Counted from the stretch's first letter, positions 1-64,000 are shown. The stretch is 64,000 nt of DNA from an uncultured Acidobacteriota bacterium (GCA_963804995.1 CAWDSK010000001.1:384001-448000); one strand, 5' to 3'. Numbers and translations are program-made. Notes: generated from the letters alone by a model not told the origin.

Positions 1-1367
1 TGCTCTTCCGAAACCCGCAAGCCGACCACCAGGTCGACAACTTTGAGGATCACGAGAGTACCTACAATGGCCAATACCCAGGCGATGATGATTCCCACAA
101 TCTGATTAAGCAGTTGTCCGGGGTTCCCATCGATCAGACCCACCAACGTCGCGACCCCTTGTGCGTCTTTGAAAACGGGATTGACCGCCTTCGCCGCAAA
201 GATGCCGGTCAGGAGCGCCCCCAGGGTGCCACCGGCGCCGTGCACCCCAAAGGCGTCGAGCGAATCGTCATAACCAAACTTGCTTTTCACTTTTGTAACC
301 ATCAAAAAGCAGCCCACACCCGCGATGGCGCCGATCGCAAGGGCGGACATCGGTCCCACAAAACCCGCCGCCGGCGTGATGGCTACAAGCCCTGCAACCG
401 CCCCGGAGATACCTCCCAAAACGCTGGCCTTGCCGTTGCGATACCACTCCGCTGCCGCCCAACTGAGCGCGGCTGCGGCCGCTCCGAAGTGGGTGGCCAC
501 GAAAGCGCTCGTAGCAAGGCTGCCGGCTGCCAGGGCGCTTCCGGCGTTAAAGCCGAACCACCCCACCCAAAGCAAGCAGGCTCCAATGAAACTTAATACC
601 ACGCTGTGCGGTGGCATCGGTTGCTTGGGGAAACCCACTCGTTTCCCCAGATAAAGCGCGCACACCAAGGCAGATACTCCGGAAGTGACGTGTACGACCG
701 TGCCTCCGGCAAAATCCAAAGTCGGGAACTTACCACCCAGGGAGGCATTCAGCAGGCCGCCTTTGCCCCACACCATGTGGGCCATGGGGTCGTAGACGAT
801 GACGGACCACAGGATCATGAAGAGCAACATGGCGCTGAACTTCATGCGTTCCGCAAAGGCTCCGGTAATCAACGCCGGAGTGATGATGGCAAACATAAGC
901 TGATACACCATGAAAGTCTGCTGGGGAATGGTGGCAGCGTATGCCGCATCGGGAGCCCCGCCCACGCCATGTAAGAACAGGTATCCAAAATTCCCAATGA
1001 TCCAATTGCCGTCATGAAAAGCCAGGCTATACCCAAACAACGCCCACAGGACGGTAATCAGCGCCATGAGAATGAAGCTCTGCATCATCGTGCCCAACAC
1101 GTTTTTCTTCCTCACCAGTCCGCCATAGAAAAGCGCCAACCCGGGGCCCGTCATCATCAGAACCAGCGCTGCGCAGACCAACATCCAGGCGTTATCGCCG
1201 GCACTCTGTGCGTCCGCTACCTGTCGCTCGAGTTTTGCCAAGCGGTCTTGGACTTGGGGTGAGGCAACTGTGGTGGTATTCGCAGGCGCCTGGGGAAAGG
1301 CGGCAGGGGCCATCACGCCCAAAAATACCACGATGCCCAGGACCAGCCTTAAGAGTCTCCGTCGCAT
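1..1367 (-). CDS. amtB: Ammonium transporter, 3' end runs off the window (absent from the ORF track)
   Basis: Minus strand from ATG at 1367 translates to ...DNAWMLVCAALVLMMTGPGLALFYGGLVRKKNVLGTMMQSF... and later DDSLDAFGVHGAGG, both Amt signatures. Confidence 0.93.
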   Translation of the reverse strand, partial: MRRRLLRLVLGIVVFLGVMAPAAFPQAPANTTTVASPQVQDRLAKLERQVADAQSAGDNAWMLVCAALVLMMTGPGLALFYGGLVRKKNVLGTMMQSFILMALITVLWALFGYSLAFHDGNWIIGNFGYLFLHGVGGAPDAAYAATIPQQTFMVYQLMFAIITPALITGAFAERMKFSAMLLFMILWSVIVYDPMAHMVWGKGGLLNASLGGKFPTLDFAGGTVVHVTSGVSALVCALYLGKRVGFPKQPMPPHSVVLSFIGACLLWVGWFGFNAGSALAAGSLATSAFVATHFGAAAAALSWAAAEWYRNGKASVLGGISGAVAGLVAITPAAGFVGPMSALAIGAIAGVGCFLMVTKVKSKFGYDDSLDAFGVHGAGGTLGALLTGIFAAKAVNPVFKDAQGVATLVGLIDGNPGQLLNQIVGIIIAWVLAIVGTLVILKVVDLVVGLRVSEE

Positions 1368-1545
1368 AGGTCTCGTCTCCACGGTAAGGGGGTTGCAAGT
1401 ATTCTGTGGGAATCAGAAACTCATTATAAGGAGACAACTCGGGTGGGCCAAATCAAATCATTTTATAATCCGGATAACGGTTCACCGGGATGCCCGGCAT
1501 TTGAATGGAGGCAAGGTCAATTAACAGGTCGCCGCGAGGAACCCT

Positions 1546-2556
1546 TCAAATAGGCGGATGGGAGCATTGCAGATCGGGGAATGAATCTTCAGAGTCATAA
1601 TTATCACTCTCCGGGAGGTGCTTGGAGGCCTCACGCTTGATCTCCTCAGAAGTTGCCAGCTCTACCCGGTTCCGCCCCCCCTGCTTGGCGCGATAAAGGG
1701 CCGCGTCTGCGACCCGGACCAGGGCTTCCGCACTTACGTCCTGGAGATTCCCCACCGCTGCCACACCCAGGCTGATGGTGATAGGAATCAGACCATCAGG
1801 GGTCTCCACCGCTTTGCGGTCGATGCGAACCCGGAAGCTTTCCGCGAACCGCGCCGCCCCTGCCGCGTCGCAGGCCGGAACCACTGCCATGAACTCATCC
1901 CCTCCGTAACGTCCCAGAGCGTCGTAAGTTCTCATGGCGCCGCGCATCTGGCGGGCCGCTTCCCGCAGGACGGCATCGCCCGCCGCGTGGCCATAAGTGT
2001 CATTGATGGCTTTGAATCGATCCACATCCACCATGGCAACGGCAAACGGGCTTTCGGTGCGTGAAGACCGCGCCACTTCCTTCCGCAAAATCCCTAGAAT
2101 GGTGCCGTGATTCCAAAGGTCGGTCAGCGGGTCTCGCCAAGCCTGGTCGCGCAACGCCTCCCGCGCCATGAGGAGCTGTTCCTGCAACTCCACGATGCGC
2201 CGGCCGGCTCGCAAGCGGGCTCGCAACTCAAACGGGTCGAAAGGCTTGGTGACATAATCATCGGCGCCTGCTTCCAGGCCCTGCACGATATCCGTCTTCT
2301 GGCCCCGAGCCGTTAGCAACAGGATGTAAATATACGGCCGACCCTTTCGTTGCCGCACACTTCGACAAAGCTCGATGCCATCCTTACCCGGCATCATCCA
2401 ATCCAAGATAGCCAGTCTGGGCGTGTCATTCCCTTGCAGAATCGCCCACGCTTCCTCCCCCTGGGTAGCTACGACAACCTCGAAGCCCCATTTCACGAGA
2501 AAAGCCTCTAACATGCGGCGTGATATGGAGTCATCCTCTGCGATGAGAACCTTCAT
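1546..2556 (-). CDS. Response regulator-diguanylate cyclase (REC-GGDEF)
   Basis: N-terminal REC (IAEDD, LDWMMP, KPF); RDPLT; RTYD I-site and RYGGDEF A-site. Confidence 0.93.
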   Translation of the reverse strand: MKVLIAEDDSISRRMLEAFLVKWGFEVVVATQGEEAWAILQGNDTPRLAILDWMMPGKDGIELCRSVRQRKGRPYIYILLLTARGQKTDIVQGLEAGADDYVTKPFDPFELRARLRAGRRIVELQEQLLMAREALRDQAWRDPLTDLWNHGTILGILRKEVARSSRTESPFAVAMVDVDRFKAINDTYGHAAGDAVLREAARQMRGAMRTYDALGRYGGDEFMAVVPACDAAGAARFAESFRVRIDRKAVETPDGLIPITISLGVAAVGNLQDVSAEALVRVADAALYRAKQGGRNRVELATSEEIKREASKHLPESDNYDSEDSFPDLQCSHPPI

Positions 2557-5500
2557 GATGCGACCTCTTTGCCGAGATTGGATAGCGCCGGTTGCAGGCG
2601 CTCCAGTTCCTCTTCCAGCCGTGCCAGGGCCTCACCCGTGTGCTCGAGTCCCTGGGTGCGGCCCACCACTTCCGCTGTCTGTGCAGCCTCGAAGGCCGCC
2701 CCAGCCGAGAGGAGGGCTAGATTGTTCTTCAATACCTGAGCGGCGAGTTCAAAAGCCACAGTGTCCTGGCGCACTGCGGCCTCTTCAAGCCGCTGCTACC
2801 AACTTGGGGTAGTCGTTGAGGAAAACACTGATCAAACTCCCAAGTAACTGTTTATCCCCTTCGAATCGTGCCAGCGCTTGCTGGCGGTCAAGCACGTTGT
2901 CTGGGGTTGTGCTGGGGGGGTCACCCGCGACAGTTCCGGAAGGAATTTGCAAGAGATCTTCGATAGTTTTAAAAAGGTCTTGTGCCCGGATCGGCTTGGA
3001 AAGGTAGCCATCCATTCCAAGCGCCAGGAACCGCTCGCGATCGCCCACCATGGCGTGGGCGGTTAAGGCCACAATCGGAATTCGGGAGCCGCTCCCATCC
3101 TCCTTTGCCCGAATGCGGGTGACGCACTCCGCCCCATCCATCTCCGGCATCTGTACGTCCATCAGGATCAGGTCAAAACGAGCGACGCTCGATCTCTCCA
3201 GGGCCTTGAGCGCCTGCTTCCCGTTGGCCACCACCTCCACGCTGTGTCCACGTTTTTCCAGGAGGCGCATCACCAGCGCTTGGTTGACGGGATTGTCTTC
3301 CGCCAGCAAAATGTGCAGCCTGCGCCGCGCTTCCCGAACAGAGTGCCGCGTAACGAGGGGTTGAGGTGAGGCTCCCGACGGTGTCCCGATGGCCAGCAGA
3401 ATCGCGTCCAATAGTTCGGATTGCTTTACGGGCTTCAGCAGGTACGCGGCGATCCCCATCTGGCGGCAGCGGGCTGCGTCGCCGGGCCGCCCTCCCGAAG
3501 TCAGCATCAGGATCACAGTCCCGGCAAGGTCCGGGTCGCGCTTGATATGGTCAGCCACGGCGAAACCGTCCAGATCTTGCATCTGTGAATCGAGCAGGAT
3601 CAACGCGAACGGGTGCGCGACTTTCTTACTCTGCTGCAGAAGGGATAGAGCGCGCTCGCCACAGTCCGCCTCCGTGGGAAGCATTTTCCAGCGTTTGAGC
3701 ACTTCCACCAGAATGTGGCGGTTGGTCTGGTTGTCATCGACAACCAAGGCCGAAAGGTTCCTGAGGCAGGCGAATTCCGCCAGTTGCGCAGCCCCTCCGC
3801 TTTGTCCCAACCCGAATCGCGCTGTGAAATAGAAGGCGCTGCCTTGGCCGGGAACACTCTCAACCCAAATTCTTCCTCCCATCAGGCCCACGAATTCTGC
3901 GGTAATGGTCAAGCCCAGCCCCGTGCCGCCATACCGGCGAGTCGTGGAAGCGTCTGCCTGCTGGAAGGCTTCGAAAATCATCTCTTGTTTCTCGGGAGGA
4001 ATTCCGATTCCGGTGTCGCGCACGCTGAATCGCAGCACGGCTTGCTCATGGCTCAGGGACTCGACGTTAACCCGGACGACTATCTCGCCAATTTCCGTAA
4101 ACTTGATAGCGTTTCCCACCAGATTGAGAATGATCTGGCGCAGCCGGCCGGGATCTCCAATTAAGTATTCAGGCACCTCAGGCGCCAAACGGCAAGCAAG
4201 CTCCACCCTCTTCTGATTGGCCCGCACGGCGAGCGATTTCAACGTATCCCCCAGGGCTTCGGGCAGCTTGAATTCGATTGCGTCCAGAGCGATCTTCCTG
4301 GCCTCGACCTTCGAGAAATCCAGGATGTCGTTGACCAGGACAAGCAACGAGTCCGTGGAGGATTTCAGCATCGTTCCGTATTCCGACTGCTCCGCGGAAA
4401 GGGGCGTGTCGAGCAGTAACTCCGTCATACCCAGAATGCCGTTCAGGGGGGTTCGGATTTCGTGGCTCATGTTGGCCAGAAATTCACTCTTGGCCTGGTT
4501 CGCGACCTCAGCGGCTTCCTTGGCCTTCCGAAGTTCTGCTTCTACCCGCTTGCGGTCAGAGATGTCACGGACGAGGCCGATGACACCAATGATGTGATTG
4601 TCATGACTATAGTGCGGACTGTAAATCGCAGATGTCCACCCGGACTTGCCCGTCTGCTCCACATAGTAGTACACGTCGGGAGTCTGGACCGTTTCACCGG
4701 CTAGCGCCCGTTCCAGGAGGACGTCCACCTTTTGCTTGCGCAAATGCGGGAAGATCTCCAAGCCGTTTTTGCCCAGGACCTGAGGAGCCAGCAAGCCTGT
4801 CAAATCCTCCATAAAGGGGTTCCACACCTGGTAGCAGAAATTCCGGTCATAAACGATGACACCCTCGCGAGCGCCGGCAATGACCTCCCGGTTGAACTGC
4901 TCGCTCTGGCGCACGGCCTCCTCCGCCCGTTTGCGCTCAGTGACGTTGTCGAAGATCGCGACGACGTTGCCCGAGGGCAGTTTAAAGACGTAATTCTCAA
5001 CCCAAATGGTTACGCGCTCATCCTGGTACAGGCTGGTGGGATGACGTTCAGGCGCTCCCGTCTGCCAAACCCGGTGAAAAACCTCCAGAAGGCCTAGCCG
5101 TGCGATGTCCGGAAAGACAACCGAAACTCAACGGCCCAGGGCTTCGGCCCGCGCCAACTTGGTGGCCCGTTCTGCCGCCGGATTGAACTCTTTGATAACA
5201 AAATCCGAGCCCGCGTCCACCGCTTCGTAAATCGCCACGCCGCTACTCATATTGCTGAACATCTGGCGGAACCGCTCTTCACTGGCTTGCAGTGCCTTCT
5301 CGCCTTGCTTCTTATCCGTGATGTCCTCAATCGCCACCACAGCGTGTTTGCGTCCATGGAGAAGGACCGGCTCAGCGCTCACTTGCAGCCAGCGTCGTTC
5401 CTCCCGCCCGCCGATTAACAGGGTCGGGTGAACTTCTACACCCTGTACCCGAGCGCCCAAAGACAGGACTTGGGTGATGCTCTGGCGCAGCGGGCACGAC

Positions 5501-7389
5501 GGGCAGGCTTGGGTGTAACCGCACCCATTGGGGTGTTCGTGGCTGTGAATGCAGCCCAACCCGGCGCCGGCCCTCTGGTGGATTATTTCCGCAGGGTTGC
5601 GCCTAACCATCTGCGCGGCGACGGAGTTTGCCTCCACAATCACCGTCTCCTCATCAATAAGCAGCATCCCGACTGGCGCGGAGGCGAATACTGCCGTGAG
5701 ATTATCCCTTTCGGTTTGCAGTACCGCTTCGGCCCGCTTGCGTTCGGTGATGTCGTTGATCACGGCAAAGTGGGCAATGACCTCACCCTGGGCGTCGAAG
5801 GCCGGAGCCACGGAAAGCTGAATGTCAATCCAGGAACCATCTTGCCGCTGGCGGCGCGATTCCACATTCGTGACGGGCTCGCCCCGGCTGGCTCGCGCTA
5901 CAATGGATTTTAGATTTTCCCTTTCCTCCGGCGGGACAAAGGGAAGCGGCCCGCCCAGGACTTCCTCCGCGGTCCAGCCGAACAATCTTTCTGCGGCAGG
6001 ATTCCACATGCGCACCAGGCCGGCATCATCCAGTGAAATGATGGCCGCTGGGGAAGCCTCAACCACGGCCTTGACCGCCTCATTAGCCTTGCGCAGGGTC
6101 TCATCGGCCTGCCGGCGGAGTAGCGAGGCGCCGAGCGTCTTCGCCGCCGCGCGCAACGCCTCGGTTTCCGCCACTGACCACGCCCGTGCACTCTGGCAAT
6201 CGTCGAAACCGATGAAGCCCCACCACGACTTACCCACAAAAATGGGCACTACGATGAGGGATTGAATGCCCTCCCTCGCCAGAAGGCGGCGGGCCGCTTC
6301 CGGAAGATCTTTGATCCCTCCTTGACTAACCTTCCCTTGTCGGATCTCCTCGCACCAAGTCTCTGCCTGGCTCCCTTTCCAGGAGAAATTCTGTAGTTCT
6401 GGATTGTGGGCATGTGGGGTGATGCCAGGCGCTGCCCATTCGCAACGCTGGCTACTCAGCAGACCCCCATCCGGGCCGAGGTGGTTCTCAAGGATATAGG
6501 CCCGGCTCACTTTCAGGGTTTTTCCCAAGCGCTCCAAGACGACTTGGAGGCTTTCTTCCCAGCCATCCCCCGAGAGGAGTTTTTCGGCAGCAAAGCTGAC
6601 TGCTTCCAGAATGGCGTCCCTGCGGCGGAGGGCTTCGGCAGCCTCCACCTGTTCCGTGACATCGCGATGGAGACTTAGAATCGCAGCTTCCCCCGCATAC
6701 TCGATGACCGAAGCGCTAATCAAAAGCGAGATGGGGCGACCGTCCTTTCGGTAATGGACCGTGGCGAAATTCGTGCAGGTCCCGTTCTCTAAAACCTTAT
6801 GGATCTCCTCTTCCCCGCGCGGAACATCCTTCGTGAAACTCTTCTGGCTGGCGCCCACCAGCTCGTAGTAGTCCCGTCCGTAGAGCTCGCACGCCTTGCG
6901 GTTGGCATCCAGGACGATTTCACTCTCCGGCTCAAAGATCAGAATGGCGTCATTTACACCTTCGAAGAGCTCCCGATACTGCTTGGCGAGAGACGCCTCG
7001 CGATGGGGCCACTGGCGTATGATGCTGGTCTGCGGTTCTGCCACCCTTCGTTGCCAGACCACCCCCACCAGCAGGGCAAACAATCCCAAACCTAAAGCTG
7101 GTAGGAGTAGCAGGGCAGGTGCGCGGGAAAAGTAATTGGGGGCCACCCCCTGAGGCTGTAGGGCTGCCGCGGCGACCGTCCCGGCTGATTCGCCCGTCCC
7201 AGGGGCCAGGGCAGCCTTCCCCCTTTCGGGAGAGCAGGTCAAAGCGTGCGGGGTTTCAGGTTCCCAGGAGGACGGTAAATTTCGAGCCGTACAGACGCCG
7301 AGCCGCCCCGCGAGGAGCAGGAGCATGAGGCCGGAATGAAGGGGTAGACCCCATCGCACCAAGGCATGTGCTGGTTGAGGTGTTTTCAC
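2553..7389 (-). pseudogene. Large multi-PAS/GAF hybrid histidine kinase (PAS/GAF-HisKA-HATPase-REC-REC-Hpt) interrupted by an in-frame TGA at 5128-5130 and a one-base frameshift near 2790
   Basis: ORFs 5128..7461 and 2785..4914 share a frame and read through as ...ALGR*VSVVFPDIARLG...; FLANMSHEIRTP H-box, YGGTGLGL, two REC domains; the Hpt tail continues in the frame of 2553..2774; GTG at 7389 overlaps the upstream stop and the Hpt stop overlaps the GGDEF ATG. Confidence 0.85.
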
Positions 7390-8012
7390 GGCGTCTTCCC
7401 GGTATTGACTTGCAACCGATCGAGTTCCGGTTGGACATAGCGGACGTAGCACTCCGGGCAAATCCCGTGACTGAACTGCGCCCCCGAATGCTCGCTGATG
7501 TACCCTTCCACCTGCTGCCAGTAATTCCGATCATTACGGATTTTCTTGCAGTAGGAACAAATCGGCAGCAACCCTTGCAGTTGTTGGACGCGCGAGAGGG
7601 CTTCTTCCAATTCCCGGACACGCTGAGCAAGGGCCCCTTGCAATTCCAGGACGCGCAAGCCCACCTGGACGCGCGCGCGCAATTCCTCGCGATCAAACGG
7701 TTTGGTAATGTAATCATCCGCCCCGGACTGCAAGCCATGGATCTTGTCCTCCAGGCCGCTCCGTGCCGTCAGCAGGATGACGTAAATGGGGCGTGTCCCG
7801 GGACCTTTGCGGATCTGGCGGCAGATCTCAATCCCATCCATGCCCGGCATGAGCCAATCCAGAATCGCCACTTGCGGCGCCTCTTCACCCTGTAGGACCT
7901 CCCAGGCGCGCGTGCCGTCTTCGACCGCGATAACCTCATACCCCCACCGGCGCAGGCTGACCTCAAGGATGTGCCGGGAAACCATTTCGTCTTCTGCGAC
8001 CAAAATCCTCAT
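7386..8012 (-). CDS. Response regulator with C-terminal Cys-rich domain
   Basis: REC motifs (VAEDE, LDWLMP, KPF); tail LPICSYCKKIR...FSHGICPEC. Confidence 0.9.
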   Translation of the reverse strand: MRILVAEDEMVSRHILEVSLRRWGYEVIAVEDGTRAWEVLQGEEAPQVAILDWLMPGMDGIEICRQIRKGPGTRPIYVILLTARSGLEDKIHGLQSGADDYITKPFDREELRARVQVGLRVLELQGALAQRVRELEEALSRVQQLQGLLPICSYCKKIRNDRNYWQQVEGYISEHSGAQFSHGICPECYVRYVQPELDRLQVNTGKTP

Positions 8013-8081
8013 AGAGGAAATCCTTCGTTACGATTCCGGCCCGAGCGCCAAGTTCGGTTAACGGCGCTTGAGAGGGCCCGT

Positions 8082-10244
8082 TTACTTGGCATCCGATCGA
8101 CCCGAAACAACCTTTCGCAGCATCACGGAAAGCCCCTCCAGCGTGTAAGGCTTCCCCAGGAAATCGGCTTCCTGCGCGTCCTGGGCATCGCGGAGAATTT
8201 CGCCGGTGCTGTAGCCAGAGGCGAAAATGACCTGTACCTGGGGATTGATCTTCCGCATACGACGGAATGTTTCCAGGCCGCCTATTTCCGGCATGATGAG
8301 GTCCAACAGAACACAGTCGATTTCCCGGCTATGCCCCGCGTAGATCTCCAGTGCCTGGTGCCCGCTTTCCGCCACCCAGACCTTGTAGCCCAACCCTTTC
8401 AATCCCGCTTCGGCAAAGGCGCGCACCAAGGGTTCGTCATCCACCACCAGCACGGTTCCTGTCCCCAATTGGATCCTTCCCGAGCCTCCTGCGTCCATGC
8501 GGAGCGCCGGGGCGGCAATCAACGGAAGGTAAAGGGTGAAACGCGCCCCCTGACCCACTGCACTCTCAACCCGCACGAACCCCTCGTGGTTTTTGACGAA
8601 TCCGTAAACCATGGCGAGCCCCAGGCCCGTGCCCTGGCCGGGCGCTTTGGTGGAGAAAAACGGATCAAAAATCCTCGGCAGGGCTTCGGGCGTGATTCCC
8701 ACCCCAGTGTCCTGGACGGCAATACTGGCGTACCGCCCGGGAGCGCCATGCGCCGGCAACTCCGGCCGCCCGGCATCGAGGTCAAGGGCAGTGGCCTGTA
8801 ACGTCAGCGCGCCTCCCTGCGGCATGGCATCGCGCGCATTGATGCACAGATTGAGTAGAGCCTGCTCAAGATAGCTGGGCTCCGCATTGACCCAGAGAGG
8901 GTCACCCTCAGCGAGAACTGACACATTAATGCTGCGATCGAACGTCCGGGCTACCATACGGCGCACGCGGTCCAGCACTTCCCCGACGCACACGGCTTTC
9001 ACCTGTTGCCGCTCGGGGCGGGCAAATCCCAGGAGTTGGCGCGTAAGGTCGGCGGCGCGCTGGGCGGATTGCTCAATCATCCGCATGGATTCTTGCAAGG
9101 GGTCGTCCGCGCCCAGTCTTTGGCGGGCCAAAGAGGCGAAGCCCAGCATGACACTCAGCAGGTTGTTGAAGTCATGGGCAATGCCGCCCGCCAGCGTCCC
9201 CAAGGCTTCCATTTTTTGGGCCTGGAAAAGCTGCTGCTGCAGGCGCTCTCTCTCTTCTTCCGCTTTCTTCCGCTCGCCCACGTCCTGGATCATCCCCAGG
9301 AAAGACGCTGGCCGGCCCGCCGAGTCTTGCACCAGGGAAACGGTCAGGGAACACCAGACGGCTTCGCCAGACTTCCGTAAGTAACGTTTTTCCAGCGTGG
9401 GTTGCGAGGCTTGACCCTCCAAGACCCTCTGCACGTAATCCCGGCTCGCGGCCGTATCCTGCGGATGAGTAATCTCCTCGAAATGTTTTCCCTGGAGTTC
9501 CCCGCGCGTGTAGCCGAGTAAAGAAGCGAACGCGGGGTTCACCGTGAGAAACCGCCCGTCCAGCCCCGCGAGCGCCACCCCGAAACGTCCCTGTTCGAAG
9601 ATGGACCGGAAACGCTCTTCCGAAATCTGAATCTGTCGATAGAGCTCGCTTCGCTCCAGGGCGATGGCGGCCTGGGTGGCGACCTGTTCGATCAGCTTGC
9701 GGGTTACGGCTCGGATGCCGTCCGGTTGTTGGCCGGCAATGTCCAGAACGCCCAGGAGGCTGGACCTGGTCTGCAAAGGAACGGCATACTCACACCGGAC
9801 CTCGGAGATGAAATCCCGGCAACGAGGGTCCTTTTCGACCTGCGGGACGTAGACAGCTTCTTTCTGCTTTATAGCCCACGAGACCAGGGCCCGTTCCTTG
9901 AGGGAAATGACTTGCTGGGTTAACTCCCGCTTCCCACCGCATGCCACGCATTGCAGTTCCCCTGCCGCCGGCTCCAGCCGATAAATCCGCGCGTAGCTGA
10001 GCCGCTCCCTCTCGACCAAGCGCGTGAGGATCGGCCCCAGAACCGACTCGGCATCCAGCGTGCCCGCCAGCGCCGAGTTGATCTCCACCAACAAAGAAAG
10101 CTGATGGGTTCGGGCCTCGGCCCCATCCAGGGGGCCGTGCACATCCAGCGTGGGCGCGAATACACCTTCGCTCACCCCCAGGGGTGGCACGTGTTCATGA
10201 GGAGATCGAACCAACGGACTATCGCGGGGGGTAGTTATACCCAT
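8082..10244 (-). CDS. Hybrid sensor kinase GAF-PAS-HisKA-HATPase-REC
   Basis: [12 protein letters not shown]-box, [11 protein letters not shown]-box, GTGLGL G2 box, C-terminal REC; start codon uncertain. Confidence 0.92.
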
Positions 10245-11089
10245 CCTTTTCCTTGCGAGCTTGGCGCTTCTGCCGTAGCCTTAGCCGGGAATCTCTTGCC
10301 CGGCGACGCGTTTGTCTTCGCATGAACAAAAGGCCCGCGCCATGCCTTCCCTGGCCTTCATCTCAGTATTGAGAAACCCGGGTGGTCCCCATTCCTGCGC
10401 ATGCCTTTTTCCTCCATTCGAGTTCGTGCACGCTCAAACAGGACGGTTCAAACGGCCTGCCTGCCAATGACAACTCGACCCACCCGTGCACACAGATACC
10501 CTCCACTTATTCTTCGGCAGGAACTAGTTAGGACTTGAATGAGTTATGTAGGTTAGGGAATCCTTAGATTCAAACGCCCCATCAGTAAATGAATCAATTG
10601 TCCGAGTATTTGATGGCTGGATTGCGGGTACTCGTAGCGCCGACCGGAACCTGTCCCGATCTGCTCGGGAGGTAGGCATGTGCTTGTGGCGCCGACCTTG
10701 AGGTCGGCATGTGTCCCGACAGGTCGGGACGCTACAAAAGCGACCCTGACAATCATACGCAGCGCGATTTGAGACGCACTGCACTGCCAGGATTTAAGCA
10801 ACTACGTCGTAAGATTTTCAGATTCGATCTTGTACTGACCCCACGCGCCTTCGCCCCTCCGCACCTGCGGCAACCTCAAATCGAATCTGCTTGGTGAAGA
10901 ATCTCTGCGGGACTTTGATTCCACCCGCCACAATATCAATACTAAGAAGTCAAAGGGCCGGGCTACTGAATATCCAGGAGGTCATACCTGCCCTTCTGAG
11001 GAGATCCTTCCTGCGGAAACACCGGCCTTCCCCCTGTGCTTGACTCAACACGGATGCCACTCGAAACCGTGAGCGGGGTTGCTGCCTCC

Positions 11090-11533
11090 TTACGCTGCCT
11101 GGAGCTGCGCCGTGCAGTGGGGACAGCGGGTGGCTTGAAGCGCGATCCCGCCCGACACGCAATAAGGACATTCCTTGGTGGGCGGCGCGGCGGGAGCCGG
11201 CTGCGGCTGCATCATCCGGTTCACCTGCTTTACCAGCAGGAAGACCACGAAGGCCACAATCACAAAATCGATGATCGTGTTGAGGAAGGCGCCGTAACCG
11301 ATCACGGCTGCTCCCGCCTTTTTGGCATCTGCCAGCGAGTCGTAGTGCGTTCCCGACAGGTTAATGAAGAGGTTCGAGAAATCCACGTGCCCCAGGACCA
11401 GCCCGATGGGCGGCATGATGATGTCATTCACCACGGAGCTGACGATCCTCCCGAAGGAGGCCCCGATGATGATGCCGACCGCCATATCGATCACGTTGCC
11501 GCGCATCGCGAACTCTTTGAATTCCTTCAGCAT
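11090..11533 (-). CDS. mscL: Large-conductance mechanosensitive channel
   Basis: [24 protein letters not shown] signature; C-terminal CPYC...CPHC tail; GGAG RBS upstream. Confidence 0.96.
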
Positions 11534-11596
11534 GTTCTCCTCCTTGTGGTTATGGCTAAGATTGGTTCGATCGCCCTGGCCGGTATTCCCCTGGCC

Positions 11597-11770
11597 TCAT
11601 TTCGCGGCGTTACCGAAAGTCAGCCGCAGGCCCGTGGAGAGCAACAGGTCATTCGTCTTCTTCCCCGGCGGCGGGTCGCTGAGGTAATAATCGTTGAAAG
11701 AGGTCTGCCAACTCAATACCTTCGTGAGCCTGGTAACCAGGCCCGGGCTGAAAGTGACCCCTTCCGGTTG
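11597..11770 (-). pseudogene. C-terminal remnant of an outer-membrane beta-barrel (DUF481-like)
   Basis: LSWQTSFNDYYLSDPPPGKKTNDLLLSTGLRLTFG resembles final barrel strands; no plausible N-terminal part upstream. Confidence 0.5.
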
Positions 11771-11981
11771 CGCTAGGCACGCGACCGATTTACCTGGGAA
11801 ACACCTTAGACCTTGACGCTCCAAGGATCCCGGCTACGGGAGTTTGTTGAGGGGCCGCTTCATGGCGAGGCACAGTCCGCCCATGCTGGCACACGGGTAG
11901 CGGCGCACCGAGCATAGGAAGCACCTCGACGAGAGGTTCTCACCGGGGCCGCTTGCGCAGCCCCGGCGATGCAGGTGCAGG

Positions 11982-13775
11982 TTACTTCTTGGTCGCCGCT
12001 TTCTTGGTGGGTGCTGGCTTGGGTGCCGGCTTCTCCATGGGCTGTTTAGCGGCGGGTTTCTGTTGTCCCATCAGCACGCTCAGGTCATCCGCGTTATACG
12101 GGTAGTAGCGGAGCGACGTTTGACCCGTGGTGCTGAGCTTAACGTCCACGCGACGGTTGTTGGCCATGCGGAATTCGTAGAGATTGCGTTCCACACGCTT
12201 CTTATCTTCGGAGCTGATATTGGGGTTCTGTTCGGTCAGGTCGCGAACCTCTTTATCGGTGAGGTTCTGTTCTTTCCCGAAAGCCTGCGTCTCGATGCTG
12301 GCAGCAGGAACCCCGTGGTCAACCAGATAGCTCTTCACACGGTCGGCGCGGCGTTGTGACAAGGCTTGGTTGAACTCTACGGAGCCGCGATGGTCGCAAT
12401 GCGCTCCCAAAATCAAGTGTGCCTCAGGCCGGAGCTGGAGATACTGCTTGAAATTGGAAACCATATCCTCCAGGCGCTTTTCCTGGCTGGACACAAGGCC
12501 GCCCTCGGGAGCGATCACAGTGGGCAAATTCCACGGAAAGTAAACGCTGTTGAAGGCGAGCCTGGTCTCAAGCGTAGCTTCGCTTACGGCTGACTCCGCC
12601 TCAATCGAGCCCATGATATGCAAGGTCGCGGTCTTCGTCTCTGACCCCCCGCAAGCATTGCTGGCATGCAGAGTGTAAGTGACGGTCTCATCGATCGTTC
12701 CAGGGGAGGTCTTGGTGGGTTTGATTGGAATCGAGCGATCGCCACTGGCTCCCACTGTGCCCAGGGGATCAACCGAGACACTGGTCGCGTTCCCGGCAGA
12801 CCAACTCACCGTGGCGTTGCCCACCTGGTCAACTTTCGAGCCGACCTGATGGTAACGAACCTCTCCCGGCGACACATTCAAGGAAGCCTGGATGGCCGTG
12901 TTGACGGTGACGTTGCCGTCCGAAGTGTAGATCCCACCCGGCCCGGCAGCGGTGAACTTATAATCGGTGGTTTGGTTCGGTTGCACCGTCTGGTCGCCGG
13001 AAGCCCCGACCGCGCCAACCCCGCTGATCTCGTACTTGACGGCGCCATCGGAGGACCAGGTTAAGCGAGCGGAATCCCCGCAATTGATCTGGCCAGGAGT
13101 GGCGGAGAACTGGCCGGAAACCTTCTGGACGGCCACTTCCGCACTGGCGATGCCGAATTTGAAGCGCGGCAGCTCTTTCAACTGCTCGCCGCGCGACCAG
13201 GGCACGGTCTTGCGCACGCCCTTGCCATTATCCACCACTACGCGCTGGTTCACGGGCACATCAACCGTGGTCGTCCAGGCCCCGGCGGGGAGATTGCCAT
13301 GGTTCAGCACGGTCAATTGATACTTCCCGGCGGGAACAACCAATTCCTGCTTCCAAACCCATTCGTTGTCTTCTTCGTCGCCATGTCCAACAAAGAAGGC
13401 AGGGTCCGTGCCATTCAAAAGGACGGCATCACGGTCCGCCCCTTCCAGCGTGATGCACCCCCAGGGACCGGTGACCGTACTGGTGATGGCTTGCATCGTC
13501 ACTTCGATCACGAGTGTCTTATGGCCCGTGATTGTGACCGTGCGGGATTCGGGTTTGTATCCGTAGTTGTACATATCAATCTTGTGTTCTCCGGCATCCA
13601 AGATAGCGTAGTGGCCCCGCGCGTCGACAACGGGCTTGCCGTCGGCAAAAATGTACGCTGTCGCCGGGGACACACGGACGATTAGATGGCCTAGCTCTGC
13701 CTTGGCAGGCCGCGCGCTAATCAACAGCACAGCAGCTATGGCCGTGAAAAGATAGCTGAGATTACGGACACGCAT
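11982..13775 (-). CDS. Secreted OmpA-domain protein with PEGA/Ig-like N-terminal region
   Basis: Signal peptide after ATG at 13775 with AAGGAGG RBS; AHCDHRGSVEFNQALSQRRADRVKSYL and NRRV OmpA_C motifs. Confidence 0.85.
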   Translation of the reverse strand: MRVRNLSYLFTAIAAVLLISARPAKAELGHLIVRVSPATAYIFADGKPVVDARGHYAILDAGEHKIDMYNYGYKPESRTVTITGHKTLVIEVTMQAITSTVTGPWGCITLEGADRDAVLLNGTDPAFFVGHGDEEDNEWVWKQELVVPAGKYQLTVLNHGNLPAGAWTTTVDVPVNQRVVVDNGKGVRKTVPWSRGEQLKELPRFKFGIASAEVAVQKVSGQFSATPGQINCGDSARLTWSSDGAVKYEISGVGAVGASGDQTVQPNQTTDYKFTAAGPGGIYTSDGNVTVNTAIQASLNVSPGEVRYHQVGSKVDQVGNATVSWSAGNATSVSVDPLGTVGASGDRSIPIKPTKTSPGTIDETVTYTLHASNACGGSETKTATLHIMGSIEAESAVSEATLETRLAFNSVYFPWNLPTVIAPEGGLVSSQEKRLEDMVSNFKQYLQLRPEAHLILGAHCDHRGSVEFNQALSQRRADRVKSYLVDHGVPAASIETQAFGKEQNLTDKEVRDLTEQNPNISSEDKKRVERNLYEFRMANNRRVDVKLSTTGQTSLRYYPYNADDLSVLMGQQKPAAKQPMEKPAPKPAPTKKAATKK

Positions 13776-14040
13776 GAGAGTCGCCTCCTTTACAGTTAAC
13801 TGCTCCTTCATTGATTCCAAAGCTCATTCAGGATAGGGCGGATTATACCATAGAATCTAGCATTTTCAAGTACACGCAAACGATTGGAGCATTCTCGGCG
13901 GCGGCGTGTCTGTTCAAAACAGCTCAGTTTGGCGGTAAATCAGTTCGGAACCCCAATCTGCCCCTCATGCAGCAGACACCTCAGACACCGCCCTCTCTTG
14001 CCCCAATACTGTTCACTTAGAGTTGCGAGATTGCTATTCG

Positions 14041-14186
14041 ACCCCCTCACCCCCTGACCCCTCTCCCCCAAAGGGGCGAGGGGAGAGTTGGTTTGAGGGG
14101 TTTGGATCTTCAACCCTCGCCCCCTTGGGGGAGAGGGTGGCCCGTAACCGGCGCTTTCATCAGCCGGGGCGGGACGGGTGAGGGGG
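14041..14186. repeat. REP-like palindromic repeat family A (CCCTCACCC/CCCTCTCCC...GGGAGAGGG); related copies near 21573-21646 and 35905-35974
   Basis: CCCTCGCCCC(T)TGGGGGAGAGGGTGG...CCGGCG...TCATCAGCCGGGGCGGGACGGGTGAGGGGG is nearly identical at ~14114 and ~21573; all copies intergenic. Confidence 0.8.
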
Positions 14187-14421
14187 TTCAAGCCTCAGAT
14201 CGCCTAAATGAACAGTATTGTCTCTAGCCCGCCTTTCTGACCGATTTGTTTGCCACCCAAAGCTTGGGCTACCCCGCCAGTGCCGCGATCCGCATTTTAT
14301 CGCGATTATTTCCAAATGTATAATAGCGCCGGCGGTCCTTTTTGACTTCGTCTGTGACCCCCGGAGCCGGGCAAATCCTGGCATGAAAAGTGGCGGTCGC
14401 ACCTGAACCAAGGCCGCTCCA

Positions 14422-17211
14422 TCACCATTCGAACTCAACGCGAGTCCTCCGGACGGAAAACTCCCCGTAAGGCGCAACCCGCAGAGTGCGCAGGTGGCGG
14501 GGTTGGTCCGTGTAGGGCAGGACAAAGGAGAGAAGGTTCTTCGTCCCGGCCGGAGAGAGATAGGAGTCGGGAAGATAGAACTCCTTCTGGGGGCCGACGG
14601 TAACAAAGCGCCCCACGAATTTTCCGTTCAAATAAATCAGCGCGTCGCAGTCAGCGTCAAAGACCACCTTCCAAGGCACTATCCAGCCCTCCGCCAATGC
14701 GGGGAGCTCGAATTCCGCCCGGCCCCACGTAAAGGACGGAACCGCCCCCGGGTTTGTCCCTGCGCCCAGGAACGATGCTGGGGTCCAGGCCCCGAAGGCC
14801 GGGTCAAGCTCACGCCCTCGCATCGGCGCGGCGAATCGCTGAACCTGCCAACTCGTGAGATCTTTGGCGGAGGGAAGGCCGGCCCCCACGCCTACCGATC
14901 GGAGTCCTTTCAACTCGCCCAGGTTCTCCCCACCGTTGGGAGCGCCGAAAAGTTCGTAGGAGATTTCCAGAAGGTTGTTCCCCGGCTGGGCGTAATTGGC
15001 AATGGCAAAATCGACTTCCTTTTCCGTGTTTGAGGCTTCAGCCACAAATCTGCCGTTGATGAAGACTTTCTTTGCGTCGTTGGCCAGGGCCGAGATGAAC
15101 ATCCTGGACTCTGCGCTGGAACTGAACTGGGCCCGGTACTTAACGTAACCATAAGGCACTGGACCCAGATCCTCCAGAGCATGCAAGGGTCCGGTCAGCC
15201 AGGCGCCCGCGCTGGGATCAAACTTCTCAACCCAGGCGCTTCCCTCATTCAAATTGATGGGCGCGTAAGGCAAATGGGGTGTCGAGACATGGAGGTGCGC
15301 GGTGTGCCAGGGTCGATCGTATCCGAAATCCGTGAGGACGTTGTCGATACGGCATTTCGAAGGACGCGGGGGAAGCATTATTTCGATATCGTGTTCCCCG
15401 GGAAGAAAGTCCAAATCCATCCAGGCTCGCGACTTGAAAGTGCCCGACCCCGCCAGCGCGTAAGCGTCGCTCATGACGGGCGCGGCCACGGTTTTGGTTT
15501 CCTCTGAGCCGGGAATGATCTTAGGAGGAAACTCCCAGATGAACGTGTGCAGAGCTTTCTCCCGCGGCAGAACGATAAGCTGCAGTTGGTCGAAGTACAT
15601 GAGCATCTTCGGTTTCGGTCCGACCTGCACGCCGAAAACCGAGGATTCGTACTCCTCATCCCAATACTGATAGACCGTCTCACCTTCCAGCCGGGGTTCC
15701 TTCTCCGTGCCGAGACTGATTTCCGCGACACGTCCGGGTGTGTCATAAAGGATCAGGAAGTCGCGGTCGAGGTTGACGCCGTGGGCTAACACTTCCGCCG
15801 TGGAGTAGCACAGCCTTGCCCCGCTGACCGGGATCTGCACGGGCAGCATCTTCATCTCGCGTGCGCCCAGCTCCAATTGGCCCTCGCGTGGCGCCACAAT
15901 CTTGCGCTGGCTGGGGCTATGCGGGTCAGTAAAGGTCATCTTAAATTGCTGCAGCGCGTTCGAGTTCTCGCGCACGAAGACTACACCGGCTGCCCCGTTG
16001 GCGCGTTCGCTTACACTGACGTTCGAATTCGTCGATTGCGATCCCTCTAGCTGCTGAGCGCGGGTCAACACGTTACCGAACACCCGCAGGGATTGGCAGA
16101 TGGCACGGGCTGCGTAGAACTTTTCCCACAGCCCGCCCGGTTCACGGATGGGCGCGGCATAGTCATAAGTCGTGGTAAGGGTCTTCGCGGCCCAGTCGAA
16201 ATTTGTGCCGCCGAAGCCCATGTAGTAGCTGAAGGAGGTGACGCCCAGCTCTAGCGCAGTCTTGGTGACCATATTGATCTGCGCGCCGTCGACACCCTCT
16301 TGATCCACGGAAAGCTTGTCGCCGAACTGGCTGAACCACCCGCCCTGGAGTTCGCTGATCGCCACAGGTGAGGAGGGTTCCTCCCGGCGCAACTTCTGCA
16401 GCGCCGGCGTGAGTTCATCCACAATCTTCCAGCGCGGATAAAAATTGCACGTGTCCATGATCCGCGCCATGTCGGGGTCAGTGTTCTCGCGCGCCTGCTT
16501 CGTCCAGCAGGTGATCACCGGTACATCGATGCCGGCGTTCCACACCATCTGGGCGAGGGCGCGAATGTACTCGCGCTTCTCGGCGTCAGGAATCGGCTCA
16601 GAGAAGTCATACTCATTCTCAACCTGCACCATGATGATCGGACCGCCCATCGTAACCTGGTGCTTCTGGATGATGGGAAGGACCGCGTCATACCAATGCT
16701 GGGAGGTCCGCAGGCTCGCCGGGTGCGGGGTGCGCAGCGGGAACCGTTGGGCAGCCACCCAGGAAGGGAATCCGCCGCGCTCCCATTCCGCGCAGATGTA
16801 AGGGCCGGGGCGCGCGATCAGAAAAAATCCCATCTCGTGAACCAGTTTGATGAAATCTTCAAATTCCGTCAGGTTCACCTTGCCTTCCTGCGGCTCGTGA
16901 TAGTTCCAGAACACGTAGGTTTCAATCGTATTGAATCCCGCCAGCTTGAATTTCTGCAAGCGGTCGCGCCACAGGGGTTTGGGGCAACGGGGATAATGAA
17001 ACGCGCCGCTCACCACAAACGTATCGCGGTCGTTGATGGTGAAACAATTTGCGTCGTAGCGGATGATATGCGGATTTTGAAACTGCATTTGACCGGCGGC
17101 GGGCAGCCTGGCCGCATAGGTTTGAAGGCCGCCACGGCCCCATCCGTCCAGGCTTGCGGCCAGCGGGACTGTAACCGCGCTGCGAAGGAAATTCCGGCGG
17201 GATGATTTCAT
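14422..17211 (-). CDS. Tat-exported GH35 beta-galactosidase
   Basis: MKSSRRNFL Tat signal; SGAFHYPR, ETYVFWNYHEP, RPGPYICAEW, QVENEY, YMGFGGTNF, TTYDYAAP GH35 motifs. Confidence 0.92.
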   Translation of the reverse strand: MKSSRRNFLRSAVTVPLAASLDGWGRGGLQTYAARLPAAGQMQFQNPHIIRYDANCFTINDRDTFVVSGAFHYPRCPKPLWRDRLQKFKLAGFNTIETYVFWNYHEPQEGKVNLTEFEDFIKLVHEMGFFLIARPGPYICAEWERGGFPSWVAAQRFPLRTPHPASLRTSQHWYDAVLPIIQKHQVTMGGPIIMVQVENEYDFSEPIPDAEKREYIRALAQMVWNAGIDVPVITCWTKQARENTDPDMARIMDTCNFYPRWKIVDELTPALQKLRREEPSSPVAISELQGGWFSQFGDKLSVDQEGVDGAQINMVTKTALELGVTSFSYYMGFGGTNFDWAAKTLTTTYDYAAPIREPGGLWEKFYAARAICQSLRVFGNVLTRAQQLEGSQSTNSNVSVSERANGAAGVVFVRENSNALQQFKMTFTDPHSPSQRKIVAPREGQLELGAREMKMLPVQIPVSGARLCYSTAEVLAHGVNLDRDFLILYDTPGRVAEISLGTEKEPRLEGETVYQYWDEEYESSVFGVQVGPKPKMLMYFDQLQLIVLPREKALHTFIWEFPPKIIPGSEETKTVAAPVMSDAYALAGSGTFKSRAWMDLDFLPGEHDIEIMLPPRPSKCRIDNVLTDFGYDRPWHTAHLHVSTPHLPYAPINLNEGSAWVEKFDPSAGAWLTGPLHALEDLGPVPYGYVKYRAQFSSSAESRMFISALANDAKKVFINGRFVAEASNTEKEVDFAIANYAQPGNNLLEISYELFGAPNGGENLGELKGLRSVGVGAGLPSAKDLTSWQVQRFAAPMRGRELDPAFGAWTPASFLGAGTNPGAVPSFTWGRAEFELPALAEGWIVPWKVVFDADCDALIYLNGKFVGRFVTVGPQKEFYLPDSYLSPAGTKNLLSFVLPYTDQPRHLRTLRVAPYGEFSVRRTRVEFEW

Positions 17212-17468
17212 GCGAGTGACTCCCTTACTTCCAGGTTCGAAGAACGCGTCGCACAAGTTCTGCCACCGGTGCGTGCGACGCGAAACCACCTGAAGAGTTG
17301 GAAGTATAGAAGTGTGCGGGCGCGTCTGCAACCGGTCAGAAACTGAAGCGGGGAAAAGGAAGAGCGGCGCTAAACAGGCTGCGGAAAAACGCAAAGGATA
17401 ACCACCCCGTCGCTCAGCGCGCCACGGAAATCAGGAGGGGAGCTTTTACAGAACTCCCCTCCTCAGAT

Positions 17469-17567
17469 GAGGCTGTCTCAAAACTGGCAAATTCACGGTT
17501 TTTACGACGAATAATCAATAACTTACGCTGTGCAAAAGTCAGAAATACCTAGTTTTGAGACAGCCTC
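17469..17567. mobile_element. 99-bp MITE with perfect terminal inverted repeats, inserted in a REP hairpin loop
   Basis: GAGGCTGTCTCAAAACT...AGTTTTGAGACAGCCTC flanked by duplicated AGAT; the uninterrupted target is seen at 22593. Confidence 0.8.
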
Positions 17568-17758
17568 AGATGAGGAGGGGTGGCGCGCCGAGCGACGGGG
17601 TGGTGCTGACTCCGGGGTGGTGATGAGCAAGGAATAAAGGGGTGGTTATAGCTTCCCCTTAAGCCCCGGGGTGGTTATCCTGGGCGTCTTTCCACAAGCT
17701 CTAAAGCCACGCCCTTCCGAGGGCCATGAATAATGTCGCCTATTAATGCAGCTAAGCA

Positions 17759-18283
17759 TTAGAAGCGCTTTGCCCGCTTTTGCAGGATCAGGTCGCAGTA
17801 TGACAAGGGGACAATGTGGGCTGAAGAGATGGCGAACAGCGTCTGAAATTTCCTGGCCTGGGCGCGCACCTTCCGGAGATCGCCCGACTTGGTGATAGCT
17901 TCCACTTCCATAAACTTCCCCAGGCCGCGTACCCGGTCGAGATGAATCTTGACGTTGCCGACGAAATAAATCTCGCGGCGCTTGTCGACCACCGCCAATA
18001 TTCCCAGCGCCTGCGCAAGAATCGTCCGCACGGAGTTCCGGCGCGGCAACAGCATCATGTCGATCGTGGAGCGCCGGGCGCGTCGAGTGTTAGTCCGTTT
18101 GTAGAAGATCAGGGCGTTTTCGATCCGTCCTTGTCGCAGCTTCAACCGTCCGGTCGCGACCTGGAAGTAGGTGTCAATCTGATGATCCGTCCCCAGGAAC
18201 CGCGCGCGCAGGCGCTTGAGCGTGGAGCGGACGTGGGATTCGTTGTAGAGATAAGCCTTGAATTCGAAGTTGAGGCGTTTCAT
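17759..18283 (-). CDS. CYTH-domain protein (class IV adenylate cyclase/triphosphatase-like)
   Basis: NFEFKA ExK motif, QIDTYF, RLKLR, VDKRREIY, HLDRVRGLGKFMEVE. Confidence 0.88.
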   Translation of the reverse strand: MKRLNFEFKAYLYNESHVRSTLKRLRARFLGTDHQIDTYFQVATGRLKLRQGRIENALIFYKRTNTRRARRSTIDMMLLPRRNSVRTILAQALGILAVVDKRREIYFVGNVKIHLDRVRGLGKFMEVEAITKSGDLRKVRAQARKFQTLFAISSAHIVPLSYCDLILQKRAKRF

Positions 18284-18429
18284 GGGTTCGAATCCTTCAA
18301 CGGTTCGGAGCGCTGCCAATCTTCCGCTTGCCATGCCCTGATGTCAAGCGCGCCTCCTGGCAGCAGGTTTTCCGATTCGAGGGTGGGCAAGCCGGGCGAA
18401 TGGCGTTATTCTCTCACCACCGCGCCGCG

Positions 18430-19143
18430 ATGAAAACGAAATTGCGAACCCGCTGGAACCTCACGCCGCGGGAGGCCATGCGTCTCCAGGAGAAACTGCG
18501 CGAGTGTGTCGAAAGGGACAACCGCTTCCAAACCATCCGTTATGTCGCCGGAGCGGACCTGGCCTTTGACCCGCAAACCAATTTTGCCTTTGCCGGAGTG
18601 ATCGTGTATCAGTTTCCCCAACTCCAGGAGGTGGAGCGGCGTATGGCTCGGCGCAAGCTGCGGTTTCCTTACGTGCCGGGGTTGCTTTCTTTCCGCGAAA
18701 GCCCCGTGCTCCTGGCTGCCTTCGAACGGGTGCGGACCGAAGTAGACCTGATTCTGATCGACGGCCACGGCATCGCACATCCACGCCGCTTCGGGATTGC
18801 CTGCCACCTTGGCCTGCTCTTGGACAAGCCCACCATCGGGTGCGCGAAATCGATCCTGGTGGGCGAGGCAGCGGATTTGCCCGCGCCGGCCGGTTCCACA
18901 ACTCCGCTTGTCGACAAAGGTGAGACGGTCGGGATGGTGCTCCGCACGCGCGACAACGTGCAGCCGATCTACGTCACCACGGGGCACTGCGTGTCACTTG
19001 AGTCCGCCGTGTCTATCGTGCGCCAGTGCCTGGATGGATTCCGCATCCCGAAACCGACTCGCGAGGCTGATCACTTCGTGCGCGACCTGCGCCGGGCTTA
19101 CCAGCAAAGCCGCTCGCCGAAGCCGTTCGGAACCGCCGGGTGA
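18430..19143 (+). CDS. nfi: Endonuclease V
   Basis: VAGAD, FPYVPGLLSFRE, IDGHGIAHPRRFGIACHLG, IGCAKS, RIPKPTREAD. Confidence 0.95.
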   Translation: MKTKLRTRWNLTPREAMRLQEKLRECVERDNRFQTIRYVAGADLAFDPQTNFAFAGVIVYQFPQLQEVERRMARRKLRFPYVPGLLSFRESPVLLAAFERVRTEVDLILIDGHGIAHPRRFGIACHLGLLLDKPTIGCAKSILVGEAADLPAPAGSTTPLVDKGETVGMVLRTRDNVQPIYVTTGHCVSLESAVSIVRQCLDGFRIPKPTREADHFVRDLRRAYQQSRSPKPFGTAG

Positions 19144-19232
19144 GCCGGGCAGGCTCAATGCTATAATCCGCCGCAGGGGCGCGTAATGAGCAAAACTATC
19201 GTGGCCATCGCTGTGCCCCAGATTTCATCGCC

Positions 19233-19436
19233 ATGTCGGCATTGTCAAAAGAAATTGATCGCGTCGGGCTGTGCGCCACCTGCAAGCAGGCGCGACAAGT
19301 GCGTACCGACCGGGGTTCCGTCTTTTATCAATGTCAGCGTTCGGCCGTAGACCCGCGCTATCCCAAATACCCCGGCTTGCCGGTTCTCCATTGCCCAGGC
19401 CATGAGTTGAAGGCGAAAGACGAGCAGAAGAACTGA
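19233..19436 (+). CDS. Small Cys-rich hypothetical protein
   Basis: GLCATC...RGSVFYQC...DPRYPKYP.LPVLHCPG; fits the intergenic gap. Confidence 0.7.
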   Translation: MSALSKEIDRVGLCATCKQARQVRTDRGSVFYQCQRSAVDPRYPKYPGLPVLHCPGHELKAKDEQKN

Positions 19437-19563
19437 GAAGGCAGAGGGTCGAGCGCCTACCCCTTGGCGGGTTCGACGATTCACCCGCGGACCGTGTAGA
19501 ATGGAGGCAGTGGGGTGAACGCGCGGCTGGTCTTAACTTGCTCAAGCTCTGCGGAGGGAAGGA

Positions 19564-19806
19564 ATGAAATTTCCGGTTGAACCTGAAGATGTCAAAGTCT
19601 TCCATGGACGCAGTACGGGGCTCCAGGTGATGTGCACGTGTGGTTGCATCAACTTTAATTACCTCGATCCCCAGGACACTCTTTGGAGATGCCGGAACTG
19701 CGGACGGGTTTTGACCAATGACTTCCCTCGTCTGCTGGAGCGGGCCGTGGCCCTTCAGAAACAGGTAACCGCTGATGCTGCGGCGGCTGCGCCTATTCAA
19801 AGTTAG
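19564..19806 (+). CDS. Small zinc-ribbon protein
   Basis: CTCGC and CRNCG motifs; purine-rich RBS. Confidence 0.65.
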   Translation: MKFPVEPEDVKVFHGRSTGLQVMCTCGCINFNYLDPQDTLWRCRNCGRVLTNDFPRLLERAVALQKQVTADAAAAAPIQS

Positions 19807-19819
19807 GAGGAAGCAACCC

Positions 19820-20299
19820 CTACTTGATGTGGCAACTAGCCAGGCCGCGCTTTTCGAGATACTGCTGGTGATAATCCTCCGCCCGCCAGAACTCCGCAGC
19901 CGGAGTAATCTCCGTCACAATTTTCCGTTTGAAAGTCCCTGACTTATCGAGATTCTCTTTTGACGCTCGGGCCGCCGCTTCCTGCTCCGGGGTATGGAAG
20001 AATATCGCGGTGCGATATTGTGTGCCGTAGTCGGGGCCCTGCCGGTTGAATTGCGTAGGGTCGTGGGACGCCCAGAAGACCTTCAGGAGATCGGCGTAGG
20101 AAACCTTGGAGGGGTCGAAGGTGACTTCCACCACTTCCGCATGACCGGTTTGGTCGGTGCAAACGTCGCGATAGGTGGGGTTTTTGAGTTGACCGCCCAT
20201 GTAACCCACGGCGGTCGAAACCACCCCGGGAACCTGGCGGAAGGCCGCCTCCACTCCCCAGAAACATCCGGCTCCGAACGTGGATTTTTCCGTAGCCAT
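19820..20299 (-). CDS. msrA: Peptide-methionine (S)-S-oxide reductase
   Basis: [33 protein letters not shown]. Confidence 0.97.
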
Positions 20300-20333
20300 G
20301 TTTCCCCCCCTCGATAGGCTTCCTTGGACCTAA

Positions 20334-20455
20334 CCGGCTGTTGAAGAACCCATACGGTGCGACGTAGCGGCGGGTTTACCCCGCCATATGGCGGCGCGAG
20401 GCCACCGCGAAAATGGCGGGGTAAACCCGCCGCTACGTCGTTTTACATCAGCCTG
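20334..20455. mobile_element. IS-end-like MITE enclosing a REP doublet
   Basis: Left CCGGCTGTTGAAGAA, right (reverse complement) CAGGCTGATGTAAAA, CTAA on both flanks; interior GTAGCGGCGGGTTTACCCCGCCAT...ATGGCGGGGTAAACCCGCCGCTAC. Confidence 0.55.
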
Positions 20456-20739
20456 CTAAGTCTGCGATAGCAAAGTTGTAAACGAGCTCAAGCCCCGTGT
20501 ATTTCCTCCGCGGCGTCTGCTCGGCAACCTACGGAGAATCCCCTTCAGTATACCACTCTGTCATACGCATAAAGAGATTCGCGAACTGGGGATAGTGGCT
20601 CATTTTGATGTTGTAGCGGCGAGTTTACCTCGCCATATGGCGGCGTTAAGCCGCCTCTACCTCAAATTGCACTACTACCAACCGGGGCGGACTTACATTA
20701 GAATGGCGGGCGGCTACTGCTCCCCCAGGAGGTTCTACG

Positions 20740-21429
20740 ATGGAAGCTTTGCCTGCTCCCGTGCTTGATCGGCTCCGCGAAATCACCAGCCCCACGGTTG
20801 CCAATGCCATCGAGGTTTTCAATGTGCGACCGCGCAGCCAGGGATTCATGCGTCCGGAAATCCACTGCATTTTCCCCAACCTGGGCGTCATGGTGGGCTA
20901 CGCGGTGACCGTCAAGATCCGCGCCGCCTCACCCGGCGCCGCAGGGGCCACCGTTCACCCCAGCGTGCATTGGCAGAAGATTCAGCAGGTGCCCGCCCCG
21001 CGCGTGGTGGTGGTGGAAGACCTGGACGATCCGCCTGGCCTCGGTTCCTTCTGGGGAGAGGTGAACGGCAACCTGCATCGCGCCCTGGGGTGCGTCGGCG
21101 TCGTTACTAATGGCGGGGTTCGCGACCTGGAAGAAGTTCAGGCGCTACGCTTCCATTTTTTCGCGCAGCACATTTCCGTCTCTCACGCCTACGTCCACAT
21201 TGTGGAGGCGGGAACTCCGGTGCGCGTTGGCGGCCTGACCGTGCGCCCGGGGGATTTGCTGCACGGGGACCGGCACGGGGTGACCACCATCCCGCTGGAT
21301 TTGGCCACCAAGATTCCGGAAGGCGTAGAAACCGTGGCCCGCATGGAACGCGAGCTCATTGCCTATGCGCAATCCCCCGGTTTCACAGTCGAGGGGTTGA
21401 TAGCCCTTTGGCGCCGCTTGCGGGGCTGA
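20740..21429 (+). CDS. RraA/HMG aldolase family protein
   Basis: GYAVTV, WGEVNG, VTNGGVRD, VRPGDLLHGDRHGV. Confidence 0.88.
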   Translation: MEALPAPVLDRLREITSPTVANAIEVFNVRPRSQGFMRPEIHCIFPNLGVMVGYAVTVKIRAASPGAAGATVHPSVHWQKIQQVPAPRVVVVEDLDDPPGLGSFWGEVNGNLHRALGCVGVVTNGGVRDLEEVQALRFHFFAQHISVSHAYVHIVEAGTPVRVGGLTVRPGDLLHGDRHGVTTIPLDLATKIPEGVETVARMERELIAYAQSPGFTVEGLIALWRRLRG

Positions 21430-21735
21430 AGGCGGCAGAGCCGCTGGCCAATTGTCGGAAGCTCGTTGATGATTCGAGAACCCCCTCACGCCTTGCCCCT
21501 CTGTCGCCGCGGTGACCGAGGGGGGAGTTCATTTGGATCTACTCGGATGGGAGGGTCGATTGGGATTCGTAGCCCTCGCCCCTTTGGGGGAGAGGGTGGA
21601 CCGCAACCGGCGTTTTCATCAGCCGGGGCGGGACGGGTGAGGGGGTCGCCCTGAAACAAATTGAAGGTGAGACTTTGTTCGCGAACTTCTGACTCAGGAC
21701 ATTAGCCAATTCTTCCGCTGAGAGGAGTATTCATT

Positions 21736-22539
21736 ATGCGAAAGTCACTGATAATCTTGACGGGCTGCCTGATGGTAGCGGCGCTTGGGGCGATGCTCGC
21801 CACCACCCCGATACCCGCAGTTCCCCAGAAGGCAGACCAAGATTGGGAGATTCACGACCGCAATCGCCCCCAGCCACCCGTTGTCACTTCGGGAACGGCC
21901 AGCACACAGGACAAACCGGGCCTTCCCCCCTCCGACGCCGTCGTTCTGTTTAACGGGAAGGACCTCTCCAACTGGGAGAGTATCAAGGGGGGGCCGGCGT
22001 TGTGGAATGTTGGCAACGGCTATTTTGAAACCGCTGCCAAGACCGGAGATATCCAGACCAAGCAGGCGTTCGGCGATTGTCAATTGCACGTGGAATGGGC
22101 CACTCCCAACCCGCCGCACGGCGAAGATCAGGACCGCGGCAACAGTGGTGTTTTCCTGCAAGGGCTTTACGAGATCCAGGTGCTCGATTCATATCACAGT
22201 GTGACCTATGCCGATGGACAGGCCGCCGCCGTTTATGGTCAATATCCCCCCTTGGTGAATGCCTCGCGCCCGCCCGGCCAATGGCAAACCTACGACATCA
22301 TTTTTCATGGGCCGCGCTTTGACCAGGCCGGGAAAGTATTGCGGCCGGCAACCGTCACCGTAATTCACAACGGCGTGCTGGTTCAGGATCACACCGTGAT
22401 CATGGGACCGACCATGCACAAGCAGCGGCCGCCTTATCGCGCCACGCCGGAAAAATTGCCCCTCCGGTTACAGGACCACAACCATCCGGTGCGTTATCGC
22501 AACCTTTGGATCAGGGAGATTCCTGAGGAGAGGCAGTAA
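21736..22539 (+). CDS. Secreted DUF1080 (3-keto-disaccharide hydrolase-like) protein
   Basis: Signal peptide; LFNGKDL, GNSGVF, YEIQVLD, WQTYDI, LQDHNHPVRYRNLWIRE. Confidence 0.9.
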   Translation: MRKSLIILTGCLMVAALGAMLATTPIPAVPQKADQDWEIHDRNRPQPPVVTSGTASTQDKPGLPPSDAVVLFNGKDLSNWESIKGGPALWNVGNGYFETAAKTGDIQTKQAFGDCQLHVEWATPNPPHGEDQDRGNSGVFLQGLYEIQVLDSYHSVTYADGQAAAVYGQYPPLVNASRPPGQWQTYDIIFHGPRFDQAGKVLRPATVTVIHNGVLVQDHTVIMGPTMHKQRPPYRATPEKLPLRLQDHNHPVRYRNLWIREIPEERQ

Positions 22540-22592
22540 CTCAAAGCTGTCCAAATTAGCGAGTCCCGCGAGTGGTCAACACGGCGAAAACA

Positions 22593-22640
22593 CTCCCCTC
22601 CTCAGATGAGGAGGGGTGGCGCGCCGAGCGCCGGGGTGGT
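22593..22640. repeat. REP-like repeat family B; other copies near 17454-17604 (MITE-interrupted) and 46139-46185
   Basis: CTCCCCTCCTCAGATGAGGAGGGGTGGCGCGCCGAGCGCCGGGGTGGT and close variants. Confidence 0.8.
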
Positions 22641-22696
22641 GCTGACATACTGCACAGCCATGGCGTGCCCTCGCTTCTTGGAACCGAGGCACGTCA

Positions 22697-23221
22697 ATGC
22701 TCGAAGACAAACTCGGCAAGAGATATTCCCTGTGGCTAATGCCGAGGGGCGACGTCCACGAACAACTGGCGCGAGTACTTCACGGCTTGGCTGCCCAGTG
22801 CGGGGCGCCGGAATTTCCACCGCACGTCACGCTTCTGGGCAGTATCGTGGGAGAGCGCCGCGAGGTTGTCCGCAAATCCGCGGAACTCGCCACCCTCCTT
22901 CATCCCTTCACGATTCGTCTGGGAAAGATCGATTATCTCGACGCATACTTTCGCTGCCTTTTCGTTCGCGCGGCGGCTACCGCACCGCTTCGGGAGGCTC
23001 ACCGCAGCGCGCGGACCCTGTTGGAGCGTCCCCGTGAGCCTGCTTTCATGCCTCACCTGAGTCTCTTGTACGGAAATTTCACCCCAAGTTTTAAGGAAGG
23101 CCTGATTGCCAAACTAGGCCCGCGGATGGACCTGGAATTCAAGGTGCGGAGCCTCGGCCTTTATTCGACCGACGGTGAGCCGCGCCGGTGGCGCCAGGTG
23201 GCAACGTTCGGGTTGAAGTGA
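22697..23221 (+). CDS. 2H phosphoesterase (cyclic phosphodiesterase, CPDase-like)
   Basis: YSLWL N-terminus; two HxT/S motifs, PPHVTL and MPHLSLLY. Confidence 0.88.
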   Translation: MLEDKLGKRYSLWLMPRGDVHEQLARVLHGLAAQCGAPEFPPHVTLLGSIVGERREVVRKSAELATLLHPFTIRLGKIDYLDAYFRCLFVRAAATAPLREAHRSARTLLERPREPAFMPHLSLLYGNFTPSFKEGLIAKLGPRMDLEFKVRSLGLYSTDGEPRRWRQVATFGLK

Positions 23222-23340
23222 GGGTAGCGCAGTGCCGCAGGACAGCAAGCAAAACGAAACTCTCTGTGTCCTCTGTGCCTCCCAAGCTTTAACACAGACT
23301 ACACAGAGCAGCTCAGTGACCTCTGTGTGAAAAGCTCTTC

Positions 23341-23486
23341 GGAAACGGTGTCAGCTACCCTTTTCTTTTCAATTACCGAAGCAGGCGGTTCGGTTCGGAG
23401 CCCTGGGTGTCGAAGGCGGTGGCGCAGTTTGGATTGGAAAATCACAACCCCTGGCGCCCCAAAAAGGGTACCTGACACCGTTCTCC
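23341..23486 (+). repeat. ~145-bp inverted-repeat-bounded element, copy 1 (putative RAYT/REP remnant)
   Basis: GGAAACGGTGTCAGCTACCCTTTT...AAAAGGGTACCTGACACCGTTCTCC; interior shared with copies 2 and 3. Confidence 0.85.
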
Positions 23487-23489
23487 TCC

Positions 23490-23816
23490 TCACTCAAGAA
23501 TTGTCCCCACCTTTGCCAGAACCTCGTCCATGATCGCAGCGGGCACGTTTTCCAACTTTCTGCCGTGGCGCGCGCCGAGATCGAGCGCACGCGGCTGGTC
23601 GCAGCGGATAACGCCGGTGGTTTTCGTGCCTGCGCCGGAGAGAGATACCGCAAATCCAGCCGTCCGCGCGAAATTGCCGCCGCTGGTGATGGGGAGGACC
23701 ACAGGCACCTTGGTGACTTGGTTAAAGGCATCGGGCGAGATGATCAGGACAGGGCGCCGGCCCTTTTGCTCGTGTCCTTCCGCGGGATCAAGCCCCCAGA
23801 TTTCTCCCCTTCTCAT
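23490..23816 (-). CDS. pemK: PemK/MazF endoribonuclease toxin
   Basis: MRRGEIW, GHEQKGRRPVLIISP, VLPITSGG, IRCDQPRALD. Confidence 0.93.
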   Translation of the reverse strand: MRRGEIWGLDPAEGHEQKGRRPVLIISPDAFNQVTKVPVVLPITSGGNFARTAGFAVSLSGAGTKTTGVIRCDQPRALDLGARHGRKLENVPAAIMDEVLAKVGTILE

Positions 23817-24079
23817 CAGATCATCTCCCGGCCTACAGGCTTGTTATCGAGCCATTCCCGATCCTCTTTCGTGCGGCGAGCCTTGGAGTCGCACTGGGCG
23901 AGCAGTTCGTCCAGGGTGTAGCGGGGCCGTTTGGGCGGCTCCACCACCAACCGGCCGCGTTCGATTGCCATGCCGACCTTGGTCCCCGACCGCAAGCCCA
24001 GGATGTCGAGCACGGCGCGCGGGACGGCCAGCATGACCGAGCCCCCGACCTTGCGCAGATGGGTTGTGTGCATAGCCAC
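23816..24079 (-). CDS. pemI: PemI/MazE (AbrB-fold) antitoxin
   Basis: LRKVGGSVMLAVP, RYTLDELLAQCD; stop overlaps the toxin start. Confidence 0.92.
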   Translation of the reverse strand: MAMHTTHLRKVGGSVMLAVPRAVLDILGLRSGTKVGMAIERGRLVVEPPKRPRYTLDELLAQCDSKARRTKEDREWLDNKPVGREMI

Positions 24080-24132
24080 TCCTTTCGATTATATTTCAAT
24101 ATAACATCCTTTGTGAGGATTCTCAACACGGG

Positions 24133-24283
24133 GGAAACGGGGCCAGGTACCCTTTTCTTTTCAATAAGCGAAGCAGGCCGTACGGTTCGGAGCCCTCGGG
24201 GTCGAAGGCGGTGGCGCAGTTTGGATTGGAAAATACCATCCGCAACCCCTGCGCCCCTAAAAGGGTACCTGACACCGTTCTCC
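24133..24283 (+). repeat. ~145-bp inverted-repeat-bounded element, copy 2
   Basis: GGAAACGGGGCCAGGTACCCTTTT...AAAAGGGTACCTGACACCGTTCTCC. Confidence 0.85.
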
Positions 24284-24363
24284 CCTGCGTGTGTTTTCTG
24301 TGATCGCTTCAAACTTTTCGAGGTTTTCTAAAGCTAGGTTGGCAGCCCCTAGTTTATCCATGC

Positions 24364-24777
24364 TCATATAGCCACGGCCCCTCCAAGCTCAAAAATCTCC
24401 AGACGTTTCTTAGCAATCTCAACGTCTAGGTCGGCTAGCTCGCGGTTACACTCCATCATGCTCAGGGTGAAGACCGACTCGTCCGTCAGTGCCAGGTCGA
24501 GTTCCATACAGTGGTTGTGTTGCCATACTTTGGACTCACTATCCGTTACGAGCGCGGCCTTTCGCGTTTTTAGAATCTCCAGTTCGAGTTCCGCCCGTTG
24601 AGTATTTGGCATGGTCTGCATCTCCTTTGTGATCACGAGACGGTTAGGTGGCAAAGCCTCGACAAGGACCCTATCGCCTTCAAAAATCTGTACTTCCGAA
24701 AGAATTATCTGGGGAATTGAAATCACCATTGAACCAGCGACTTTTCGCAGCTTCACAATGTCCCGTGCCATGCACAT
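24364..24777 (-). CDS. AbrB/MazE-type DNA-binding protein with C-terminal coiled coil
   Basis: [15 protein letters not shown]...GDRVLVE swapped-hairpin pattern. Confidence 0.7.
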
Positions 24778-24982
24778 ACATTAACATATATATGGCTCGA
24801 CATCAAGCACTTTGTAATCAGGGGAAAAACCACCCACGCCGGGGATCCTCTAGCACGGTTTTCGGGCACTCCTCCGCGTCAGCCCCACCACCCCTTCCCC
24901 CATGGTGACCCTACTACTAAATATATATAATCCTACACTCCTGTCGCACAGCCCCCAGGCCGGGCGACTCCAAAATGCCCCG

Positions 24983-25996
24983 ATGCCCCTCAGCCGGACC
25001 GAAAGGATCGCGCTTGGAAAACAAAGGGTGAAAAACATCCTACAAAAGCACCTTGTCGCCACAATGCGGACCTTAGAGCAGAAGATCTCCGACGCAGGGC
25101 CATCAAACCAACGCATCAATCCTCACCTGCTCACCAGGGCGCTCCAAGAGCTCGAACAGGAAAAAAAGTTAGTCCGTCTTCAACGCGCTGGTGTCCCATG
25201 GTTCCACTTAGCTCAAACGAACCCGCAAGACGTAGACAGGCGGCTCCAAGTCCTAGAGCCTATTCACGCGGCTACCGTCAACGGGGAGTTCGTAAAGCGC
25301 TTGGGGCAATCACTTGAGATCGCTGTCTTTAAGGCACTCCGCGCCCAGACATCGCTCACTTTCTTTGGTGGGTTCCGAGACCTAGAGGAACACGACGACG
25401 ACTCGTTATACTCGCACGATGAACCCCCTAAAACCGTAAGCGGTCACACGATGCCTGGGAAACTAGACTTCATGGTTCTGGAAGGAGGGGCAATTGGAGC
25501 AATCGAAATAAAAAATACGCGACCTTGGATTTATCCTGACACCAGCGATGACGTACTTGAGCTTCTGCGCAAGTGTTGCGCTACTGACCTCGTTCCGGTG
25601 CTGATCGCTCGTAGGATTCACTACTCGACATTTTCCGTTCTCAGCCACTGCGGGGTTATTCTCCACCAGACCTATAACCAATTGTATCCACGATCAGACG
25701 CAGCCCTGGCTATGCAAGCGCGAGACAAGAACCTCCTTGGGTACCACGACATTCGCCTTGGGAACGAACCGGACGCCCGCCTAATTAAATTCATTCAGAC
25801 TAACCTACCTGCCCTGCTTCAGAGCTTCCGCGAACGGTTTGAACGCTTCAAGGACTTGCTGTGCGCGTACGCTCAGGGCGAGATGCGATACAAAGAATTC
25901 GCTGGCCGATCGAAGCGTAGACTTCGAGGCGAACCCGAGGACCTGCCTGAGTTCGAACCTCCAGACGAGTGGGAGATTCCAGACGATTACATGTAG
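24983..25996 (+). CDS. Hypothetical protein, putative PD-(D/E)XK nuclease
   Basis: GQSLEIAV...KLDFM...AIEIKN catalytic-like pattern; start chosen at ATG 24983. Confidence 0.6.
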   Translation: MPLSRTERIALGKQRVKNILQKHLVATMRTLEQKISDAGPSNQRINPHLLTRALQELEQEKKLVRLQRAGVPWFHLAQTNPQDVDRRLQVLEPIHAATVNGEFVKRLGQSLEIAVFKALRAQTSLTFFGGFRDLEEHDDDSLYSHDEPPKTVSGHTMPGKLDFMVLEGGAIGAIEIKNTRPWIYPDTSDDVLELLRKCCATDLVPVLIARRIHYSTFSVLSHCGVILHQTYNQLYPRSDAALAMQARDKNLLGYHDIRLGNEPDARLIKFIQTNLPALLQSFRERFERFKDLLCAYAQGEMRYKEFAGRSKRRLRGEPEDLPEFEPPDEWEIPDDYM

Positions 25997-26089
25997 AGCA
26001 AACCTCTGGCGGCGCTCCGCTGATAGGGCCGGCTGCATAAAATTCAAAGGTGGTCTAGGTCTTGCGAGAGCCCACTTCCATACCCCCGA

Positions 26090-26197
26090 ACGGCAGGCCC
26101 GGACCCGAACCGATGCCATCACGGCAGCAGATCGACCACGCCCGGAAGCTGATCGAGGACGGCCAGCGCCGCGAGGAGGTGGCCGCACTCCTGGAGC
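26090..26197 (+). pseudogene. Fragment of a serine resolvase C-terminal HTH, cut off by repeat copy 3
   Basis: GRP...SRQQIDHARKLIEDGQRREEVAALL resembles a resolvase HTH. Confidence 0.5.
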
Positions 26198-26198
26198 A

Positions 26199-26344
26199 GA
26201 AACGGTGTCAGACCCTTTTCTTTTCAATAAGCGAAGCAGGCCGTACGGTTCGGAGCCCTGGGTGTCGAAGGCGGTGGCGCAGTTTGGATTGAAAAATAAG
26301 ATCCGCAACCCCTGCCCCGAAAAGTGTTCCTGACACCGTTCTCC
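26199..26344 (+). repeat. ~145-bp inverted-repeat-bounded element, copy 3
   Basis: GAAACGGTGTCAGACCCTTTT...AAAAGTGTTCCTGACACCGTTCTCC; interior translates KRSRPYGSEPWVSKAVAQFGLKNKIRNP. Confidence 0.85.
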
Positions 26345-26419
26345 CGAGGCGAGGACGCTTGCGAACGTGTATCGAAGATTCGTAGCAAAGACCGACCGTA
26401 GGCCTGGAAAGGAGCGTGG

Positions 26420-27553
26420 ATGATGTCAAACGACTTGTTCGTGCGCCTGTCAAAATATGCTCCCAGGGCGGGGAAAAGCGCCATTGAAAATTTCTTTACG
26501 GAACTGGTAGGCCATCTCCTAGCTCAGGAGGACGCGGCTCGCCAGGAGTTCCTCTGGTTCCTCCCGAGCAATCTAGCCGATAGTCTCCGCGATGCACAGG
26601 TCACAACGCAATATTCAACGGAGAGCAGGAACATTGACCTCGCCCACTTGCGCCCCGACCTAGTGCTGCGCTCGGGCGGATTAGAATTGATTGTTGAGAA
26701 TAAGGTGGATGACAAATTGGAGGAAAAGCAACTTCGCCAGTATCTTGACTATGCCCAGGAGCGACGCCATGCATATGTAGTGGTGGCCTCTAGAGCCCAC
26801 AACCCAACCGTCGAGAAATTCCAACACAACCCTCAGTTCCCTCGGTTTGAGGGTGAGATCCTTTGGTGGCAGGTTGCCGACCGATGGAGCAAAAGAAGAA
26901 CAGACTTCTCAGATAAGTATCTTATTGAGGGTGTACTCGAATTCATGGAGGAGAATCAGATGGGAGCATTTGAACCTTTCCAACAAAAAGAAATCTCTGC
27001 GCCGAATCTGTGGCGCGCCTTCGTCAAGAAAAGAGACCAGTTACTGTCCCGTCTTAGCATGAAAATCGGACAGGCCACGTTGCTTGAGGCTTGCGGATTG
27101 CGGTCGCGGGGGGTGTACCCAGATGGCGAAACCGCAGGGGCATTGAGCCGAAAAGGGTTGGTCTGGTTCAGTCCTAGAGACGGGAATGCCGGCAAAGCTG
27201 ACTTCTGGTATTCGCTCGGCTTCATATATGGTCGAGAGAAGTGGTTGCTCCCGCCTCTCGAAGAGGGCCAACCCGAGTGTATTGCTTTTGTAGGTGCTTG
27301 GCAGCCTGACAGGGTGAGGGACTTGATGGTTGAGGAGGCCAAGCGACTAAGCGCCGGCCTGAGCGCCCCGGTCTTTGAGGTCAGAGGCTCTGACGATCAG
27401 GGCGCCGTTTTCCTATTTCGCCGAAGGCACCTAAAGGATTTCTTAGATGAGACCGACCAGCCCGCAGCCATTCTCAATTTCCTTGAGGAGTCCCACAAGA
27501 AGCTTGAGGCTGTGGTGCCCAAGATTCACGAACACTACCGCCAGGGAACGTGA
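26420..27553 (+). CDS. PD-(D/E)XK nuclease family protein
   Basis: ENFFTE, RPDLVL, IVENKV, QLRQY. Confidence 0.8.
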   Translation: MMSNDLFVRLSKYAPRAGKSAIENFFTELVGHLLAQEDAARQEFLWFLPSNLADSLRDAQVTTQYSTESRNIDLAHLRPDLVLRSGGLELIVENKVDDKLEEKQLRQYLDYAQERRHAYVVVASRAHNPTVEKFQHNPQFPRFEGEILWWQVADRWSKRRTDFSDKYLIEGVLEFMEENQMGAFEPFQQKEISAPNLWRAFVKKRDQLLSRLSMKIGQATLLEACGLRSRGVYPDGETAGALSRKGLVWFSPRDGNAGKADFWYSLGFIYGREKWLLPPLEEGQPECIAFVGAWQPDRVRDLMVEEAKRLSAGLSAPVFEVRGSDDQGAVFLFRRRHLKDFLDETDQPAAILNFLEESHKKLEAVVPKIHEHYRQGT

Positions 27554-27602
27554 CCCGGCGTGAGCTGCGAACCACACTGTCGGCATACTGACCGGGGGGG
27601 GT

Positions 27603-27665
27603 AACGGTGTCAGGGGGGGACCGAAAAGGGTACATAGCACCGTTCTCCCCTGACACCGTTCTCCC
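27603..27665 (+). repeat. Collapsed copy 4 of the element (ends only, right end partly doubled)
   Basis: AACGGTGTCAGG...AAAAGGGTACATAGCACCGTTCTCCCCTGACACCGTTCTCC. Confidence 0.75.
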
Positions 27666-27692
27666 AAGTCTTTGTGATACACTTTTGCCGCA

Positions 27693-28568
27693 ATGAGCAA
27701 TCTTTCGGAAACGGTCGCCAGACTAAGGCGCGACTTGGAGACGTTGCGAAGGGGAATAAGCGATCTTCGAGATGCAATACAGGAACACGCCCGCACCATA
27801 CATGACAAGGGTGAATATGAGAACCAAAAGACCCCAGTCTCGCCACCAGCAGTTGTCAAAATAGCGTTCGATGAAGATACGGTAGCTGACTCGAAAAGAG
27901 AGAACGAACGCCAACACCGCACTCAAAAGCAAATAAGGAACGCAACGCGAGCCGCAGTAATCGCAGCCGCCATCTATGCCCTCATATCGCTGGCCATATG
28001 GTTTCAAATGATAAAGCAGAACAAGATTTCAAGTGCTGAGCTTCGCCAGAGCACCGAATCGTTTCGCGTCGATGAGAGAGCTTGGATAGAAATTCAGCCG
28101 ATTAGGCCGATTCCCAGGACTCCGGCTTCGAGTGGTTTTGGGGCAATGTTTACCTATGACATTTTCCCGAAAAACGTCGGTAAGACTCCGGCCTACGACA
28201 TTGCCGTTAAGGCTGTACGCGGAGCGCCGATGTCCGGTCTTTCTTTGGGAGACAACGCCGATGAAATTATGTCTTACCAGAGAATGCTGCTGAAAAATAC
28301 ATTCGGAATGCCAGACGTTCTCATATCTAGAAGGGTCCCTAAAACGCTCGGTCCCGGTGAGGTTTCGAACGCCCCCTTTGATGTATATGGGCAGGAGCCG
28401 CAGAAGGGGCTCTACCAATTCCTGATCGGGCGCGTGGACTACACCGACGCGTTCCGAGTCCAACACTGGATGACATTCTGTCTGTTCATAGCCGATGGCA
28501 AGGGGGACCTTCAGTACTGTCAACAGGGTAACGACGAAGACCGAAATCCAGAGCTTCCGCCAAATTAG
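27693..28568 (+). CDS. Hypothetical single-pass membrane protein
   Basis: 291-aa ORF with one hydrophobic helix (AAVIAAAIYALISLAIW) and a beta-rich C-terminus. Confidence 0.7.
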   Translation: MSNLSETVARLRRDLETLRRGISDLRDAIQEHARTIHDKGEYENQKTPVSPPAVVKIAFDEDTVADSKRENERQHRTQKQIRNATRAAVIAAAIYALISLAIWFQMIKQNKISSAELRQSTESFRVDERAWIEIQPIRPIPRTPASSGFGAMFTYDIFPKNVGKTPAYDIAVKAVRGAPMSGLSLGDNADEIMSYQRMLLKNTFGMPDVLISRRVPKTLGPGEVSNAPFDVYGQEPQKGLYQFLIGRVDYTDAFRVQHWMTFCLFIADGKGDLQYCQQGNDEDRNPELPPN

Positions 28569-28814
28569 GGCACTAACTTACTTGACTCATCCACCTCTCT
28601 GGTTACCGATCCTCTCTTGAAAACTGTCATCCTGAGCCCGTCTTTTGGGCGAAGGACCTCGGCATTTCGCCGGAGTGGGGGAGCGGAGCGAACTACCGAG
28701 GTCCTTCACCCCGATAAAGGGCGTCGGGGTTCAGGATGACAGGTTTGGAAAATGTTGCCCAACCCTTTTTTATCCGCGGTCCCTCTGCGGGATGAGTCAA
28801 GTAAGTTAGTGCCC
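28568..28814. mobile_element. 247-bp MITE with 25-bp perfect inverted repeats and 6-bp target duplication
   Basis: GGGCACTAACTTACTTGACTCATCC...GGATGAGTCAAGTAAGTTAGTGCCC; AAATTA at 28562-28567 and 28815-28820; internal GTCATCCTGA...TCAGGATGAC REP-like pair. Confidence 0.85.
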
Positions 28815-29016
28815 AAATTAGGACACTACCCGGTATTGCATTACCGAGGCATCCCCCAGCCCAAGGGCGCCCGAAATCCCCCACCCTCACGGAGTAGTTG
28901 ACTTGCCAGGGGAATAAGCTTTCAATTGAGGCCAGCCGGCCGCCGTATGCGCCGCGGATCCTCCAACTTCCGGTGTTCATCGTGCGCAGAACGCCCTCCT
29001 CGCGAAAGGACAATCC

Positions 29017-31170
29017 GTGAACCCCCTGGACCCTATCCTCAAGCCCAAATCCATTGCGGTCGTCGGGACCTCCCGGAAAGAGAGATCGATTGGCCGCGAG
29101 ATCTTGCATCAGCTCATCGAGTTTGACTTTCAAGGCAAGCTCTTCCCGGTTAATCCCCACGCCGAGTCTATTCATTCCATCAAAGCCTTCCCCCGGGTGT
29201 CGTCGATTCCTGACCAGGTGGATTTGGCCATCATCGTGGTGCCGCGTGCTGAGGTCATGACCGTCATCGACAACTGTGGGACGAAAGGAGTGAAAGGGCT
29301 GGTGGTCATCACCGCGGGTTTCTCCGAGACCGGCGAGGAAGGGAAGCGCTTCGAAATCGAGCTGGGTGAACGGGTGCGGCGCTACGGCATGCGGATGATC
29401 GGGCCCAACTGCATGGGGATCATCAACACCGATCCCGCCGTCCGCATGGACGCGACTTTTGCCCCCACCCTCCCCCTGACCGGGCGAATCGCTTTCATGT
29501 CGCAGAGCGGCGCGCTGGGGGTGGCCATTCTCAATATTGCGCGCCAAATGGATATCGCCTTTTCCTACTTCGTGGGGCTGGGAAACTCAACTGATGTCTC
29601 CGGCATCGACATGCTGCTGTATTGGGAGGATGATCCCCAGACGGACTTGATCCTGATGTATCTCGAGTCGTTTGGAGACGCCAAGCGCTTCATACAGAAT
29701 TGCCGGCGCGTCTCGAAGCGCAAGCCGTTGCTGGTGGTTAAGTCGGGCCGGACGGAAGCCGGCGCGCGCGCCGCCACCTCCCACACCGGGGCGCTGGCCG
29801 CGCGCCAGGGGCTGGACATCGCCACGGACGCCCTCCTTGAGCAATGCGGCGTCCTGCGTGTGAATACGGTCGAGGAATTATTCGATCTCGCGCTCACCTT
29901 CTCGAAGAATCCCCTGCCGCGCGGAAACCGGTTGGGGATTCTCACCAATGCCGGCGGCCCCGCCATCATGGCTACGGACGCCGCCATCGCCAACGGGCTC
30001 GCCATGGCAAACTTTTCTGAGCGGACGTGCCAGGAGCTGCGGCGATTGCTTCCTCCCGAGGCGAGCATCCAGAACCCCGTGGACATGACTCCGCAATCAG
30101 ACCGCCGCAAGTATGACGCCTGCGCGCGCATTCTGCTGGAAGACGATGGCATTGACATGCTGCTGGTTGTCTTCGTTCCTCCCATGATGATCAGCGCCAT
30201 GGACATCATCCTGGGCCTGGAGGAGGTGCGTCATAAGTATCTGAAGCCTGTGGTCTCGGTCATGATGGCTCCGGAAGAATTCTTCACGGAGTTGAACCTG
30301 GACCATCCCAACCATCTGGCGCTTTACCTTTTCCCGGAGTCGGCGGTGAATGCACTGGCGGCGCTCAACCGCTATCGCTTGTGGCGCGAACGGCCGGTGG
30401 GAGAAGTGAAGCATTTCGAGGTTCGCCGCGGGGCGGCAGAGGAACTCCTTCACGAAGCGAGCAGCCAGGGTCGAGCCCAATTGGCCGCGGAGGAGAGCCT
30501 GCGCCTGATTGGGCATTACGGAATTCCCGTGCCGGAATCCACCACGGTCGCGAACCTGGAAGAGCTTAAACGCGTCTCCCGCGGCCTTCACTACCCGGTC
30601 GTCCTCAAAGCGGTTCTGCCGGAGCTTGTCCACAAGATGGAAGCAGGAGGCGTGGTTACGGATCTGCGTGGTCCGGAGGAACTCGTGGCGGCGGCGGAAA
30701 AAATGGCGGAGTCCGTCGCTCGCTATCAAGGGAGCACTGAGGCCGGAGAGAGGCGCCTCGGATTCCTGATTCAAGAATACGTGCGGGGCGGGCGCGAGGT
30801 CATTGTGGGCATGACGCTCGACCCGAAGTACGGGCCGCTGGTGATGTTCGGGCTGGGAGGCATTTACGTCGAAACCGTCAAAGACGTGGTCTTCCGCGTC
30901 CCGCCCCTCACCGACCTCGAGGCTAAGGATATGATCCGGCAAATTCGCGGCTATCGCTTGCTGGAGGGCGTGCGCGGCGAGGCCCCTGTGAATCTGGACG
31001 CGCTGGCGGAAATTCTGCAACGGTTCTCGCAACTCGTGGAGGAATTGCCGGAACTTGCCGAAATTGAAATCAACCCCCTGCTGGTTTTCCCGGAAGCCAA
31101 AGAGTTCCGCGCCGTCGACTCGCGGGTGCGTTTGTCGCAAACGCAGGAAATGCTGACTCGGTTTAGCTAG
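29017..31170 (+). CDS. ADP-forming acyl-CoA synthetase (fused CoA-binding, ligase and ATP-grasp domains)
   Basis: IGPNCMG, SQSGALG, SHTGALA (phospho-His), TNAGGP, NPVD, YPVVLK, GLGGIYVE, EINPL. Confidence 0.9.
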   Translation: MNPLDPILKPKSIAVVGTSRKERSIGREILHQLIEFDFQGKLFPVNPHAESIHSIKAFPRVSSIPDQVDLAIIVVPRAEVMTVIDNCGTKGVKGLVVITAGFSETGEEGKRFEIELGERVRRYGMRMIGPNCMGIINTDPAVRMDATFAPTLPLTGRIAFMSQSGALGVAILNIARQMDIAFSYFVGLGNSTDVSGIDMLLYWEDDPQTDLILMYLESFGDAKRFIQNCRRVSKRKPLLVVKSGRTEAGARAATSHTGALAARQGLDIATDALLEQCGVLRVNTVEELFDLALTFSKNPLPRGNRLGILTNAGGPAIMATDAAIANGLAMANFSERTCQELRRLLPPEASIQNPVDMTPQSDRRKYDACARILLEDDGIDMLLVVFVPPMMISAMDIILGLEEVRHKYLKPVVSVMMAPEEFFTELNLDHPNHLALYLFPESAVNALAALNRYRLWRERPVGEVKHFEVRRGAAEELLHEASSQGRAQLAAEESLRLIGHYGIPVPESTTVANLEELKRVSRGLHYPVVLKAVLPELVHKMEAGGVVTDLRGPEELVAAAEKMAESVARYQGSTEAGERRLGFLIQEYVRGGREVIVGMTLDPKYGPLVMFGLGGIYVETVKDVVFRVPPLTDLEAKDMIRQIRGYRLLEGVRGEAPVNLDALAEILQRFSQLVEELPELAEIEINPLLVFPEAKEFRAVDSRVRLSQTQEMLTRFS

Positions 31171-31246
31171 CGCTTAACCACCGGGCGAGGGGCTAAAAGG
31201 TCGGGCTCAGCTTGGCCTGTTAGTGCACTTTACTCTTGCAGGTTCG

Positions 31247-31356
31247 CGACTTTTTGTCATTGGTGGGACATGTCCCACTTGTTGCTCTCCGCGCGGCATA
31301 GCGCGCGAGGTCCCACTTACTTTCCCGCCTGCACGCGTTTTTTTCCTATGACTTTT
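31247..31356. repeat. ~110-bp dispersed intergenic repeat; second copy 56620-56728
   Basis: CGACTTTTTGTC...GGTGGGACATGTCCCAC.TGTTGCTCTCCGCG.GGCATAGCG.GCGAGGTCCCACTTA...ATGACTTTT at both sites. Confidence 0.8.
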
Positions 31357-31362
31357 GATGAG

Positions 31363-32616
31363 TCATTCATACCGCAGTGCCTCGACGGGATTGAGATGAG
31401 AAGCGCGCAGGGCGGGCACAAGTCCACTGATGACGCCTACCACGATGAGGATCAGGGTCGAGGCCACGACGGTCGTCAATGAAATGTTAAGGTGGATGTC
31501 CCCCTTGCCAGACGTGTCCTCAAAAATGGGGCCATAGAAAGGCATCGTGCCGATGGCGGCGGAAAGACCGTAGGCCAGCAGAATGCCAAACACGCCACCC
31601 AGTAGCGCCAGCACCATCGCCTCCGCCATGAACTGAGCCTGAATGTGGCGGCGCCGCGCACCCAGCGCGCGTCGCAGGCCGATCTCGCGGATGCGCTCAT
31701 CTACCGCCACCAGCATGATGTTCATCAGGCCCACGCCGCCGATGCCCAGCGTCAGCGCGCCCACAAAGGTGAAGAGCGCCTGAAAGCCGATGGTGATGCC
31801 ATCGATGATGGGCCGGAACTGCTCGCGGCCGAACATCATGATGGCGCGCTCGTCGGTGGGTGAAAAGCGCTGGCGTTTGGCGATGGCGGCGCGCACCTGC
31901 TGCATGGATGCCTTTTCGAAGCGTGGAGCTTTGGGTTCGAAGACCAGAACGGAAGCGTAGCGGGTATTCCAGATGTCGCCGGCAGTGGAGTAAGGAATCC
32001 AGGCCGAATCACCGTCGGAGGTGAAGTAGTTGCTGTCTTGAATTTTGCTGTCCATCGTTCCGACCACGGTGAAGCGCATGCCACTGATGCGCACCGTCTC
32101 ACCCACCGCCGGCCTGCCGGAAAAGAGCTTCTCGCGCAGACCATGGCCGATAAAGACCACGCGGCGGCGCTCAAGTTCGTCTTCGGCGGTAAGCCAGCGA
32201 CCCTGGCTCGCGACTTCATTGCGCATCTCGCCATACTCGGGACACACACCGCGGATGGCGGTTTGGGACATGCGATCACCGTAAGAGATAGGCAGCCAGC
32301 GGACGCTTTCCCGGCACACGGTCTTCACCAGCGGGGCTTCCTGCTGAATGTCCTCCACGTCCACTTTCTCAAAGTGCACATGCTTGCCGGCGCGTTCGCC
32401 ACCCGCTTGCTCGCTGGTCTGCTGGGGCCAGCAAATCACCGCACCCTTGCCGAAAGCGTCGAACGCCGCGACCACTACGGAGCGCAGGCTGCTGCCGTAG
32501 GCGATCAGCAGAGCCACCGCAGCAATCCCCCAGACAATGCCGAGCATGGTAAGGAAACTGCGCGTCGGTTGGCGCTTTATGGAGAGCCAGGATTGTTTTA
32601 GGACCTCGGTTAGCAT
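31363..32616 (-). CDS. MacB/FtsX-type ABC transporter permease
   Basis: FLTMLGIVWG, GGVGLMNIMLVAVDERIREIGLRRALGA, PVEALRYE. Confidence 0.93.
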   Translation of the reverse strand: MLTEVLKQSWLSIKRQPTRSFLTMLGIVWGIAAVALLIAYGSSLRSVVVAAFDAFGKGAVICWPQQTSEQAGGERAGKHVHFEKVDVEDIQQEAPLVKTVCRESVRWLPISYGDRMSQTAIRGVCPEYGEMRNEVASQGRWLTAEDELERRRVVFIGHGLREKLFSGRPAVGETVRISGMRFTVVGTMDSKIQDSNYFTSDGDSAWIPYSTAGDIWNTRYASVLVFEPKAPRFEKASMQQVRAAIAKRQRFSPTDERAIMMFGREQFRPIIDGITIGFQALFTFVGALTLGIGGVGLMNIMLVAVDERIREIGLRRALGARRRHIQAQFMAEAMVLALLGGVFGILLAYGLSAAIGTMPFYGPIFEDTSGKGDIHLNISLTTVVASTLILIVVGVISGLVPALRASHLNPVEALRYE

Positions 32617-32890
32617 TTTGGCCCCCTCAGAAAGAGCAAGTCAAAAGGCAAAGTGCAAAAGGCAAAATGCAAAAGTAAACGGCCAGGCGGCTTTGGCTTT
32701 TGATCGGGGGAATAGCAAGCCTAACTCCTACAAGGGGCATTTGATTGCTGCGTCCAGACCGCACTGCATTGCAAGCCCCTAACTTCTTGTCTTCTTGGCA
32801 GGGATTTTCGGGTCTTGGGCTTTTCACTTTTGCCTTTTGCACTTTGCCTTTTGCATTTTGACTTGCTCTTGCGGCCGAAAGCGGCCTCGC

Positions 32891-32925
<35 letters not shown>

Positions 32926-32926
32926 T

Positions 32927-34186
32927 TCATCCTCCTGCCTCAAACCGAAGCGCCTCGATCGGATCCACACGGGCGGCGCGCGTAGCGGGGTAGAGCGCGG
33001 AGAGCACGGCCACCGTGCCCAGGACCGCGAAGGAAAGCGTCCCCGCTTGCCAGGTGGGCAGCATGCCCCCGAAGAAGGGCGGCATGGGGATCAGATTGAT
33101 GAGCGCGCAGAGCCCGTACGCGATACCCATCCCTGCGCCGCCGCTCAGGAAAACAATGATCATGGTTTCGACAAAGAACTGTTGCAGGATGGCCCTGGAA
33201 CTCGCGCCTACGGCCTTGCGCACGCCGATTTCTCGGGTGCGCTCACGCACTGCCACCAGCATCACATTCATCACTCCGATGCCGCCCAGCAGCAGCGTAG
33301 TGATACCGATGGCGCCCAGGAAATACTTCATTGCGTCCATCAACTTTTCGAACGCCTTTGATTCCTCCACGGTGTCCCAAATGCTTGCGGCTTCTTTGTC
33401 GTGAGGATCGAAGTTGTGCAGGCGGCCGAGCGCGCGCCTGACCTGCCACTTGCAAGTCTCGTGCTCCGGGAGGGATTTGGGAACCACCAGCAAATGGTCC
33501 AGGGCCGTGGGCAAGGCCGGAGGCTTGGAAGGAAAATTCTGCAAGATGGCGCTGAAGGGGACAAATATCTTGTCCACATCCCAACCGTCGTAACTTGAGT
33601 TCTGGTCCTTGGCGGCCATGACGCCGATGACCGTGAAAGGGATTTCGTTGATGACAATGGTTTCGCCCACGGCCTGGCGTGTCGCGAAAAGTTGCTTCTT
33701 GATGTTGCTACCCAAGAAGGCCACGTGGCGGCCCGCTTGCTCATCGCCCCAGTCGTAAAATCTGCCCGCCTGGATGGTGATGGAGCGGATCTCCGCAAAG
33801 GGAGGGTAGGAGCCGGCAACCTCCGGCGAGGCGTTGTTGTAAAGGCTGCGGACCGGCAGGCTGCTGCGTTCAAGTTCCGGGAGCACGTAGCGGCAGGCGG
33901 TGGCTTCTTCCTGCACAGGCTGGACGTTGGTCGACTGCCAGGTTGTCGCGCGGCCCGCACGCAAACCCCCAGCCTGCATGCTGGTGCGCCCATTGAAGAA
34001 GATCATCAAATCCTTGGCGAAGGTCGCCTGTTGCCTCTCTTGGCCAACGCGCAGGCCTTCGCCCGCGGCCACCATCAGGGTGATGGAAATGATGCCCCAG
34101 GCGATTCCGAACATGGTCAAGAAGGTGCGCAGCTTGTGGGCCCAAAGCGTGCGGAGCGTGTTGAGAAGTAAGTCGCCGAGAATCAT
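32927..34186 (-). CDS. MacB/FtsX-type ABC transporter permease
   Basis: LRTFLTMFGIAWG, GGIGVMNVMLVAVRERTREIGVRKAVGA, DPIEALRFE. Confidence 0.93.
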   Translation of the reverse strand: MILGDLLLNTLRTLWAHKLRTFLTMFGIAWGIISITLMVAAGEGLRVGQERQQATFAKDLMIFFNGRTSMQAGGLRAGRATTWQSTNVQPVQEEATACRYVLPELERSSLPVRSLYNNASPEVAGSYPPFAEIRSITIQAGRFYDWGDEQAGRHVAFLGSNIKKQLFATRQAVGETIVINEIPFTVIGVMAAKDQNSSYDGWDVDKIFVPFSAILQNFPSKPPALPTALDHLLVVPKSLPEHETCKWQVRRALGRLHNFDPHDKEAASIWDTVEESKAFEKLMDAMKYFLGAIGITTLLLGGIGVMNVMLVAVRERTREIGVRKAVGASSRAILQQFFVETMIIVFLSGGAGMGIAYGLCALINLIPMPPFFGGMLPTWQAGTLSFAVLGTVAVLSALYPATRAARVDPIEALRFEAGG

Positions 34187-34299
34187 GGTAGCGGTCCTGG
34201 TGTTGCGTCCTTGGCCCAGCTCTCAGCCATCAGCTTTCAGCGGTCAGCTTGAACCCCCCAGCTTTAGCTGAACGCTGATAGCTGACTGCTGATAGCTCG

Positions 34300-35511
34300 C
34301 TATTGCAGCACCACCTGTTGACCCTCTTTCAATCCACTGAGCAGCTCGGTTTTGACGCCGTTCGAGATGCCCAGCTTCACAGCGAGCTTTTGGCGGCCGG
34401 TCTTCGCATGCGGGTCAGGTGTTTCGACAAAGGTATGGCGGTCCTTGTCGTAAATGACCGCCGCCTCCGGGAGTTGGACCACGTTGTGCTTCTCCTCCAG
34501 GATGATTTCGGCGTTGGCGGTCATGTTGGCTTTGAGTTCGCCGGTGGAATTGGCGATGGAGACCTTCACTTCAAAAGTCGTGACGTTGTCCTTCTCGACG
34601 CCCATGGGGGAAATCTTGGTGACCTTACCCTCGAACTTCTTTTCCTTAAGCGACTCCACCACGATGCGGGCGGGCTGGCCCATATAGACTTTGCTGATGT
34701 CAGCCTCATCGACCTTCCCTTTGACGTAGACTTCGCTCACATCGCCCAATGTCATCACCAGCGTAGCCTGGGAGCCGAGAACCAGGATAGAACTGACGGC
34801 GTCACCCACTTCCACGTCGCGCGAGAGCACCAGCCCTTCCATGGGGCTTACGATCGTCGAATTGCGCAGGTCCTCTTCCGCGCTATCCAGCGCCGCTTGC
34901 ATTTGGGCCACCTGGGCCTTGCTGCGAGCGATTTCAGCCCGGCTCACCGCCAGGTAGCGCTGGGCGGACAACTGCTTGTTCAAGGCCATTTGGTAAGCCT
35001 TCTCGCCGTCATCCAGAACGGAGGCGGAAACCAATCCGTCGGCCCCGAGCTTGCGGTTGCGCTCGACGGTAGACTTCAGAAAAGGCAGGTCGGGCCCTTC
35101 AGCGTCAACCTTGTTGCGCTCGTAGGTAGCTTGTGCGGACTCTACCGCCGCTTGCGAGGCCTTCAAATTGGCCTCCGCTTCCGCCACCCGCGCCCGTAAC
35201 TGCTCCTTGTCAAGTTCCACCAGGACCTGGCCTTGCTTCACGTGGTCGCCATAATCCACAAAGATCTTTTCCACAATCCCGCTCGCCTTGGATTTGACTT
35301 CCACTTTGACGAGCGGCTCGATCTTGCCCGTGGCCACCACCGACCGAGCCAGGTCGGCACGTGTCACGCTCGCGAGCTTCGAAGGATCAATCGTCGTGCT
35401 AGGACGTAAGGCCGCGGCAATGCCCAAGCCGCCACCCACCAGAATTAACGTGCCAATTGCCAAGAGGTACCACTTCTTCCGTTTGCCGTTATGGTTGTTC
35501 GCCATTGCCAC
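34300..35511 (-). CDS. Efflux periplasmic adaptor (MacA/HlyD family)
   Basis: N-terminal TM, ATGKIEP, VKSKASG, GDHVKQGQ, SPMEG, VDEADI, ANMTANA. Confidence 0.92.
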   Translation of the reverse strand: MAMANNHNGKRKKWYLLAIGTLILVGGGLGIAAALRPSTTIDPSKLASVTRADLARSVVATGKIEPLVKVEVKSKASGIVEKIFVDYGDHVKQGQVLVELDKEQLRARVAEAEANLKASQAAVESAQATYERNKVDAEGPDLPFLKSTVERNRKLGADGLVSASVLDDGEKAYQMALNKQLSAQRYLAVSRAEIARSKAQVAQMQAALDSAEEDLRNSTIVSPMEGLVLSRDVEVGDAVSSILVLGSQATLVMTLGDVSEVYVKGKVDEADISKVYMGQPARIVVESLKEKKFEGKVTKISPMGVEKDNVTTFEVKVSIANSTGELKANMTANAEIILEEKHNVVQLPEAAVIYDKDRHTFVETPDPHAKTGRQKLAVKLGISNGVKTELLSGLKEGQQVVLQ

Positions 35512-35723
35512 CCCCGGTAAGCTTGACCGGAACTATCCTCAAGCATCCATACGCGCCCAGCCTCTTAAATGTTCCCTGGCCCGCCCATGCTCCCGGGTAT
35601 CGATACCCTGTCGCGAGTTGGCCGGAGCAGATTGCGGGGACTACACCTGCCAGGGTTAGACGATGGTTCCTAAGAGAGGTTATCAGCCAACAGACGGGGC
35701 CGAGGGAGTGGGACCCGGGCGGA

Positions 35724-36216
35724 TCGGGTCATCGGATCATTGAGTGATCTTGCGATTGGGCGATTGACGAGCTTCCATCCGTTGAGTTTGGTTCAGGTTC
35801 GCGTCCCAATCAGCCGATTACCGTAGCGGAGAAGTGTGGCGGGGGATGGCAGTCGGCTTGTGGATTGGACTATCGGTCCATCAGCACAAGGCGAAAATTC
35901 ATAGCCCTCTCCGAGGGGAGAGGGTGGCGCGCTGCCGGCGTACTCACCAACCGGAGCGCGGCGGGTGAGGGGTCACTTCGCGCCTATCGCCCCGACTGCC
36001 CATGGGGCTCATGTTCCGTCGTAAACCCACCGATAAGCGATGTGGGGAAGTGCGGCACAGCGCGGATTGGTTCATTGATTCATCGGGTCATTGAATCATT
36101 GAGTGATCGGGTGATTTGTGATTTGCGATTTGTGGTCTGCGATTGGGCGATTGACGGCTTCAATCCGTTGAGTTTGGTTCAGGTTCGCGTCCCGTCCTGC
36201 CGATAACCGTAGCGGG
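35724..36216. repeat. Two ~100-bp direct repeats (near 35724-35830 and 36083-36216) bracketing a REP copy
   Basis: TGCGATTGGGCGATTGACG...ATCCGTTGAGTTTGGTTCAGGTTCGCGTCCC...GCCGAT.ACCGTAGCGG occurs twice. Confidence 0.75.
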
Positions 36217-37041
36217 ATAGTGTGTCAAGGCCGGCGAAGTCGGTCGGTGTTCTCATCCCGCAATTTGGTTCCCTCGTCACTCGTCACTTGTCACTGGTCA
36301 CTGCTTTTGAAGTGTGTCACACGGGGGCAGGGGGATCGGGGTTAGGGATTTGGGCCTTTGGATTAACTGTTAGCTGTCGGCTGTGAGCTGTCAGCACGGA
36401 GACTTGTGTCACGGGCGAGGCTGGACGGATGTCGACTCGGCTGGGAAGCGGGCGCAGCGCCCCTCTGCATCGCGGCGATTCGTCCCCCATCGGCAACAAA
36501 AAGCCGCGGACCTAGGCGACCGGTCCGCGCGACGATTGCTTATTAGGGGAACTGCAACCACACGACGAGCGATTTAATCGCTATGGCGGTGGTGCAAAGT
36601 ATTGGAAGCCACCAGAGCTCGGAATCGGTTACCTTGGTTTTTTGCATTTGCGCATCCGGAAACGGGTCGAGGTCCTCTGGCTCCCGCGCTGTCCCCAAGT
36701 TCCTGATAAGATGCTCCCTTTTCTCCAGACACTGCCTACTGCATCACGGACAGTGCACTTCTGTCCGTGGGCTTTTCTCAGGCCCGATACCCCAGCGGCA
36801 ACCGCACGCCGTCAATCTGGATGGGCATGGCGCTACGGCCGGGAGTATGAAGTTGCTAACCCCGGAGTGATTCACTGCCGATGGGGTTTTGGGCAGCCAC
36901 ACCCTACCGTCAAGTCGTCCGGCTCCGGCGGGACGTCTGGAACAGGGCGTCGCAGAAGCGTCGGGTCAGCCGTAAACACCCCGGACGCGACCACTCGCAC
37001 CATGGCAATAACTTTATGGCAGCGCCTCAGGCCTCCTGGCA

Positions 37042-38439
37042 TTACTCGTAGGTCTCGCAGTTACACCACTTGCCTTCTTCATCGTAATGGGGCCAGGGAC
37101 CGCCCGTGCGGAATCCGGAAACAATGGGATCGTCATACAGGGGCGTAGGCGCGAAGTAACCGGGCCTCCGCAGGTGCGCTTTCACCACCTCATCGTTGAG
37201 TTCAAGGCCGAGTCCAGGCTTCTCCGGAACCGTCACGAAGCCATCCTTGATAATCGGCTTGGGAACGCCGGTCACCAGGTCCTGCCACCACGGCATATCC
37301 AGGGCATGGTTCTCCATGGCCAGGAAGTTGTCTCCGAACGTGGCGGCGCAATGGTATCCCGCGAAGCCGCCGATGGGCGATCCGGCGTGGTGCATGGCCA
37401 CCTGGATGCCCGCCATCTCGGCATAGTCGGCAATTTTCTTGGTCTCCAACAGCCCGCCGGAGGTTTCAATGTCGGGATGAATCACTGCCACCGCGTGGTT
37501 ATCGATCAGCGGCCGGAAACCCTCTTCCAGTCCGAAAATGTCTTCGCCGGTATTGATAGGAGTGGTGGTGGATTCGCTGATTTGCTTGTAACCGCGCCAG
37601 TTTTGCCAGAACCACTGATGGCCTTCCTGGGCCTGCAGGATATCCTCCGCCCAGGCAAGCTGGTATTTCTCGAAGGCCCGGGCGTAGCGGATGGAATCCT
37701 GGATGTTGAGCGGCCCGAAGTGGTCGGCGGCGAGCGGGGCCGACCAGCCGATCACGTCACGGATGGCGGCAATGAATTCGCACAGGTAGCCCAGGCCCTT
37801 GTCGGTGGCCACCCCGCGATCGTTGACGGCGCCCGGCCGGTCCTTCACCAGGTCCGTTTCCAGATCCATCTTGAAGAAGGTCACACCCATCGCCTGGCGC
37901 TTGCGCATGCGTTCCGCGTACGTCTTGACATCCGGGTGAGCGGTGGTATCCGCATAGATGCGAATGCGGTCGTGTTTCTTTCCGCCGATCAGCCGATAGG
38001 CCGGAACGCCTAACACTTTCCCGGCAATATCGTGCAGGGCCATATCTACCGCGCTATACCCTCCGCCCATACGTCCGTGCCCGGCAAAGGGGCGAACCGT
38101 TGCCAGGTTGCCCTCAATGTCCAGAGGGTTCTTCCCCAGCAGGTGCGCCTTGAGGATCAGAGCGATACCTTCCACCCCCGCGTCGCGCACTTCCCCCAGT
38201 CCGTAAACATCCTGGTTGGTGTAAATTTTGATGAGCGGATAGTCATAATTCGCGGCCACCCGGCAGGCGCGCATGTCCGTAATCTTCAGCCCGCTCGGAG
38301 CGGAGTTCCGATTCACCGTTTCCTGCGCGCTCACCGATCCCTGGGTCGCCTGGAACAAGGGACCCCACAGGGCCGCCGCGGCGGCGCTGCGCAGCAGCGA
38401 CCGGCGGGTCATCCTTGCCTTCTCACGATTGCTAACCAT
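37042..38439 (-). CDS. Mandelate racemase/muconate lactonizing enzyme family protein with Tat-like signal
   Basis: TRRSLL signal; GLGE, SAVDMALHDIAGK, FKMD, ADH, WAED, TGED, PGLGLELN. Confidence 0.9.
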   Translation of the reverse strand: MVSNREKARMTRRSLLRSAAAAALWGPLFQATQGSVSAQETVNRNSAPSGLKITDMRACRVAANYDYPLIKIYTNQDVYGLGEVRDAGVEGIALILKAHLLGKNPLDIEGNLATVRPFAGHGRMGGGYSAVDMALHDIAGKVLGVPAYRLIGGKKHDRIRIYADTTAHPDVKTYAERMRKRQAMGVTFFKMDLETDLVKDRPGAVNDRGVATDKGLGYLCEFIAAIRDVIGWSAPLAADHFGPLNIQDSIRYARAFEKYQLAWAEDILQAQEGHQWFWQNWRGYKQISESTTTPINTGEDIFGLEEGFRPLIDNHAVAVIHPDIETSGGLLETKKIADYAEMAGIQVAMHHAGSPIGGFAGYHCAATFGDNFLAMENHALDMPWWQDLVTGVPKPIIKDGFVTVPEKPGLGLELNDEVVKAHLRRPGYFAPTPLYDDPIVSGFRTGGPWPHYDEEGKWCNCETYE

Positions 38440-38717
38440 ATTCTCCTCCTAGGGGTCGTGTCCCAGCGGGTAGCCACGCTGTCGCCGCGGCTGAAAGTCC
38501 GCCGATCTTAATGGCGGGCGACCTGTCCTGGCGATGGGATTTTCTCACGCCCGATGCCCCAGCGGCAACGCACATCATCAATCTCGATGGGACACCCCGC
38601 CCCAGTTGCCATGCCCAAGGCAGAATCGTTGTAACTCGACCGCCGCCAGAAGAACCCACGGTCAGAAAATCACTGACCGTGGCTACCCCGCTGCCTCGGG
38701 GATATCGGGTATGAGAA

Positions 38718-38933
38718 CTAAGCACGACTAGAATGCCCGGCACTATGGATAACTTGAACCCTGCCGACTTTACCGCTCTGCAGCCTTACCTTGATCCCGT
38801 GCGGGTGGAACGGGGACGTCGTGAGAAGGTCCTGGACGATGCCTCGGGTCTGTTTCCCTGTGGGCTGGTCCTCTTTGAGGACAACTGAAACGTCTGCTCC
38901 ACGCGCCACGTCACTTCGGTTCCGTCCATCCAT
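38718..38933 (-). CDS. YwbE family (DUF2196) small protein
   Basis: VVLKEDQPTGKQTRGIVQDLLTTSPFHPHGIKVRLQSGKVGRV. Confidence 0.85.
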   Translation of the reverse strand: MDGRNRSDVARGADVSVVLKEDQPTGKQTRGIVQDLLTTSPFHPHGIKVRLQSGKVGRVQVIHSAGHSSRA

Positions 38934-39668
38934 GGAACTTACCCCCTTCAGACCCTCGTCAAAAACTTCATGCGGGCTACATATCACAATAATCCATGGG
39001 GATAACAAAATCATCCCGGCCTCGGGGCAATCGGTCTACATGGCAGTGCAGCTTCCAGGATGCCTTTCACGGTCAGAAGAGGTATTTCAATGCGAACTGA
39101 ACCAGACGAGGGGCGACCGAGGTTTGGGTGATCACACCGAAGTTTGCCGTCCCCAGCGACGTGCCGGGATTCGCGAACTGGGGATGGTTGAGGGAGTTGT
39201 AGAATTCGACGCGAAACGCCAGCTCGGCGTTTTCCCGCAGGCCTCCCACCACAGTTCTCTTTCCCAACGATATATCGGTATTAACCTGTGGCGGCCCGTC
39301 CAGGAGGCTCTGGCCGGCGTTGCCGTACCCCGTTGCGCCATCGGAACCGATCGCGGGCGCAGCGCAGATGGCTGACGTATTGATCCAGCCGCCGAGTCTC
39401 GCTTCCACGCTGCCGGAGGTGGCCAGGGCCGCCCGACCCGGGCAGAGCGTTACGGTTGAGGGCGAAGCCTCACCGTAGACGCTGCCTCCGGCCGGATCGG
39501 TCGGGGTCAGCGGCAATCCGCTTTGCACGATAACCAACCCGGTTGTAGTCCACCCGTTCAACAGTTTCCCCGCCGCGCCCGTGCTGTGGACGGAATTGGG
39601 GAACTGGTAATCGAAGTTGGTAACGATCCGGTGCGTGCGGTCAAAGGACGCGCGCGCCCAATTCCTAG

Positions 39669-41683
39669 CCTGCCTTTCGCACTTCCACCCGCTACCGGGC
39701 TGATTTTGGCAGCTTGCGGTGCACAAGGTCTTTGCCTTCAATGGGCGCGGGTTGAAGAGTGCTTGTAGGCCCGACCTACCCTCTTTTCTGGGGCGCGAAG
39801 GTCTGGCATTCTGGGGCGTGCACCTGAAGATTCATCGACGCAAAAAGGACGGCAAGGAACATCGTTATTTCAGCATCGTCGAGAGTCGGCGCGTGTCGCG
39901 CTCGAAGGTCGTGCATCGGACGGTGCTGTATCTGGGCGAAATCAACGACAGCCAACAATCCGCGTGGCGCAAGACGCTGGAGGTTTTTGACGAGGACCGT
40001 CGCGTCCTCGCGTCCCTGAGCCTCTTCCCGGAGGACCGCGAACTTCCTGCGGATGCTGTGGACGGCGTACAAGTGAAGTTGAGTGAAATGCGCGTTGAGC
40101 GGCCGCGCACCTTCGGTGGCTGTTGGTTGGGCTGCGAGCTGTGGCGCCAGTTGAAGCTGGACGAGTTCTGGCAGGCGAGGTTGCCGGAAGGGCGCGAGGG
40201 AGTTCCGTGGGAGAAGGTGCTACGGCTGCTGGTGGTGAACCGGTTGATCGAGCCGGGCAGCGAATTCCGTGTGCATCGGCACTGGTTCGATCAGACCGCC
40301 ATGGCCGAGTTGCTGGCAGTGAACTTCGCGGTGGCCGAGAAGGACCGGCTCTATCGTTGTCTGGATCGAATACTGGCGCACAAGGCGGAGTTGTTCCAGC
40401 ACCTGCGGCTGCGGTGGCAAGACCTCTTTGCGGCGCGCTTTGATCTGCTCCTCTACGATCTCACCAGCACCTATGTGGAAGGAGAGGCGGAAGCGATTCC
40501 CAAAGCCCGCCACGGTTACAGCCGGGACGGGCGGTTCGACTGTCGGCAGGTGGTGATCGCCCTGGTGCTGACGCCGGAAGGTTTCCCGCTGGCCTACGAA
40601 GTGATGGAGGGGAATACTTCCGACCGGAACAGCTTGCGCGGTTTTCTGGACAAGATCGAGAGCGTGTACGGCAAGGCACGGCGGGTGTGGATGATGGATC
40701 GGGGAGTTCCCAGTGAAGAACTGCTGGCGGAGATGCGCACCCCGGGGCGGGAGATGTTTTACCTGGTGGGGACGCCACGGGGCAAGATCCGGCAGTACGA
40801 AGCGAAGTGGACGGAACTGCCGTGGCGGAAGGTGCGCGAGTCGGTAGAGGTGAAACTGTTCGCGGAGGAAGGCGAGTTGTATGTGCTGGCGAAGAGCGCA
40901 GGCCGCCAGGCGAAAGAGATGGCCATCCGTCGACGCAAGCTGGCACGGCTGTTGTGGAGGCTGCGGGCCTTGCGGCGCGTGTGTCCGACGCGTGATGCGT
41001 TGCTGATGAAGATCGGAGCAGCCAAGAGTGAAGCCGGACGGGCCTTCGGTTTCGTGAAGATCAGCGTGCCCAAGGCCCAGGAAGAAGTGACTCGCCAGAC
41101 CTTCCAGTTCCGGCTCGAGCGCAGCAAGTTGGAGGAAGCGGAGCGGCGCGATGGACATTATCTGTTGCGCACCAATCTGACGGGGGAAAATCCCGAGGTG
41201 TTGTGGGACCGCTACATGCAACTGGCGCAGATCGAAGCGGCCTTTAAGTGTTTGAAGAGTGAGCTGGGAATTCGGCCGATTTATCATCAAATAGAACATC
41301 GCGTCGAGGCCCACATCCTCATTGCCTTTCTGGCGTACGGCTTGTGGGTGACGCTGAAACAGCGTCTGCAGGCCCACGCTCCGGGCCTGACGCCGAAAGC
41401 GGTGCTGGAGAAGCTGGCGGGCATGCAGATGCTCGATGTGTCTTTCCCGACCACGGATGGGCGCCGATTAGTGATGCCCCGCTACACCGAGCCGACACCC
41501 GAACAAAAGCTCCTGTTGCACGAACTGCAGCTCGTGCTCCCCACTCAGCCACCGCCCAGGATCACGGTCCAGCCGGAAATCTTTCCTGCTGGAATGCTGC
41601 GTTTGTAGGCCAGACCTTGGCAATGCCTGTACTGAAAAGAAGCGAGTTAACCCAACTCAACACCCTGAAGTGCGAAAGTTCGG
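39669..41683 (+). mobile_element. IS1634-family insertion sequence, 2015 bp
   Basis: Ends CCTGCCTTTCGCACTTC and GAAGTGCGAAAGTTCGG form imperfect inverted repeats; CTAG at 39665-39668 and 41684-41687. Confidence 0.92.
39818..41608 (+). CDS. IS1634-family DDE transposase
   Basis: KKDGKEHRYFSIVESRR, YDLTSTY, GYSRD, MDRG, IEAAFKCLK, RPIYHQ...RVEAHI; probable GTG start at 39818. Confidence 0.92.
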   Translation: MHLKIHRRKKDGKEHRYFSIVESRRVSRSKVVHRTVLYLGEINDSQQSAWRKTLEVFDEDRRVLASLSLFPEDRELPADAVDGVQVKLSEMRVERPRTFGGCWLGCELWRQLKLDEFWQARLPEGREGVPWEKVLRLLVVNRLIEPGSEFRVHRHWFDQTAMAELLAVNFAVAEKDRLYRCLDRILAHKAELFQHLRLRWQDLFAARFDLLLYDLTSTYVEGEAEAIPKARHGYSRDGRFDCRQVVIALVLTPEGFPLAYEVMEGNTSDRNSLRGFLDKIESVYGKARRVWMMDRGVPSEELLAEMRTPGREMFYLVGTPRGKIRQYEAKWTELPWRKVRESVEVKLFAEEGELYVLAKSAGRQAKEMAIRRRKLARLLWRLRALRRVCPTRDALLMKIGAAKSEAGRAFGFVKISVPKAQEEVTRQTFQFRLERSKLEEAERRDGHYLLRTNLTGENPEVLWDRYMQLAQIEAAFKCLKSELGIRPIYHQIEHRVEAHILIAFLAYGLWVTLKQRLQAHAPGLTPKAVLEKLAGMQMLDVSFPTTDGRRLVMPRYTEPTPEQKLLLHELQLVLPTQPPPRITVQPEIFPAGMLRL

Positions 41684-44600
41684 CTAGACAGGTAGTTCAG
41701 GTCGTTATAGATGGTAGTGTCGTTCATGGCCTTCGACAGGGTATAGGCAGCTTGAAAACTCAGGCCATGAGAGCTCTGCCGGCGGAGGGTCACCTGAAGA
41801 CCGTTATACCGGGACTCGCCGGTAAACTGGCTGTCGGTCAAGGCGGAGGGCGTCTCTCCCATGAACGGAACGCGCAGTGCCGCGTTGACCGCGGTATTGG
41901 TCGAGATGCAATCGGCAGGCGCTCCCGTGTAGCCACAGTTGACCGGCTTATTGGGACTCGCGAGCAGCGGCTGGTTCAGGCCCACACCGACCAGCAGGTG
42001 GTCACCGTACGAGCCGACATAGCCAACGTCCAGGGTGAAGGCTCGGGGCAGTTTGGTCTGGATGCTCAGGTTGAATTGCTGGAGCTGGGGGATTTTGTAT
42101 TCCGGGCCGGCGATGCGGTCAGAAAGCTGGGAAGTCGGCGTGCGCGCCACAAAGCCCAGCGTGGTCGTCGGAAACGGCTTCGCGAGATCGGACTGGCCAT
42201 TGCTTGAGTCCGTGTTAGTGAAGCCTTGCGCAAACGGCGCCGCGGTGAACAGGGGAGCGCTGGCGGCGTTGGCGCTGAAAGTGGGCGCCTGGTAAAACCA
42301 TCCGTACCCGCCGCGCACCGCCGCGCGCCCGGCGGCTCCGAATGGCTGCCACGCAAAACCAAAACGGGGGGCGAACTTCCCAAGCGGCGTGTTGTTCTGA
42401 TAGAAACTGCGGTTGGGACCGGTCAATACACCCGAGGGCGGTGGACCGAACGGCTTGCCCGTGTACGGATTGATGAGGGCCGGATTGTAGTTCGCCGCCA
42501 CCACGTCGCCGACCAGCGTTCCTGCGGTCGGTGGAATCGGCACTTGCTGCAACAGCGACGGCCAGACGTTCCCGATCGTACCTGCCCTGTCGAACGCGGC
42601 GCCCACATACTCCCAGCGCAGGCCGGCATTGAGCGTAAGCCGCGGCGTCACCTTGAAATCGTCCTGCGCGAACGTGGCCCCGTAATTGTGCCGGTATTGA
42701 TACTGAACCTGGCCCTCCGGCCCCACCCCCTCGTTGGCTCTCACCGTCTCGATGTTGCTGCGGCCGCCGGGGCTTTGGTTATCCGCCGCACTGAGGCCCA
42801 CCAGCAAGTCTTCGAACGTTTCGAACGTGACCTTTCCGCGTGCGGCGCCGGTGTCCAGCCGGTCGTTGTGCTGCATAAGAAAAACTCCACCCACCCGGGC
42901 ATGGTGCCTTCCGTGCACCAAGGAGAGATTGTCCGTCCACGCGAGCGTGTTCGTGTGCGTCGAGAAGTCATTGGCGCCGTTGCCGAAAAAGCGGAACGTT
43001 CCCATGGGGCCCAGCATGGTGACCTCCGGGGGCAGCGGAAACAACGGGTCCACCGGGGTCATGCCGAAGGAACTCGCCGAGGGAGTGCCGACGCCGCGGG
43101 CCGGTTGGAAGGTGCGCGTGTAGGCAAAGCGCGCTTCGTTCGCCACCTTGGGCGTCAGAACCGAGGTTAGCTTGAGGGAGAGCGCCACGTCATGCGCGTG
43201 GAGCGCCTGGGGAGAACCGGCGCCCGGGATCACCGGGGTCACCGTCGCTCCGCCCGGCGCTCCCAGCGATCGGTACTGATTAATTCTTGAAAAGAAGCCG
43301 CGCCACGACAAGGTGTTGACAGACAACGCCACATAGTCGCTGTTCGCCACGAAATGATCCTCGTTGTAATAGGACGGGAAGCTGAAGGACGAGAAACCCA
43401 TGCCCGCATTGCTGCCGGACGGGATGATCGTTTGGGGTACCGGGATCAGGTATGTGCCATCGGGCAGCCGGGTTTGCAGGATGCTCAGGGCCACCGGATT
43501 GATGGGAGCGGTCGTGGCGGTATTCCGGTTCATGCAGTCCAGTTGCTTCCCACCGGCAAAGGTCAGATAGCGTGGGTCGGGCCCGCCCGCACCGGCGCCG
43601 CTTGTCAGCAGATGATTCGCCGGGCAGAACTCGGCCGCCAGCGCCGCCGCCGACCGGTCGCTCGTAAGAGGCGGAAGGATGACCGTGGCCACGGAGGTGG
43701 GGTCCAGACCGTTCACCTGCCGCGTTCCCTGGTAGGAGCCGAAAAAGAACCACTTATCCCGCAGGACCGGGCCGCCCAGCGTCACTCCGAACTGGTTTTG
43801 CTTCAGATTCGGTTTGGGTTGACCGGTGGCATTGCGAAAGAACGCATTGGCGTTGAAGATGTCGTTGCGCACAAATTCCCAGGCGGTGCCGTGATACCGG
43901 CTCTCTCCGCCGCGGGTGATCACGTTGGTGCTCGGCACCATCGCGCCATAGCCGGTGTCGTACTGCGAGGTCTGGATCTTGAACTCGGCGATGGCGTCGG
44001 GATTGGGGACGGTGCTGGGGGAGTAGGCTCCGTCGATGGTGTAGTTGCCTGCCGCCGTGCTTCCATTTACGTTGACCGTCTGGGTTCCTCTGCCCAGGGT
44101 CCCGGCATTGTTCACATCCGCGACCGTGCCCGAGGACATCGAGAGAAGCTGCGCAAAGTTGCGGGTGGTCAGCGGCACGCCGGTGATGGTTTTATGATCC
44201 ACCAGCGTGCCTGACGACGAGGCAGCCAGGCTCAAGCGGCAGTTGCACTCAACCCTCTCCCGGGGGTTGCCGCGTTCCAGGCTGGCATCCAGGGTGGGAT
44301 CTTCCGAAACGTTGATGGCGATCGATGGGGCTTGCGCGGTCTTGAATCCGCGTGCGGAAAAGCTCACACGGTAGACGCCTGGGGCAAGCAACGAGAAGCG
44401 ATAGCTTCCGTCTTCCCCCGAGATCATGGTGAGGGTCTGATTCGTCGCGTTGTTTGTCAGCACGACTTTTGTACCCGGCACGGCTCTGTTTTGGAAGGTG
44501 ATGGTCCCGCCTAACGCTCCCGTGGCGTCAGACTGGGCGCACAGAAAACTCACGCCCCCCATGATCAAGAGGGCTCCGAACGCCGCGCTGAGGAAATTCC

Positions 44601-44846
44601 GTCTCCCGCCAAACCCGACTGAGGACCGGTTGCTGCACTCTGCAAAATGAGCGATGTTGCGCCAATGAAATGTCATTAACTGTCCAGGATGAAATGCGTC
44701 ATTCCCCCGGCTCTCCAGGCCGGTAATCGCACAATTGAACTGCGCGTCGCCGTCGGAACCGTCAGATTCGGGGCGGGACATTATTCCTCTTGTTTTGCCA
44801 CCCAACCGTTGTCCCGGTAACGAAGATTGCCGGCCTCGGCACTCTA

Positions 44847-44899
44847 CCGTGGAACATTCTTCGGTGCTGAATTACTGCATGGCGTTGGAACGGGGCGGG
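44847..44899 (+). pseudogene. Cysteine desulfurase (dndA/iscS-like) fragment 1
   Basis: VEHSSVLNYCMALERGG matches the EHxxV region and overlaps the NCKALER remnant near 46118. Confidence 0.55.
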
Positions 44900-44921
44900 C
44901 AAGGTAGAAATTGGCGTCCAA

Positions 44922-45158
44922 TCAGGGTGCCGCTAACCGCAGGTCCGCGGTGACGGGCAATTCAAAGAGGTCGCTCCGCAGCAGGCGCGTGGAGAAGAAC
45001 ATTACTTCCAGGTTCTCCACTTGGCGCGTGGCGGGATTCAGGCGCGCCACCACATCGTCTCCCAATTCTTCCGATTCCTGGGCGGGATAGGGCGGGCACT
45101 TGTCAATGTGCAGGATGTCGGCTTCCCGGTCGTACTTAAAGGTTAACTTCGCGTCCAT
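44922..45158 (-). CDS. DUF2283-domain protein (putative antitoxin)
   Basis: LTFKYDREADILHI...SEELGDDVVARL...VENLEV. Confidence 0.75.
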   Translation of the reverse strand: MDAKLTFKYDREADILHIDKCPPYPAQESEELGDDVVARLNPATRQVENLEVMFFSTRLLRSDLFELPVTADLRLAAP

Positions 45159-45463
45159 TCCACGACTCCTTGCCCAAGTTTGCTGACCACGTATGCGGTT
45201 ATCACCCAGTGGCGGCGAGTCCTGCATTCGCTTACGACCACCACAACAACATGCTTACCACCCATGATGTCATCAAACCAGCGTGAGAACAAGCGGGCAT
45301 CTGCGGAGCGGGCGCTCTGCCGGACCTCGTGAGGTTCTGCCAACGTCAAACGGATGCGGTCGCGGATCTTGGGCAAAAGCTCCGGGTGGCGATCCCCGAC
45401 GTGCTTTTCTCGTTCTTCTGTAAGCTCTACTTCGCCCGCCAGGTACGGGCAGGAAAATCGCAC
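45143..45463 (-). CDS. Putative RelE/BrnT-fold toxin partner (DUF4258-like)
   Basis: LTEEREKHVGDRHPE...KHVVVVV...WVITAY; overlaps the DUF2283 start. Confidence 0.65.
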   Translation of the reverse strand: MRFSCPYLAGEVELTEEREKHVGDRHPELLPKIRDRIRLTLAEPHEVRQSARSADARLFSRWFDDIMGGKHVVVVVVSECRTRRHWVITAYVVSKLGQGVVEWTRS

Positions 45464-45614
45464 TCGCTGGTCCCCTCAACATGCCGACATGGCACCACCT
45501 CAACCACTACATGCGCTCCAGTGTATGCGCCGCTCGGGGTGGTCACAAACTGTGACCACCTGTTTCGTGAAGTGCCGTTCCCTAACCCCTAATCCCGAGC
45601 CCCTAACCCCGATC

Positions 45615-45833
45615 TCACCACTCATCGCGCAGCTTTCTCTGCTCTGCGAGGGCGTCACCCTCCCACTGAAGCTTTCCTACCACATCAGCGAAATTGTATT
45701 TGGACCCGTTGGGCTTTGGCGTGCTGCCCACCACCAGGACGAGTTCCACGGCGCCAGCCGGGAGTTCCACCGGCACATCCAGCCGCAACCGCCCGTCCGG
45801 CCCCACCTCACCTTTAGTCTTCACGACCTGCAT
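45615..45833 (-). CDS. Small antitoxin-like hypothetical protein
   Basis: GGAGG RBS; VGPDGRLRLDVP...QRKLRDEW; no toxin gene follows. Confidence 0.6.
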   Translation of the reverse strand: MQVVKTKGEVGPDGRLRLDVPVELPAGAVELVLVVGSTPKPNGSKYNFADVVGKLQWEGDALAEQRKLRDEW

Positions 45834-46117
45834 AGGACGCCCTCCCCGCGCGCGCCAACGGACTCACGCTTGGATTGAGTGTACCACGGGGCCCGGGAAG
45901 TCTATAGTTGACAGTCGAAAGTTGAAAGTCAAGCCGCGCCCTAACCACGAGCCCACCGGGAATGGGATTCGCCCTGTCCACTGCCCCAGTCCCCAGCACC
46001 TCTCCTTCCCGAACCCCTAATCCCGAATCCCTATTCCCTGTATTTCCCATGCTATGAATGTGGATACGCGATGAAGAGCCGCACCGGAACGCAAAATGCG
46101 CGTACCTGTGCGTTACC

Positions 46118-46857
46118 AACTGCAAGGCATTAGAAAGACTCCCCTCCTGGATCAGGAGGGGTGGCGCGCCGAGCGCCGGGGTGGTCGATCAGAAGAAGGA
46201 GCCTACCGCGTTACCTACTTGCCGGTTGACCGCGAGGGCTGCCTTTCTTGTGTTTAACTATCCACTGACCACTGACAACTAACCACTGCCGTTTTGACCG
46301 GCCACAAATTTCATGCGCCGAAAGGCATTGGCGCGCTGTACGTTCGTCGCAAATCGCCATTTTCGCCATTGGTCTACGGCGGGCATCAAGAGCGCAACCG
46401 GCGCGGTGGCACGGAAAGCGTGCCACTAATTGCGGGAATGGGGAAAGCTGCCGAACTGGCCCGCAAACACTTGCCGGACTATGAGCAGAAAGTGCGCCCG
46501 TTGAGGGACGAACTTGAGGAAGGTATCTTAAGTTCTATTCCCAATACGGAATTGAACGGACACAAAACGCAGCGGATTGCCAACACGACAAACATCACTT
46601 TTCACGGCATCGAATCCGAAGCGCTGCTGATCTTGCTCGATAAGGAAGGCATCTGTGCATCGTCCGGCTCAGCGTGCCTTGCCGACTCCGACGAGCCCTC
46701 GCACGTGATTAAGGCGATGAAGCCGGAGGCCATAGCGTCGCGACAAATGATTCGGTTCTCAATTGGTGCCGCCACGGCCAGAGAGGGAATCGAAGTGGTG
46801 GTCAACACCGTAAAGTGCCAGGCGGCTGCTTTGCGCGACGTGTCGTCGCCGCATTGA
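46118..46857 (+). pseudogene. Cysteine desulfurase (dndA/iscS-like) fragments including the C-terminal half
   Basis: NCKALER, a REP insertion, AYRVTYLPVDREG, a gap, then TGHKFHAPKGIG (PLP Lys), GGHQE, SSGSAC (catalytic Cys), IRFS. Confidence 0.85.
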
Positions 46858-46919
46858 AGGAAGATTAGGGGAGTTATCACCCGGTCGCAGCTCCGGCGAT
46901 TTCTCGCGCCCCGGCATGC

Positions 46920-47993
46920 TCAGCCCTTCGCCATCGCGATTCGGCTCCGCGCCAGCCGGACCGCTTCGTGCAGTTTGCGCTCTAATTCCTTCTTCGGCAA
47001 CAACTCTGTCCAGTAGCTGGCCACGTGAATACCGCTCTTTTCGAGTTCCAGCAGGGCGACGTGCTCCGTACTCTTGCCGGCGCAAAGGATCATTCCCAAC
47101 GGTGCAGCCTCCTGTGGTTCCGCCGCGTACCGTTTCAGCCACCCCAGGTAGAGTTCCATCTGCCCTTTGTCCGCGGCTTCAAACTGCCCGATTTTCAATT
47201 CGATGGCGATCAGGCGACAGAGCTTGCGGTGATAGAAAAGCAGGTCGAGGTGGTAGTCACGGTCGTCAATCTGCATGCGCAACTGGCGGGCTACAAAGCA
47301 GAACCCCACCCCCAGCTCCAAGATGAACGACTCCATCTCCCGCAGAATGGCCGACTCCAAATCCTTCTCCGCATAGGTATCTTTCAACCCCAGAAAATCG
47401 AGGACGTAGGGATCGCGGAAGACCAGGTCGGGTGTGAGCTTGTATTCGTCACGCAACTCCCTAAGCTCACGGCGGATCAGTTTGTCCGGCTTTTTGGAAA
47501 GCGCCGTGCGCTCGTAAAGCATCGACTGGATTTTCTGCTGGAGGGTACGTGTGCTCCAGTTCTCCACCCGGCACATTTCGGTGTAGAAATCCCGCTTGAG
47601 ATGATCCTGAATAGGAATGAGCCGCAGGAAGTGGGTCCAGCCCAATTGTCGTAGCAGCGATACGACAATTTCCCGGTCCGGGTAGGCCTCCGCGAACTGG
47701 ATCATCCGGCGCAGGTTCTTCTCGCCGAATCCCCGGCCGAAATCCCTCTCCAATTGTGCACTCAGTGCGGACACAATCTGTTCGCCATACTCCGCGCGTT
47801 TTTCCTTTAGGATGTCTTGCCGGATGCGCTGCCCCACATGCCAGTAAAGCGTGGTTAGCGCCGCGTCTACCGCGCGGGCGGCGCCTTGGCGGGCTTCTGC
47901 AATCAGTTCCCGCACGTCGGCCAGCAACGCCGCGAGCCCTTGGGGGCGTAAAGCCAGGGCCTTCTTTCTCCCGGGCGGTTTTCGTCCTATCAT
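46920..47993 (-). CDS. YhcG/DUF1016 PD-(D/E)XK nuclease family protein
   Basis: YWHVG, GFGEKNLRRM, LGWTH, RDPYVLDFL, DLLFYHR, AIELK, GQMELYL. Confidence 0.93.
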   Translation of the reverse strand: MIGRKPPGRKKALALRPQGLAALLADVRELIAEARQGAARAVDAALTTLYWHVGQRIRQDILKEKRAEYGEQIVSALSAQLERDFGRGFGEKNLRRMIQFAEAYPDREIVVSLLRQLGWTHFLRLIPIQDHLKRDFYTEMCRVENWSTRTLQQKIQSMLYERTALSKKPDKLIRRELRELRDEYKLTPDLVFRDPYVLDFLGLKDTYAEKDLESAILREMESFILELGVGFCFVARQLRMQIDDRDYHLDLLFYHRKLCRLIAIELKIGQFEAADKGQMELYLGWLKRYAAEPQEAAPLGMILCAGKSTEHVALLELEKSGIHVASYWTELLPKKELERKLHEAVRLARSRIAMAKG

Positions 47994-48168
47994 GGCGCAA
48001 GCTCCAAGCTATAACGCGGCCAGCACCCGGCTTTTGCCAGCGCGGGCTTGCCTTGCAGTTTACCTAATCACCAAACACTAACCACTGTCAACTGCCGTGG
48101 AAGAAGACCCGCACAGGAGCGCGAAATGCGCGCACCCGCGCGCTACAAATTCGGCCCTGGTAACCCCG

Positions 48169-48540
48169 GGCTACCGGGTTACCTACCTGCCGGTTGACCG
48201 CGAGGGCTTGCTGCTTTCTACCGGTTCAACTGACCACTAACCACTAATCACTGACCACTGCCTTTCCGATGTGGGCGAATAACGAAACGGGTGTGTTGTT
48301 CCCTGTCGAGTCAATCGCGGAAATTTGCCAGTCGCGGGGCGTGCCGTATCACTGCGACGCGGTGCAAGCAGCGGGCAAGGTGGAGATTGATGTGCAAAAG
48401 ATCCCGGCGGACTACCTTTCGCTAACCGGCCACAAGTTCCACGCGCCGAAAGGCATTGGCGCACTCTACGTCCGTCGCAAATCACCATTTTCGCCATTGG
48501 TCTACGGCGGGCATCAAGAACGGAACCGGCGCGGCGGCAT
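48169..48540 (+). pseudogene. Second, partly redundant cysteine desulfurase fragment set
   Basis: GYRVTYLPVDREGLL, a gap, then MWANNETG...HCDAVQAAGK...TGHKFHAPKG...RRGG; the last ~115 bp duplicate 46296-46410. Confidence 0.85.
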
Positions 48541-48563
48541 AGGGGCGGTACCCGGCGAAAAGT

Positions 48564-49088
48564 CTATTTCGACCATTTGAAGGCTAGGACGGTGATCGCC
48601 CAAGGCAATATGGCAAACATCATTGCGGTATAGGCACGCTTCAAGTACTTAAACTTATTATTGATGATCTCTGAATTTCGGTGGCATTGCTCCAAGAGAT
48701 CTTGCAAATGCTGATCAGTCGTTCGGCATGACCAGCACTGACTGAATTCGTTAAACGAGTTGCCAGCGATCGACCCGAAAAACAATAACGATTTAGACGG
48801 ACCTCTGGTGCGTGGGTAGTTGGCGCAGTGAATAAAGGTGAAGCCGGTCGCTAGCATACCTATGGTCGTCGCGAAGGCAACGACCGCCCACCACCTCCAT
48901 TTTTCGGGCTCTGGTGCAAGTGACACTGCAACTCCTAGCATTCCAGTGTGCATTCCCAAGACAACCGAAATTTTGGTGTCCACTTTGCTACCCCACTGAA
49001 GCACTCTATCGAGGTTTTTCTCAGCGTACGCGATCTGTTCGCTCAGGGGCCATCCGGCAACGACTTCGGCATGTACATTATTTTTCAT
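48564..49088 (-). CDS. Pycsar transmembrane effector-like protein (PycTM/DUF5706)
   Basis: KVDTKISVVL, two TM helices, YPRTRGPSKSLLFFGSIA, DLLEQ...NSEIINNKF, third TM helix; start taken at ATG 49088. Confidence 0.85.
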   Translation of the reverse strand: MKNNVHAEVVAGWPLSEQIAYAEKNLDRVLQWGSKVDTKISVVLGMHTGMLGVAVSLAPEPEKWRWWAVVAFATTIGMLATGFTFIHCANYPRTRGPSKSLLFFGSIAGNSFNEFSQCWSCRTTDQHLQDLLEQCHRNSEIINNKFKYLKRAYTAMMFAILPWAITVLAFKWSK

Positions 49089-49117
49089 AAGACCAAACTG
49101 ATAGAGCAGTGGGTTTG

Positions 49118-49621
49118 CTAGTCCAATTCTGCGATTCGCTGTCTGAACAATTCCACGAGCTCGTCTGAAATCCAAGCGCCCGCGCGGATCATTTCTTCTA
49201 AGATTCTGATTCCATCGTTCCCCGTAATTTCCCCAATCTCAATTGCGTATTCCAGCACTCCGATTGCGCCGGCGACCGGAATTCCAAATTCCTCCGCGCA
49301 ATTCCGAGCCAGCTTGTCGTTTGTCAAAACAGCGGCCCCTCTAGACCATGCCACCACAATGGCACCAGATTCACCGAGCCCCAGTCCGGGTCTGCCCTCA
49401 CGCAAACGTTGAAATCTCTCCCAGTCCTCCTCGCTGACCAGAGCTACCACCTCCGCACTTGGCATAGCTATGGAAGCACGATCGAGCTCATCTTGCACGA
49501 AGTCGGAAACCAAGAGACGCCCACTAAAAACTCGCTCGAGTGTGTCGAGCGAGCCGGAACGCTGAAAGTCCACGACAACGCTTGAGTCAAGCGACACGCG
49601 GGTTATGCTAAGCCGGTGCAA
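49118..49621 (-). CDS. PIN-domain protein (DUF3368-like)
   Basis: VSLDSSVVVD, VQDEL, LGLGESGAI, LTNDKLAR, GAIGVL; start uncertain (TTG at 49621 proposed). Confidence 0.82.
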   Translation of the reverse strand: MHRLSITRVSLDSSVVVDFQRSGSLDTLERVFSGRLLVSDFVQDELDRASIAMPSAEVVALVSEEDWERFQRLREGRPGLGLGESGAIVVAWSRGAAVLTNDKLARNCAEEFGIPVAGAIGVLEYAIEIGEITGNDGIRILEEMIRAGAWISDELVELFRQRIAELD

Positions 49622-50738
49622 AATCCGTTTCCCTTCTCCATTCCTGGGTCTTAGCCCGCGCTTCGCTGACATTTACGCTAAGTAGTTCGGCGAGTTTTCC
49701 GAGGGACACCATACTGTTGAGAGCGGCCTTTCTCGCGAGATGCGCGAAGCGGCTTGACCTCTCCCAAGCTTCGATCATCGTCTCGTCGAGCGGTACAAAC
49801 TCCTTTCTAGGATCGCTCTGTCGCTTTTCCACCTCCTCCATTAGTCGCCGCTGGTCATCGTCTGAGATTAAGCGGAGGTCCCGAACTCTGCGCAACATCA
49901 TCTGCGCACTGACTTGGAAATATTGCTTCAAGAAAACTATGTCTTCCAAGCCAACGGTCTTGTCCCCAACGTCCCGATGTAAAACGTCTCGAAGTCCCAC
50001 TTCCGGAACTAGAAACGAAGCCGCGAAACAGTCTGCCATCTTCTCGGGCACACTGTCCTTTGGTAGACCGCCGGTCGGTGCGGCACTGCTATACATAGGC
50101 CGATGCATCAGCAGGTGTCCGCATTCGTGCGCTAATGAGAAGACTTGGCGCTCTACCGTGTTGGCGCTGTTGACTAAGATACAGAGACCATAGTTAGAAG
50201 AGTACGCGGATAACGCAAAAACCTCATCTCCCTCCATCTTGTGCCGTAAGATCCTGACCCCCTGCTCATCGAGCAACTTAAAGATGTTTTCAATCGGATC
50301 ACGCTGGCCGAGTCCTAGGCGTTCACGCTCAGAAAGTGCAACTTGGACCGCGTAATCGAACGGCTTCGAATGCGCCCCGGGTCCGCCAGAGTAGTCGGGA
50401 AGCTGGAGTAGATTTTCGGCTCCGACAATTTCCTCTAGCTCACGATACGCTTTGGAATGCCTTTCAAATGATAAGCGGGCGTTCCCGGGAGCGGTCGCCT
50501 CCGCGACAGCCCGGTACAATAACGCCATAGTATCTTGGTCCCCTCTGAAAAAATCAGCGACCGGACAACCAAGAAGGCGAGAAGCTACCAGCAACTTGCT
50601 GCTGTCGATGGCCGTATGACCATTCTCGATGGCGCTGACCGTGGCCCGGGAGAGTCCGATTTTAGCGGCAAACTCCTCTTGGGATAGACCCGCTAACTCC
50701 CTTGCTCTCTTTAGATTTCGTGCGATGATCTCTTTCAA
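49608..50738 (-). CDS. XRE HTH fused to ImmA/IrrE (COG2856) zinc metallopeptidase
   Basis: ARELAGLSQEEFAAKIGLSRATVSAIENG; FSLAHECGH (HExxH); EKMADCFAASFLVP; TTG at 50738 has a GGAGG RBS. Confidence 0.92.
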   Translation of the reverse strand: MKEIIARNLKRARELAGLSQEEFAAKIGLSRATVSAIENGHTAIDSSKLLVASRLLGCPVADFFRGDQDTMALLYRAVAEATAPGNARLSFERHSKAYRELEEIVGAENLLQLPDYSGGPGAHSKPFDYAVQVALSERERLGLGQRDPIENIFKLLDEQGVRILRHKMEGDEVFALSAYSSNYGLCILVNSANTVERQVFSLAHECGHLLMHRPMYSSAAPTGGLPKDSVPEKMADCFAASFLVPEVGLRDVLHRDVGDKTVGLEDIVFLKQYFQVSAQMMLRRVRDLRLISDDDQRRLMEEVEKRQSDPRKEFVPLDETMIEAWERSSRFAHLARKAALNSMVSLGKLAELLSVNVSEARAKTQEWRRETDFAPA

Positions 50739-50760
50739 TTTCCCTCCAGTGTATAAAATC

Positions 50761-50827
50761 CTTGACATATAATTGATCTACTTGTTGTGATTGTCAAGTT
50801 AATTCGACATTAGGAGTATCTTATGTC
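50761..50827. promoter_or_regulatory. Divergent promoter/operator region
   Basis: CTTGACA (50761-50767) and TGTCAAG (50792-50798) are inverted, giving TTGACA on both strands; further GACAT (50806-50810)/ATGTC (50823-50827) pair around the AGGAG RBS. Confidence 0.6.
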
Positions 50828-52367
50828 TTGGAACTTTGATCGAAGCAAGAAACGAGTCGAGGCAGAAGCGAAGCGCCTAGCGCATGCGGGCATCAGCGTC
50901 AAGCCCCTCACCCGCGAAATGGACTTAACCAACCTCTCTCCCACAGAAGCTAGGCAAGTTAACGGCGTCCATCTCTATTCAAACGTGGAGAATCTGGAAG
51001 AACTGCTAACGTCCGAGGCCCTTCGAAAGAATAATTTCAGGGCATTGCACAGATTCTTTCAAGTCTTCAGGAGTGAACAGCGCCGCATCATTCAAAACGT
51101 CTTCGAAGGGGACAAGATCCAAGTTCAGGGCCCAAAGTTTCACGGGCTAATTTTCAAGCCTTATGGGAAGGACTCTGAGATCGCTTGGCGCTCCATTCTC
51201 TGCTCAAGTGCTTTACACCTTTTAGCGGTAAGGGCGCTTCCCGAGGTGTTTCCGGGATACCCACCGATCGTCTCTGCTGCAGGTCTAGAGCTGGGAAAAA
51301 CCGTCGTAGCAAACATCGGGATGCGGGGCGAGAGAGAGCTCATCAGCGTTGGTCGACCAGCAAATTACGCAGCTAAGATTTTCGATAAAGACGCGCCAAT
51401 CACCGTCGGCGAGAACCTCTACTCAACGCTCACGAAGGACCGGCAGTCCTTATTCGGGGCAGCCGAAGGGGTTTATCGGCTAGACCAGTCAGCCGTTGAT
51501 TCCCTAGGGGACGTGCTTCGGGACGAGGGATTCTCCTGGAGTGTCGAATCGTCCGTTAGGCGCCTCAGCCGTGAGATTGAGGTGCTTCCACTTGACAACA
51601 TCTTGGTGGAGGAAGCCCGTGAGAAAATCAATCTCGAAAGGCTCGGGCCGAAGCGCGCAAAGGTTTGCGTGGGCGCAACAGTATTTGTGGACATTGACGG
51701 CTACACCCGATTTGTCGATTCCCTGTTGGACGATGTCGACAAACTTGGGAAGGCTGTTCAGTTGCTGCATCTATTCCGCTATGAGTGGCGCGAAGTAACC
51801 GAGAATGATTTCGACGCGATCGAAATTCAGCATCAAGGGGACCGCTTGCAAGCATTGTTGCACGTACCTACGGATGACGAAGAACTAATGATGGAGAGGG
51901 CTGTTGATTTAGCCATCAGCTACAACTCTTCGGTCGATGAGGTTTTGAGTAAACACTGCGAGAAAGACCGGGCACTGCGTGTGGCGATTGGCTGTGATAT
52001 CGGTAAGGCGTTGGTGTCGAGAATTGGCGTACGGGGTGATCTAGACGCGACATGCCTCGGTAGGTCGGCACTGCGTGCAGAGATTTTGCAGGTTGGATCT
52101 AAGAGTGGCGAGATTTCGATAACCGAGAAGCTTCGCCACGCAATCAGCGAGCAGTCCATCTCAGAGTTATTCAAATACTGTGAGTCGACCGATGCATACG
52201 TAGCAAAGGACGTTACCTGGACAACAATTGAAGACGCGGAGCACGTCCGAGCGTATAAGTCCAGGTCTGCTGCGGTCGTAACGGGGGCCGGTGCAATTGC
52301 GTTCAGGGTCCCAGCGGAGGCGACGGACCGGCCACTCAAGATCACGCGTCCGTGGTCCGATTTATGA
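50823..52367 (+). CDS. Tandem class III nucleotidyl cyclase (two cyclase domains), PycC-like
   Basis: Domain 1 HLYSNVEN...QVQGPKFH...GLELGK...SVGRPANYAAK; domain 2 VFVDIDGYT...QHQGDRLQA...IGCDIGK...CLGRSALRAE. Confidence 0.85.
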   Translation: MSWNFDRSKKRVEAEAKRLAHAGISVKPLTREMDLTNLSPTEARQVNGVHLYSNVENLEELLTSEALRKNNFRALHRFFQVFRSEQRRIIQNVFEGDKIQVQGPKFHGLIFKPYGKDSEIAWRSILCSSALHLLAVRALPEVFPGYPPIVSAAGLELGKTVVANIGMRGERELISVGRPANYAAKIFDKDAPITVGENLYSTLTKDRQSLFGAAEGVYRLDQSAVDSLGDVLRDEGFSWSVESSVRRLSREIEVLPLDNILVEEAREKINLERLGPKRAKVCVGATVFVDIDGYTRFVDSLLDDVDKLGKAVQLLHLFRYEWREVTENDFDAIEIQHQGDRLQALLHVPTDDEELMMERAVDLAISYNSSVDEVLSKHCEKDRALRVAIGCDIGKALVSRIGVRGDLDATCLGRSALRAEILQVGSKSGEISITEKLRHAISEQSISELFKYCESTDAYVAKDVTWTTIEDAEHVRAYKSRSAAVVTGAGAIAFRVPAEATDRPLKITRPWSDL

Positions 52368-53035
52368 ATGTGCTTCCATGGTACAGAATCTCGCGTCATC
52401 GGCTTGAATCCGAACGCACCCTGCTGCGTAGCCTTCGATACTTCATTCCTGAAAGGCAGTACTTCGACACTCTAAAAAGACTAAACGTTGTTGGCATACT
52501 CATTTACTCTCGAATGCGTTCCGGCAGGGTCGAGCGGTTTCGGGTCCGCATAGAATACCCCGCTAGGTTTCCAAACTTTCCACAGCAGGTCTATGATCAT
52601 GACAAGGTGTTTCAGCCTGGGCACGAGGGCCACTTGCCCGACCACCGCCTCTGTCTGACCCTCCCCGAACGGCGAGAGTTTTCGACTGGTACCGAAGGGC
52701 TAACTGAAGAGGTTTTGGGCGCATCCTTAATCTGGCTTGATAAGCGTCTTATATTCGAGCGAAATGGTGGTAAATGGCCTGGGCTTGACGAGCGCCACGG
52801 CCTCTTTGCGAAAATCGATTTTATACTTGAGGCGACGGGTCTTTCGGAGGATGGACGGGCACGGAGCTGGATGGAGGACACTCTCGCGGCTGCGGCGGCG
52901 AGACGCGGGTTCGATATCGAATTGTATTCGCCGTGTCCGTGCGGCAGCGGCGAGAAAATGAAGTTCTGCCATTTCGACGGGTTCCGTCCCCTGATTAAAT
53001 TACTTCGAGAAGTCTCTCGTCAGGCGAATGGCTAG
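52364..53035 (+). CDS. Prokaryotic E2/UBC-like protein with C-terminal SEC-C motif
   Basis: RVRIEYPARFPNFPQQVY...GHLPDHRLCL (UBC-like His/Cys region); CPCGSGEKMKFCH; ATGA overlap with the cyclase stop. Confidence 0.72.
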   Translation: MNVLPWYRISRHRLESERTLLRSLRYFIPERQYFDTLKRLNVVGILIYSRMRSGRVERFRVRIEYPARFPNFPQQVYDHDKVFQPGHEGHLPDHRLCLTLPERREFSTGTEGLTEEVLGASLIWLDKRLIFERNGGKWPGLDERHGLFAKIDFILEATGLSEDGRARSWMEDTLAAAAARRGFDIELYSPCPCGSGEKMKFCHFDGFRPLIKLLREVSRQANG

Positions 53036-53973
53036 GGCGACTGGAAACTGTGGCGCTGGCGGTGCCATGTGAGAGATTCTCGGTCGGGCAAGTAATGCTG
53101 GTTTAGTGGGCGGAGAATTGACTTACCCGCACGTGGCTTCAGGAGATGCGCTGCATCTCCACGTTCATCAAAGCGATCCTCTGCCACGAGTATTGTGTAA
53201 TCGTTGCTGATCGACCAAAACCCGTGATCGAAAAGCCAGTGGGCTGTTTTTGAAAGCGCGATGCCATTCGTGGGGTGGTTGCTGCCACCTTGAGTGAGCT
53301 GATGGATGTGGGCGGCGTCTAGGGCCGTCTTGCCGTTCAGCGCGATCATCCGGTATTGGGTTAGGGCACAGGTGTAATCGTATGCCGGAAGCACGCGCAC
53401 TGCGAACTTCGCATCCCGTTGACTCTCGGTCTCGTGCCGCGGCATAAAGCGGGTGGCATCCGCTCCAATTACGTCATCGGGAGGAACTGGGAGATCGACA
53501 AGACTGTAAAGCTCCGCCCTTTCTTCCGGCCGAAAATATTTTGCGATCAGAGTACGCCGGGCCAGCGAACGAAACTCCCCCCACCCCAGACAAACGAGAA
53601 AAGATACGTCCAACTGGGCGATTACAGCCGCGTGCCGATCGGGAGCGGGCCGCCCTGCAGCATCAAGCGCTTGCCAGAAGCCTTCAGACTTGAGGTGATA
53701 AAAAGGGAAGTTTATATCAGGCTTGGTCTTCCTGCGGGGCGCTACTACTCGCCAATAGGAGCTGTAGCGGAAAGCCAGATCACCATCTTTTCTGAGAAGC
53801 GCGCCGTCGAGTTTGCCTTGTTCCACAATATCGCAGACGACGAGAAGCAAAAGGGGTTTCTGCGGCGCGTCCCCGAGCGCCGGATGTGCTTTGTCTGGTC
53901 GCAGAGAATTCAGCCGCTCAAGCCAACGCGTCCATTCGGGGGATGAGGTTGAGAGGAGAGCACCCGTGGCCAT
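53032..53973 (-). CDS. HNH endonuclease with N-terminal sulfur-binding-domain-like region (putative phosphorothioate-dependent restriction enzyme)
   Basis: APQKPLLLL and INFPFYHLKSEGFW; AYDYTCALT...DAAHI...NGIALSKTAHWLFDHG. Confidence 0.82.
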   Translation of the reverse strand: MATGALLSTSSPEWTRWLERLNSLRPDKAHPALGDAPQKPLLLLVVCDIVEQGKLDGALLRKDGDLAFRYSSYWRVVAPRRKTKPDINFPFYHLKSEGFWQALDAAGRPAPDRHAAVIAQLDVSFLVCLGWGEFRSLARRTLIAKYFRPEERAELYSLVDLPVPPDDVIGADATRFMPRHETESQRDAKFAVRVLPAYDYTCALTQYRMIALNGKTALDAAHIHQLTQGGSNHPTNGIALSKTAHWLFDHGFWSISNDYTILVAEDRFDERGDAAHLLKPRAGKSILRPLNQHYLPDRESLTWHRQRHSFQSP

Positions 53974-54798
53974 TTACCTCTCCATTGCGGAGGTCCGATT
54001 TAAATCGTCCTTCAGGATATTCAGCAAATCGCCGGGGAGGCCGTGGGCGCGGTGGCTTTCGCTGTATTCCTCCACCTTGGCAACCATGCGCCGCAGAGTT
54101 TCAACATTAATGCCTTTCTCGGCGGCGACTTTGTTTTCAATTTCTCGCAAACGGCCGAGTTCAGTCAAGTCGGCGTTCATCATCACACCCTTCTGCCGGT
54201 TGACGATGCGCGCCACGCCGCGCCCATCGTCCGGGTCGCGTGCGGCTTTCCACATTTGCTGGATCAGTAGGAGCTCCTCGGGACTGATGAGCTGTAATTG
54301 AACCTCTTCCTGCAACTTTAGTAATTGGGTCAGCAGTTCACGACGGGCGGTGATCAAGAGTGGCCCGGAACCCTGATTACCGTTCATACGGCGGGTGTCG
54401 CGCTTGCCGTTGGCGGGATCGCGGTAGAACAGTAGCGTTTCGCGGAATTCGATCAGTTTCTCCATGCGCTCGTCGCCCGAAGCCAGCAATCCTTCGCTGG
54501 CCCGGTCACGGTCAACCACGGTGCACGTCCAGCACCCGAAACGGCTGTTGCCACAACTGGGGGTGCTGGTGTCAATCTGGATGGGGTACTCGCCGTTCGA
54601 GGCGCTGGCGTAAAGCTTGTAGAGGGGGCGATTGCCTCGGGGGTTGGGGTTCTGTCGGCCCAAACGTCCTCGGTCGAGAGGAATTCATTCGATACCCAGA
54701 CGCGGGGCAAGTCAGGATGCCTCCGCAATCCATTGCGCGTTTGGCGGGCCGCCATGGTTTGGGCGCGGGTGGAGCTTTCGGCGCGGCGCGCGCCGAGG
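53974..54798 (-). pseudogene. dndC: dndC 3' fragment
   Basis: GARRAESSTRAQTM, LYKLYASAS, SCGNSRFGCWTCTVVDRD; frameshifted after EDVWA. Confidence 0.85.
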
Positions 54799-54802
54799 AC
54801 TA

Positions 54803-54870
54803 GGATCGCCTCGGGCGCGGTCAACGCGTAAATTCGAGAATTTGGCAAGCCAGTAATCAGGTCTGGTCAT
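54803..54870 (-). pseudogene. 5' stub of a second SBD-HNH gene
   Basis: MTRPDYWLAKFSNLRVDRARGDP parallels WLERLNSLRPDKAHPALGD of the intact gene, then joins dndC sequence. Confidence 0.5.
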
Positions 54871-54908
54871 GGGGGTCGCCGCGGCGACCGCTCGGCCATG
54901 GGGCATTT

Positions 54909-55217
54909 CTAGAGCCCCTGGGTCAATATCCCTGCTACATCACGGCTGCCGTGCAAAATGGTGACCACTTGCAAGGGCTTGGTTTCAGGCCGGTAGACGA
55001 TCAGGTAGGAGTACACAGAAAAGAAGCGCACATTGGCAGAGGTCAAATCATGCCGCCAGTGGCCCGCGCCGGGGAAACTGGCCAGGTAGACACACTTGGT
55101 TCGAATGACGGATTCAACACGGTCGGCTGCTTCGAGGCTGACTTGCTGCTTGACGTAACGCCAGATATCCACCAGGTCACGGGCAGCCTGAGGGGCCAGG
55201 ACATATCGCGCGGTCAT
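54909..55217 (-). CDS. ParE/RelE family toxin
   Basis: LAPQAARDLVDIWRY, FPGAGHWRHDL, YLIVYR, ILHGSRD. Confidence 0.9.
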   Translation of the reverse strand: MTARYVLAPQAARDLVDIWRYVKQQVSLEAADRVESVIRTKCVYLASFPGAGHWRHDLTSANVRFFSVYSYLIVYRPETKPLQVVTILHGSRDVAGILTQGL

Positions 55218-55474
55218 TCCGGTTGAGCTTTCAGTCGATCGAGGTGCTCGTCCAGTTGGTCCTCGGGAATCCCTTCCCCCCGATCAAGTTCTCCGATTCC
55301 GGTTTGGATCTTGGCGTCCACGGCTTGGCGATTGGCCATTAACCATTCATCCCGCTCATGCAGCACTTCCAGCGCCCTTTCGATTACATCGTCGGGGCTT
55401 TGATAAGCTCCGGAACGCAGGGCCTCCGCGATGCGGTTTTCCTGTTCGGGCTTCAGTTGAATCGTCATGGCCAA
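55214..55474 (-). CDS. ParD-like antitoxin
   Basis: SGAYQSPDDVIERAL, KIQTGIGELDRGEG; ATGA overlap with the toxin. Confidence 0.85.
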   Translation of the reverse strand: MAMTIQLKPEQENRIAEALRSGAYQSPDDVIERALEVLHERDEWLMANRQAVDAKIQTGIGELDRGEGIPEDQLDEHLDRLKAQPE

Positions 55475-55520
55475 TTCTCCCTGTGACCACTACTCTAACA
55501 CAACGCGTAAAAGAACTCCT

Positions 55521-56235
55521 TCTGGATGGGGCACTCGCCGTTCGAGGCGCTGGCGTAAAGCCTGTAGAGGGGGCGATTGCCTCAGGGGTTGGGGTTCTGT
55601 CGGCCCAAACGTCTTCGGTTGAGAGGAATTCAATGGGATTCGATACCCAGACACGGGGCAAGTCAGGATGCCGCCGCAAGCCGTTGCGCGTTTGGCGGGC
55701 CGCCATGGTTTGGGCGCGGGTGGAGCTTTCGGCGCGGCGCGCTCCCAGGTGCAGAATGGCCTCGCCCCAATGTCCAACCCGCTGCTTCACCAGGGCGTTC
55801 ACCGGGTCAATCTTCATCCTCTGCGTGCACCAGCGGAAGGTGCGGTTGGGGGGTGGGTAGCCGCGTCCAATGATGTTCACCCAAAAGGATTCTTCCATGA
55901 GCGGCTTCAGCAGGTTGGCGTCAATGTTCAGGCTGTGCTGCTCGGAGCACTTGCGCATGCGGTCCAGCGTGCCTTCAATCATTTCGGCAATGGCGGGAAT
56001 CTCCACGCGCGTGTCCGTGCAAAGGACCGAGATGGGCTTCTTGCGCTGCTCGGCGGGAATGGATAGGACGGCGTCAAAAATCAGCGACGCCGGCATGGTG
56101 CCGTTCCTTCGCGGGATTTACCCTGAGTGAAACGAATGGGCTCAGGACAGGCTCTTGCCACCGCTAAAGCCGACCAGCCAGGGCCGCTCGTCTTCCGGGT
56201 AGAGTTGGCGGAGGGAAGTCTTGAAAAACATCGTC
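55521..56235 (-). pseudogene. dndC: dndC 5' fragment (PAPS-reductase fold), broken after SGGK and after EDVWA
   Basis: RPWLVGFSGGK; CTDTRVE; SFWVNIIGRGYPPPNRTFRWCTQRMKIDP; GARRAESSTR. Confidence 0.88.
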
Positions 56236-56334
56236 ACTCCCGTCGCGGGGAGTATACACCCCCCCCTTTGATTTTCAAGTAATGGCATCAATGGCGGCTG
56301 GCGGAAAAGCGCGGCGCCGGCGAAGACCCAATCC

Positions 56335-56480
56335 AAAAAGGTTTTCATGGTTATGGATATGGAGGGCGTGGACGGCGTCTTTAATGAGGATTTGCAGGTC
56401 ACGCCCAACAAGAGCCCGCGCTGGGAAGAGTGCTTGGAGATGTTTACGGATGAGATCAACGCGCCGGTGGCGGGGCTGCC
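56335..56480 (+). pseudogene. N-terminal fragment of an M55 (DppA-like) aminopeptidase
   Basis: KKVFMVMDMEGVDGV...MFTDEINA resembles the DxEG...TxExNA motif; similarity ends shortly after. Confidence 0.55.
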
Positions 56481-56884
56481 TCAATCTGGTTGGGGTGCGA
56501 GCCGGAAGTGGGAAATCGGCACGTCCGGTCGGGCGTGGGGCGCAGAAGGCAGGCTCGGCGAGGGGCCCGAAGGTAGGGCTCGGCCCCGCGTTTGCCCCCG
56601 CTCTAATCTTGTAGATCCACGACTTTTTGTCGTGGTGGGACATGTCCCACATGTTGCTCTCCGCGGGGCATAGCGAGCGAGGTCCCACTTAATTCCCCAC
56701 CTTCATGCGTTATTTTCCCATGACTTTTCGCATGCCAATTTGCCGGGTTGCGCTTCTAGTCTTCGATTGGTAAATCGTACTTTTCCCCAAACATACCGAG
56801 CGCGGCTTTCACCATTTCGTCCTCAGCTTCCGGCGCCCAACCCACCGGACATCCAAACTGAATCTGGATCACCTGCGCCTGGTA

Positions 56885-57116
56885 AGCGGTCTCGCGCTGG
56901 CGACCGCCCCCGTATTGCCTTCCGCCTGCTCTGACGGCGTCGGCGCCCGGAAGCGCTGGATTTCGGAGCTGAATACCCTGCCTGCGGATGCCCTCTCCCA
57001 CGCTTCAAGTGCGGCCTCGCGACCGCCCTCGCAGGGCTGTGGGCCAGGGTGGCTCGCTATGCCTTCCCTGTACGACTCTTGCATTCGCAACTCCCTGCCG
57101 GTTTATCCCGGCGCTA
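56885..57116 (-). mobile_element. Truncated group II intron, 5' part of domain I only
   Basis: Minus strand GCGCCGGGATAAACCGGCAGGGAGTTGCGAATG...TAGCGAGCCACCCTGGCCC...GGCGGTCGCGAGGCCGC...GAAGCGT...AGCTCCGAAATC...GCCGACGCCGTC...GCGGAAGGCAA recalls bacterial intron 5' regions; no RT gene or domain V seen. Confidence 0.6.
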
Positions 57117-57331
57117 TCCAGAGCAAGCTCAGCTCTGCGATTCCCCTGTTCGAAAAGGCGTGGATGAATCGAGAAGGCGGGGGCATGAACAGAGGGGTGG
57201 ATCGCCCCGACCAGTCGGGGCGCCAGCCAGGCCGGGAGTCACGCCTAAGAAACGAGAAGGCGCTGAGACGCAGAGAGTAGAGCAAATCTCAGCGCCTCTG
57301 CGGTGAGAATTCGTTTTCGGCGGGGCGCCCC

Positions 57332-58303
57332 TCAGGAGAGCAGGGCCAGCAGAATGGCTTTCTGAATGTGTAGGCGGTTTTCGGCCTGGTCGTAGACGAT
57401 GGAGCGGGGTGAATCCATGACCTCATCGGTTACTTCTTCGCCCCGTCGCGCCGGCTGGCAATGCATAAACAGGGCTTGGGGCCCCGCCACGCGCATGAGT
57501 TGGGAATTCACCTGGTAAGAGCGGAAGACCTCCTGGCGGGTTTCCGCCTCGTCCTCCTGGCCCATACTCGTCCAAACGTCCGTATAGACGATGTCCGCGC
57601 CAGCCACGGCTTCGGCGGGATTATGGGTCAGCATGATTTCACCGCCCTCCCGCTTGACTTCCGCCACGGCAGACCGGTCCGGTTCGTAACCCGGAGGTGT
57701 GGCCATGCGCATCCGCACGCCCAGGCGCGCCGCGCCGTACATCAAGGAATGCGCTACGTTGTTGCCGTCGCCCACCCAGGCCAGCGTCAGGCCCACCAGC
57801 GTTCCCTTGTGCTCGAGCAGCGTCAGGTAATCGCCCAGTGCCTGGCAGGGATACTCAAAATCGGAAAGTCCGTTAATCACCGGGATGGAGGCGTGTTCGG
57901 CCAGTTCCAGCAGGGTTTGATGCGAGTAGACGCGCACGACCAGGGCGTCGACCCAGCGCGAGAAGTTTCGTGCCACGTCTTTCACAGATTCGCGCTTGCC
58001 CAGCCCCACTTCGTTCGAGCTCAGGTAGAGTGAGCGGCCTCCCAACTGGCCGATGGCCAATTCAAACGTCACGCGGGTACGCAAACTCGGTTTCTCAAAA
58101 ACCATGGCCAGCGTCACGTCCTCCAACGCGTGCTTGTAGGGGGCGGGAGAGGCTTTGACGTATTGCGCGAGCTTCAGCAGGAAATCAATCTCCGGCGGCG
58201 TCAGGTCGTGGATTGAAACCAGGTGCCGATGCGCCATAGTGGCAGGGCGAATCGGCGGTGGAGATTCGATCTCTGCGTTGGGAACGACATTGAGCTTGCG
58301 CAT
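57332..58303 (-). CDS. argF: Ornithine carbamoyltransferase
   Basis: FEKPSLRTR, INGLSD, YPCQ, GDGNNV, TDVWTSMG, FMHCQP, QAENRLH; start may be 58237. Confidence 0.93.
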   Translation of the reverse strand: MRKLNVVPNAEIESPPPIRPATMAHRHLVSIHDLTPPEIDFLLKLAQYVKASPAPYKHALEDVTLAMVFEKPSLRTRVTFELAIGQLGGRSLYLSSNEVGLGKRESVKDVARNFSRWVDALVVRVYSHQTLLELAEHASIPVINGLSDFEYPCQALGDYLTLLEHKGTLVGLTLAWVGDGNNVAHSLMYGAARLGVRMRMATPPGYEPDRSAVAEVKREGGEIMLTHNPAEAVAGADIVYTDVWTSMGQEDEAETRQEVFRSYQVNSQLMRVAGPQALFMHCQPARRGEEVTDEVMDSPRSIVYDQAENRLHIQKAILLALLS

Positions 58304-58810
58304 GAAACTTCCTCGGTTCTGAGGGTTCTGTGTCGGGGCCTGCTCCGATGTTCTGGAACGGGGGCCTTGGCAGTAAATCTCGACACCTTACATGGCCGGT
58401 CTTCCAAGCCGCCCTATGGCGAGGTAAACTCGCCGCTACGATATCGAACTGACTAGCTAACCGAAGTCCACTCGTCTCCACTTTGTGCCGCTGAGTGTGC
58501 ACCCACCGGCCTTTGGCTCGACTGAGCTGACACGCTCAAACTGGAGCAAGAGTTGGGCCACGAATTTAGTGGGGGCTCATAGTGCCTATAACCAACTCAT
58601 TCTAAAGGTCTAAGCTATTGTAGCGGGCTGACTGCTGGCGTGGTAAATCGCAATATGTGGGTTATGACACGGTGCGATTAATCCTGACGAGGGAGGGCAA
58701 TGAAATCCAACAGGCATGCCCGCGGCAAAGCTTCCTGATAATGTCGGACTTTTTTACTTTGTCACAGCGCCATTTTGGATGTAAATATGAAGATCAGGTG
58801 GGAGGTCAAA

Positions 58811-59944
58811 ATGAATATTAGTCGGCGTGGATGCATGAAGGTGATCGGTGGAGGGCTGGCAGCCGGGATGGTAGCTGGGAGCGCCAAGGGGCTGGCTCTC
58901 GCCGCGCAATCGCAGTCAAAAATCGAAGCCAGTAAGCTTGCCATGCCGGGGCTTTACCCAGGGCGAGTTTGCGCCATTCAGAATCCCGGGGCGATCCTGG
59001 GCGGCCAGTACCAGGCTGAGGCGGTTCGCGGCATGATGCAACGGGGAATGATGGAATTGACCGGGGCGGACGGGTGGGTTGACGCCTGGCGCCACTTCTT
59101 TGAGCCGGGGGACGTGGTAGGGATCAAGCTCAACCCGGTGGGCCAGCCGCTCGTCAAGTCGGATGCGACCGTGGTGCGCGAGATCATTGCGGGCCTGGAA
59201 GCGGCAGGGGTGCGGCGGCGGGACATCGTCGCCTACGACCGTTACCGCGACCAGTTCTATGAAGCCGGATATGACAAGTGGCTGCCGGAGGGCGTCCGGG
59301 TCTCCTGCGCCACCAAAGACGTCGACGACACCCAGCAGAAGATCGAAGGCTATGATCCGGACCACTACATGGACATGGCGCTGACCCTGCCGGGCTATGG
59401 TCTTGACAACCTTACGGCGCGCCGTTCCTACGCGGCAGTCTTCATCACGCGCGAGGTCAATAAGCTCGTCAACGTTCCGGTGCTGAAGGATCACCAGTCG
59501 GCAGGAGTCACGCTGGCGCTGAAGAACCTGTCACACGGCCTGGTCAACAACGTCAACCGCAGCCATTCCAGTCCCAGCCTGAATGCCTGCAACGCTTTCA
59601 TCCCCGCCGCCGTGTCCATTCCCATCATCCGCAACAAGGTCGTGCTGAATATCCTGGATGGGGTCAAGGGCCTTTACCACGGCGGGCCCAGCGGGCAACC
59701 GCAATTCGTCTGGGAGCACCAGACCCTCTACTTCTCGACCGACCCGGTGGCGCTTGACCACATTGGCTGGGAAGTGATCGACGCTAAACGCCTCTCCGTG
59801 GGGATGAAGAAACTGGTTGAAGATACCCCCGACCAATTCAGCACCTTCGTCCACCGCCAACCCGAGCACATCGAAATCGCCGGGGCACTGGGCCTGGGCG
59901 TGTGGGACCGGAAGAAAATCGACTTCCGGCAAGTTAAATTGTAG
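58811..59944 (+). CDS. Tat-exported DUF362 family protein
   Basis: ISRRGCMK signal; VGIKLN, NVPVLKDH, GVTLALKNL, DPVALD. Confidence 0.85.
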   Translation: MNISRRGCMKVIGGGLAAGMVAGSAKGLALAAQSQSKIEASKLAMPGLYPGRVCAIQNPGAILGGQYQAEAVRGMMQRGMMELTGADGWVDAWRHFFEPGDVVGIKLNPVGQPLVKSDATVVREIIAGLEAAGVRRRDIVAYDRYRDQFYEAGYDKWLPEGVRVSCATKDVDDTQQKIEGYDPDHYMDMALTLPGYGLDNLTARRSYAAVFITREVNKLVNVPVLKDHQSAGVTLALKNLSHGLVNNVNRSHSSPSLNACNAFIPAAVSIPIIRNKVVLNILDGVKGLYHGGPSGQPQFVWEHQTLYFSTDPVALDHIGWEVIDAKRLSVGMKKLVEDTPDQFSTFVHRQPEHIEIAGALGLGVWDRKKIDFRQVKL

Positions 59945-60671
59945 CGGGCTCTGGCAACTCAATCTGCATGGTCAGATTCATGAGCGGCGTGACTTCGCGG
60001 AAGACGGCGAGCATCGATTCCACCAGGTCGATGCCTGTGGCGCTGCGGACTTCCTCCTCCGTCATGGGGTAGAAGAGCTGAAAGCCCGCCCAATGATTCC
60101 CGGGGGCGGCGTCAAGCAGGCGGCGCAATTTCGTAACTCCGGGAAGATTCTCCTTCGTAAACTGCGACATTTCCGTTTCCCAACTGCCGGCGTAAAGGCC
60201 GAAGCCTTCGCGCAAAACCAGCCGGCGCAGTTCCCGCTCGATGGGTGTCCCGGGCCGCAGCCCCTTCATCAGCCGATGCCAATCCCAATCCTCCTTCAGT
60301 TGGCATTCGCGGAACGAACGGGGCGCCTTTACGTAGCCACGCTCAATCTGTAATCCGCACTTGAAGAGCTTCTCCTCCACCGAAATGAAGAACTTGGCGC
60401 AGCCGAAACTGACGTGTGAAGAAAGCGGTTTGGCCTCGCGATTGGCGCGCGGCAGGAAGGCAATCCACTGCCAGAAGACGCCGCGGCCCCAACGCTCCGT
60501 GACGAAACCTTGCTGGTAACGAGCTTCGAGCGCGAGTTTCAGGATGCGCGTAATGCGCTCGTTTTCCTCGAGATTGCCCACGTGAATGCCGCGGCGGAAA
60601 TCCAGGAATTCCGGCCGGAATCCGATGGCCACGGTGGGCAACGGCAAGTTAGCAGGAAGTTTTGGAGCCAT
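59934..60671 (-). CDS. Conserved-looking hypothetical protein
   Basis: Long ORF with host-like codon usage; ATG at 60671 preceded by GGAG; no motif recognised. Confidence 0.7.
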   Translation of the reverse strand: MAPKLPANLPLPTVAIGFRPEFLDFRRGIHVGNLEENERITRILKLALEARYQQGFVTERWGRGVFWQWIAFLPRANREAKPLSSHVSFGCAKFFISVEEKLFKCGLQIERGYVKAPRSFRECQLKEDWDWHRLMKGLRPGTPIERELRRLVLREGFGLYAGSWETEMSQFTKENLPGVTKLRRLLDAAPGNHWAGFQLFYPMTEEEVRSATGIDLVESMLAVFREVTPLMNLTMQIELPEPATI

Positions 60672-61310
60672 AGGTTTTCTCCGGGAGGCCGCAATCTGTG
60701 CCACCGGTGGCTCAAGCCTACGCCTTGAAACTTCCGAGGTCAACCTCAGCTCCTTCACTCCGGTGCCTATAGGCAGCGGGTCAGTTTGCTGGCGCCGCGA
60801 GTTTGCCTTAGGGCTGTCCAAATTAGCGGGACACGCTGGCATTTGATGGGCTTCGCCCCCTGCTGTGCGGAAGGGCTCTGCCCTTCCCTGGGGTTTCTAC
60901 ATTTTGTATGCGAACTCCCCCCGCGCCAGGCCCCCGATTCCCGCAGGGCGACAGAAGAGCGGTTTGGCGACTATACGTCAAAGTGAGCACTCGGATTGTT
61001 TCCGAGTGGCCGACCATACGCGCGGAACCACCGTGCGCCACATCCGAGCATATCGCGGACGGCCATGTGAACGGGCGGCTGCCCTGGGCCTATGCTAGGC
61101 CTAGGCAGCATTCTCGGTGCGGGTAAGGATGGAGCCCAAGAAGTCGGGCATTCTTGGGATGTTCCGTAGGTCCCGGTTCAATCTTCGCGCCAGATCGAAG
61201 GCGCCACGTCTCGAAATCAGCCGAAATTCCGGCACGCCATTACCAATAACACCGGCAACCTCAACCAATATTCCTTCGCGGTTTTGGCGGGAGCGGCATT
61301 TCGATCTGAA

Positions 61311-61547
61311 TCAAACAGGATGCGCAAAGCGGTGACTCTGGGCGTAAGTTAAAATCGCCTCGACTCGTTCGGGCGGGATTTCAAACTGTTCGGCGATTTC
61401 AGCGGCGCTGACCCCATAATCGAAGTTGTTGACAATGGCGTCGACCGGCATCCGCGTGCCGCGCAGCACAGGGGCGCCGCTTTGCACTCCCGGCTTCACC
61501 TTGACGAGAGGGCAGTCCGACCAATCAATTTTTTCCATGGCCGCCAT
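61311..61547 (-). CDS. DUF433 protein (antitoxin-type)
   Basis: PGVQSGAPVLRGTRMPV...EIAEQF. Confidence 0.88.
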   Translation of the reverse strand: MAAMEKIDWSDCPLVKVKPGVQSGAPVLRGTRMPVDAIVNNFDYGVSAAEIAEQFEIPPERVEAILTYAQSHRFAHPV

Positions 61548-61565
61548 AGCGACCTCCCAATCGAC

Positions 61566-61763
61566 TCATTCCGCTTGCAGACGCGCGGATTCCGCTTGCA
61601 ATTCTTCGGAAGAAACCTCGACCACTTTGCCTTCACGCCAGATATAAATTGGCAGGCCTTGGCGCGCATGCTCAACAATCACTTCCTCAACGGCGGCTTT
61701 GAACGCCAACTCAGCCCGTTGTTCCAATGGCAATTCGAGAACGTTTGCAGGTGGTTTTGTCAT
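61566..61763 (-). CDS. Small partner protein of the zeta-like ATPase
   Basis: AVEEVIVEHARQGLPIYIWREGKVVEV; start overlaps the ATPase stop. Confidence 0.75.
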   Translation of the reverse strand: MTKPPANVLELPLEQRAELAFKAAVEEVIVEHARQGLPIYIWREGKVVEVSSEELQAESARLQAE

Positions 61764-62338
61764 TATCCCCCGTAGCGATCAATCAGCGTCTCATAAACCT
61801 CTCGTTTCATTATACGGGACTTACCCTCTTTCTCAAAGGCAATGACGGCCGGCGTCCCGCCGGAATTGTCAAATATGATCCACGAATCTCCAAGCTGGCG
61901 ATAGTCGGCAAAGAAGTTGCGTAGGGAGCGGCCAAAGCGCCGACGAACCGTAGACTCGGGAATATCGTGACCGCCTTCCAAGACTCGTCCTCTGATTCTC
62001 GTCAGGGCAAGATCAACGGTCGGCACCATCACATAGAAGAAATGCACCTGGTATCCGCGCTTCTTGAGACGGCGAATCAGGCCGAGATAACTCCGGCCTG
62101 CAAGCGTCGTCTCGAAACCCAAATCCTCGCCACGCTTCACGTAGCGATCGATTTCATCCAGCATCAGGCGTCCAGCGCGCCAAGCAACCGCTTCCGGTGA
62201 AAAAGGCGCTACCCCTTTTGCAATCAAATCGGCGTTGATGAAATTCTTACAATCGGCATAGGTCGGCAAGAATTTCGTTGCAAAAGTCGTTTTACCTGCA
62301 CCGTTTGGTCCGGCAATGATGTAGAGATTGGGGCTCAT
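61763..62338 (-). CDS. Zeta-toxin-like P-loop kinase/ATPase (COG4185)
   Basis: IIAGPNGAGKTT, FINADLIA, FETTL, RVLEGGHDIP, FDNS. Confidence 0.9.
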   Translation of the reverse strand: MSPNLYIIAGPNGAGKTTFATKFLPTYADCKNFINADLIAKGVAPFSPEAVAWRAGRLMLDEIDRYVKRGEDLGFETTLAGRSYLGLIRRLKKRGYQVHFFYVMVPTVDLALTRIRGRVLEGGHDIPESTVRRRFGRSLRNFFADYRQLGDSWIIFDNSGGTPAVIAFEKEGKSRIMKREVYETLIDRYGG

Positions 62339-62520
62339 AAGTATCGAAGAGCGGTCATCGTCGGATATTATCTCACAGTGTTACGACGTTTCTCGTCACG
62401 AACATGAAGTGAAAAGCCGCACAGGTATCCGTCGGTTTACAGATACCTGTGGCTAACCGCTACCTGGCAGGGTGGCGTATTGCGGGATTAAAAATTTAGC
62501 GAGAGCATCGAGAGAATGCA

Positions 62521-62955
62521 TCAAGAGCGCAACTGCTTGATCAAAGCGGTGTCGTCCATCACAGCAATTCCGAGCTTATGAAGGAACACCGAAGCGGGCG
62601 GTTGGAAGAAATCCTGATCCGTTGTGCAAATCACGTCCGCTTCGCCGATAACGGCTGTTTGCAAAACGATCAGGTCGTTTACGTCGCGGATGGGCGCTGT
62701 AAACACCGGGTTAAGCGGAATTATCTCGGCAGTCTCCCGCAGGAATTCGACGAAATCGTATATCTGCGTTTCCGGCAACCTGTGGATGGCCATCACACGC
62801 GGGTAGCGCAACACCTTGGCAAGTTCATGAAGCATTTCATTCGAGAGGATTAACGGATGTTTGGCGGTGATGATGGCGAGTAACAGATGACGAGCCAGCC
62901 CATGAGGGCTTGCGCCTGCCCGAACGAGGATCGTGGTATCGAGAACAACTCTCAC
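62521..62955 (-). CDS. PIN family putative toxin
   Basis: MRVVLDTTILV, ELAKVLRYP, RDVND, ICTTDQD. Confidence 0.88.
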   Translation of the reverse strand: MRVVLDTTILVRAGASPHGLARHLLLAIITAKHPLILSNEMLHELAKVLRYPRVMAIHRLPETQIYDFVEFLRETAEIIPLNPVFTAPIRDVNDLIVLQTAVIGEADVICTTDQDFFQPPASVFLHKLGIAVMDDTALIKQLRS

Positions 62956-63224
62956 TGGTGGGGAGCGTAATGCGGCCGCGTACTACGCATGGCCTCAGTA
63001 ATGGCCTGTTCCGCTTCTTGGGCGGAAACCGATCTGCTGTTAGCATCTACTTGCGCAAAATAAGACTTAAGCGAATCGACGATTTCCTGCCGCCGTTGGT
63101 CGGAGAGGACCGGGGGCTCGAATGCACGTACACTCACGGCCTCGCCTTCAAGTATTTGGCGTCCGAGCAGGCTCTCAACAGCAGCCTTCTGGTCGGGGGA
63201 GAGATCCTTTGCCTTGTGTATCAT
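62952..63224 (-). CDS. Putative antitoxin
   Basis: 90-aa ORF whose stop overlaps the PIN start. Confidence 0.7.
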   Translation of the reverse strand: MIHKAKDLSPDQKAAVESLLGRQILEGEAVSVRAFEPPVLSDQRRQEIVDSLKSYFAQVDANSRSVSAQEAEQAITEAMRSTRPHYAPHQ

Positions 63225-63527
63225 AGATTTCGCCTTACTGCTGTACGCTCACCCTAAGCTTACGATTTTAGCGCGCCATTGTCACGCGCTATCCTTGCAA
63301 AAACATCCAAAGTGACCTCCCCATAACCGGAATCGCAGAACTTCGTTCTGCGCCAGCGCAGATTTGGGCGTAGTTTGCCCTACTCTGCTCCCAGTAATCC
63401 TCAAAGGGGCAGGGGGTAGCCGAACATAAAGGACGTTATGTGTGGCTATGGTCGGAAGGGTTGCTGCATACTTGACTTCCGGGGGTGGGAATTAGTATAC
63501 TGGGGATGCTAATTTACCATCGGGGGA

Positions 63528-63842
63528 TTGAAAATGACTAACACCAGGAAGCGCAAAACTCCGGCTGAAGTGGCAAACATTCTCGCAAAGATTTACGGAA
63601 AGGAGTTTGGTGGGAAGGATCGAGGTCGGTTCCAAATTTCGCGGGAAGGTCTGCGCGAGATTTCCGGGAAGAAGCGGCTAGAGGACCCTATAATAGCGGA
63701 AACAATCAATGAAAGTTACGAGCGCGGTTTCGTAGTGACTGATCTCGGCGAGGATTTCTCCGTGATCGAGGAGAGCGTCATGCGAAATTATCGGAAGGTT
63801 CCGAAGCAAATAATTGGCGAGTTCAGTCCAAAAGGCCGTTAG
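63528..63842 (+). CDS. Hypothetical protein bracketed by 25-bp direct repeats
   Basis: Open frame with AT-richer codons; TTGGGCGTAGTTTGCCCTACTCTGC at 63364-63388 and 63858-63882; TTGACT...TATACT promoter-like boxes at 63473-63501. Confidence 0.65.
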   Translation: MKMTNTRKRKTPAEVANILAKIYGKEFGGKDRGRFQISREGLREISGKKRLEDPIIAETINESYERGFVVTDLGEDFSVIEESVMRNYRKVPKQIIGEFSPKGR

Positions 63843-64000
63843 CCGGAAAGCGCAGTGTTGGGCGTAGTTTGCCCTACTCTGCGGTACGTAAATTGGCAAT
63901 ACCAATGTGCGAATTTTGTGAATGGATGAGAGCCGCAGAGTAGTTCCAAAAAACGGAACAACTCTGCGCTACCGCTACCCGCTCCGGAAGGTCTTCGGGG

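Follow-up and report, generated by a model that had tools for sequence, protein, structure and literature searches.

The window analysed here, a 64,000-nucleotide stretch from an uncultured Acidobacteriota bacterium, contains two divergent operons, in which a Pycsar-type cyclase and an E2-like protein lie head-to-head with a regulator, a nuclease, and a membrane protein. This raises the question of whether the five genes form a single defence system or two adjoining ones. The features are as follows:

48564..49175, minus strand: PycTM-family three-helix membrane effector (likely start ATG 49088; longest ORF from TTG 49175)
49118..49672, minus strand: PIN nuclease, probably DUF3368-type, presumed toxin (PADLOC PDC-S70, 2.5e-17)
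49608..50738, minus strand: fusion of XRE-HTH and M78 (ImmA/IrrE) zinc peptidase, presumed repressor and antitoxin (longest ORF 49608-50768)
50739..50822, no strand: 84-nt control region common to both divergent operons (TTGACA, 24 nt, TGTCAA, 6 nt, TCGACA)
50823..52367, plus strand: clade-A PycC with a pair of class III cyclase-homology domains on a single chain (PADLOC PycC PDLC00765, 2.4e-90)
52364..53035, plus strand (ORF 52352/52364): E2-fold protein with catalytic-type Cys97 and C-terminal SEC-C zinc knuckle (PADLOC E2, 6.3e-13)

A Pycsar-type cyclase and effector

All five ORFs described in the sequence-only reading are present and unbroken, and its family assignments agree with matches from Pfam, PADLOC, profiles, and fold models. 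The proposed ATGA overlap of cyclase and E2 can be read in the sequence (GAT TTA TGA / ATG AAT GTG). Furthermore, the GC content is indeed lower than in the flanks (0.49-0.56 across 48500-53000 vs 0.56-0.64), and the neighboring dnd genes are wrecked as described, with DndC and a cysteine desulfurase each in two pieces. The island in the window also contains a ParDE pair, nucleases, and other defence genes. A tRNA- or integrase-bounded element was considered as carrier and rejected, no integrase being found beside the locus within the window. A single-protein search of the genome contigs gave no relative and was redone with an alignment; in the genome-wide search, PycTM, PycC, and E2 each occur once.

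Neither the cyclase nor the E2 was matched by Pfam or NCBIfam at E up to 0.01, and both were identified through PADLOC and structure. The PADLOC PycC model matches the cyclase over residues 1-512, its full length, and the cyclase family profile matches PDB 6yii_A (514 aa) at 9.8e-54 over residues 2-493 and 7r65_A at 3.7e-12. We take PDB 6YII to be PaPycC, from a clade A Pycsar system with PycTIR or PycTM. Two stretches of the protein are matched by single-domain PycC profiles (PADLOC), and the N- and C-terminal halves cross-match in relatives with 24-32% identity. Invariant residues are D290, D292, and D340 in the C-terminal domain and N181 and K185 in the N-terminal domain, and we interpret the tandem protein as a pseudo-heterodimer in which a single active site is predicted. 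The locus PycC thus is a class III-like nucleotide cyclase with tandem cyclase domains in one chain, the feature by which clade A of Pycsar is defined in the available text of PMC11224242. The literature disagrees on the nucleotide, with cUMP stated for Pycsar clades A-D in the same text and an ATP preference predicted for E2-linked cyclases in the accessible part of a preprint (bioRxiv 10.64898/2026.08.12.744502).

The membrane protein, compared with Pycsar effector profiles, matches Pfam PF18967 well above cut-off (4.3e-14, 53.2 bits vs 27.2) as well as the PADLOC models for 2TM effectors (3.6e-46) and PycTM (3.9e-31). Relatives align from residue 30-46 onward, and translation probably starts at ATG 49088. 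With a full-length PycC match and a PycTM-family effector nearby, two genes from pycC on the opposite strand, the Pycsar-type interpretation of the earlier reading holds. Locus and PaPycC system share the two-domain class III-type cyclase and the PycTM-family effector, whereas the cyclases are only about 26% identical and the locus effector lies on the opposite strand behind a toxin-antitoxin pair. That the genes instead form a housekeeping cyclic-nucleotide signalling cluster seems highly improbable: their distribution is patchy, the region is lower in GC and belongs to an island with nucleases, a ParDE pair, and the wrecked dnd genes, the neighbors change between relatives, relatives are located on plasmids beside integrases, and PycC, PycTM, and E2 match defence-derived models over their full length.

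The E2-like protein and its predicted complex with the cyclase

The pairing of cyclase and E2 had been called atypical. This did not hold up, as 40 of the 41 dereplicated loci that could be evaluated have an E2-like/SEC-C gene directly downstream of the cyclase, making the E2 partner the rule for this cyclase clade. The pairing also occurs in Proteobacteria and has already been named in print. The neighborhood survey proposed in the sequence-only reading showed recurrence of PycTM as well, the usual arrangement being PycC-E2-PycTM on the same strand (22/34 loci); when either side is considered, PycTM is found in 15/21 loci, and some relatives carry two effectors, PycTM and PycTIR. Tandem cyclases together with E2 or E1-E2/JAB genes were found on Bradyrhizobium, Acinetobacter, Methylorubrum, and Mesorhizobium plasmids, with the full E1-E2/JAB form seen on a Mesorhizobium plasmid.

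Systems of this kind are named in the available text of 2 preprints (bioRxiv 10.1101/2024.11.21.623953, as Type II Pycsar, and 10.1101/2023.09.04.556158), and an E2-linked subclade, "Pycsar-like-4", is described from genomics in the accessible part of a third (bioRxiv 10.64898/2026.08.12.744502). Compared by these partial descriptions, the tight coupling of the cyclase to an E2-like gene is the same as here; however, the published systems are linked to E2, E1-E2, and JAB genes, whereas the locus has E2 only. Likewise, WYL and WYL-Pol-beta regulators are mentioned in the accessible part of the Pycsar-like-4 preprint, in contrast to the HTH-M78/PIN pair at the locus. Among the five locus genes, no family match to E1 or JAB was obtained with Pfam or PADLOC, and the 223 aa of the E2 protein leave no room for an E1 domain. 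The locus is an E2-only form, without fused E2-E1 and JAB.

The fold model of the E2 protein (pLDDT 90.5) aligned in VIA-align with UFC1 (Z 9.9, rmsd 3.2, 126 aligned), Cap2 (7tqd_B; Z 9.8, rmsd 3.3, 119 aligned), and SmE2 (8hsb_B; Z 9.2, rmsd 3.8, 131 aligned, 19% identity). A Foldseek search of the model against the PDB gave no match at E up to 0.001, with all top rows being E2 enzymes. The SEC-C zinc knuckle was matched by profile at 1e-4, and across 33 sequences there is no variation at H90, C97, C191, C193, C202, and H203. The proteobacterial E2 proteins on plasmid loci have, in contrast to this SEC-C protein, Pfam E2-ntca and E2-Crich domains; these Pfam models miss the window E2, and the E2 profile built here matched none of those proteins.

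Modelling of the cyclase with the E2 protein yielded a complex score of 0.75, compared to 0.00 for the best of 3 controls; this score is the model's own confidence, from alignments built in this analysis, and the mark set for it was reached by 116/157 solved complexes and 2/215 mismatched pairs. Model runs share at least 94% of contacts, with a partner pLDDT of at least 87. The predicted interface comprises residues 465-493 and 503-514 of the cyclase and 86-90, 97-100, and 138-149 of the E2, and the conserved C-terminal tail of the cyclase is predicted to sit at the E2 catalytic cysteine. Here, the tail reads LKITRPWSDL. Of 39 distinct tails among the loci, 38 carry the motif T-R-[PN]-[WY]-[GSAC]-x1-4, as do 102 of 104 homologues from databases, and a small residue follows the W/Y in 37/38 and 97/102, respectively.

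A close parallel is offered by E2-CBASS (type II short CBASS; SmCdnG-SmE2, PDB 8HSB/8YJY), in which a stand-alone E2 of similar fold also lies beside the signal-making enzyme. In the available text of PMC12948482, the C-terminus of CdnG recruits the E2, as our model predicts for the locus cyclase, and becomes covalently linked to it without an E1. However, the E2-CBASS enzyme is a CD-NTase and the locus enzyme a class III cyclase, the locus E2 has approximately 70 additional residues containing the SEC-C zinc knuckle, and the E2-CBASS tail has a conserved glycine in place of P/N-[WY]-[GSAC]. In the cyclase tails, glycine is not conserved (13/38), and therefore the CBASS chemistry may not carry over to the cyclase. 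The literature searched yielded nothing on peptide exchange in connection with CBASS and cGAS.

The HTH-M78/PIN pair and the shared control region

The regulator matches Pfam HTH_3 (4.6e-16) and Peptidase_M78 (2e-16) as well as 14 PADLOC RmrA models (best 2.1e-38 over residues 17-370), capP (2.5e-17), and capH (5.6e-5), and its HExxH motif is invariant (H204, E205, H208). Its start most likely is TTG 50738 and not 50768, the former being preceded by a GGAGG Shine-Dalgarno sequence and conserved in relatives. A single protein of 376 aa combines HTH and peptidase with a conserved C-terminal segment, of which residues 334-366 weakly resemble UPF0175 (hhalign probability 68%, E 4.7e-5, 33 columns); with Pfam, 1 of 5 such tails gave a weak UPF0175 match (E 0.066).

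The nuclease matches Pfam DUF3368 at 1.2e-4, with 22.3 bits below the cut-off of 27.3. It retains the acidic residues D36, E62, E101, and D119, the second and third of which are invariant in 16 aligned sequences. Among distant PIN relatives, 20/24 have a UPF0175 antitoxin in front; no separate UPF0175 gene exists at the locus. None of the RmrT models (PADLOC, E up to 0.01) matched the PIN protein, which was recognized by PDC-S70 models only; as RmrT toxins are diverse, it may nevertheless be one of them. The locus HTH-M78, with its HTH and zinc peptidase, is of the RmrA antitoxin type, as in RosmerTA, and its partner appears to be a DUF3368-type PIN from a family whose usual antitoxin is UPF0175. 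The earlier likening of the E2 and of the HTH and peptidase to CBASS accessories is a sound analogy. CapH and CapP, an HTH repressor and an M78 peptidase, are likewise located at an immune-operon promoter, but are encoded by separate genes, whereas HTH and peptidase are fused here, as in RmrA. According to the available text of PMC13373217, CapH+CapP regulators occur next to Pycsar.

It had been suggested that the PIN protein might provide a second, RNase output of the same cyclic-nucleotide signal that drives the membrane effector. While the PIN gene lies between regulator and PycTM in one operon and some relatives do combine PycTM with PycTIR, family searches found no cNMP-binding domain in the PIN protein, its relatives are toxins accompanied by UPF0175 (20/24) or by HTH-M78 without nearby cyclases, and in these Pycsar loci it never occurs without an HTH-M78 gene, following the latter in 7 of 8 loci. 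We therefore consider this idea very unlikely.

A weightier alternative is that the island houses two independent neighbors without cross-talk, a Pycsar of the E2 type and a Rosmer-like toxin-antitoxin defence module of HTH-M78 and PIN, the position of PycTM being a neutral rearrangement. Clustering is common among defence genes, and the window is an island with further genes of this kind. Furthermore, the regulator matches the antitoxin family of RosmerTA, 54 of the 401 genomes from the phylum contain relatives of it, and 15 of 24 ORFs downstream of them match the PIN profile built here (Pfam gave only 2 weak PIN matches for the same 24 partners). No PycC or E2 was detected within approximately 1.5 kb on each side of the 29 other HTH-M78 loci, and 29 of 37 E2-Pycsar loci are devoid of the pair, which is present in the remaining 8. 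Since such pairs are widespread without a nearby cyclase, they clearly can work alone, and elsewhere in the phylum HTH-M78/PIN is a stand-alone toxin-antitoxin-like module.

Against independence, the pair is found head-to-head with pycC across deep branches (PycC identity 50-73%), and HTH-bearing loci group together on the PycC tree, where their distribution takes 4 changes, a number that none of 500 shuffles matched or undercut. Moreover, both operons have the 84-nt control region in common, and the start codons of HTH-M78 and pycC are so close that their promoters must overlap. The inverted TTGACA/TGTCAA motifs and the third copy recur in HTH-bearing relatives, with differing spacers, and are absent upstream of pycC in relatives' loci without an HTH gene. 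Instead of operators, these repeats might simply be -35 boxes; a leftward promoter-like site (50797..50769) has 10/12 matches, and promoter-like sites in the region are no commoner than in shuffles (2 vs a mean of 2.8). Other HTH/M78 forms were seen at the same place in L030 (split form) and in Methylorubrum pCMU01. Finally, in the window and 2 relatives (L012 and L051), and only there, PycTM lies behind the divergent HTH-M78/PIN pair. In all 3 loci this sole PycTM is on the same strand as PIN and separated from it by 29 nt or overlapping, and its expression therefore probably depends on the PIN operon. Taken with these points, we judge independent neighbors to be rather unlikely.

Proposed mode of action

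In our assessment, the locus is probably an E2-only ("type II short"-like) Pycsar system for abortive infection, joined head-to-head with a toxin-antitoxin-type module of HTH-M78 and PIN. By homology, the tandem PycC would, upon infection, make a cyclic mononucleotide at a single composite active site, with cUMP as the expected product if it behaves like clade A, and this nucleotide would open the PycTM membrane effector and stop the infected cell. Conservation and the fold model suggest that the E2-like protein binds the C-terminal region of the cyclase and that Cys97 may act on the tail motif T-R-[PN]-[WY]-[GSAC]-x1-4, a proposed chemistry that probably tethers or primes the cyclase without an E1, in the way that CdnG is handled by its E2 in E2-CBASS. 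From the gene architecture, HTH-M78 would act from the common 84-nt region to repress the two divergent promoters, and its C-terminal part would keep PIN neutralised; once the peptidase is triggered by a cue from stress or phage, expression of pycC-E2 and pycTM would rise and the nuclease would be freed.

More tentatively, the locus may be a "TA-gated" Pycsar, in which a protein composed of HTH repressor, M78 peptidase, and UPF0175-like tail would sense infection or DNA damage, its self-destruction would free PIN and de-repress a Pycsar with a captured effector gene, and the E2/SEC-C protein would, without an E1, process and tether a class III cyclase via a non-glycine Pro/Asn-aromatic-small tail. 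So far, E2 processing or tethering chemistry without an E1 has been shown only for CD-NTases.

The sequence-only reading did not recognize the combination as a described system. The pairing of cyclase and E2 had already been named in print. The fusion of a toxin-antitoxin-like pair to Pycsar is genuinely unusual, as is the move of the PycTM gene into the operon of that pair. The variant in the window represents a natural case in which a signalling defence system has one control region and one operon in common with a toxin-antitoxin module, which bears on the wiring of layered immune responses. While E2-linked Pycsar is named in the literature, none has been characterized in the papers searched; the invariant Cys97, the short conserved cyclase tail, and the confident predicted interface offer handles at the bench, and the family allows asking whether ubiquitin-like control extends from CD-NTases to class III cyclases.

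Unannotated E2 ORFs were also found after pycC in P. aeruginosa and Xanthomonas (PDLC00868, 8.6e-109 and 4.1e-83). For the named pycC of a P. aeruginosa plasmid, the following E2 ORF overlaps its stop codon, and the E2 gene beside pycC has been missed in at least 2 plasmid gene tables.

The five genes and their order among relatives

The sequence-only reading had described a five-gene, atypical Pycsar-like defence locus at 48564-53035, with ubiquitin-like control proposed for its cyclase. Its observation was confirmed, although its interpretation was borne out only in part. The ORF listing returned all five genes intact at their proposed coordinates, and profile searches agreed with the roles that had been proposed for them.

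Genes of the locus with their profile matches (E-values).
48564-49175 (-): PycTM effector; Pfam PycTM 4.3e-14 (above cut-off), PADLOC 2TM 3.6e-46 and PycTM 3.9e-31
49118-49672 (-): PIN protein; PADLOC PDC-S70 2.5e-17, Pfam DUF3368 below cut-off
49608-50768 (-): HTH-M78, a 386-aa ORF joining an XRE HTH (4.6e-16) to an M78 peptidase (2e-16); PADLOC RmrA 2.1e-38, capP 2.5e-17
50823-52367 (+): pycC, two-domain cyclase of 514 aa; full-length PADLOC PycC model 2.4e-90
from the pycC stop to 53035 (+): E2/SEC-C protein of 223 aa; PADLOC E2 models 6.3e-13

The ATGA overlap between the pycC stop and the E2 start was read directly in the sequence, the GC content is lower inside the locus (0.49-0.56) than in its surroundings (0.56-0.64), and the flanking DndC and cysteine-desulfurase genes are each in pieces, as had been noted before. 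The putative start of HTH-M78 is TTG 50738, as placed by relatives and a conserved GGAGG site, and the alignment of PycTM relatives from residue 30-46 onwards points to a PycTM start at ATG 49088.

For comparison, 11 genome loci (all from Acidobacteriota MAGs) and 62 metagenome loci, numbered with the prefix L, were fetched, their ORFs were clustered, and dereplication at 95% PycC identity yielded 59 groups, the window counted in. E2 lies directly downstream of pycC in 40 of 41 evaluable groups (the exception being L001), and PycTM follows on the same strand in 22/34. The 12 misses of PycTM are L001, L003, L007, L008, L010, L012, L018, L026, L051, L054, L067 and the window; among them, PycTM is found upstream, behind PIN, in the window, L012 and L051, while a PycTIR gene adjoins E2 in its place in L007, L018, L054 and L067. 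These counts across dereplicated groups identify PycC-E2-PycTM (or PycTIR) on one strand as the canonical unit, which in the window is rearranged. Of 37 groups, 8 carry a divergent HTH-M78 gene, which in L014 is only a remnant; PIN accompanies it in 7 of the 8.

Within 6 kb, PycTIR was found in 5/19 groups and a single-domain PycC in 6/19, representing a second Pycsar pair. This pair, whose single-domain PycC matches PADLOC PDLC00766 at ~1e-100, adjoins PycC-E2-PycTM in L019, L020/L021, L030, L033/L034, L043, L063, L001 and L049, giving two cyclases and two effector types per island. Split genes also occur among the relatives, namely PycC in L051 (3249-4840) and L010 (6392-7937) and E2 in L008 (9610-10081); these are frameshifts, decay or assembly errors.

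The link between cyclase and E2 extends past Acidobacteriota, as seen among 13 plasmid records with tandem cyclases at about 25% identity. In the records from P. aeruginosa and Xanthomonas, no gene is listed after pycC, yet an intact ORF overlaps or abuts its stop.

Gene order and unannotated E2 ORFs on plasmids.
Bradyrhizobium (L075): cyclase, "E2 domain-containing protein", DUF2235
Acinetobacter: cyclase, E2, "E2 domain-associated cysteine-rich protein", TIR
Methylorubrum: divergent ImmA/IrrE, then cyclase, E2, TIR
Mesorhizobium: cyclase, E1-E2, JAB, with a TIR gene alongside
P. aeruginosa (L074), 5533-6306: unannotated E2 ORF; PADLOC E2 PDLC00868 8.6e-109
Xanthomonas (L112), 5024-5899: unannotated E2 ORF; PADLOC E2 PDLC00868 4.1e-83

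Given these intact E2-family ORFs directly after plasmid pycC genes, "canonical" clade-A Pycsar may be E2-linked as well. The Pseudomonas ORF, the one of the two scanned against Pfam, also matches E2-ntca and E2-Crich. On the Bradyrhizobium plasmid, the DUF2235-annotated protein (3039-4325), which is without a PADLOC match, takes the place of the effector behind cyclase-E2 and is possibly an alternative one.

Cyclase, E2 protein and the cyclase tail

A cyclase profile built from 40 homologues matched 6yii_A, a chain of 514 residues, in the PDB at 9.8e-54 over residues 2-493, compared to 3.7e-12 for the single-domain 7r65_A. Structure 6YII is the clade-A PaPycC; in clade A, two cyclase domains follow one another, and cUMP is made by clades A-D (PMC11224242). 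For E2-linked cyclases, a preference for ATP has been predicted (bioRxiv 10.64898/2026.08.12.744502). In the homologue alignment, invariance of the metal-binding D290, D292 and D340 is confined to the C-terminal domain, and that of N181 and K185, the Asn and Lys of the G..aN.AaK motif, to the N-terminal domain; we infer that the tandem cyclase would form a pseudo-heterodimer with one active site. The locus is a clade-A Pycsar of the E2-only form, and PycTM is its effector.

The AlphaFold model of the E2 protein, based on 33 sequences, reached a mean pLDDT of 90.5, and all 50 matches listed by Foldseek were E2 or UEV proteins, at weak E-values (2e-3 and worse). VIA-align superposed the model on UFC1 (Z 9.9, rmsd 3.2, 126 aligned), on the E2 domain of Cap2 (7tqd_B; Z 9.8, rmsd 3.3, 119 aligned) and on the Serratia E2 of the CdnG-E2 complex (8hsb_B; Z 9.2, rmsd 3.8, 131 aligned, 19% identity). 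Invariant in the family alignment are H90 and C97 of the ..GH......LCL motif as well as C191, C193, C202 and H203 of a zinc knuckle, and a comparison of the family profile with the SEC-C peptide of SecA gave a match at 1e-4. Neither Pfam E2-ntca nor E2-Crich matched the window's E2, in which, unlike in the Pseudomonas E2, a SEC-C knuckle makes up the cysteine-rich part.

Cyclases of this family share a conserved tail, T-R-[PN]-[WY], a small residue and 1-4 more residues, preceded by a variable linker. Of 39 distinct locus tails, 38 have this motif, as do 102 of 104 database homologues (at least 480 aa), with G, S, A or C after the W/Y in 37/38 and 97/102, respectively. Similar ends (His/Tyr, then Ser/Ala, with Pro before in four, and a short tail) are present in five of the seven proteobacterial cyclases read, the Bradyrhizobium and Mesorhizobium cyclases being without this likeness. 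A predicted PycC-E2 complex scored 0.75, compared to 0.00 for the best of 3 controls; scores at or above the mark were obtained for 116/157 solved complexes and for 2/215 mismatched pairs, counts that hold only roughly here, since own alignments were used. At least 94% of contacts agreed between runs, partner pLDDT was at least 87, and the prediction supports PycC-E2 binding. The interface, comprising cyclase residues 465-493 and 503-514 and E2 residues 86-90, 97-100 and 138-149, would place the cyclase tail at the E2 catalytic cysteine.

In E2-CBASS, E2 removes residues beyond the C-terminal glycine of CdnG and becomes covalently linked without E1, being recruited by the C-terminal helix and sheet of CdnG (PMC12948482). 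The layout of PycC-E2 strongly resembles that of CdnG-E2, and by analogy the E2 chemistry would act here on a non-glycine cyclase tail.

The HTH-M78/PIN pair

The window PIN keeps all of D36, E62, E101 and D119. Among 401 genomes of the phylum, 26 have distant PIN relatives; of the ORFs immediately upstream, 24 were scanned and 20 encode a UPF0175 antitoxin. HTH-M78 relatives were found in 54/401 genomes; 29 other such loci were fetched, 24 of which have a downstream ORF, matched by our own PIN profile in 15, and within about 1.5 kb on each side PycC or E2 was found in none of the 29. Pairs without a nearby cyclase or E2, together with UPF0175-paired PIN relatives, argue for a widespread stand-alone module of toxin-antitoxin type. 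The C-terminus of HTH-M78 (334-366, ..SLGKLAELL..) resembles the UPF0175 core (hhalign probability 68%, E 4.7e-5), a likeness that is suggestive only.

Several observations point to a link between the pair and this Pycsar. At the Pycsar loci, the pair stands head-to-head with pycC, a position kept across PycC identities of 50-73%, and the divergence of all genes matches. A tree of PycC was built from the 36 dereplicated sequences that were intact; the other 23 of the 59 groups had no intact ORF of 480 aa or more and were left out. On this tree, 4 changes account for the 10 HTH-bearing rows, and as few were obtained in 0/500 shuffles; since labels are common to kin, this represents clustering and not co-evolution. 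Between the two start codons lie 84 nt that contain TTGACA, ~24 nt, TGTCAA, ~6 nt and a third, TTGACA-like copy. This pattern recurs in most HTH-bearing loci with unrelated spacers, all three copies being present in 4 of 9 distinct loci and L054/L059 having near-matches only, and it is absent upstream of pycC in loci without the HTH gene. A leftward promoter-like site (10/12 matches) has the right-hand copy as its -35, and the left-hand copy reads as a putative -35 for pycC in several relatives. These elements may act as promoters, as operators or in both roles. In each of three loci (the window, L012 and L051), the sole PycTM gene lies behind PIN and shares its strand.

"Type II Pycsar" with a fused E2-E1 has been named (bioRxiv 10.1101/2024.11.21.623953), E1, E2 and DUB accessories of Pycsar have been mentioned (10.1101/2023.09.04.556158), an E2-linked subclade, "Pycsar-like-4", has been described from genomics (10.64898/2026.08.12.744502), and CapH and CapP regulators adjoining Pycsar have been reported (PMC13373217). 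A literature search with many journals outside its coverage returned no description of the HTH-M78/PIN pair joined to Pycsar, of an E2 with a SEC-C knuckle or of the cyclase tail motif. Pycsar is here joined to a repressor-protease/PIN toxin-antitoxin module and is probably gated by it; the boldest reading, in which such gating is combined with a class III cyclase that E2 processes without an E1, appears less likely than not to us.

Broken dnd genes around the locus

An HNH endonuclease gene of the phosphorothioated-DNA-dependent restriction type (53032-53973, minus strand; NCBIfam NF045808 1.5e-32, Pfam HNH_2) overlaps the E2 stop with its own. Its neighbours are broken dnd genes for phosphorothioation, a setting that would be consistent with PT-DNA synthesis and PT-DNA restriction having come into conflict. 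In L026 and L051, a copy of this endonuclease gene with 81% identity comes after E2. Beyond it (53974-56096), a ParE/ParD pair (54909-55474) splits dndC, and on either side of the pair lies one copy of a directly repeated, diverged dndC segment of ~240 nt (54576-54813 and 55521-55764, 91-96% identical).

On the other side (46203-48580), a class-V aminotransferase gene (dndA/IscS-like) is present in two partial copies that have a duplicated stretch in common (46203-46411 and 48171-48539, 91-95% identical), with a YhcG/DUF1016 PD-(D/E)xK nuclease gene (46920-47993; PADLOC PDC-S02 1.7e-127) between them. A simple insertion does not account for how these pieces are ordered. Further out, short C-rich repeats (CCCTAACCCC-like) lie at 45578-46038 within a stretch of small ORFs, one of which encodes a DUF2283 protein, and include a 33-nt unit occurring three times, at 45578, 45592 and 46006.
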